A DNA stretch of 32,000 bases. It comes from Candidatus Electrothrix sp. GW3-4. GTDB taxonomy: Bacteria > Desulfobacterota > Desulfobulbia > Desulfobulbales > Desulfobulbaceae. Made by a program: the position numbers and the translations under genes. The stretch is from contig NZ_CP147990.1 of NCBI RefSeq assembly GCF_037902255.1, forward strand, positions 990,001 through 1,022,000. The letters are read 5' to 3'. This document shows, one piece after another, positions 1 to 32,000 of this stretch. Position 1 is the stretch's first letter, and each line of letters opens with the position of its first letter. Under the pieces are notes generated by a model. The model made no database searches. It had not been told where the DNA came from and saw only the letters and a list, made by a program, of their open reading frames with translations.

Positions 1-613
1 AGGTATTTTTATTAAAAGCTCTATTGTTATATAACATGTCCTCAATATTATATATAGAACCCTTGTAACATTTAAAGTCAAAGTTTTTAGAATCCGACTC
101 ACTTGTAGATAAATTAAAGTATTCAATACGTAGAGTGCAAGGAGATGTTGACATGTTAATATTGTGTCTTTTGTCGTAAAAAACAGGAAGGTTCCATTCA
201 GTTTTAATATTTCTTTTATGTTGTATTAATAAAAAAGATTTGTTGCAAGATATTGTCTTTCCCCATTGGTCTTCTGCTATAGAAAATATCCGTTTATTAT
301 CATCGATATCGTTCAAGTTGTTAATAATACATATTTCTTTTATCCCAATAACAGCATTTCCTGCGTTTGTAATCATGAATTTAAATTCATTAATTGTTGA
401 CTTCAAAAGTATTGCTTCTAGCTTAGGTTTTTTTCCAAGTAATAACCCTATCGTCGGCGCCAACAACACTCCTGAAGCACTCAATAATAATGTTACCGCA
501 CTAAATATTAAAGCAAAATTTGAAAAGAATCTCTTCCAATCTAACCATGACTGACAATGATGACATTTTTTTGCACCATCAGAAATAGATTGTTTACATA
601 GTCTGCATTTCAT
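1..613 (-). CDS. Zinc-ribbon plus single-TM membrane protein of unknown function; C-terminus cut by the window edge (not in the supplied ORF track)
   Basis: Hand translation of the minus strand from ATG (613..611) gives MKCRLCKQSISDGAKKCHHCQSWLDWKRFFSNFALIFSAVTLLLSASGVLLAPTIGLLLGKKPKLEAILLKSTINEFKFMITNAGNAVIGIKEICIINNLNDIDDNKRIF... The frame stays open for all 204 codons to position 2. GAGG (plus 622-625) lies 8 nt upstream of the ATG. A CxxC-x10-CxxC motif is followed by a hydrophobic helix. The region is very AT-rich compared with the rest of the window. Confidence 0.75.
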   Translation of the reverse strand, partial: MKCRLCKQSISDGAKKCHHCQSWLDWKRFFSNFALIFSAVTLLLSASGVLLAPTIGLLLGKKPKLEAILLKSTINEFKFMITNAGNAVIGIKEICIINNLNDIDDNKRIFSIAEDQWGKTISCNKSFLLIQHKRNIKTEWNLPVFYDKRHNINMSTSPCTLRIEYFNLSTSESDSKNFDFKCYKGSIYNIEDMLYNNRAFNKNT

Positions 614-634
614 TAAAAGAACCTCATATATTTT

Positions 635-651
635 TGGCATCCTTCATATCC
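635..651 (+). repeat. IS left terminal inverted repeat
   Basis: TGGCATCCTTCATATCC matches the reverse complement of 2478-2494 at 16 of 17 positions. Confidence 0.8.
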
Positions 652-739
652 GGGTTGACACTTGTACAGAAAGTTATTCATAAAGTTGCGACAAGCTGCT
701 TGGTTCAGCTATTATAATGGCAAATAATCCTCAGCCAAA

Positions 740-1699
740 TTGAACCAACATCGCCTTATGTTTTCTCTCGTACCTCAAGTGCCCGTCCCCGATAACGCGA
801 GCAATATTTTCGGAAATAAATTTCTTCGTCGCCCTGAGTTAGCAACTTTCGATCGACTACAAATCGTTTATGAAGCGTATTGCGCTAAAATTTTCGGTCT
901 ATGGGGCACGGTAACCGCATTATCGAAATATTACAATGTTTCCAGGACGTTTATCTATGACACCTTGGCGGTTTTCGAGGAAATTGTTGAACTTGCGCTC
1001 GGGCCGCCCGTTCAACCTGCCGATACTGAAAACAAAAGAGAAGCTGTTGAAATGATAGCTTCATTACGACTTGAGGGGAAATGCGGTATCGGATCTATTG
1101 TGGCGATAATGAACCGCATCGGCCTACGCTTCTCATCTCAAGGTACTGTTAGCACATATTTAAATCATATAGGCTCGCTTGTTCCCCCTGAGCTGAGGCT
1201 TGAAGACAATGATTTGCGGGTTGTCTTTCTGAGCGATGAAATCTTTTCCGGCGGTGTACCTATTCTAATCACTGTCGATCCGATCAGCTCCGCGATTTTA
1301 AAGATAGAACTCGCCGAAAAACGACGTGCTGAAGAATGGAAAAAGCATTGGATCTGCCTTGAAAATAATGGAATTGAGGCGATTTATCTCGTCACCGATG
1401 AAGGATCCGGGCTGTGCGCGGCTCACGATGAACTTTTTTCAGGTGTCATCATGAGGCAGCCAGACACTTTTCACGCTGTTGCATATCGTCTCGGAAGTCG
1501 GTTGGAACAACTAGAAAAATCGGCTTATAAAGCTATTACGGAGGAGTATAACCGCGAAGGAAAAATTGCTTCTGCACGAACGAAGGCGGTTATCCGCAAA
1601 CGAACCGAACTCTATGAAAAAGCACGCAGCGAAGCGCGGAAGGCCGTGGCGCTGTATGATAACTTTTTTATCTATACCGATGTATTATCAATGAATTGA
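740..1699 (+). CDS. Transposase, N-terminal part (upstream frame); family not assignable by eye
   Basis: This is a 319-aa ORF inside the IS. It contains an LSDEIFSGGVPILITVDPISS segment that resembles a first catalytic-Asp region. An ATG alternative start lies at 758. The frame ends 30 nt after a T6 run at 1664-1669, where the downstream frame takes over. Confidence 0.7.
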   Translation: MNQHRLMFSLVPQVPVPDNASNIFGNKFLRRPELATFDRLQIVYEAYCAKIFGLWGTVTALSKYYNVSRTFIYDTLAVFEEIVELALGPPVQPADTENKREAVEMIASLRLEGKCGIGSIVAIMNRIGLRFSSQGTVSTYLNHIGSLVPPELRLEDNDLRVVFLSDEIFSGGVPILITVDPISSAILKIELAEKRRAEEWKKHWICLENNGIEAIYLVTDEGSGLCAAHDELFSGVIMRQPDTFHAVAYRLGSRLEQLEKSAYKAITEEYNREGKIASARTKAVIRKRTELYEKARSEARKAVALYDNFFIYTDVLSMN

Positions 1700-2346
1700 A
1701 CCCGTTCTGCTGCGACGGCCAACTGCGGAATCGTCAGCAGGCGGAAGGCAACATTCAGGCAGCTCTTGAGATGATTGAAACTCTCGGCAATGAAAAAATC
1801 AACAAAGCAATCGACGGAATAAAAAATATCCTGCCGAATCTTCTGAATTATTTCGTTGTAGCCCTCGAGGTCAGGGAAGAACTCGAAAAATTGCCGATCA
1901 ATCATAACGCGCTGTCGTCGCTCTGTTCGGCATGGCAGCATCATAAAGCAGTGATCAAAGCAAAAAAGGCGGATCGCCGTAAGAGATGCGCGGACAGAGA
2001 ACAGAGGCATCTTGAATTCGCCGTAGGGTATCTTCAGGAAGATTTTGAAATTATCAAAGATCGTGTATACAACGAGTTGGACACAATTGTACAGAGTTCG
2101 GCCATGGTCGAATGTATCAACTCCGTCATTCGTCCGTATCTGAATACCTCACGGGGACAGGTGAACCAGAACACCTTGAATCTGATCGCATTTTATCATA
2201 ATAACAGGCGATACCGTGCGGGAAAACGAGTCAAGAAAACACCGATGGAGATTTTGACGGGTAAAAAGCAGGAAAAAGACTGGACTGAGCTGCTATTTGA
2301 CCTGATTGAGGAAAAAGACCCTCTATTTTTCTCGGCAGCGGCCTGA
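1696..2346 (+). CDS. Transposase, C-terminal part (-1 frame relative to 740..1699; this frame is open from 1663)
   Basis: The C-terminal motif SSAMVECINSVIRPYLNTSRG...NRRYRAGKRVKKTPMEILTG resembles the E-x2-N-x3-R catalytic-Glu region plus tail seen in several DDE transposase families. Joining the two frames at the T-run gives about 535 aa. Confidence 0.7.
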   Translation: MNPFCCDGQLRNRQQAEGNIQAALEMIETLGNEKINKAIDGIKNILPNLLNYFVVALEVREELEKLPINHNALSSLCSAWQHHKAVIKAKKADRRKRCADREQRHLEFAVGYLQEDFEIIKDRVYNELDTIVQSSAMVECINSVIRPYLNTSRGQVNQNTLNLIAFYHNNRRYRAGKRVKKTPMEILTGKKQEKDWTELLFDLIEEKDPLFFSAAA

Positions 2347-2477
2347 AATTATACATCAACGGTTCCTGATCTTCAGTTAAGAAGCCGTTAATCAACTCTG
2401 AGAAAGTGACAGCGGTGATATGTATTGGTGCGTCTTCGCCGCATTGTATTAAAAAAAAGTGTCAACTACTTTTGGGT

Positions 2478-2494
2478 GGATATGAAGCATGCCA
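2478..2494 (-). repeat. IS right terminal inverted repeat
   Basis: GGATATGAAGCATGCCA on the plus strand has reverse complement TGGCATGCTTCATATCC. Confidence 0.8.
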
Positions 2495-2702
2495 TATTTT
2501 TTTCAAAAAAAGGTCTACGCTTATCAATTTATATTTGAATCATTTAAGCCCCAACCTGGTAACATTAAAAACAAAAAAGATCCATCTTGATGTTACAGAG
2601 TAAAATCAAAGGGTAGAGCGCAGCCAGCTACAGACTGGGACCTCAGGGCTCGAACCTCCCCGGCAACAATCCTCCGCAGGATTATCACCGGAGCTCAAGA
2701 TG

Positions 2703-3155
2703 CTATCCTTCACCACTCCCATTCCCTTTCTTCTCCTTTTTCCGACCCCGCCTAAACGCCTTCATAAAATCCAGCAGGGGCTGTCCCTCTTCGGCAATCT
2801 CCGGATAGGCCTCGGAAAAGTCCCGGATGCGGCGGGTGATGTCGTACAGGCCCTCCATACAGCGGTCCGTGCCCAGCAAACGCTGATAGTAGACCGAGTG
2901 ATAGAGCCGTTCCAGTAGATGCTCCACCGGCTCAAGATGATTGACGTCAGTTTTGGCCTGTTCAAGGGAGGAGCGAATCTCGTCAAGGTTGAGCAGGGTT
3001 CCGTGCTTTTCTGCAAAGCGGATCGCATCGTCAACCACGGTCTGATAACCGGGCAGGGCCCTGTGCAAGGCCTTGACCTGGGACGGATCAGGCGGGGGTG
3101 GGAATTCTACATCCAGGATCTCGGCAATCTGTTCGGTCACAGTTTTTTCCGGCAT
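2703..3155 (-). CDS. Hypothetical, predicted helical cytoplasmic protein (150 aa) with a Lys/Gly-rich tail
   Basis: I take the internal ATG at 3155 because a strong AAGGAG lies 6 nt upstream. The protein reads MPEKTVTEQIAEILDVEF...FMKAFRRGRKKEKKGNGSGEG. The longer 205-aa ORF start has no RBS, and its N-terminus looks like noncoding translation. Confidence 0.6.
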   Translation of the reverse strand: MPEKTVTEQIAEILDVEFPPPPDPSQVKALHRALPGYQTVVDDAIRFAEKHGTLLNLDEIRSSLEQAKTDVNHLEPVEHLLERLYHSVYYQRLLGTDRCMEGLYDITRRIRDFSEAYPEIAEEGQPLLDFMKAFRRGRKKEKKGNGSGEG

Positions 3156-3192
3156 GGCATGCTCCTTGGCAGAATTTATGGGAATGAAATTC

Positions 3193-3221
3193 AGCATATT
3201 TCGGTGCAATACGGCTGTCAA
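3193..3221 (-). promoter_or_regulatory. Sigma70-type promoter for the 2703..3155 gene
   Basis: On the minus strand, TTGACA (3221..3216) is followed by a 17-nt spacer and TATGCT (3198..3193), about 40 nt upstream of the ATG. Confidence 0.5.
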
Positions 3222-3300
3222 GAGAAAAAAGAAGAGGTCGCAGTAATGAACAGAGCGTCCCGCCAGGGACAGCATGAAAAGAGACCGGCGTTGCAACGCC

Positions 3301-3447
3301 GTGCAGGAGATGGATGACAATATCCAATCCGTGGATCAGAAAGTCCACAACCTGGATTTGCTTATCCAATCGTTGGATAAAAAAGTCCAACCTGTGGATT
3401 AAAAAGTCCAGGCCGTGGATTAAAATATCCAGCAAATGGACTTTCTT
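3301..3447. repeat. Seven tandem 21-bp units, each a 15-bp palindrome RTCCA-N5-TGGAY plus a 6-bp linker
   Basis: Units start at 3301, 3322, 3343, 3364, 3385, 3406 and 3427. They read GTGCAggagaTGGAT, ATCCAatccgTGGAT, GTCCAcaaccTGGAT, ATCCAatcgtTGGAT, GTCCAacctgTGGAT, GTCCAggccgTGGAT and ATCCAgcaaaTGGAC. The period is exactly 21 bp. The linkers in the right half are A-tracts (AAAAAA, TAAAAA, TAAAAT). Confidence 0.9.
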
Positions 3448-3618
3448 GTCGAATAATTTGACCTGAAAGAGCAGGTTTTTTCCCGTTATAATGAGGGATT
3501 GCTCACTACTTCCCGCTCCCTACAGGGCTTCCTATCTGAACAGGCCCGATGATGCGCCGGGTTGACTCCGCTCCATGTCTTACCCCGGATGCGGTCTCGC
3601 ATTTTTATCAATTATCTC

Positions 3619-3646
3619 TTGACAAACATGTCGCCCGATTTAATAT
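3619..3646 (+). promoter_or_regulatory. Near-consensus sigma70 promoter of the leuA leader
   Basis: TTGACA (3619-3624) is followed by a 16-nt spacer and TAATAT (3641-3646). The first ATG downstream is the leader-peptide start at 3688. Confidence 0.6.
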
Positions 3647-3687
3647 GGAGAAAACCTGAACAACAACGAAATCAACAAAGATTAAGA

Positions 3688-3774
3688 ATGATTTTATCAG
3701 AACTCCTTTACACCCTTCTTCTCCTACTTGGGCTACACAGCGTGACTGTGGCGGAAGGGCGAGGTTTGTTCTGA
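3688..3774 (+). CDS. Leucine-rich leader peptide (28 aa) of a leuA transcription attenuator
   Basis: The peptide is MILSELLYTLLLLLGLHSVTVAEGRGLF. It has 10 Leu in 28 residues, including five consecutive Leu codons (CTT CTT CTC CTA CTT, 3715-3729). It lies between a promoter and a strong intrinsic terminator, directly upstream of leuA. Confidence 0.7.
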   Translation: MILSELLYTLLLLLGLHSVTVAEGRGLF

Positions 3775-3799
3775 GGAACAGGAATAAGATCGATCCAGC

Positions 3800-3836
3800 A
3801 GCCACGGTTCAGCATTTGAACCGTGGCTTTTTTTTT
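3800..3836 (+). terminator. Intrinsic terminator (the attenuator terminator) upstream of leuA
   Basis: A perfect 11-bp stem joins GCCACGGTTCA (3801-3811) to TGAACCGTGGC (3817-3827). The loop is GCATT, and a T9 run follows at 3828-3836. Confidence 0.9.
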
Positions 3837-3918
3837 GTTTTTTTTTGGAGCTGCTCCTGTGACTCTACAGGGCAGGATGATTCATTGGGTACTTTAACGT
3901 GTACAAGAGGATAAGACC

Positions 3919-5616
3919 ATGCAGGCTGATAAATTGAAGAAGTATCGTCCCTACCCAGCGGTGCCGTTGAACGATCGCACCTGGCCCGATAGGACCATTA
4001 CCGAGGCGCCGCTCTGGTGTTCTGTTGACCTCCGTGATGGCAATCAGGCCCTGCGTCAGCCCATGAACCTGGAGCAGAAGCTGGAGATGTTCCAATTGCT
4101 GGTGGATATCGGCTTCAAGGAGATAGAAGTGGGCTTTCCGGCAGCCTCTCAAGTGGAGTTTGATTTTCTTCGCCTGTTGATCGAAGATAACCTGATCCCG
4201 GAAGATGTGACGGTGCAGGTCCTGACCCAGGCCCGAGAGCATCTGATCCGCAGGAGTTTTGCCGCCCTGCAAGGGGCGCGCAAGGCCATTGTCCATCTCT
4301 ATAACTCCACCTCCACCTTGCAGCGTCAGGTGGTCTTTCGGATGGAGAGAAAAGAGATCATCCAGCTGGGAGTACAGGGGGCAGAGGTTATCCGGGAGGA
4401 GGCTGGGCGCTTTGCCGGTGATATTCGTTATGAATATTCACCAGAGAGCTTTACCGGCACAGAACTTGATTTTGCCCTGGAGATCTGCGAAGCGGTGATG
4501 AAGGTCTGGCAGCCCACCCCGGAGCGGCCCGTGGTCATTAATCTGCCCGCAACCGTGGAAATGGCCACAGCCAATATCTATGCCGATCAGATTGAGTGGT
4601 TTATCCGCAATATGAAGAACCGCGACAGCGCCCTGATCAGTCTCCATGCCCATAATGACCGGGGCAGTGCCGTAGCCGCAACGGAGCTGGCCTTGATGGC
4701 TGGCGCCGACCGCATCGAGGGCACCCTGTTCGGCAATGGCGAGCGCACCGGCAATGTGGATATCGTTACCCTGGCCCTGAATATGTTTAGTCAGGGCGTG
4801 GATCCAAAACTGGATCTCTCCAATATCAATCGGGTGGTAAACGTGTATAAACGCTGCACGGATCTGCCGGTCCACCCTCGTCATCCCTATGCAGGTGACC
4901 TGGTCTACACCGCTTTTTCCGGTTCTCATCAGGATGCCATCAGCAAGGGCATGGATGCGGTGGCTGACGATGCCTCCGGCGTCTGGGCCGTGCCCTATCT
5001 GCCCATTGATCCGGAAGATGTGGGCCGCAGCTATGAGTCCATCATCTGTATTAATAGCCAGTCCGGCAAGGGTGGGGCTGCCTATATCATGGATCGCCAA
5101 TTTGGCTTTAAGCTGCCCAAGGCCATGCAGCCCGGCTTTGGCCGGGTGGTGCAGCAAGAAACAGAAAAGGTTGGCAGTGAATTATCCAATAGGGCCGTGT
5201 ATGGTGTTTTTGAGCGGGACTATCTGCGTGAGGAAGGCTATTATCGACTCAAGGAGTTCAACGTGGTGAAACGCCATATTGACCAGGAGGAAGAGGGATC
5301 TACCGCCACCATTGAGGCCATTGTTGTTGTTGGTGGAGAAGAGCAACAGCTCCAGGGAGATGGCAATGGTCCGCTGGATGCCATGTGTTCTGCTCTGAAT
5401 GGGCAGCCCGACCTGGATTTTATCCTGACCTCCTATGATGAGCATTCCCTGACCGAAGGGGCCTCCTCTAAGGCGGTCACCTATATCGAGCTCATGGACA
5501 GGCGGGAAAACGGCAGCCGGGAAAGTTGGTGGGGTGCAGGTATGGATACGGATATTATCGTGTCCTCGGTCAAGGCCTTACTCAGCGCAGTCAATCGGAT
5601 GCACGCAGGTCGATGA
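3919..5616 (+). CDS. leuA: 2-isopropylmalate synthase, long (actinobacterial-type) form
   Basis: The 565-aa protein begins ...RTWPDRTITEAPLWCSVDLRDGNQAL and contains HAHNDRGSAVA and GNGERTGN motifs plus a C-terminal regulatory domain. AAGAGGA serves as RBS. Confidence 0.95.
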   Translation: MQADKLKKYRPYPAVPLNDRTWPDRTITEAPLWCSVDLRDGNQALRQPMNLEQKLEMFQLLVDIGFKEIEVGFPAASQVEFDFLRLLIEDNLIPEDVTVQVLTQAREHLIRRSFAALQGARKAIVHLYNSTSTLQRQVVFRMERKEIIQLGVQGAEVIREEAGRFAGDIRYEYSPESFTGTELDFALEICEAVMKVWQPTPERPVVINLPATVEMATANIYADQIEWFIRNMKNRDSALISLHAHNDRGSAVAATELALMAGADRIEGTLFGNGERTGNVDIVTLALNMFSQGVDPKLDLSNINRVVNVYKRCTDLPVHPRHPYAGDLVYTAFSGSHQDAISKGMDAVADDASGVWAVPYLPIDPEDVGRSYESIICINSQSGKGGAAYIMDRQFGFKLPKAMQPGFGRVVQQETEKVGSELSNRAVYGVFERDYLREEGYYRLKEFNVVKRHIDQEEEGSTATIEAIVVVGGEEQQLQGDGNGPLDAMCSALNGQPDLDFILTSYDEHSLTEGASSKAVTYIELMDRRENGSRESWWGAGMDTDIIVSSVKALLSAVNRMHAGR

Positions 5617-5642
5617 CAGGACGTTAAAATTTAGCGGAGGAT

Positions 5643-6137
5643 ATGATGAGAAAAAGAGGAACTACCGTAGGAAAGAGAGGTGTTTTGCTGACTGCTTTAC
5701 TCATGGCAACGGCAGCCCAGGCCGAGACCGTGGGTGAGGTCAGCACCACCTTTAAGCTCATCGGGGCTAATGATAAGATCGTGATTGAGGCCTTTGATGA
5801 CCCGGATATCAGTGGGGCAACCTGCTACCTCAGTCGGGCCAAGACCGGTGGTATCAAGGGCACCGTGGGCCTGGCTGAAGACAAATCCGATGCCTCCCTT
5901 GCCTGTCGCCAGACCGGGCCCATCACCCTGCCTGAGGATGTGCGCAACGGCAAGGACGACGGGGAGCAGGTCTTTCGCAAATCCACCTCCATTCTCTTTA
6001 AGAAGATGCAGGTGGTACGCTTTTATGATCCCAAACGCAATACCCTTATCTATCTGACCTATTCGGATAAGCTTATTGATGGTTCACCCAAGAACTCGAT
6101 TTCCACCATCGTGATCAGACCTTGGGGGCAGAAGTAG
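5643..6137 (+). CDS. creA: CreA family periplasmic protein
   Basis: A signal peptide is followed by GEVSTTFKLIGANDKIVIEAFDDPDISGATCYLSRAKTGGIKG...VVRFYDPKRNTLIYLTYSDKLIDGSPKNSIS, which closely resembles E. coli CreA as I recall it. The start may be the second ATG at 5646, which has better SD spacing. Confidence 0.85.
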   Translation: MMRKRGTTVGKRGVLLTALLMATAAQAETVGEVSTTFKLIGANDKIVIEAFDDPDISGATCYLSRAKTGGIKGTVGLAEDKSDASLACRQTGPITLPEDVRNGKDDGEQVFRKSTSILFKKMQVVRFYDPKRNTLIYLTYSDKLIDGSPKNSISTIVIRPWGQK

Positions 6138-6166
6138 AACGAGAAGCAGAACGAGAAGTAGAACTA
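6131..6166 (+). repeat. Three tandem 12-bp purine-rich repeats
   Basis: The units GAAGTAGAACGA, GAAGCAGAACGA and GAAGTAGAACTA overlap the creA stop codon and end 11 nt before ATG 6178. Confidence 0.85.
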
Positions 6167-6177
6167 AGGGAAGGGCC

Positions 6178-6423
6178 ATGAGAGAACCAAGAGAATCTGG
6201 AAAGGTAGAGACTGACGTGTTAGACTATCGTGGCGATTGTTGACAGGGCTATAAGGACGTAAGGTTACGTCTCAAACAGATGCGCGCGGGTCAGCAGTTC
6301 AGCTTCCTTGTTGAGCAGAAGATCGCCCAGCGGATGGATCGGGTTATTACCTTTAATGACGGGCGTGCTATCCGTATTGAAGAGCAGGGCGAGGATCTGC
6401 TCTATACAGTGGAGCGGACCTGA
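6178..6423 (+). CDS. TusA/SirA-like sulfur (selenium) carrier with a putative selenocysteine (TGA 6241-6243) at the catalytic-Cys position
   Basis: A single frame runs from ATG 6178 to TGA 6421-6423 with one internal TGA. The product is MREPRESGKVETDVLDYRGDC-U-QGYKDVRLRLKQMRAGQQFSFLVEQKIAQRMDRVITFNDGRAIRIEEQGEDLLYTVERT. The LDxxGxxC spacing of TusA places U on the active-site Cys. A SECIS-like hairpin lies downstream. GTG 6217 is an alternative start. The gene is not in the ORF track. Confidence 0.7.
6255..6272 (+). promoter_or_regulatory. Candidate bacterial SECIS hairpin
   Basis: GGACGUA (6255-6261) pairs with UACGUCU (6266-6272) through 6 Watson-Crick pairs and 1 G-U pair. The apical loop is AGGU (6262-6265). 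The loop starts 18 nt after the UGA, the same spacing as the GGUC loop of the E. coli fdhF SECIS as I recall it. Confidence 0.6.
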
Positions 6424-6653
6424 TGGGCTTTTTTCAGGAGCTGGGGCACAAGATTAGCCATGCCTTTGCCGTGGCCACGGATTGGTTGCTGATTGGAATG
6501 GGGGTGTTGTTGATACTGATTGCCCTGGTCAAGATTGATGTGGTGCTTGCCCGCTACGTGGTTATTGCGGGCGGGCTGCTCCTGAGCGGGTTTGGCTTGT
6601 GGTTCCGTTGGCGGAGGTTGCGGAAGGAGGAGGCTTCCAGTGAGGTGGAGTAG
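6423..6653 (+). CDS. Small two-TM membrane protein (76 aa), translationally coupled to the TusA-like gene
   Basis: The ATG overlaps the upstream TGA (TGATG). There are two hydrophobic helices (LLIGMGVLLILIALV and VVIAGGLLLSGFGLWF) followed by a basic tail, RWRRLRKEE. Confidence 0.65.
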   Translation: MGFFQELGHKISHAFAVATDWLLIGMGVLLILIALVKIDVVLARYVVIAGGLLLSGFGLWFRWRRLRKEEASSEVE

Positions 6654-6841
6654 GGTTCTTCGGGGTGTTACCCCGGGCTGATAACTATACGTCCTTCAGG
6701 CGGTGGGTGGTCCGAGGATGTATGGGGAAAAATAGACAGGCCTTTTCACTCAAAAAGCGTGGGCTTTCCCATACCCCAACGGGGTTATATCTATCAGCTC
6801 AGGGTAATTCCCTGGGCACTGGGTTCAATTCTGGAAAAGAA

Positions 6842-7474
6842 TCAACACCCCTTGCCAATCATCTCTTTCACGTAGGCCTGATATAAAGGACTGGACGAGG
6901 TGTAGGGCCAGCCCGGCCAATCGTTCTTGCCGGAATAGACCGTGGAGCCTGTCAGGCCATCCTGGGAGGGCAGGTTCTCGAAATGCACCCAGACCCGGAA
7001 ACGGCCAGCCCGGTGCATGGACTCTGCGGTCTTAATAATGGCGATAATGGCCAGCTTGGCCCTGTCCGCAACCTTCTGCCGTGCTTCTGTTGCATCACCC
7101 AACTCCGCTGCCAGTGGTCCCAGATCCAGGGTAAAGGAGTAATCATAGACCCCGTTTTCGTTATAGCGATCAAAGCTGAGGTCCCAGGCAATCCCGGCCG
7201 TGCTGTCTGCCAGCAGGTTGATATTCTTCCACTCGCTTTCCATACCCAGGCGCTGGTGCAGGGTCCTGGTGGGCGAAAAGATGCCGGTCATCATGGAGGC
7301 CAGGGGGATCCCGAACTCCGCCTCCATAACCTGCTTTTGCAGGCAGATCTCCTCGCTCTGGAGGCGCTGATAGGGGATGTAGAACTCTGCATATTCCGAG
7401 ACCGTGGCCTGGGCAGTCTGGCTACTGGCCAAAAAAAGGGCTGCGAAGAAAAAACGGTGGATGTGCTGCTTCAT
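6842..7474 (-). CDS. Secreted protein of unknown function (211 aa)
   Basis: I take the internal ATG at 7474, which has AGGAGGAG 6 nt upstream. The signal peptide is MKQHIHRFFFAALFLASSQTAQA. I recognise no family. Confidence 0.65.
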   Translation of the reverse strand: MKQHIHRFFFAALFLASSQTAQATVSEYAEFYIPYQRLQSEEICLQKQVMEAEFGIPLASMMTGIFSPTRTLHQRLGMESEWKNINLLADSTAGIAWDLSFDRYNENGVYDYSFTLDLGPLAAELGDATEARQKVADRAKLAIIAIIKTAESMHRAGRFRVWVHFENLPSQDGLTGSTVYSGKNDWPGWPYTSSSPLYQAYVKEMIGKGC

Positions 7475-7855
7475 ACCTATCTCCTCCTGAAATGTGTCGT
7501 GAAAAAAGGGTAAAATGCCGATACAACAAATCGTTATCAAAGGATATACTCAATCGGTACAGGAAACGCACGCAGAAAAGGAAGGGGAATGTTGAGAAGC
7601 TGGGACCTCGCCTTTCAAAGGGCTCATCAAGAAGCTGAGGTGCTGGAAGAGGTGGTGAAAAAGAGGGATGCATCTCTCTTTTTCTGGTGTAGAATGAAAA
7701 AAATGCATTTTTTTGCCTGCGCAGGGTGAAGAAATTCGCATTTTACTTGACATCAAATTAGTTCCTTGGTAATTGACATAACGTTTTCAATATTCATGCG
7801 GTTGCAGCATAGCTGTGTGAGTGTTGAAGCTGGAAAACAGCACGCAAAAACTTGC

Positions 7856-7930
7856 AGGCGCGTAGCTCAGTGGGAGAGCGCTACCTTGACATGGTAGAAG
7901 TCGGCGGTTCGAAACCGCCCGTGCCTACCA
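7856..7930 (+). tRNA. tRNA-Val (anticodon GAC)
   Basis: I folded a 75-nt cloverleaf by hand. The acceptor stem is AGGCGCG/CGTGCCT, the D arm is GCTC-AGTGGGA-GAGC, and the anticodon arm is CTACC-TTGACAT-GGTAG. The T arm is GGCGG-TTCGAAA-CCGCC, with discriminator A and an encoded CCA. Confidence 0.95.
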
Positions 7931-7937
7931 ATTTACA

Positions 7938-7990
7938 GAAAGGCTAAGGGTCGGCGAGAATATCACCGGCTTATTAGCCTTTCCTTTTTT
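7938..7990 (+). terminator. Intrinsic terminator after tRNA-Val
   Basis: GAAAGGCTAA (7938-7947) pairs with TTAGCCTTTC (7974-7983) around an internally paired loop. CTTTTTT follows the stem. Confidence 0.6.
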
Positions 7991-8025
7991 ATATTTTTAT
8001 TCAGCAGGCTTTCTTGGCAGATAGC

Positions 8026-9960
8026 ATGACCGATATATCCATATCCATACCCGGAGAAGAAGCCAAAACGGTTGCCGCAGGCATCTCGGCACAGGAGGCG
8101 TTAAAAGAACTGCTCTCCAAAAAACAGCGAAAACAGGCGGTGGCCGTGCTCTGTAACGGAGAAGCGACAGATCTGTCCACGCCCTTATCGACTGATACCG
8201 TTATGGAGCCTATCCTGGCTTCCTCCGAGGAAGGAGCGCATATTCTTCGCCATTCCACAGCTCATATTATGGCCCAGGCCGTGAAAGAGCTCTTTGGTCA
8301 GGATGTAAAGGTGGCTATCGGGCCAGCTATCGAAGACGGCTATTATTACGATTTTGATCGTGCGACGGCCTTTACCCCGGATGATTTTGTTGCCATTGAG
8401 GAACGAATGGCCGAAATCGTTCAGGCACGTCTGCCCTTTGCTCGGCGCGAGCTGCCCCTGACAGAGGCGATAGTGTTTTTTGCTGAACAGGGAGAGGAGT
8501 ACAAGGTCGAGCTGCTTAAGGATTTGGAAAAAGAGGGGGAGGAGAGGGTCTCTCTCTATCAGCAGGGGGATTTTATTGATCTCTGTCGGGGACCCCATAT
8601 TCCGGATACCTCCTGGCTGAAGAGCTTTAAGCTGCTGCGGGTGGCTGGCTCCTATTGGCGCGGGGATGAACGTAATCCCATGCTGACCAGGATCTACGGC
8701 ACCGCCTTTTTTGATAAAAAGGAGCTGAAGAAATATCTCAATCGTCTCGAAGAGGCAAAGAAACGCGATCATCGTAAGCTGGGGAAACAGCTCGGTCTGT
8801 TCACGATTCAGGATGAGGTCGGCCCAGGCCTGATTCTTTGGCAGCCTCGGGGCGCCCTGTTGCGCAAGCTCATTGAAGATTATTGGAAGGATGCCCATTA
8901 CAAAAATGGGTATGAGCTGCTCTATACCCCGCATATTGCCCGTCAGGATCTCTGGAAGACCTCTGGTCATCTTGACTTCTACGGCGAGAATATGTACTCG
9001 GCTATGGAGATTGATGAGGTCGCCTATCAACTCAAGCCGATGAATTGCCCCTTTCATATTGGGGTCTATAACGCAACAAAGCATAGCTATCGGGAGTTTC
9101 CTGTCCGTTGGTGCGAACTGGGGACCGTCTATCGTTACGAACGTACCGGTGCCCTGCATGGCCTGATGCGGGTACGTGGCTTTACCCAGGACGATGCCCA
9201 TATCTTTTGTCGACCTGATCAGCTTGAGGAAGAGATCTTTAATATTATTGATCTTAACCTCCAGGTGCTCAAGACCTTTGGTTTTGCCGATTATGATGTC
9301 TATCTGTCCACCAGGCCGGAGAAGTACGTTGGGAGCGACGAACACTGGGAACTCTCTACCAAGGCCCTGCAGTCTGCTATGGATAAAAAAGGCCTTGCCT
9401 ATGCAATAGATCCGGGTGAAGGGGTTTTTTACGGGCCAAAGATTGATATCAAGATCAAGGACCAGCTGGGGCGCTCCTGGCAATGTTCCACCATTCAGGT
9501 TGATTTTAATCTGCCTGAGCGTTTTGGTATGACCTATACTGGTCAGGACGGGGCAGAGCATCAGCCGATCATGATCCATCGTGCTTTGATGGGATCCCTT
9601 GAGCGTTTTATCGGCGTCCTGATTGAACATTACGCTGGCGCTTTTCCGCTCTGGATGGCCCCGGAGCAGGCAAGAATTTTAAATATAACAGATAGCCAGG
9701 CTGAGTATTGCTCCCGGATTCATGGGGAGCTACGGAAAGCGGGCGTTCGGGTTGAGCAGGATCTGCGGAATGAGAAACTTAATTATAAGATCCGGGAAGC
9801 CCAGATGATGAAGACGCCGTATATGCTGATTATTGGTGATCGGGAAATGGAAGAAGGTACCGTAACAGTACGTAAGCGCAACGGAGATAACCTGCCTCCC
9901 ATGACTTCGCAAGAGTTTGCGGACTTGGTGAGAAAGGAGTGCGAACAGGGGATGGCCTGA
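8026..9960 (+). CDS. thrS: Threonine--tRNA ligase
   Basis: The protein has a TGS-like N-terminus, class II synthetase motifs (e.g. FTQDDAHIFC, GALHGLMRVRGF) and a C-terminal anticodon-binding domain. The ATG at 8026 is preferred over the TTG at 8014, but neither has a clear SD. Confidence 0.95.
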   Translation: MTDISISIPGEEAKTVAAGISAQEALKELLSKKQRKQAVAVLCNGEATDLSTPLSTDTVMEPILASSEEGAHILRHSTAHIMAQAVKELFGQDVKVAIGPAIEDGYYYDFDRATAFTPDDFVAIEERMAEIVQARLPFARRELPLTEAIVFFAEQGEEYKVELLKDLEKEGEERVSLYQQGDFIDLCRGPHIPDTSWLKSFKLLRVAGSYWRGDERNPMLTRIYGTAFFDKKELKKYLNRLEEAKKRDHRKLGKQLGLFTIQDEVGPGLILWQPRGALLRKLIEDYWKDAHYKNGYELLYTPHIARQDLWKTSGHLDFYGENMYSAMEIDEVAYQLKPMNCPFHIGVYNATKHSYREFPVRWCELGTVYRYERTGALHGLMRVRGFTQDDAHIFCRPDQLEEEIFNIIDLNLQVLKTFGFADYDVYLSTRPEKYVGSDEHWELSTKALQSAMDKKGLAYAIDPGEGVFYGPKIDIKIKDQLGRSWQCSTIQVDFNLPERFGMTYTGQDGAEHQPIMIHRALMGSLERFIGVLIEHYAGAFPLWMAPEQARILNITDSQAEYCSRIHGELRKAGVRVEQDLRNEKLNYKIREAQMMKTPYMLIIGDREMEEGTVTVRKRNGDNLPPMTSQEFADLVRKECEQGMA

Positions 9961-10000
9961 CAGGCTGTATAGGTATTGGATTAATCAGGAGGATCCGAAC

Positions 10001-10546
10001 ATTAAACGAAGAGGCAGAAAACTTCCGCAGAAGCAAGAGATTAAGGTTAAGGTCAATGAGGCAATTCGCTACCCGGAAGTCCGATTAATCGGGGCTGAAG
10101 GCGAACAGATTGGTGTTGTTTCCACAGCAAAGGCTCGCCAGCTTGCTGAGGACGTAGGACTTGATCTGGTTGAGGTCTCGGATAAGGCTAAGCCTCCGGT
10201 TTGTCGAATAATGAACTTTGACAAATATCGGTACGAGCTGAAGAAAAAGCAGCAGGAAGCAAAGAAAAAGCAGACGGTTATTGAAACAAAAGAGATTAAG
10301 TTTCGTCCCAAGACTGAAGAACATGACCTGAATTTTAAGATCAAGAAGATAAAGAAATTTCTTGAGAAGAAAAATAAGGTCAAAGTAACCATGCAGTTTC
10401 GCGGTCGGGAAATTATCTATGCTCAATCCGTCGGCCTTGAGGCAATTCGCAAGATTGCCGATACCTTGCGTGAAGATTGTGTTATTCTGCAGGAACCAAA
10501 AATGGAAGGACGGCAGCTTATTATGTTTGTCGGTCCGAAAACCTGA
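10001..10546 (+). CDS. infC: Translation initiation factor IF-3, initiating at ATT
   Basis: The ORF-track fragment (10211..) lacks the N-domain. The frame is open back to ATT 10001, which is preceded by AGGAGGA (9987-9993) with a 7-nt spacer. The upstream translation IKRRGRKLPQKQEIKVKVNEAIRYPEVRLIGAEGEQIGVVSTAKARQLAEDVGLDLVEVS matches the IF3 N-terminal domain. Confidence 0.9.
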   Translation: MKRRGRKLPQKQEIKVKVNEAIRYPEVRLIGAEGEQIGVVSTAKARQLAEDVGLDLVEVSDKAKPPVCRIMNFDKYRYELKKKQQEAKKKQTVIETKEIKFRPKTEEHDLNFKIKKIKKFLEKKNKVKVTMQFRGREIIYAQSVGLEAIRKIADTLREDCVILQEPKMEGRQLIMFVGPKT

Positions 10547-10641
10547 TCAACGACCTGATTAATCGCAGAACGATTGCAATAAGTATAAACCTAATGAGCC
10601 TCTGAGATCTTTTCAGGCTCTTGAACCACAAGGAACGTATC

Positions 10642-10839
10642 ATGCCAAAGATGAAAACCAACCGGGGGGCGGCCAAACGTTTTAAGGCAACCGGTTCCGG
10701 TAAGATTCGGAGAAGTAAGGCCTTTACTTCACACATTCTGACAAGCAAATCCTCCAAGCGGAAACGTAATCTGCGCCAGAGCGGATTGATTGATACCGCC
10801 GACTGCAAGGCGGTCAAGCGTATGCTTCCCTACCTCTAG
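10642..10839 (+). CDS. rpmI: 50S ribosomal protein L35
   Basis: The protein begins [30 protein letters not shown] lies 6 nt upstream of ATG 10642. Confidence 0.95.
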
Positions 10840-10922
10840 TGAGAGGGGACGACCGTTCTTCCGGTCGGAGATGCGTTGGAAAATGATTATTTAGTAATTT
10901 TTGTACTATATGGAGTGTAAGG

Positions 10923-11282
10923 ATGCCACGCGTAACACGCGGGTTTAAGGCCCGCCGGAGAAGAAATAAAGTTTTAAAATTAGCCAAGGGGTATCGGGGG
11001 GGGCGGAGTCGTCTCTACCGCACAGCGACTGAAGCGGTTGATCGTGCGCTGTGTTACGCCTATCGGGACAGAAGAACCAATAAGCGTAATTTTCGTCGTC
11101 TCTGGATCGCTCGTATCAATGCAGCTGCACAGATGAACGACACCAGCTACAGCAAGTTGATTCACGCATTAAATCAGGCAGGAATTGAGCTTGACCGTAA
11201 GGTGCTGTCCAATCTTGCTATTGTTGACCCCAACGCCTTTACCGAGGTCGTCAAAGCCGCTGGTCTTGAGGCCACTGCCTGA
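10923..11282 (+). CDS. rplT: 50S ribosomal protein L20
   Basis: The protein begins [26 protein letters not shown] and continues with the conserved L20 sequence. Confidence 0.95.
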
Positions 11283-11304
11283 TACCTAAGAGAAGAAGTC
11301 AACA

Positions 11305-12315
11305 ATGGAAAACAGACTGCAAAGCCTGAAAGCCGAAGCTGTCGAGGCCTTGTCTGCCATCACTGGCCAGCAGAGCTTAGAGGAGTTCCGGGTGACATTT
11401 CTTGGGCGGAAAGGCCTTCTTTCATCGGTGATGAAGGAGTTGAGCCAGGCCCCCAAGGAAGACCGACCCCGTCTAGGTCAGCTTGCCAATACGGTGAAGA
11501 AAGAGGTGGAAACACTCTTTCTGGAGAAAAAGGAAGAGATCGCAGCGGCAGAGCAGGCCCATGCGACTGACGCTGTTGATCTCAGCCTGCCTGGCCGCTT
11601 TCTTCCTGCGGGTAAGCTGCATCCTGTCACCCAGGTGATGGAGGATATCTGCTCTGTCTTTGAAGGAATGGGCTTTGCTGTTGCTGAAGGGCCAGATGTT
11701 GAAACCGATTATTACAACTTCGAGGCCCTGAATATCCCCAAGCATCATCCTGCCAGGGATATGCATGACACCTTTTATGTGTCTGACTCGCTGCTGCTCC
11801 GGACCCATACCTCGCCCATGCAGGCCAGGATTATGGAAAATCAGGCCCCACCTCTCCGTTATATTGCTCCGGGCAAGGTCTATCGCTGTGATTCCGATGT
11901 CACCCATACGCCTATGTTTATGCAGGTCGAAGGCTTTATGGTCGACCGCCAGGTCTCCTTTGCAGACCTTAAGGGCGTGCTCACCACCTCGCTGCATCGG
12001 ATATTTAACGATGATCTCCCCCTTCGTTTTCGTCCCAGCTTTTTCCCGTTTACCGAGCCCAGTGCTGAGGTCGACATAGCCTGTGTGATATGTAAAGGGG
12101 CAGGCTGCAGGGTCTGTAAACGAACCGGCTGGATCGAAATTCTCGGGGCAGGCCTGATTGATCCTGAAGTTATGAAGATGGTTGGTTATGATCCCGACGA
12201 ATTCTCTGGTTTTGCCTTTGGTCTCGGGGTAGAGCGTATAGCTATGCTGAAATACGGTATTGATGATATTCGCCTCTACTATGAAAACGATCTTCGCTTT
12301 CTCCATCAGTTTTAG
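11305..12315 (+). CDS. pheS: Phenylalanine--tRNA ligase alpha subunit
   Basis: The 336-aa protein carries class II motifs ([41 protein letters not shown]). Confidence 0.95.
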
Positions 12316-12419
12316 TCCTTCCAACGCACAACCGGGCGAGATTGTTCTCTATCGACCTTCCCTGCCGTTACAAAAAACGTTATAGCACGATAAAACGACG
12401 TACGAACTCATAGACACCC

Positions 12420-14872
12420 ATGAAATTCACCCTCAGCTGGCTTGGTAATTATATCTCTCTTGACGGTCTGACTCCTGATCAGCTGGCAGAACGCCTGACC
12501 ATGCTTGGCCTGGAAGTTGATGCGGTAGAGGAACTCTATGTTGGCCTTGACGCCATTCAAACGGCAAAGGTCCTTTCTGTTCAAAAACATCCTAATGCCG
12601 ATCGACTCAGCCTCTGTGAGGTGGAGATCGGTGACGAAACAGTACCTATTGTCTGTGGAGCGAGCAATGTCCGGCCTGGCCTGATAACGGCCATTGCCCG
12701 CCCCGGTGTGAAATTACCTGGCGGGATGAAGATCAAAAAGGCCAAGGTGCGGGGCGAGGTCTCTTTGGGCATGCTCTGCTCCTGGCGAGAGCTGGGCATA
12801 GGCGAGGAACATACCGGTATCATCGAATTGGACTCCGGGCTGGCCTCTGGTCAGTCCCTGGCCGAGGTACTGGCGCTCTCTGACACCATGATTGAGATTG
12901 ATCTCACCCCTAATCGCCCGGACTGTACTGCTGTGCTCGGCATTGCCCGTGAGGTGGCTGGCTTCACCGAGCAAAAGGTGGCTGCGCCAATATCGTCTTT
13001 GCCTGCGCTTGGAGATTCGACTCCCGAGTTTACGGTCAAGATCAGCGAGCCGGAACTCTGCCCCCGCTATGCTGCCCGTAAATTGACCAATGTGACGATC
13101 AAACCCTCTCCCTGGTGGCTGCAACGACAGCTCTTGGCAGTGGGGATGCGGCCAATCAATAACATCGTCGATATTACCAACTTTGTGATGCTGGAGTATG
13201 GACAGCCCCTCCATGCCTTTGATTTTCAGCATCTTGCTGGTAAGACCATTGAGGTCCGTTGTCCTCGAGCTGATGAGAGCATCTTTACCACTCTGGATAA
13301 TACTGAGCGCAAGATAGATCCTGCAATGCTCATGATCTGTGATGCCGAGCAGCCTGTTGCCGTGGCTGGCGTTATGGGGGGCTTCATTCCGAGGTGAGTG
13401 AGGAGACCACAGAGATCCTCCTGGAGTCTGCCTGTTTTGATCCGGTTTCTGTCCGTCGGACTGCCCGTAATCTCAACCTCTCCACCGAGGCCTCGTACCG
13501 TTTTGAGCGCGGCGTGAACCCGGACGGGGTGACCGAGGCCATGGAGCGGGCTGTGCAGCTCATCTGTGAGCTGGCCGATGCCCAGGTAGAGGGGGGCGTA
13601 GACCACTATCCAGGGAAAAAAGAGCTGCTGCAACTTGATCTGCGGGTTGAGCGGGTCAACACCTTGCTTGGCATTGATCTGACCAGCCAGCAGGTTGCGG
13701 AATACCTGCGCGGTATTGATTTTAGCGTGGCCGATGAAGACAGCGCAATCTTAGCGGTGACTGTGCCACCTTTTCGGGTCGATATTGAGCGTGAGGTTGA
13801 TCTGGTGGAAGAGCTGGCTCGCCTGGAGGGCTATAACGAGATTCCAACGGCGCGCCCGGATATTGCCATGGATTATCCCCAGCGGGATGGTATGCGTCGA
13901 CTCAGACAAGAGACCGCAACTGTTTTTACGGGATCTGGTTTTTACGAGGCAATTAATTACTCCTTTGTTGCAGAAAAGCATTATGATCTGCTCGGGCTCA
14001 GTGACGACGATCCCCGAAGACGATGCGTGCGTCTGCTTAATCCGTTGACAGAGGATCAGGCCGTGATGCGGACCATGCTCCTGCCTGGCATCCTGGAGAA
14101 TATTCGCCGCAATATCAACTTTCAACAAACTGATATTCGTCTTTTTGAGATAGGCAAGGTGTTTGCCCTGCTGGATCCGGCTCAGCAACCGGAAGAGCGC
14201 TATCAGCTTTGTGCCGTTGTTAGTGGGGCTCGTTATCCAGCCTCCTCGCCGCTCTATTTTTCCGAGGAGCAGGCTGATATCTATGACATCAAGGGGGCTG
14301 TTCAACGCCTTTTGCAGACCTTGCGGCTCCAGGGGAAATCAGGGGATATCCTATTTCAGGCTGTTGAAGGCGCAGGTGATGCGTCAGGGGAGAACTATGC
14401 AGATGCCGCTTGTTCCCTCCGCATCATGGATGGTGCGGAGCAACTGGGCCTGATCGCTAAGCTGAGCAAGAAGGCAGCCCAAGGGTTTTCCATCAAGCAG
14501 GATGTCTTTTTTGTTGAGCTGGCATTGGATGCCCTGTTGGATCTGCCAAGAATTGAGAAGGCTTTCAATCCCTTGCCTCGTTATCCCTCTGTCAGGCGTG
14601 ATATTGCCTTGCTGGTGCCGGAAAGCGCGGCTGCCGGAGATCTCTTGCAGGAAATACGAGCACATAAGAAACAGCATGTTGTTTATGCGGATATATTTGA
14701 TGTCTACAGCGGTCAGCCCATTGATGAGGGTATGAAAAGCGTCGCCTTGACTGTTACCTATCGATCCGATGAAAGGACCTTGGATGATGCAACAGTTGAC
14801 GGCTTTCACGAAAAAATAGTAAATGCACTGATGACTCGCTTCGGCGGTCGCTATCGGGAAGGAAAAGAGTAA
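12420..14872 (+). CDS. pheT: Phenylalanine--tRNA ligase beta subunit, reading frame broken by an apparent 1-nt deletion in a G6 run (13376-13381)
   Basis: ORFs 12420..13397 and 13394..14872 together total about 817 aa of PheT. The upstream frame reads ...VAGVMGGFIPR*. The frame shifted by one reads GGLHSEVSEETTEILLESACFDP, which is the conserved continuation. Confidence 0.9.
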
Positions 14873-15205
14873 ATGAAAAAAGAAACAAAGAAAAAAACAA
14901 GTAGCGAATCCAATGGAACAAAGGGCAACGTCACCCGGAAAGAGCTGGCTGTTGCTATTAATAAAGAACTTGATATGTCTCAGCGTAATTCCGCAGAGCT
15001 TGTTGATACGATCTTTGCCTCGATGAAAGAGACCTTGGTCAGTGGCGAGTCGCTGAAGCTGGTGCAGTTCGGGACCCTGACCGTGCGTGATAAGTCACCT
15101 CGTCGTGGCCGCAATCCTCGCACTGGTGAGTCCATGATGATCACCAAGAGGAAGATGGTCTCCTTCCGACCCTCCAAACGCCTGCGTGAGCTGCTGAATC
15201 AGTAA
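14873..15205 (+). CDS. ihfA: Integration host factor alpha subunit with a basic N-terminal extension
   Basis: FGTLTVRDKSPRRGRNPRTGESMMITKRKMVSFRPSKRL matches the IHF/HU arm. The position after pheST is the same as in E. coli. About 20 aa of Lys/Ser-rich extension (MKKETKKKTSSESNGTKGN) precede the core. Confidence 0.85.
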   Translation: MKKETKKKTSSESNGTKGNVTRKELAVAINKELDMSQRNSAELVDTIFASMKETLVSGESLKLVQFGTLTVRDKSPRRGRNPRTGESMMITKRKMVSFRPSKRLRELLNQ

Positions 15206-15755
15206 GCAGTACGTCACATTTGCCGAAAAAACTGCTCCGTCCTCTAGGGCGGGGTAGTTTGACGTTCTCATCCTTTCTCAGTTTTCCTGCTGTATCCAGC
15301 CGTTTTCTTCTCTTTCGTATCTCTCAAGGAATACCCCTTCGCCACAGCGTACCTCCCGGTGGAGAGAGCAAATCAAAACGAAAATAAGCTCTCAATTTTG
15401 TGTTTCTTCTTGTTTTTGCATTTCTTCATATTGTTCTTGGCGCGGGACTCTTTCACTCAAATATTGCACAAAAACAAAAAGAGCAGCTGGTCAACGTATT
15501 GATATAGATGCCAATGTTGATGACTTATCCCTGGAAAAATAACGCAAGTCGTTTGGGGCAACCAGGAATCATTACTTTACCCAAGACAATAACTTCATTC
15601 TTACCAAGGTGGCAATTCCGTTGTTAATGAGAAAAATTGAACTTTGCAAATGCTGAAAATTGATTATACTTCGGCCTGTCGTGCGAGAGGTCGGCTTGAC
15701 ATCAGGCAAAGAAAACTCGAAAATAAGTTAATTTTATATATCATTGGAGAGTATT

Positions 15756-16313
15756 ATGGCAAATGCGGTAGTAGACCTGGCAAGAGAGAGTATGGAGGAG
15801 AGGATTGAGGCCCTGAAACGAGAGTTGACCAGGATCCGAACCGGTCGTGCTTCCCGAACCCTGCTGGACGGCATTAAAGTGAATGCCTACGGTTCCACCC
15901 TGCCTGTTGATCAGGTCGGGACGATCACGGTTCCGGAAAGTCGGATGATTGTGATTCAGCCCTGGGACCCGCAGATGCTGGCTGTGCTGGAAAAGGCCAT
16001 CATGACTTCAGATATCGGCCTGACCCCGGCCAATGACGGTAAGGTGATCCGCCTGAATATCCCTCAGCTCACTGAGGAGCGGCGCAAGGAATTGGTCAAG
16101 CAGGTAAAGAAAATATCCGAAGAGTACAAGGTCGGTGTGCGTAATGATCGGCGTGATGCCAATGAGACCTTCAAAACGCAGAAGAATGACAAGGAAATCT
16201 CTGAAGACGAGATGTTCCGTTATCAGGAAGAGGTGCAGAAGGTGACGGATGAGTTTATTACCCGGATTGACGAGATAGCTGCCGGTAAAGAAAAAGAGGT
16301 TATGGAGGTCTGA
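15756..16313 (+). CDS. frr: Ribosome recycling factor
   Basis: The 185-aa protein begins at ATG 15756 (GGAGAG 4 nt upstream) and contains LTRIRTGRASRTLLDGIKV. Confidence 0.95.
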   Translation: MANAVVDLARESMEERIEALKRELTRIRTGRASRTLLDGIKVNAYGSTLPVDQVGTITVPESRMIVIQPWDPQMLAVLEKAIMTSDIGLTPANDGKVIRLNIPQLTEERRKELVKQVKKISEEYKVGVRNDRRDANETFKTQKNDKEISEDEMFRYQEEVQKVTDEFITRIDEIAAGKEKEVMEV

Positions 16314-16327
16314 CCTCATTGAAGATT

Positions 16328-17080
16328 ATGGATGAAACTCGTTACCCGGATTCGCTTCCTCAACATGTGGCCATTATTATGGACGGTAATGGCCGTTGGG
16401 CCCAACAACGCCATCGTCCCCGACTTTTTGGTCACAAGGCTGGAGCGGATTCTGTGCGTGAGGCAGTAGAGACCGCTCGTGAGGTCGGGATCAGGCATCT
16501 CACCCTGTATGCCTTTTCTACAGAGAACTGGCAGCGTCCCGGTCTGGAGGTCAAGGGGCTTATGGGCCTGCTGAAGAACTACCTCCAGTCTGAGCTGGAC
16601 AATATGAAGAACAACGGGATTCGCTTGGCATGCTTTGGCCAGAAAGACCGCCTTCCTGATGAGGTGCGTGGGATGCTGGATCAGGTCATTGCCGAGACAA
16701 AGCTCTGCTCCAAACTGCGCCTGAATCTCTGTCTTAGCTACGGCTCCCGGGCAGAAATGATCGGGGCCATGCAGGAGATTAGCCGGAAATGCGTCTCTGG
16801 TGAGCTGAATCCTGAGGAGATTGATGACCAGCTCTTTAGTGATCATCTCTACTCCACAGGGCAACCAGATCCCGACTTGTTGATCAGGACCAGCGGTGAA
16901 CAGCGGCTCTCTAATTTTCTCCTCTGGCAGTTGTCCTATGCGGAGTTATATTTTACCGATGTACCATGGCCTGATTTTCGCAGGGATCAGTTTCTCGCAG
17001 CTTTGGAGGAATACGCGGGGCGTCAGCGACGTTTTGGAAAGACCGGAGCACAGGCTGAAGCCGCCTGTGTTTCCTCGTGA
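16328..17080 (+). CDS. uppS: Isoprenyl transferase (undecaprenyl-diphosphate synthase)
   Basis: The motifs HVAIIMDGNGRWA, LTLYAFSTENWQRP and RTSGEQRLSNFLLWQLSYAELYF are present. A TTG alternative start lies at 16319. Confidence 0.93.
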   Translation: MDETRYPDSLPQHVAIIMDGNGRWAQQRHRPRLFGHKAGADSVREAVETAREVGIRHLTLYAFSTENWQRPGLEVKGLMGLLKNYLQSELDNMKNNGIRLACFGQKDRLPDEVRGMLDQVIAETKLCSKLRLNLCLSYGSRAEMIGAMQEISRKCVSGELNPEEIDDQLFSDHLYSTGQPDPDLLIRTSGEQRLSNFLLWQLSYAELYFTDVPWPDFRRDQFLAALEEYAGRQRRFGKTGAQAEAACVSS

Positions 17081-17275
17081 TATTTCCTTTTCTGCCCCTC
17101 ATCCCGGTCCGTCGGGCCGGGAGAGCAAAAAGTAAAACTGGCGGACCGACTGTCCATCAGTTTATATGGAAGTACCGACGACTCCTTGGAGTCGTCCGGT
17201 CACCTTTCATGCTTTGTTGTCCCTCCCCAGAGGGGGAAGGGTGGGCGTTTCATAGAAAATAAACAATACGATGTT

Positions 17276-18076
17276 ATGAAGCAACGTCTGATCCCCGGCA
17301 TATTCATGGTTGTTCTGTGGATATTGCTGCTGTTTCTGGCCCCTCCCTTTATATTTTGGTGTGCCCTCACCATTGGTACGGCTCTTGCCCTGCATGAGTT
17401 TTTTCGCATGATCGACAAGACGCCGGGAACAGGTATCCTTCTCCTGTCCATACTGACCAGTCTGGTCCCGGTCCTGGCCTCTGCCAATGGCCGTCCAGCC
17501 GAGGTCCTGGTCGGCGGCTATCTTGCCCTGTTAGGTCTGATCCTGCTGACCATCTTTTTTTACACCCGTTTTTCCGATCCCCTGGCCTTTTTTGTGCATT
17601 CTGGTTTTGCTGTTTTTTATATAGCCCTTTGTTCTGCCTTTCTTGTCCTGCTTCGGTTTTTGCCTGCTGGTAATATCTGGTTACTTGTCTTAACGGCTAT
17701 TACTGCCGGATCCGACACCGGGGCCTATTATACAGGCCGTGCCTTTGGCAACAAGAAGCTCTGTCCCAGTATCAGTCCTGCTAAGACGATGAATGGAGCC
17801 ATCGGGGGCATCCTGACTGCGGTCATTGCTGCTACCCTCATAGGCGCCTTTCTCCTTCCTGAGGTCGGGAGCCTGCAGCTGGCCCTGACCGCAGCCTTAC
17901 TTGCTAGCGTAGGTATTGCTGGCGACCTGGCTGAGTCCATTATTAAGCGCGGTACCGGGATCAAGGATTCCGGTACCCTGCTGGGTGGGCACGGCGGGCT
18001 GCTGGATCGGGCTGACAGCCTGCTTTTGACGGCCCCGCTCCTGTATCTGCTGCTTTTTTTCGGAGTTCTCCAATGA
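17276..18076 (+). CDS. cdsA: Phosphatidate cytidylyltransferase
   Basis: This is a multi-TM protein. The C-terminal motif [28 protein letters not shown] is the CDS signature. I take the first ATG after the structured spacer as the start. Confidence 0.9.
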
Positions 18077-19242
18077 AATTCCTTTCCCTCCTCGGTTCCA
18101 CCGGTTCCATTGGTAAAAATGTTCTGAACGTGGTGCGCTCCTTCCCGGATCGTTTTCAAGTGGTTGGTCTCTCTGCAGGCAGGAATATCGAAGAGCTTGC
18201 TGCTCAGGTCCGGGAATTTCAGCCTGAGTGCATTTCGGTTGCTGATCAGACCCTGGCCTCTCAGCTCATTACCATGCTGCCTGAGACGTATCAGGACAGG
18301 GTTTTTTGGGGCGACGAGGGAAATAAAAAGGTAGCCACGGTGCCAGCAGCAGAGATGGTTGTCTCTGCGGTGGTGGGTGCGGTGGGGCTCCTGCCCACCT
18401 TGGCGGCAATAGCTGAGGGCAAGGATATCGGGCTTGCCAATAAGGAAACCCTGGTCATGGCCGGACGCCTGGTTATGGAGGCAGCCCGAAGACATAAGGT
18501 CGCATTGCTTCCTATTGATTCTGAGCATTCAGCTATTTTTCAGGCCTTGGAGGCAGGGCGCCGCGCTGATGTAGGGAAGATTATCCTGACTGCCTCAGGC
18601 GGCCCCTTTCGGACCTTGGGGAAAGAGGAACTGCGACAGGCCACCCCGGAACAGGCCTTGGCCCATCCTAACTGGGATATGGGACGGAAGATCTCTGTTG
18701 ATTCGGCAACCATGATGAATAAGGGGCTGGAGGTTATTGAGGCCTGCTGGCTTTTTGATGTACCGGCAGAGAAAATACGGGTAGTTGTTCATCCGGAATC
18801 CATAGTCCATTCTCTGGTGGAGTATATTGACGGCTCTGTGGTGGCCCAATTGGGAATTCCGGATATGCGGATTCCTATTGCTTATGCCCTGTCCTACCCG
18901 GAACGAATCCCCCTCAATCTTTCCCGTCTCAGCCTTTCCGACTGCGGGAGGCTCAGTTTTGAAAAACCAGATTATGATCGTTTTCCGGCCCTTGAGCTCG
19001 CCTTCCGGGTGATGGAAGAGGGGGGGGTGAAACCAGCAGTGCTCAATGCGGCCAACGAGGTTGCAGTTGCTGCCTTTCTTGCTGAGCAGATCGGTTTTAC
19101 GGATATCACCGCGCTTGTTGTCTCGACCCTGGACCGTTTTGCCCCTGGTGATGATCTTGATCTGGATGCTATTGTAGCAGCAGATGGCAAGGCCCGGGAG
19201 ATTGCCCGGAAAGAGGTTGCACAGCGGCAGCTGGCTGAGTAG
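18073..19242 (+). CDS. dxr: 1-deoxy-D-xylulose-5-phosphate reductoisomerase
   Basis: [15 protein letters not shown] (NADPH site), LANKETLV and DSEHSAIFQ are present. The start overlaps the cdsA stop (ATGA). Confidence 0.95.
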
Positions 19243-19278
19243 CCGGGAAGAGGAACCCTAGTCCTGGGAGGAAACAGC

Positions 19279-19719
19279 ATGGATCGGCATCTGGCGACAA
19301 AAGTACTTCTTGTTGATGATGAAGAGGCATTTGTGCAGCTGCTTGCCCGTCGTCTTGCAACCAGAGGGATGAAGGTTGCTGCTGTCACCTGCGGCGAGGA
19401 GGCTGTGGCGATGGTGGATAAACGGATTTTTGATGTGGCGGTTATTGATCTCTCCATGCCAGGCATTGATGGCATTGAAACCCTGAAGCAGATTAAGGCC
19501 AAGAAACCGGAGATTGAGGTCCTGATGCTGACCGGGCATGCCACCGTGGCAGGCGGCATTGAGGCCATGAAGCAGGGGGCCAGGGATTTTTTACAGAAAC
19601 CTGTGGAGTTGGAAGAGCTGCTGGAAAAGATCAAGACCGCTAGACAATCCCGACTGACAGCGCTGCACCGGAAAGCAGATGCTGAGATGCAGGAGATTCT
19701 CAAGCGAAAGAGCTGGTAA
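19279..19719 (+). CDS. Stand-alone receiver-domain response regulator with a short C-terminal coiled coil
   Basis: KVLLVDDEEAF...DVAVIDLSMPGIDGIETL...LTGHA...KQGARDFLQKP are REC signatures. The protein has no output domain. GGGAGG serves as RBS. Confidence 0.9.
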   Translation: MDRHLATKVLLVDDEEAFVQLLARRLATRGMKVAAVTCGEEAVAMVDKRIFDVAVIDLSMPGIDGIETLKQIKAKKPEIEVLMLTGHATVAGGIEAMKQGARDFLQKPVELEELLEKIKTARQSRLTALHRKADAEMQEILKRKSW

Positions 19720-19752
19720 TATCTGGGAGATTTTTTTTGAGGGGGAGCGGCT

Positions 19753-20289
19753 ATGCCGGAAAGAACAAAAGATATACGAGAGATGGTTATCCCTCTGGAG
19801 CGTTGTCCCCGGCTCTATGAGCATCAGACCTTGGACGAGGCTATAGCCCTGTTTGCCCTGAGTCCGTCTGAGGAAAATCCTGTTGATCTTCCCCTTCTGC
19901 TTGTGCTTGATACAAAGAATAGCCTGGTAGGGAGGATTTCACGGGCGGATATCCTGCGAGGCCTGGTGCCGAGTCTGTTGGGCATGGGGCGCGGGGGGAG
20001 TAAATTCTCCTGGAGCAATACAGAGGACCCGCACCTGACCTTCCTGTATGAAGACCACGCCCTTGCTGAGTGCGGAGGTAATCGGATGCGACCTGTTCGT
20101 TCCCTGATGCGTCCGATTGATTTTACCTTGCCAGCAGATACACATATTTTGGAGGCTATTGTGATTCTACACCGCCATAATACCTCTTGCGTCCCGGTGC
20201 TCGAAAATGGGGCAGTTATCGGCCTTCTACGTTTTGAAGAACTTTTTCACGCTATGTGCAATACCTGGTGTACTCTGCCGCAGAGATGA
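19753..20289 (+). CDS. CBS-pair domain protein
   Basis: Two CBS-like halves are visible (TLDEAIALFA...LVGRISRADILRGL and ILEAIVILHRHNTSCVPVLENGAVIGLLRFEELF). The protein is 178 aa with no other domain. Confidence 0.75.
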   Translation: MPERTKDIREMVIPLERCPRLYEHQTLDEAIALFALSPSEENPVDLPLLLVLDTKNSLVGRISRADILRGLVPSLLGMGRGGSKFSWSNTEDPHLTFLYEDHALAECGGNRMRPVRSLMRPIDFTLPADTHILEAIVILHRHNTSCVPVLENGAVIGLLRFEELFHAMCNTWCTLPQR

Positions 20290-20340
20290 GGATGTTGCAA
20301 CGGCAGAAAAGCAAACAACAATACTTCGTCGGAACATAAG

Positions 20341-21837
20341 ATGCCGTCTGCACATCCTCAGGTACTTCGGTTGTCCGGGGTGAAAAAACGATTTAATTGG
20401 CAACGATTGCTCTTTATCCTTACTGGCATTGCTTGCTTTGTCCTGGTGTATTTCTGTCCACCATGGCCGGATGCCGTTGATCCAACAGGGGCCCATTTTA
20501 CCTTGACCCGGGAGGGAAAGGGGGCTCTGGCTGTTTTTTTGCTGGCTGCAATCTGGTGGATCTTTGAGGTGGTGCCTATCGGCGTGACCAGCCTGACCAT
20601 TGGCGTTCTGCAGGCCCTGTTTATGATCCGTGATCCCCGCACCGCATTTCGGGATTTTATGGATCCATCCGTGCTCTTCATCTTTGGTTCCATCATGATT
20701 GGTATGGTCTTTACCAAGACCGGTTTGACCCGGAGGATGGCCTATAAGATGCTCTCCATTGTCGGGGAACGGACCAGTATGATCTATCTGGGCTGTTTTG
20801 CCATGACTGGCGTCCTGACCCATTTCATGGCCCATACCGCTGTCGCTGCCACCATGTTTCCCCTGCTCATGGCCATTCATGCCCTCTATGCTGATGAAGA
20901 ACAGCCCACCCGATTTGGTAAGGGCCTGTTCATGGGGATGGCCTATGTCGCAGGCGCAGGCAGTATCATTACCCTGCTGGGGGCTGCCAGGGGGGCTGTT
21001 GCTCTGGGGTTTTATAAGGACATCATGAAGGTCGATATCAGCTTTTTCGAGTTGAGCTGGTACATGTTTCCCATTGGCTGGCTCATGATTTTCCTGCTCT
21101 GGGGCTTTTTTCTTCTTTTTTTTCGACCGGAGCATGCCCGGATTCCGGGTTTAAAGGAAAAGGCGAGCAGGATGTACAAGGATTTGGGGCGCTGGACGAG
21201 CAACGAGCTTCTCGCCGCCGGGATCGTCTTTGGAACTATCCTGATTATCGCGCTGAAGAATTTTATTCCTGCCTTGGCCGGTATCCATAAAACCGGTATC
21301 TTGCTCTGTTCCACTATTTCTTTTTTTCTCTTCAATATCCTTGCAATTGATGATCTTGAAGAGGTGCCCTGGAATATTATCCTCCTCTTTGCCGGGGCCA
21401 TGTCCATCGGGTTTTGTCTCTGGGAGACCGGGGCCGCCCGCTGGCTGGCCGTCAATTGGTTGCTCCTCTTTCAGGCCTCGCCACCCATGCTTTTTGTTCT
21501 TGGCATGGCCTTCTTTGTTATGATAATGACTAATTTCATTATGAATGTGGCTGCCATTGCTATTTCTCTGCCCGTGGCCCTGGTGATTGCCCCCTACCTT
21601 GGGGTCAGCGGTGAGGTGATTCTCTTTTCCTCCCTTGTGGTCGCTGGCATGCCTTTTTTCCTCCTGGTCGGTGCTGCTCCCAATGCCATTGCCTATAATT
21701 CCCAACAATTCAGTCCCGGTGAGTTTTTCCTGTGGGGAATCCCGGCCAGTGGTCTGCTGATGCTGGTGGTCTGGCTGGCAGTGGCTGTTATCTGGCCCCT
21801 CATGGGCATGGAGGTCTTTGTGCCGGTGCAGGGATGA
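20341..21837 (+). CDS. DASS/SLC13-like anion transporter (ArsB/NhaD permease superfamily)
   Basis: The 498-aa protein is polytopic, with an inverted-repeat-like architecture and hairpin-type motifs (GAGSIITLLGAARG, VGAAPNAIAY). Confidence 0.7.
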   Translation: MPSAHPQVLRLSGVKKRFNWQRLLFILTGIACFVLVYFCPPWPDAVDPTGAHFTLTREGKGALAVFLLAAIWWIFEVVPIGVTSLTIGVLQALFMIRDPRTAFRDFMDPSVLFIFGSIMIGMVFTKTGLTRRMAYKMLSIVGERTSMIYLGCFAMTGVLTHFMAHTAVAATMFPLLMAIHALYADEEQPTRFGKGLFMGMAYVAGAGSIITLLGAARGAVALGFYKDIMKVDISFFELSWYMFPIGWLMIFLLWGFFLLFFRPEHARIPGLKEKASRMYKDLGRWTSNELLAAGIVFGTILIIALKNFIPALAGIHKTGILLCSTISFFLFNILAIDDLEEVPWNIILLFAGAMSIGFCLWETGAARWLAVNWLLLFQASPPMLFVLGMAFFVMIMTNFIMNVAAIAISLPVALVIAPYLGVSGEVILFSSLVVAGMPFFLLVGAAPNAIAYNSQQFSPGEFFLWGIPASGLLMLVVWLAVAVIWPLMGMEVFVPVQG

Positions 21838-22868
21838 TCGATCGGTATCCAGGACGCTCTGTTATGAAAAAATGTTCTCTCTGGTTGGAAAAAATTTTGC
21901 CCCCGCCTCGGGGAAATTTTATGATCCGGTCGGATCTTGATAAGGGATACCGGCGTTTTTCCAGAGGTCTCTCCCTCATCCTGACGATTTTGGTCCTGAT
22001 CCCCATGACTATCATCGCTGTTGTTTCCCATTACCAACAGATCTCTGTTTTTCTTCTTTGCGCCCTTGTTGCGGTGCTGGTGGTCTTTCAGTTGAGCGAG
22101 GCCATCACTGATCATCTGCGCGAGGCCGGTTTAAAACGGGAGCAGTTCCTGGCCCGGGCTGAGCAACCCAATAAGCTGGCTTCCATCGGCAGGCTGGCCG
22201 CCGGAGTGGCCCATGAAATCAATAATCCCCTGGCAATCATCAATCAGCAGGCCGGGCTCATCCAGGATATTCAAGAGATGTCCCCTGATTTTCCCCATAA
22301 GGATGTGGTGGAGGAGTCCCTGGTAGGTATCCAGAACAGCGTAAAGCGTTGTAAGGTTATTACTCATCGTCTGCTTGGCTTTGCCCATCAGACCAGGATG
22401 AAAATGGAACAGGTTGATATCAATGGCCTTATCTATGAGGCGGTTGGTTTCTTGGCCAAAGAGGCATCCTATAAGCAAATCGGCATGAAGTTTGTTCTGG
22501 ATGAGGATCTTCAGCATCCTTGGAGCGATCGAGGTGAACTCCTCCAGATTTTTTTGAATATCATCGGCAACGCCATAGATGCAATGGCAGAAAGCGGCGG
22601 AATCGTCACCCTGACCAGTCAACAGATTGATCAGAAGAATCTTCGTGTCTGTATTGCGGATAACGGTCCGGGCATGACAGTCGAGGTGCAGCAGCATATC
22701 TTTGATCCCTTTTTCACCACCAAGGAGACCGGCCGGGGAACCGGGCTGGGGCTATCCATTGTCTATGGGCTGATCAGAAAGCTGGGCGGTACGGTGAATG
22801 TGGTTTCTGTTGTGGGGAAAGGTACGGAATTTGAGATTGATTTGCCGCTCCATCTGGAAGAGGAATAA
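21834..22868 (+). CDS. Intramembrane-type sensor histidine kinase
   Basis: ATG 21834 overlaps the transporter stop (ATGA); ATG 21864 is an alternative start. Two TM helices are separated by about 5 residues (SHYQQ). The H-box is [10 protein letters not shown], the N-box [12 protein letters not shown]1 [17 protein letters not shown] and G2 [11 protein letters not shown]. Confidence 0.9.
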
Positions 22869-22879
22869 AGGAGAAAAAG

Positions 22880-23263
22880 ATGGAGGGAATGAAACTCTTG
22901 ATCATTGATGATGAGGTGGAATTTGCCGCAACCCTGTGTCAGCGTCTGCGTCTGCGCAGCATAGATGCCGTTGACGCCCACAGTGGTGGAACAGGGTTGG
23001 CCATTCTGGCCGAGGTGAACCCGGATATAGTGATTCTTGATCTGAAGATGCACGATATGAGTGGCTTAGATGTGTTGGCAGAGATCAAGGCCTATGATGC
23101 GTCTATTGAAGTAATTATGCTGACCGGGCATGGTTCGGTGCGGGCCGGGCTTGAGGCCAGGGAGAAAGGGGCCTTTGCGTATATTATCAAACCGGTTGAC
23201 CTGCCTGATCTCTTGATCAAGATTTATGCGGCTGCGGAAAAACAGAATGAGGCTACGAAATGA
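22880..23263 (+). CDS. Stand-alone receiver-domain response regulator
   Basis: KLLIIDDEVEF...DIVILDLKMHDMSGLDVL...LTGHGS...KGAFAYIIKP are REC signatures. The protein is 127 aa with no output domain. AAGGAG serves as RBS. Confidence 0.9.
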   Translation: MEGMKLLIIDDEVEFAATLCQRLRLRSIDAVDAHSGGTGLAILAEVNPDIVILDLKMHDMSGLDVLAEIKAYDASIEVIMLTGHGSVRAGLEAREKGAFAYIIKPVDLPDLLIKIYAAAEKQNEATK

Positions 23264-23943
23264 CGGAAAAGCAGGAACAGGCAATACGGCAGCAGCAGAT
23301 AGCCTCGCTTGGTCGGTTAGTTGCGGATTTTTCCCATGAGATGCGTAACCATCTTGCGGTGATCCAGGAGGCAAACGGCCTGCTGGAGGATATCCTGGCA
23401 ATGGAGGGATCCAAAGGGAGCCCTCTTCTTGTCTCGTTGGCAGAAACAGCTGGCCAGATCGGGCAACGGGTTCGGCGTTCGGCGGATCTCTGCCGGTATC
23501 TCAGTGGGATGGCCCACCGTTCCGATACCCCGCTTTCCTTCTTTGCCGTGAATGAGCTTGTTGAGGAGCTGGCTGTCTTCCTGGAACGTTCTGCCCGCTC
23601 CAGGAAGGTTGTCGTGCAGCTTGATCCGGGGCAGGGACTTGAGCCCATATATAATGAGCCAGCCCTGTTGCAGCATGTTCTCTATCAGCTGTATGTCTTT
23701 TGTTTGGATCTGCTGAGTAAGGGGCAGACCTTAGTCATCAGCACTGCGCAGGCAGAGGGGGGCGTTGTAATCAGTTTTCGCTTGGTTGGTGTGCCGAAAT
23801 TGGATCTGGCAGGGATGTCTGAGACCGTGCTGGCAGCGCTTTCCTCGCTGGGGGTAAAACTGGAAAGAGGAGAGGGCGCAGGGAAGGGAGATATTGGTTC
23901 CTCTGGCTTCAGGTTGGTTGCGCCTTCGTTACCTGTTGCTTAA
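23260..23943 (+). CDS. Soluble DHp-containing protein with a degenerate ATPase domain (candidate ChpT/Spo0B-like histidine phosphotransferase or phosphatase)
   Basis: The H-box LVADFSHEMRNHL is retained. The C-terminal half has no recognisable N, G1 (DxGxG) or G2 (GxGxG) box. The start overlaps the upstream stop (ATGA). Confidence 0.7.
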   Translation: MTEKQEQAIRQQQIASLGRLVADFSHEMRNHLAVIQEANGLLEDILAMEGSKGSPLLVSLAETAGQIGQRVRRSADLCRYLSGMAHRSDTPLSFFAVNELVEELAVFLERSARSRKVVVQLDPGQGLEPIYNEPALLQHVLYQLYVFCLDLLSKGQTLVISTAQAEGGVVISFRLVGVPKLDLAGMSETVLAALSSLGVKLERGEGAGKGDIGSSGFRLVAPSLPVA

Positions 23944-24928
23944 GTGGCGGGGAATTGGAGGGCCTCTGAGCGTTGTATCCCTCTTGGCCCTGCTTTGCAT
24001 TTTTGCTCAGGAGGCTGTGCTTGTCGCCCAAAAATTTGCTGCCTGAGTTTGGATAAGAGTATCCTTTGTTGGTGAACGTGTTTTTTTCGTGGGGAGAAAA
24101 AGAAAAAGTTGTTTTTTGGGAAGAATGGGGGTATAAAAAATTGTATGAAGAGTCGATGAACGGGATAGAAAGTTGAACTTTTTCGTTTTTTGAGATGAAG
24201 GCAGCTGAGACCGGAGGAAATATCATCATGAAAAGGAGGATATGAGTTTCAGCTGCCTTCCCTTTATAATGAACTTTACTCTGTTGATTCTGTCAATCGT
24301 ATTTTTTCGTGGTTATCTGAATTTGGAATTTTTTCTGCATCTCAGATGTACGTCGGTTTCTTAGTTATCCTCTTGTCCCCTCGCGTTTTTTGTTTAATCT
24401 CGTTTTTTTGGGTGTCTGCCCTTCTCACCTCGTACAGCTCATTTTTTGTCCTCTCCAAGAGACTTTTTTATTATATCTCAAGCAACGAGGAAAAAAATAT
24501 GAAAAAAGCAGTTACGTTCATTTGCGCTTGACCGGGTTTTTCTTCTCCTTGCCTTATGAATTCTTTTATGATTATCAAGTTGTAGGGCGCTGGGCTCATA
24601 GGTATCTCAGGGAAGCCTAAAAATAACAATATGCCGTGCTGCTTTGCACTCTCTGGAGTGATTATTATGCGGATATCGGAGGGGTGTAGGTCAACTTGCT
24701 GTAATAGCAAATAAATAGGTACGGAGGAATCTGCAGTAACCGTTTGGCTCCAGAAGAAGAAATAGAATACTCTCAGCGAGTAGATTTTTTCCGCCTGCTG
24801 TTCCCTTTTTTTGTTCGCAAAAGCCTCTGCAAACTGGGGCGCCGATTATCTATGGTGCCAGCACCCGGCGTGATGAAAATACCGCTTTCAACAGCCCTCA
24901 AGACAACCTCTATTCATCAGGGGGATAC

Positions 24929-25870
24929 TTGCTCTCTCATCGATTCATTTTCTTGTTAAGAAGAATATTTTTTCTCTCTGGAATAATTATGATTTTTTCC
25001 GGATGCCTGTTATTGTCCGCCTGCAGTAACCAGGAGGAACAGAGTTACTTACCCGAATTCACCACAACCCCGCCGACCAGAGACACCGAATATATTTTCG
25101 GTATTCATCCGCTCCATAATCCGCAAAGGCTTTTCGAGGTCTTTGGTCCCATGATGGAATACCTGTCAAAAAATATTGCTGGCGTCTCGTTCCGATTGGA
25201 AGCCTCGCGTAATTATGCTGCTTTTGATGAAAAACTCTATGCCAGAAAATTCCATTTTGCTTTACCCAACCCATTCCAGACCGTCAATGCGGTGGATAAA
25301 GGGTATAAGGTGTTTGGGAAAATGGGAGATGATCAAAATTTTAGAGGAATTATTTTGGTCAAAAAGGACAGCGGTATAAAGAAGGTGACTGATCTTAAAG
25401 GAAAGGCTGTCAGCTATCCCGCTCCCACAGCCTTAGCCGCCTCAATGATGCCACAATACTATCTGCAGAAACATGGTGTAGATGTTATGACAGAACTGGA
25501 TAACCGCTATGTCGGTTCTCAGGAATCCTCCATTATGAACGTGTTTCTTGGGCAAACCGAGGCCGCTGCTACCTGGCCGCCTCCCTGGAAGGCATTAAGC
25601 GCGGAGCGACCGGAATTAGCTGAGCAACTGGCGGTTATCTGGCAGACAGAACCCCTGTTGAATAATGGACTGGTTGTTTTGCCTGAGGTTCCAGATAACA
25701 TCACCCGACAGGTCATCAAGCTGTTAACAAACCTTCATACCCATGAGCAGGGGAGAAGCATCCTGAAACCAATGGAACTCTCAGGTTACGAAAATGCTAC
25801 GGATGACACCTATCTGCCTGTGCGTGCTTTTCTTATCAAATTCTCCCTGGAAGTCAGACCCGTACAGTAA
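24929..25870 (+). CDS. PhnD-like (phosphonate-type) periplasmic substrate-binding protein, probable lipoprotein
   Basis: A LLSAC lipobox is present. FGIHPLHNPQRLFEVFGPMMEYLS...FRGIILVKKDSGIKKVTDLKGKAVSYPAPTALAASMMP resembles the PhnD/PBP fold. The start is uncertain (TTG 24929 or ATG 24989). Confidence 0.75.
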   Translation: MLSHRFIFLLRRIFFLSGIIMIFSGCLLLSACSNQEEQSYLPEFTTTPPTRDTEYIFGIHPLHNPQRLFEVFGPMMEYLSKNIAGVSFRLEASRNYAAFDEKLYARKFHFALPNPFQTVNAVDKGYKVFGKMGDDQNFRGIILVKKDSGIKKVTDLKGKAVSYPAPTALAASMMPQYYLQKHGVDVMTELDNRYVGSQESSIMNVFLGQTEAAATWPPPWKALSAERPELAEQLAVIWQTEPLLNNGLVVLPEVPDNITRQVIKLLTNLHTHEQGRSILKPMELSGYENATDDTYLPVRAFLIKFSLEVRPVQ

Positions 25871-28239
25871 TGCGAATACCTTTCAAAAAAATTTGGGCAA
25901 AGTCTATCGCACGGCAGCTAATGCTGGGAATCGCCCTTGTTCACACTGTCCTGATGACCATATTCGTTGTTGATTTAGTTCACAGGGAAAAAATGTTTTT
26001 TCTTGATCTCAGCCAAAAGCAGGCCTTTGGGCTTGCGAAAACACTGGCGACAAATGCCACTTCATGGGTATTGGCTCGGGATTTTATTGGCATGGAGGAA
26101 ATAATTATATCCCAATCCGGTTTCCCAAACCTTCGATTTGCCATGTTAGTGGATGCAAAAGGCCAAGTTCTTGCCTACACAGACACCGAGCAAGTCGGCA
26201 AATATATAGATGATGAAATAAGCAGAACCCTTTTAACGGCTAAGCCTGAACCGTATATACTTGTTAATGATTCCGACTTTATTGATACAGCGGCTCCCAT
26301 CATTGTCAATAAACGCCAAATCGGCTGGGCTAGGGTTGGCATAAGCCGGGCAGGTATTAGCGATAATATAAAGCAGGTTACTCGCAACGGTTTACTGTAT
26401 ATGCTGATAGCCATTATTGTCGGTACCTTCTTTGCCTGGTTTATGGCCCGAGGTCTGACAACTGATATCAGAAAATTGGTCTCACGGGCGAATCAATTGC
26501 AACATGGTGAAAAAGACATTGATTTTTTTCTGGAGAGAGAAGATGAACTTGGCACGATGGCACAAAGGTTCCAGGAGCTTAATAAGACCCTGCTTATCCA
26601 GGTTGACAATTTACAACGAGAGATAACAGCTAAAAAAAATGCTATTGATAAGCGAGATCAAATTGAAGGGAGATTGAGAAAGGCAATCGATATTATTGAT
26701 AATAGTTATGCGGTTGTTTTTAGATGGAAAAATGAGGAGGGGTGGCCAGTTGAATATGTGTCGAAGAATGTTAAAGATATTTTTGGTTATCCTGCAGAGA
26801 CTTTTATTTCGAGTAAAATAGCATACTCAGATTTCATTCATCCTGATGATTTAGCTAGGGTGGCAAAAGAGGTTGAGCAACACATTAAGACAAAGGGGCG
26901 TGAAGATTTTATCCTTAAACCGTACAGGGTTATAGCGATTGATGGTTCCAGGAAATGGTTGGAAGGCAAGATAAATATAGTACGAAATGATAAAGGGGAT
27001 GTCACTCATTTTGAAGGGATCGTGTTGGATATTTCATTTCGGGTTGAGGTTCAGGAAAAAGCAGCAGCAATGGAAATGAGGCTTAGGCAGGCGCAAAAAA
27101 TGGAGGCTATAGGTACGCTTGCCGGGGGAATAGCACATGATTTTAATAATATATTAGCTGCGATTATTGGCTATACTGATCTGGCGAAATTGCATGTCAC
27201 TCCCGGAACAACAATAGAGAGAGATCTTGAACAGGTGTTAATTGCAGGCGATCGGGCAAAAAGATTGATAAAACAAATTCTTGCTTTTAGCCGTCAGGTT
27301 GAGGTTGAACGTGTTTTTATAAGAATACAGCCCCTTTTAAAAGAAGGATTAAAACTGATCAGATCTTCACTTCCCAGCACAATAAGTATAATCACAGACA
27401 TTGATCCGTATATTAGTCCTGTTTGGGCGGATCCGACCCAAGTTCATCAGATTTTGATGAATCTCTGTACCAATGCCTCGCAGGCTATGGAAACGAGCGG
27501 GGGGACACTTTCCGTTTCTTTACAAAACGTTTTTATTCAAGATGATGATCAACCTCCTCATGTGCATCTTGCACCTGGAGAGTATGCTGAATTGACGGTT
27601 GCTGATACAGGAGTCGGAATAGATCCTGATATTATTGAGAGGATATTTGATCCCTATTTTACCACAAAGTGCAAAGAGAAAGGGACAGGCCTCGGTCTGG
27701 CAATTATCCACGGTGTTATCTCAGATTATGGCGGAGCAATCACCGTTGAAAGTGAATTGGGCAAGGGGGCAACCTTTCATGTCTTCTTTCCGGTAACAGA
27801 AAAAACGGAGGATGCCGAACTCCAGAAGACAAAGGAACTGGAAGATATCCCTCATGGTACGGAACGGATTCTGTTTGTTGATGATGAAGAGCTTTTGATA
27901 AATATGGGTAAAGACATGCTCTCACAACTCGGTTATCATGTCATTGTTAAAAAAAGCAGTTTAGAAGCCCTGGAGACCTTCAATGATCAACCTGATAACT
28001 TTGATCTTGTGATTACAGACCAGACCATGCCGGATATGACAGGTCTTGAACTGGCTAAAAATATGTTACAGATTCGTCCGAATCTTCCAATTATTTTATG
28101 TACAGGATACAGTACTTTGGTTGATGAAAAGATGGCAAAAAATCAAGGTGTTAAGAAATTTCTTTTAAAGCCTGTGAAAAGAAAAAATATTGCTCAGGCA
28201 ATTCGACAGGTCCTGGATGGCGATGAGCAGGCAGCATAA
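25870..28239 (+). CDS. Hybrid sensor histidine kinase (periplasmic domain, HAMP-like linker, PAS, HisKA, HATPase_c, REC)
   Basis: The 789-aa protein has two TM segments flanking about 150 periplasmic residues. A PAS-like region reads YAVVFRWKNEEGWPVEYVS. The H-box is GIAHDFNNIL, and VADTGVGI and KGTGLGLAIIHGV mark the ATPase. The C-terminal REC reads ILFVDDEE...LVITDQTMPDMTG...KKFLLKP. The start overlaps the PBP stop (TAATG). Confidence 0.9.
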   Translation: MRIPFKKIWAKSIARQLMLGIALVHTVLMTIFVVDLVHREKMFFLDLSQKQAFGLAKTLATNATSWVLARDFIGMEEIIISQSGFPNLRFAMLVDAKGQVLAYTDTEQVGKYIDDEISRTLLTAKPEPYILVNDSDFIDTAAPIIVNKRQIGWARVGISRAGISDNIKQVTRNGLLYMLIAIIVGTFFAWFMARGLTTDIRKLVSRANQLQHGEKDIDFFLEREDELGTMAQRFQELNKTLLIQVDNLQREITAKKNAIDKRDQIEGRLRKAIDIIDNSYAVVFRWKNEEGWPVEYVSKNVKDIFGYPAETFISSKIAYSDFIHPDDLARVAKEVEQHIKTKGREDFILKPYRVIAIDGSRKWLEGKINIVRNDKGDVTHFEGIVLDISFRVEVQEKAAAMEMRLRQAQKMEAIGTLAGGIAHDFNNILAAIIGYTDLAKLHVTPGTTIERDLEQVLIAGDRAKRLIKQILAFSRQVEVERVFIRIQPLLKEGLKLIRSSLPSTISIITDIDPYISPVWADPTQVHQILMNLCTNASQAMETSGGTLSVSLQNVFIQDDDQPPHVHLAPGEYAELTVADTGVGIDPDIIERIFDPYFTTKCKEKGTGLGLAIIHGVISDYGGAITVESELGKGATFHVFFPVTEKTEDAELQKTKELEDIPHGTERILFVDDEELLINMGKDMLSQLGYHVIVKKSSLEALETFNDQPDNFDLVITDQTMPDMTGLELAKNMLQIRPNLPIILCTGYSTLVDEKMAKNQGVKKFLLKPVKRKNIAQAIRQVLDGDEQAA

Positions 28240-28324
28240 TATATCCCGCAATTCGGGCAGTATGCCAGGATGAATTCCGTTTCGGCCCGGATGTGAAAAG
28301 CTCCAAAAAATAATAATCACCCTC

Positions 28325-29683
28325 ATGCCCCCCAAAGAACAAAAAGTCTACCTCTGCAGCGCCTGCGGCTATGAAAGCCGGAAATGGCTGGGCCGTTGCC
28401 CGGAATGCGGCGAATGGGACAGCCTGAACGAGCAGAAAAAGCCGAAGCTCCGTACCGGTCGAACAGCAGCGGAAGTCTTTCCCCTGACCGGGGAGGGCGG
28501 TGAAGAGCCGGTCCGCTTGGTGACCGGGATCAGCGAGCTGGATCGCACCCTGGGCGGTGGTATCGTGCCTGGCTCAATGGTGCTGATCGGCGGTGATCCT
28601 GGTATCGGCAAGTCCACCCTGATCCTTCAATTACTGGCCGCCTTGGCAGGGCAAAAACACAAAGTACTCTACGCCAGCGGTGAGGAGTCGGTGGGGCAGA
28701 TTCGGATGCGGGCAGAACGCCTCAACGTGCGCAGTGAGCAGATTTTCCTGGCTGCGGAAAACTCGGTCCAGGCCATTATCGGGCTTGCCACTGAGGTGCG
28801 TCCAGCCTTTCTGGCAGTGGACTCCATCCAGACCATGTTTAGCGAGGAGGTCAGCTCGGCCCCGGGTTCGGTCACCCAGGTGCGGGAATCTGCCTCCCTC
28901 TTTGTTAATCTGGCCAAACGCACCGACCTGCCCATTATCCTGATCGGGCATGTAACCAAGGATGGCTCCATTGCCGGTCCCAGGGTCCTGGAGCACATGG
29001 TGGATACGGTGCTCTATTTTGAGGGCGATAGTGGGCAGGTCTTCCGGGTCCTGCGCACAGTGAAAAATCGCTTCGGTTCCACCAACGAGATTGGAGTCTT
29101 TGAGATGAAGGAAAGCGGTCTTGCTGAGGTGGATAACCCCTCGGCCCTGTTTCTTGCTGAGCGGCCAGTCAATGTTCCCGGTTCCGTGGTCATGCCTAGT
29201 ATAGAGGGCACCCGACCTATCCTGGTAGAGGTCCAGGCCCTGGTCAGTCCCTCCAGTCTGGGCACGGCCCGGCGGACCGCCATCGGCGCTGATCCTCAGC
29301 GCCTAGCCCTGCTCACCGCTGTCCTGGAAAAGAAGATCGGGGTCACCTTGTTTGATCATGATATTTTTCTTAATATTGCCGGTGGAATCCGCATTGATGA
29401 GCCTGCTCTGGATCTGGGCGTGATCGTGGCGTTGCTCTCCAGTCTCTATGAGAAGGTGGTTGAGCCCACCACCGTGGTCTGCGGCGAGGTCGGGCTGGCC
29501 GGGGAGATCCGGGCCGTGGGTCAGATGGAGCAGCGGCTGCGCGAGGCCCAGCGCTTGGGCTTTAAGACCTTTCTCATGCCGGAATCCAGCAGTCGGCAGC
29601 TGGAGGCCGGGGCTGCCAGGGGGATTCAGGTCCATCCGGTGCGTACTGTGCATGAGGTGGTGGAGCGCTTGTTTGTGGGGTAG
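28325..29683 (+). CDS. radA: DNA repair protein RadA/Sms
   Basis: The protein has an N-terminal zinc ribbon (CSACGYESRKWLGRCPECGEW), a Walker A (GGDPGIGKST), a KNRFG motif and a Lon-like C-terminal domain. Confidence 0.95.
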   Translation: MPPKEQKVYLCSACGYESRKWLGRCPECGEWDSLNEQKKPKLRTGRTAAEVFPLTGEGGEEPVRLVTGISELDRTLGGGIVPGSMVLIGGDPGIGKSTLILQLLAALAGQKHKVLYASGEESVGQIRMRAERLNVRSEQIFLAAENSVQAIIGLATEVRPAFLAVDSIQTMFSEEVSSAPGSVTQVRESASLFVNLAKRTDLPIILIGHVTKDGSIAGPRVLEHMVDTVLYFEGDSGQVFRVLRTVKNRFGSTNEIGVFEMKESGLAEVDNPSALFLAERPVNVPGSVVMPSIEGTRPILVEVQALVSPSSLGTARRTAIGADPQRLALLTAVLEKKIGVTLFDHDIFLNIAGGIRIDEPALDLGVIVALLSSLYEKVVEPTTVVCGEVGLAGEIRAVGQMEQRLREAQRLGFKTFLMPESSSRQLEAGAARGIQVHPVRTVHEVVERLFVG

Positions 29684-29696
29684 AGTTTTTTGCCAG

Positions 29697-30320
29697 CTAA
29701 GGGAGGTCGAGCAATTTCTTCAGTTTGTTTCGGTTACAATTAAAAAGACTACTGTACACTAAGTCATCGTCAAGTTCAAAAATGCTCCGTTGGAAAATTT
29801 CATCTTCCAATACCGAAGGATCAGGCGCTTGGCTTAAGAGCTCTGTTTCTAGCCAATGGTAGCTTGTAGGCTTCATTGCGATAAACTCAAGCGCGATGCC
29901 GCTCTCATTGATTCTGGTTATTGATCCGATAGCGCGAACAGCAACTGCCGGATCTCGAGCGGATTCTTTGAAGTCTATTTTGCAGATATCGCCTTTCGAT
30001 TGTTTAAACGATCCCTTAACGAAGGAACCACAGAGGCTCAGGTTGTCAATAAAACCGTTATATTTTCCTGCACTAAAATGAAGGCGTACAGGCCGTTGAA
30101 CTGCTACTCGGGAAAATTTGCGCTGATTGCTGTTATCCATATCTTTGCACAACTTTTCTAATTCTTCGAGTTCTTGATGCAACTTTTCTAAATAATAGGA
30201 ATTTGTTTCGTAGAGACTTGGGTGCTTGTTTTTATAATTATCTCGTACCGTTTCAGTGTAATAGATTTTGATCTTTAACTCGTTAATACGGTGTTGTTTT
30301 GTTTCTTGATTGTTGAGCAT
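29697..30320 (-). CDS. PilZ domain protein with an N-terminal coiled coil
   Basis: RKFSR (the RxxxR motif) and DNLSLCG (the D/NxSxxG motif) have the correct spacing. The N-terminal 60 aa are heptad-like. The gene is visibly more AT-rich than radA. Confidence 0.75.
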   Translation of the reverse strand: MLNNQETKQHRINELKIKIYYTETVRDNYKNKHPSLYETNSYYLEKLHQELEELEKLCKDMDNSNQRKFSRVAVQRPVRLHFSAGKYNGFIDNLSLCGSFVKGSFKQSKGDICKIDFKESARDPAVAVRAIGSITRINESGIALEFIAMKPTSYHWLETELLSQAPDPSVLEDEIFQRSIFELDDDLVYSSLFNCNRNKLKKLLDLP

Positions 30321-30860
30321 GTTGTTCTTTATGATTATCTGTACGGTTAACCTCGTTTTTTAAAACGATATTCTGTGTAAAAAAATATAAAGAACACGTC
30401 AGTGAAAATAAGTCAATAAAGAATCAATAGGTATTGGTAACGATTCATACTCGTTGTGGGACAGGGTACCTTGCAAAAAGTATCTATAACGGTATGATGT
30501 TACGGCCCTGAAACCAGATCGCTCCGTGAAGCTGTGTCAGGAAGTCGAGCCCCAGTGGGCAAAGGAGACTGGATCTTGGGGAGAAATCTGCACAAGATGA
30601 CTTGGCCTGTCTTCTCCATAACCTGTCGGGCTTCCGCATACGAGGCGATAATGACAGCGGTCGAACTGATTTCAGAAGCGAGTTGCGGAGTACTTTGTCA
30701 TGATTTGTCAGCCTGAGTTTGAAAGAATGATTCAGGGTGCTGTTATCTCATGAACTGATCAAAATGTCTTGTGAAAGTAAGTCAGCAAAAAAAATACATT
30801 CCAACTTGTTGGCAATGCTCCCTCTGTACATGCATCTTGGCTGACGGCTGCTTTACAGGA

Positions 30861-31259
30861 TCAGCGCAAGACATGGCGTGTTAAGAACTCATGTAGTTTA
30901 TACGCATCATTTTGTTTATAGAAGTTCATATGAATGGGGTCTCGGTCACCGCGAATCCAGATAGCAAGCTCAGCGCCAAAATGGTGTTTTTCGTTTCCAA
31001 AACTAAACTTGGCTATTCCCATGTAAGGTATGGATGTGCATTCGGTATTTCCGAAGAAAATTCCTTTGTTATCAATGAGGAGAAGTCGTTTCTTCGTGAA
31101 TGCATAGAGATGTTGTCTGCAACTTTTTTTGCATTTTTTATAGGCAGTCTCGATTTCCTCTCCATCCAGGAGAAGTCTTTTATACTTATGATTAAGCTTC
31201 GATAGATTCTTTTCTCTAACTTTTCTTACCTTGTAAAAAAGCCCTATGAATAATGGCAT
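30861..31259 (-). CDS. Bacterial PH (YokE-like, bPH_1-type) domain protein
   Basis: LLLDGEEIETAYK...YAFTKKRLLLIDNKG...ECTSIPYMGIAKFSF...AELAIWIRGDRDPIHMNFYK matches my recollection of the PF08000 pattern. The gene is AT-rich. Confidence 0.6.
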   Translation of the reverse strand: MPLFIGLFYKVRKVREKNLSKLNHKYKRLLLDGEEIETAYKKCKKSCRQHLYAFTKKRLLLIDNKGIFFGNTECTSIPYMGIAKFSFGNEKHHFGAELAIWIRGDRDPIHMNFYKQNDAYKLHEFLTRHVLR

Positions 31260-31462
31260 ACCATCCTCCTTGTTCAGTCAGTACTTGTAAGGTAGCGCCC
31301 AGCATAGCACTAAACTAGTTGATATGGTATGTATTATTTATGTTTTCCTGTAAAAATGTCAATAAAAACAAAATAATGGTAGGGCAGTGTTGAGGCAGAA
31401 TTTCACTGTGACACAATAGCGCCCGTTATGATATCCTGTTTACTCATCAACTTTATCGTAAG

Positions 31463-32000
31463 ATGCAGCACGAGATGTACAGTAAAAGCAGTAAAGGAGC
31501 CCTTACCAATCCCTTTAGCAATACCCGGGTCGACAGCCCGTTTCAGCAGCATATTGATCTGGATGCGGTCCATCGTGATGCCTTTATCCGCATAACCAAC
31601 CTGATCGACGAGATCAGGGGGGATAAGAATCAGCAGAGCCGGGGTGCGGTGGTGCTGGGTGTGGCTGGCAACGGCAAGACCCATTTGATGATGCGGCTGG
31701 CCCGTCATACCCTGAAGACCAATCGCCTCTTTTTTATTCGCCAGCCCAATCATGAAGAGGCGGTGTTCTATCATATCTACAGCCGGATGCTGGAGTCCTT
31801 TATCGAGCCGATCCCGGACACCGAATACTCGCAGCTGGAGTATCTCCTGGGCCGTAGTTTTTCCAAGATTGTCATCAAGACCCTTCAGGGCAGGAAGACC
31901 CTGAACAAAAAGGATGAGCATATCCTGCACGGTCTGTCCCAGGGCCAGCTCAATATCTATACCGTGCTGGGCAAGGAGGGGTCAGAGACCAAGCGGCGGA
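31463..32000 (+). CDS. P-loop NTPase (AAA/STAND-like), N-terminal fragment running off the window (not in the supplied ORF track)
   Basis: Hand translation from ATG 31463 gives MQHEMYSKSSKGALTNPFSNTRVDSPFQQHIDLDAVHRDAFIRITNLIDEIRGDKNQQSRGAVVLGVAGNGKTHLMMRLARHTLKTNRLFFIRQPNHEEAVFYHIYSRMLESF... The frame is open for 179 codons to the edge. The Walker A is GVAGNGKT. The listed minus-strand ORF 31403..31930 is its shadow. Confidence 0.8.
   Translation, partial: MQHEMYSKSSKGALTNPFSNTRVDSPFQQHIDLDAVHRDAFIRITNLIDEIRGDKNQQSRGAVVLGVAGNGKTHLMMRLARHTLKTNRLFFIRQPNHEEAVFYHIYSRMLESFIEPIPDTEYSQLEYLLGRSFSKIVIKTLQGRKTLNKKDEHILHGLSQGQLNIYTVLGKEGSETKRR

Follow-up and report, generated by a model that had tools for sequence, protein, structure and literature searches.

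The window analysed here is a 32-kb (32,000-nucleotide) stretch of the genome of Candidatus Electrothrix (antwerpensis) GW3-4, a cable bacterium. Its minus strand carries a small orphan gene that is specific to cable bacteria (WGN25_04615; 2703..3155) and encodes a protein of 150 aa. The gene is predicted to be driven by a sigma-70-type promoter (3193..3221, minus strand), in which a TTGACA box (3221..3216) and a TATGCT hexamer (3198..3193) are separated by 17 nt, and the upstream side of the −35 box adjoins a T-tract resembling an UP element (minus-strand CTCTTCTTTTTTCTC; 3222..3237). Between this promoter and the repeat array described below lies a palindrome, GTCCC-N4-GGGAC (3256..3269), which is kept in Electrothrix orthologues and is also found in E. 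aestuarii (locus L201) and, in a weaker form, in L220. A second palindrome of 14 bp, GGCGTTGCAACGCC (3287-3300), abuts the array as originally described but is not kept in orthologues. The leader promoter of leuA (3619-3646) is divergent from that of the orphan gene, and the two have an extended −35 sequence, TCTCTTGACA, in common; the T-tract CTCTTCTTTTTTCTC and TTATCTCTTGACA of the leuA promoter together form the inverted repeat I4. The array lies 80–226 bp from the minus-strand −35 box (3221..3216) and 172 bp from the leuA leader promoter, both in agreement with the distances given before, and, counted from the predicted start of the orphan gene, extends from approximately −115 to −280. An insertion sequence had also been placed 800 bp away, but the two ORFs concerned (740..1699 and 1696..2346) showed no Pfam, NCBIfam or PHROG match, and their identity as transposase genes was not confirmed; this region (740-2346) gave only weak tblastn matches, to hypothetical proteins on Acaryochloris plasmids.

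The array is made up of six perfect copies of RTCCA-N5-TGGAY (3322-3447; starting at 3322, 3343, 3364, 3385, 3406, and 3427), which recur with an exact period of 21 bp, a period also reported by Tandem Repeats Finder, and are flanked by degenerate in-phase units at 3301 and 3448. The original prediction of seven strictly phased palindromes therefore holds for the phasing, but only six are perfect; the seventh (3301) contains an arm mismatch, and an eighth, degenerate unit is present at 3448. No further perfect TCCA-N5-TGGA sequence was found outside the array within the 32-kb window, and the chance expectation for RTCCA-N5-TGGAY is approximately 0.6 sites per 153 kb of related sequence.

The promoter-proximal degenerate unit (3301..3321; GTGCA-GGAGA-TGGAT followed by the linker GACAAT) is in phase and has one arm mismatch, and its GGAGA core is kept in every orthologue, the more distant L220 among them. 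Unit 1 (3322..3342; ATCCA-ATCCG-TGGAT and CAGAAA) matches the motif and is unchanged in four orthologues except for R at its first position and one linker base (CAGGAA in E. scaldis), and the core of Unit 2 (3343..3363; GTCCA-CAACC-TGGAT and TTGCTT) is also kept in L220. Unit 3 (3364..3384; ATCCA-ATCGT-TGGAT and AAAAAA; A-tract at 3379-3384) is followed by one additional 21-bp unit in orthologues. Unit 4 (3385..3405; GTCCA-ACCTG-TGGAT and TAAAAA; A-tract at 3401-3405) contains the sole DnaA-box-like 9-mer of the array (3393-3401), and its core is different in each lineage (ACCTG, TCAAG, and GATCA). Next come Unit 5 (3406..3426; GTCCA-GGCCG-TGGAT and TAAAAT; A-tract at 3422-3425) and Unit 6 (3427..3447; ATCCA-GCAAA-TGGAC and TTTCTT), the latter again a motif match, and finally the distal degenerate unit (3448..3468; GTCGA-ATAAT-TTGAC and CTGAAA), which is in phase and has a left arm of the TCGA type found in lineage L219. 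The three A-tracts (3379-3384, 3401-3405, and 3422-3425) are in one common helical phase, and the AA/TT power at 10.5 bp was above that of 500/500 shuffles, which bears out the proposed phasing of A-tracts in the right-hand linkers.

The same array is present in six other sequences of the Electrothrix lineage. Among four orthologous arrays, 4/56 arm columns were variable vs 18/35 columns of the N5 cores (Fisher p = 2.5e-6), with linker columns being intermediate (8/42). The same pattern was obtained with the more distant orthologue L220 (4/64 arm and 19/40 core columns variable), and the copy number of the array shifts by whole 21-bp units (7 vs 8). Across orthologues, half-sites are thus conserved and the spacer is free, as in an operator array. 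With the arms kept, the cores free, whole units gained or lost, and no reproducible coding signal, these comparisons strongly support selection on the arms at the DNA level, as had been proposed. They lend equally strong support to the proposed geometry, in which many dimer sites would lie on one face of the helix.

The array travels with the divergent promoter (3221..3193) and the orphan gene, and not with leuA. At locus L218, an RTCCA-N5-TGGAY array follows an SBP_bac_5 gene and lies upstream of the orthologous promoter, and such arrays are also carried by L220 and by the E. aestuarii locus L201; leuA is absent from the available sequence of these three loci. In the close relatives L141 and L122, leuA and its promoter are present and the entire segment corresponding to 3184-3602 is missing. 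Homologues of the orphan gene in other lineages have different neighbours, yet most of them possess a 21-bp-phased array upstream of the same type of promoter. A TTGACA −35 box with a −10-like hexamer 17 nt downstream was found upstream of homologues in seven further lineages, a T-run precedes TTGACA at every homologous locus, and the arrays of seven lineages end approximately 60–80 bp upstream of the T-tract and TTGACA-N17 promoter, a fixed position such as an operator would occupy; in L220, a hairpin insertion of roughly 70 bp separates the array from the promoter. No conserved partner gene was found beside the module, the downstream genes being mutually unrelated. What follows the array and promoter in E. 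scaldis and E. aestuarii is a 3′-end remnant of a 150-aa family gene together with inserted genes, and the same remnant junction occurs in the MAG S24.Bin023 and in an ENA contig, both of which then reach the contig end. An intact copy of the family, in the two genomes where one was seen, lies 1.8–6 kb away and has a different upstream region. These arrangements weigh against an operator that controls the orphan gene. Taken together, the distribution across lineages indicates that the array is linked to the orphan gene and its promoter. Of the two genes originally regarded as equal targets, the orphan gene thus has the array in its promoter module, whereas the adjacency of leuA appears incidental.

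The motif of the array differs among lineages. The top autocorrelation lags are 21, 42, and 63 in most lineages, whereas in L236 only lag 42 is near the top. The motif is ATYGA-N5-TCRAT in L219 and TTTCCTCATAGG, in both orientations, in the Electronema loci L204, L217, and L216, and the arrays of L237 and L236 represent further variants. The Electronema units are asymmetric 12-mers and not palindromes, so that one common binding mode is not guaranteed. In L219, L216, L217, and L237, the array begins directly after the terminator of the upstream gene; the DNA there is therefore probably not transcribed.

These 21-bp units, seven in number, are real and non-coding, and most likely form a multi-site protein-binding array located before the promoter of the orphan gene. 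On balance, and with moderate confidence, we favour the view that this gene is controlled by them as a multi-dimer operator, bound cooperatively and set on curved DNA. That a protein binds, that it does so cooperatively, which way it regulates, and which protein it is are what we infer here. The array would serve as the upstream regulatory region of the minus-strand sigma-70 promoter, with each 15-bp unit providing the site for one dimer through two 5-bp half-sites whose centres are one helical turn apart. The period of 21 bp, i.e. two turns, would place 7–8 dimers (14–16 half-sites) on one face of DNA that may be pre-bent by the in-phase A-tracts. Cooperative binding could then give rise to one higher-order complex, filamentous or wrapped, over approximately 147–168 bp, which would determine how active the strong promoter is at a distance of 80 bp; the partly degenerate units on the promoter side may act as lower-affinity extension sites, and the 150-aa product is a candidate autoregulator that would bind its own array. 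For simple repression or activation, a location at −115 to −280 is far upstream, which counts against an operator. Among the three alternatives of the original prediction, a dense operator for a dimeric regulator is retained, whereas an iteron or centromere relic and a DnaA or origin cluster are not.

It is also conceivable, but unlikely, that the array is a structural promoter element without a dedicated regulator, i.e. intrinsically curved DNA with phased A/T-tracts whose role would be to stimulate or insulate the strong promoter, or to which a general nucleoid protein (IHF, HU, or Fis-like) would bind. The A/T-tracts are helically phased, the arrays sit between the upstream terminator and the promoter, and what all lineages have in common is the 21-bp phasing and the A/T-rich linkers, the sequence of the motif being variable. 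However, palindromic arms are unnecessary for curvature, and in the Electrothrix lineage the G+C-containing TCCA/TGGA arms are near-invariant whereas the cores change at about 50%, which argues for sequence-specific reading and not for curvature alone.

There is a small chance that the array instead encodes, on the same strand as the 150-aa gene, a small heptad-repeat protein with the pattern I-[HQ]-x-[LV]-D-x-x; the codons ATC-CAN...NTG-GAY would then give rise to the palindrome incidentally. GW3-4, S24.Bin023, E. scaldis, L219, and L220 all have a co-directional frame that is open across the array; two records carry a gene call inside the array (in E. scaldis, the 70-aa hypothetical protein SD837_16840); and the arms of L219 (ATC GAA..TTC GAT) still encode I-E-x-F-D. 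However, the frame is interrupted by stops in the ENA contig and L218, L236 has no open frame, a 2-bp indel alters the C-terminus of the heptad frame, and neither a conserved start codon nor a ribosome-binding site was found for it; with the arms fixed, the frame is open by chance in 22% of permutations. In the comparison of S24 with E. scaldis, this frame gave a pN/pS of 0.41, the null median being 0.71 (nominal P = 0.026), which is not significant once corrected for six frames. The signal was not replicated in comparisons with L220 (0.45 vs a null of 0.58, P = 0.16; 0.74 vs 0.74, P = 0.49), pN/pS being not below the null in 2/3 comparisons. There is no third-position excess (variable columns by phase: 11, 7, and 13), and the Ile/Val codon is NTC in 27/27 cases. 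The Electronema arrays would yield unrelated peptides (FLIGxxx), although the neighbouring protein is ~60% identical, and several arrays start directly behind the terminator of the upstream gene. An exact look-up of the window ORFs across the array gave 0 matches in a collection of 15 billion proteins. Constraint at the protein level was thus not reproducible in any reading frame in these sequence comparisons.

The two-turn phasing and the count of 6–8 units also recall plasmid iterons, lambda-type origin repeats, and parC centromeres. In this reading, the array would be what is left of the iterons or the partition centromere of a plasmid, phage, or mobile element that had integrated. The segment with the array is polymorphic for presence or absence, low-GC unannotatable ORFs lie nearby, toxin–antitoxin genes adjoin most homologues, and some Bacteroidales arrays of the same geometry adjoin genes for VapE-like primases. 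Nevertheless, this origin is very improbable: the window and the homologous loci examined yielded no Rep, primase, helicase, ParA, ParM, or TubZ gene, no centromere-binding protein with an RHH or HTH domain was found near the array at any locus, the units are palindromes and not direct repeats (the two-turn spacing of iterons is present, but direct-repeat similarity of units is confined to the arms), and the position of the array is fixed relative to a chromosomal promoter in many lineages.

No more credible is an upstream control region of leuA, where, for instance, a nucleoprotein complex of the Lrp or ArgR type would act on the leu leader promoter over a distance of 172 bp. Four genomes do have the array upstream of this promoter, and the extended −35 sequence is shared by the two promoters, as noted above. 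However, L141 and L122 are devoid of the array even though their leuA promoter, leader peptide, and attenuator are retained, the L218, L220, L219, and Electronema loci have arrays without leuA, the 150 bp that connect the array to the leuA promoter are not conserved within the module, and no array was found upstream of leuA in 80 metagenomic relatives.

A DnaA-titrating (datA-like) or origin-like cluster can be practically dismissed: although the arms contain the TCCA core of TTATCCACA and DnaA-box matches of 8/9 (one half-site) and 7/9 (two half-sites) had been pointed out, only TGTGGATTA (3393-3401), i.e. 1/14 half-sites, is within one mismatch of TTATCCACA, the other 13 share only TCCA, bases outside TCCA are not conserved among half-sites, and the orthologous arrays of sister lineages are built on ATCGA or TTTCCTCATAGG, neither of which is a DnaA box. 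Each of the sixteen 2-kb bins of the window has a positive GC skew, with no switch, and the window contains neither dnaA nor dnaN, its housekeeping genes being thrS-rplT-pheST-ihfA-like genes, frr, dxr, and radA, together with leuA and creA.

Several other candidates were rejected. For an sRNA gene at 3495-3620 behind a TATAAT sequence (3487-3492), the −10 box, hairpins, and ‘terminator’ are not kept in E. scaldis, and the segment is missing from the L218 module; the stretch is 98–100% identical to MAG S24.Bin023, no Rfam family reached the gathering score over 3150-3950, and no excess fold stability was detected at 3495-3625 (z = −0.1). Ends of a MITE or other mobile element were not supported either, as terminal inverted repeats bounding 3184-3602 are absent and the only long inverted repeat consists of the −35 regions of the two promoters. 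In some Bacteroidales, such arrays are carried by a MITE-like element. A universal cross-phylum motif (TCCA-N5-TGGA with a 21-bp period) was matched by >120 loci, many of which are perfect and probably coding tandem repeats, and in viral contigs the pattern gave 9 matches vs 7 for a control palindrome and 6 for a 22-bp period; because it was no commoner than the controls in viral contigs and many matches are probably coding repeats, the cross-phylum matches are not regarded as one family. A literature search on the motif strings returned no papers, and nothing relevant was found on repeats of cable bacteria.

Returning to the multi-dimer operator, the 150-aa product of the orphan gene, which owns the array and promoter module, is the leading candidate for the binder. 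The protein is helical throughout, one helix spanning 56 residues, and has a tail that is basic and disordered. It showed no recognizable DNA-binding domain or fold match, including RHH and HTH, and GW3-4 also has a paralogue of the gene without an array; both findings count against this reading. Its candidacy as binder derives from its distant relatives, which were detected by profile search and bear Lys/Ala/Pro-rich, histone-H1-like basic tails. As an autoregulator, it is the leading candidate because the array, promoter, and gene move as a self-contained module and because the motif and the gene vary together between lineages. More tentatively, it is possible that the protein is a new kind of DNA-binding protein that lacks a recognizable HTH or RHH domain and of which 7–8 dimers polymerize on their own curved array of nucleosome length (147–168 bp). 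Such a protein would have a long coiled-coil helix and the basic tail, the array, promoter, and gene perhaps constituting a self-contained autoregulatory module. Its recognition sequence may, on the same tentative footing, have been repeatedly re-specified in the evolution of cable bacteria (RTCCA/TGGAY, ATYGA/TCRAT, TTTCCTCATAGG, and others).

Several known systems resemble the array in part. The operators of GlpR, a DeoR-family repressor of the glp regulon of Escherichia coli, have a half-site repeat of ~10 bp, tandem palindromes of ~20 bp, and a cooperative oligomeric repressor on one face; they number 2–5 and overlap or flank the promoter, whereas the 7–8 units described here lie ~80–260 bp upstream, have an unrelated motif, and are not accompanied by a DeoR-family gene. 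ARG boxes bound by ArgR/AhrC (18-bp palindromes plus 3 bp) have the same centre spacing of 21 bp, which likewise brings adjacent dimers of a single oligomer to a common face, but are usually two in number, overlap the promoter, and have TGAAT/ATTCA half-sites, and neither an ArgR gene nor an arginine-pathway context was seen here. The CI wheel of coliphage 186, a heptamer of dimers, also binds palindromes approximately two turns apart, and seven dimers could wrap ~7 × 21 = 147 bp, the size of the present array; its sites are three adjacent and distant flanking ones in a phage immunity region, whereas no CI-like HTH protein or phage context was found at this locus. In parC–ParR systems (R1 and pSK41; type II centromeres), arrays of 10–20-bp repeats in a promoter region are bound cooperatively by a small protein encoded downstream, which autoregulates and forms a continuous helical scaffold, but these systems are paired with the actin-like ATPase ParM and use a ribbon–helix–helix binder, neither of which was found here. 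The O-some repeats of lambda and the 7 × 22 bp iterons of R6K share 4–7 units, a period of ~21–23 bp, A-rich spacers, and intrinsic bending; lambda-type origin units are palindromic like those described here, whereas plasmid iterons are direct repeats, and these arrays lie in or beside an initiator gene near an AT-rich unwinding region, with no initiator gene present here. DnaA-box clusters (oriC and datA) are alike in TCCA and in high site density, but the 9-mer consensus is not matched and an origin context is absent.

To our knowledge, pure cultures of cable bacteria cannot be obtained, and their gene regulation is almost wholly unexplored. The locus offers a sharply defined cis-element in these organisms, with eight phased palindromes, a clear consensus, one strong promoter, and one lineage-specific gene. 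The result also removes a false lead (an origin or DnaA cluster), and it puts right at least two gene calls that databases place within the array (SD837_16840 and a 70-aa ORF in the ENA contig). The same architecture with different recognition sequences in sister lineages constitutes a natural series for regulator/operator co-evolution, and the adjacent orphan protein, should it be the binder, would represent a new DNA-binding family, distant members of which have histone-like tails.

The array upstream of the minus-strand gene 2703..3155 contains six perfect RTCCA-N5-TGGAY palindromes (starting at 3322, 3343, 3364, 3385, 3406, and 3427) with a period of exactly 21 bp, which was also returned by Tandem Repeats Finder. 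The array is real and was accurately observed in the original prediction, but of the seven phased units counted there, the one at the array start (3301) carries one arm mismatch (GTGCA). Another degenerate unit (GTCGA-ATAAT-TTGAC) lies in phase at 3448, and no further perfect TCCA-N5-TGGA was found elsewhere across the 32-kb window. The palindrome GGCGTTGCAACGCC, which adjoins the array in the window, is not kept in the orthologues. Phased A-tracts are known to predict intrinsic curvature. Because three linker A-tracts (3379-3384, 3401-3405, and 3422-3425) share a common helical phase and the AA/TT periodicity at 10.5 bp in the array exceeds that of all 500 shuffles, the array DNA is predicted to be intrinsically curved.

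To the left of the array, a minus-strand promoter (TTGACA 3221..3216-N17-TATGCT 3198..3193) precedes the gene 2703..3155, whose 150-aa product is identical to WGN25_04615 of Ca. Electrothrix sp. GW3-4, a closed cable-bacterium genome described as Ca. E. antwerpensis (PMC11247825). To the right, a sigma-70 promoter (TTGACA 3619/TAATAT 3646) is followed by leuA behind a classical leu attenuator (3689-3828), which consists of a Leu-rich leader peptide (MILSELLYTLLLLLGLHSVTVAEGRGLF) and a 13-bp-stem terminator (3800-3828) and is kept in all relatives examined. The two divergent promoters have in common an extended -35 sequence, TCTCTTGACA (3216-3228 and 3612-3624), present as two inverted 13-nt copies separated by 383 nt. 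The remainder of the window contains housekeeping genes (creA, tRNA-Val, thrS, rplT, pheS, pheT, an IHF/HU-like gene, frr, uppS, cdsA, dxr, and radA), with a 12-bp tandem repeat (AGAAGTAGAACG x2.9; 6130-6164) directly after creA. The pheT gene (12420-14872) is split into overlapping ORFs (12420..13397 and 13394..14872), and the unannotatable ORFs 740..1699 and 1696..2346 form a similar frameshifted pair; these splits may be residual assembly errors, because heavy polishing of the Nanopore assembly against gene fragmentation was reported in the genome paper (PMC11247825). The G+C content of window 1-2400 is 0.40 (vs. ~0.51), and its ORFs have no family match and resemble, only weakly, hypothetical proteins encoded by plasmids of Acaryochloris. 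This region is probably foreign DNA, for which IS is only a putative label.

A pattern scan of a species-representative genome collection identified the syntenic locus of MAG S24.Bin023 (L113), a search of a protein collection with the translated array identified two ORFs annotated within arrays (one in Ca. E. scaldis, one in an ENA contig), and the contexts of homologues of the 150-aa gene provided three more arrays: one in E. aestuarii (L201; at the edge of the locus), one with eight units in a Logan contig (L220), and a copy that has decayed (L218). In the four-way alignment, 4/56 columns were variable in the arms, 18/35 in the cores, and 8/42 in the linkers (arms vs. cores, Fisher p = 2.5e-6); against L220, the numbers were 4/64 for the arms and 19/40 for the cores. 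The four promoter-proximal units are kept beyond the arms, whereas the distal units keep the arms only. The copy number differs by exactly one 21-bp unit, which was either lost in the window or gained in the other genomes. One unit indel aside, window 3321-3640 is 97-100% identical to S24.Bin023, compared with only ~81-88% for leuA, and E. scaldis is much more diverged than S24.Bin023 over 3450-3600, suggesting local recombination between the GW3-4 and S24.Bin023 lineages.

The distribution of the array is discordant with that of leuA, which had been considered as its possible target, and a role in leuA control was rejected on this ground. In two relatives (L122 and L141, the latter 84% identical in leuA at the nucleotide level), the promoter and leader of leuA are retained but nothing homologous to 3184-3602 is present, and arrays are absent from all 80 metagenomic leuA loci searched; conversely, the locus sequences of L218 (where an SBP_bac_5 gene precedes the array), L220, and E. 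aestuarii include the array and promoter but no leuA. More distant homologues of the 150-aa gene follow aspS in L219 and a pyruvate:ferredoxin oxidoreductase gene in L204, L216, and L217 of Electronema and in L237, and lie elsewhere in L236. Each of these distant homologues has a 21-bp-phased array (top autocorrelation lags of 21/42/63 in most and only 42 in L236) ending ~60-80 bp upstream of a T-tract and a TTGACA-N17 promoter. The motif differs by lineage: L219 has ATYGA-N5-TCRAT, the Electronema arrays contain TTTCCTCATAGG in both orientations, and further variants occur in L237 and L236. Because no conserved neighbour gene was found besides these elements across the homologous loci compared, and given the phased arrays at homologues elsewhere and the discordance with leuA, the inherited unit is the array, the promoter, and the 150-aa gene; its adjacency to leuA in GW3-4 is incidental. 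Toxin-antitoxin genes (CopG, RelE, PIN, ParE, YoeB, FitA-like, and UPF0175) adjoin most family members (L201, L202, L204, L216-L219, and L237), which suggests a location of the family in variable, island-like regions.

There are exceptions to this arrangement. GW3-4 and L218 have the intact gene directly behind the promoter, whereas E. scaldis and E. aestuarii show a rearrangement exactly at window 3184/3185, near the position where transcription from the minus-strand promoter is predicted to start. In these two genomes, the promoter is followed by a ~55-bp remnant of the 3' end of a 150-aa family gene (homologous to window 2705-2756) and then by inserted genes, and the intact gene is found at a distance of 1.8-6 kb, preceded by another upstream region. 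S24.Bin023 and the ENA contig share this junction and remnant, up to the contig ends. GW3-4 also contains a paralogue of the 150-aa gene without an array.

It is improbable that the array encodes a translated peptide. The palindrome translates as I/V-Q/H-x-L/V/M-D on either strand, and the gene-strand frame is open in several genomes because the T-rich linkers avoid stop codons, but with the arms fixed this frame is open by chance in 22% of permutations. Between S24 and E. scaldis, the pN/pS value was 0.41, with 0.71 as the median of the null (nominal P = 0.026, one of six frames), whereas two comparisons with L220 gave 0.45 vs. 0.58 (P = 0.16) and 0.74 vs. 0.74 (P = 0.49). Third positions are not enriched among the variable columns, and the Ile/Val codons are NTC in 27/27 cases. 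The array frame contains stops in the ENA contig and L218, no frame is open in L236, and the tail of the array ORF is altered by a 2-bp indel. Moreover, the arrays of other lineages would yield unrelated peptides, while the neighbouring protein stays ~60% identical, and several arrays start right behind the terminator of the upstream gene. We conclude that the array does not code for protein and that both ORFs recorded in databases (E. scaldis and the ENA contig) are artefacts.

The alternative of a DnaA-titrating or origin-like cluster was rejected: only 1/14 half-sites is within one mismatch of TTATCCACA, the GC skew is positive throughout the window with no switch, no dnaA is present in the window, and the arms in sister lineages are not DnaA boxes. 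Across the window, 17 dispersed, non-clustered sites lie within one mismatch of TTATCCACA (6.5 expected; 0/100 shuffles reach 17). An iteron or centromere, also proposed originally, was rejected as well: the units are palindromic, and no rep or par genes were found in the window or the homologous loci examined. An sRNA at 3495-3620 was discarded, with no Rfam match, no excess of fold stability, and no conservation of its signals.

The three-unit pattern was detected in >120 loci of many phyla in the genome-collection scan. These loci are a mixture, including some perfect tandem repeats that are probably coding. In Bacteroidales, TTCCA-N5-TGGAA arrays of 3-4 units with a 21-bp period (L021:1269-1344, L023:2858-2933, L053:4626-4680, and L116:2622-2676) are located between genes for DUF6078 and a VapE/BT4734-like primase-helicase, ending 22-29 bp before the ATG of the latter, and could represent the operator or origin of an integrated element. 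A multi-copy ~230-bp element (L001:7510-7810 and ~18 further loci: L008, L032, L033, L036, L037, L041, L046, L058, L065, L072, L081-L083, L086, L087, L108, L110, and L120) is present in two MAGs of Bacteroidales (Alloprevotella bin49 and B53 bin.126). It is bounded by terminal inverted repeats (GCGCTATATGGCA/GCCATATAGYGGC), has a ATCCATCCCATGGAT x3 array at its centre, and includes a terminator-like hairpin (GCGGACG-N7-CGTCCGC-TTTT); the element looks MITE-like. Because the cross-phylum loci are mixed and control scans of viral contigs showed no special enrichment of the TCCA-N5-TGGA palindrome or the 21-bp period, homology with the cable-bacterial array is not claimed.

What stands of the originally proposed interpretations is that of an operator-like array. 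The centres of the 5-bp half-sites are 10 bp apart within a unit and the half-site of the next unit follows 11 bp further; therefore, each helical turn presents one of the 14-16 half-sites, in alternating orientation, on the same face of DNA that is predicted to be pre-bent. Such geometry is that of operators to which several dimers bind cooperatively and of nucleoprotein complexes with a wrapped or filamentous form; comparable systems are the GlpR tandem operators, ArgR boxes, the 186 CI wheel, ParR-parC, and the lambda O-some. With its seven to eight units, the array spans 147-168 bp, and a multi-dimer complex formed on it would control the strong promoter 80 bp away.

The 150-aa protein has no match in Pfam, NCBIfam, PHROG, or PADLOC and no sequence or fold match in PDB. 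Its AlphaFold model (pLDDT 85) is all-helical and includes a helix of 56 residues as well as a disordered tail that is basic, and a profile search of the family returned 99 cluster representatives, including longer members with Lys/Ala/Pro-rich, histone-H1-like tails; on account of these features, the family looks nucleic-acid-associated. Long tails of this type occur at the N or C terminus of the distant members P0070, P0071, P0077, P0084, P0095, and P0099, and P0095 also matches a DksA/TraR-type zinc finger weakly and has a hydrophobic stretch at its C terminus. Because the module is self-contained, its motif is re-specified along with the gene, and the family looks nucleic-acid-associated, the most economical candidate for the binder is the gene's own product. 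For a palindrome array with exact phasing, it is unusually long; it goes with an orphan gene family, and its motif turns over from lineage to lineage. The interest of the array would be higher if the orphan protein is the binder.
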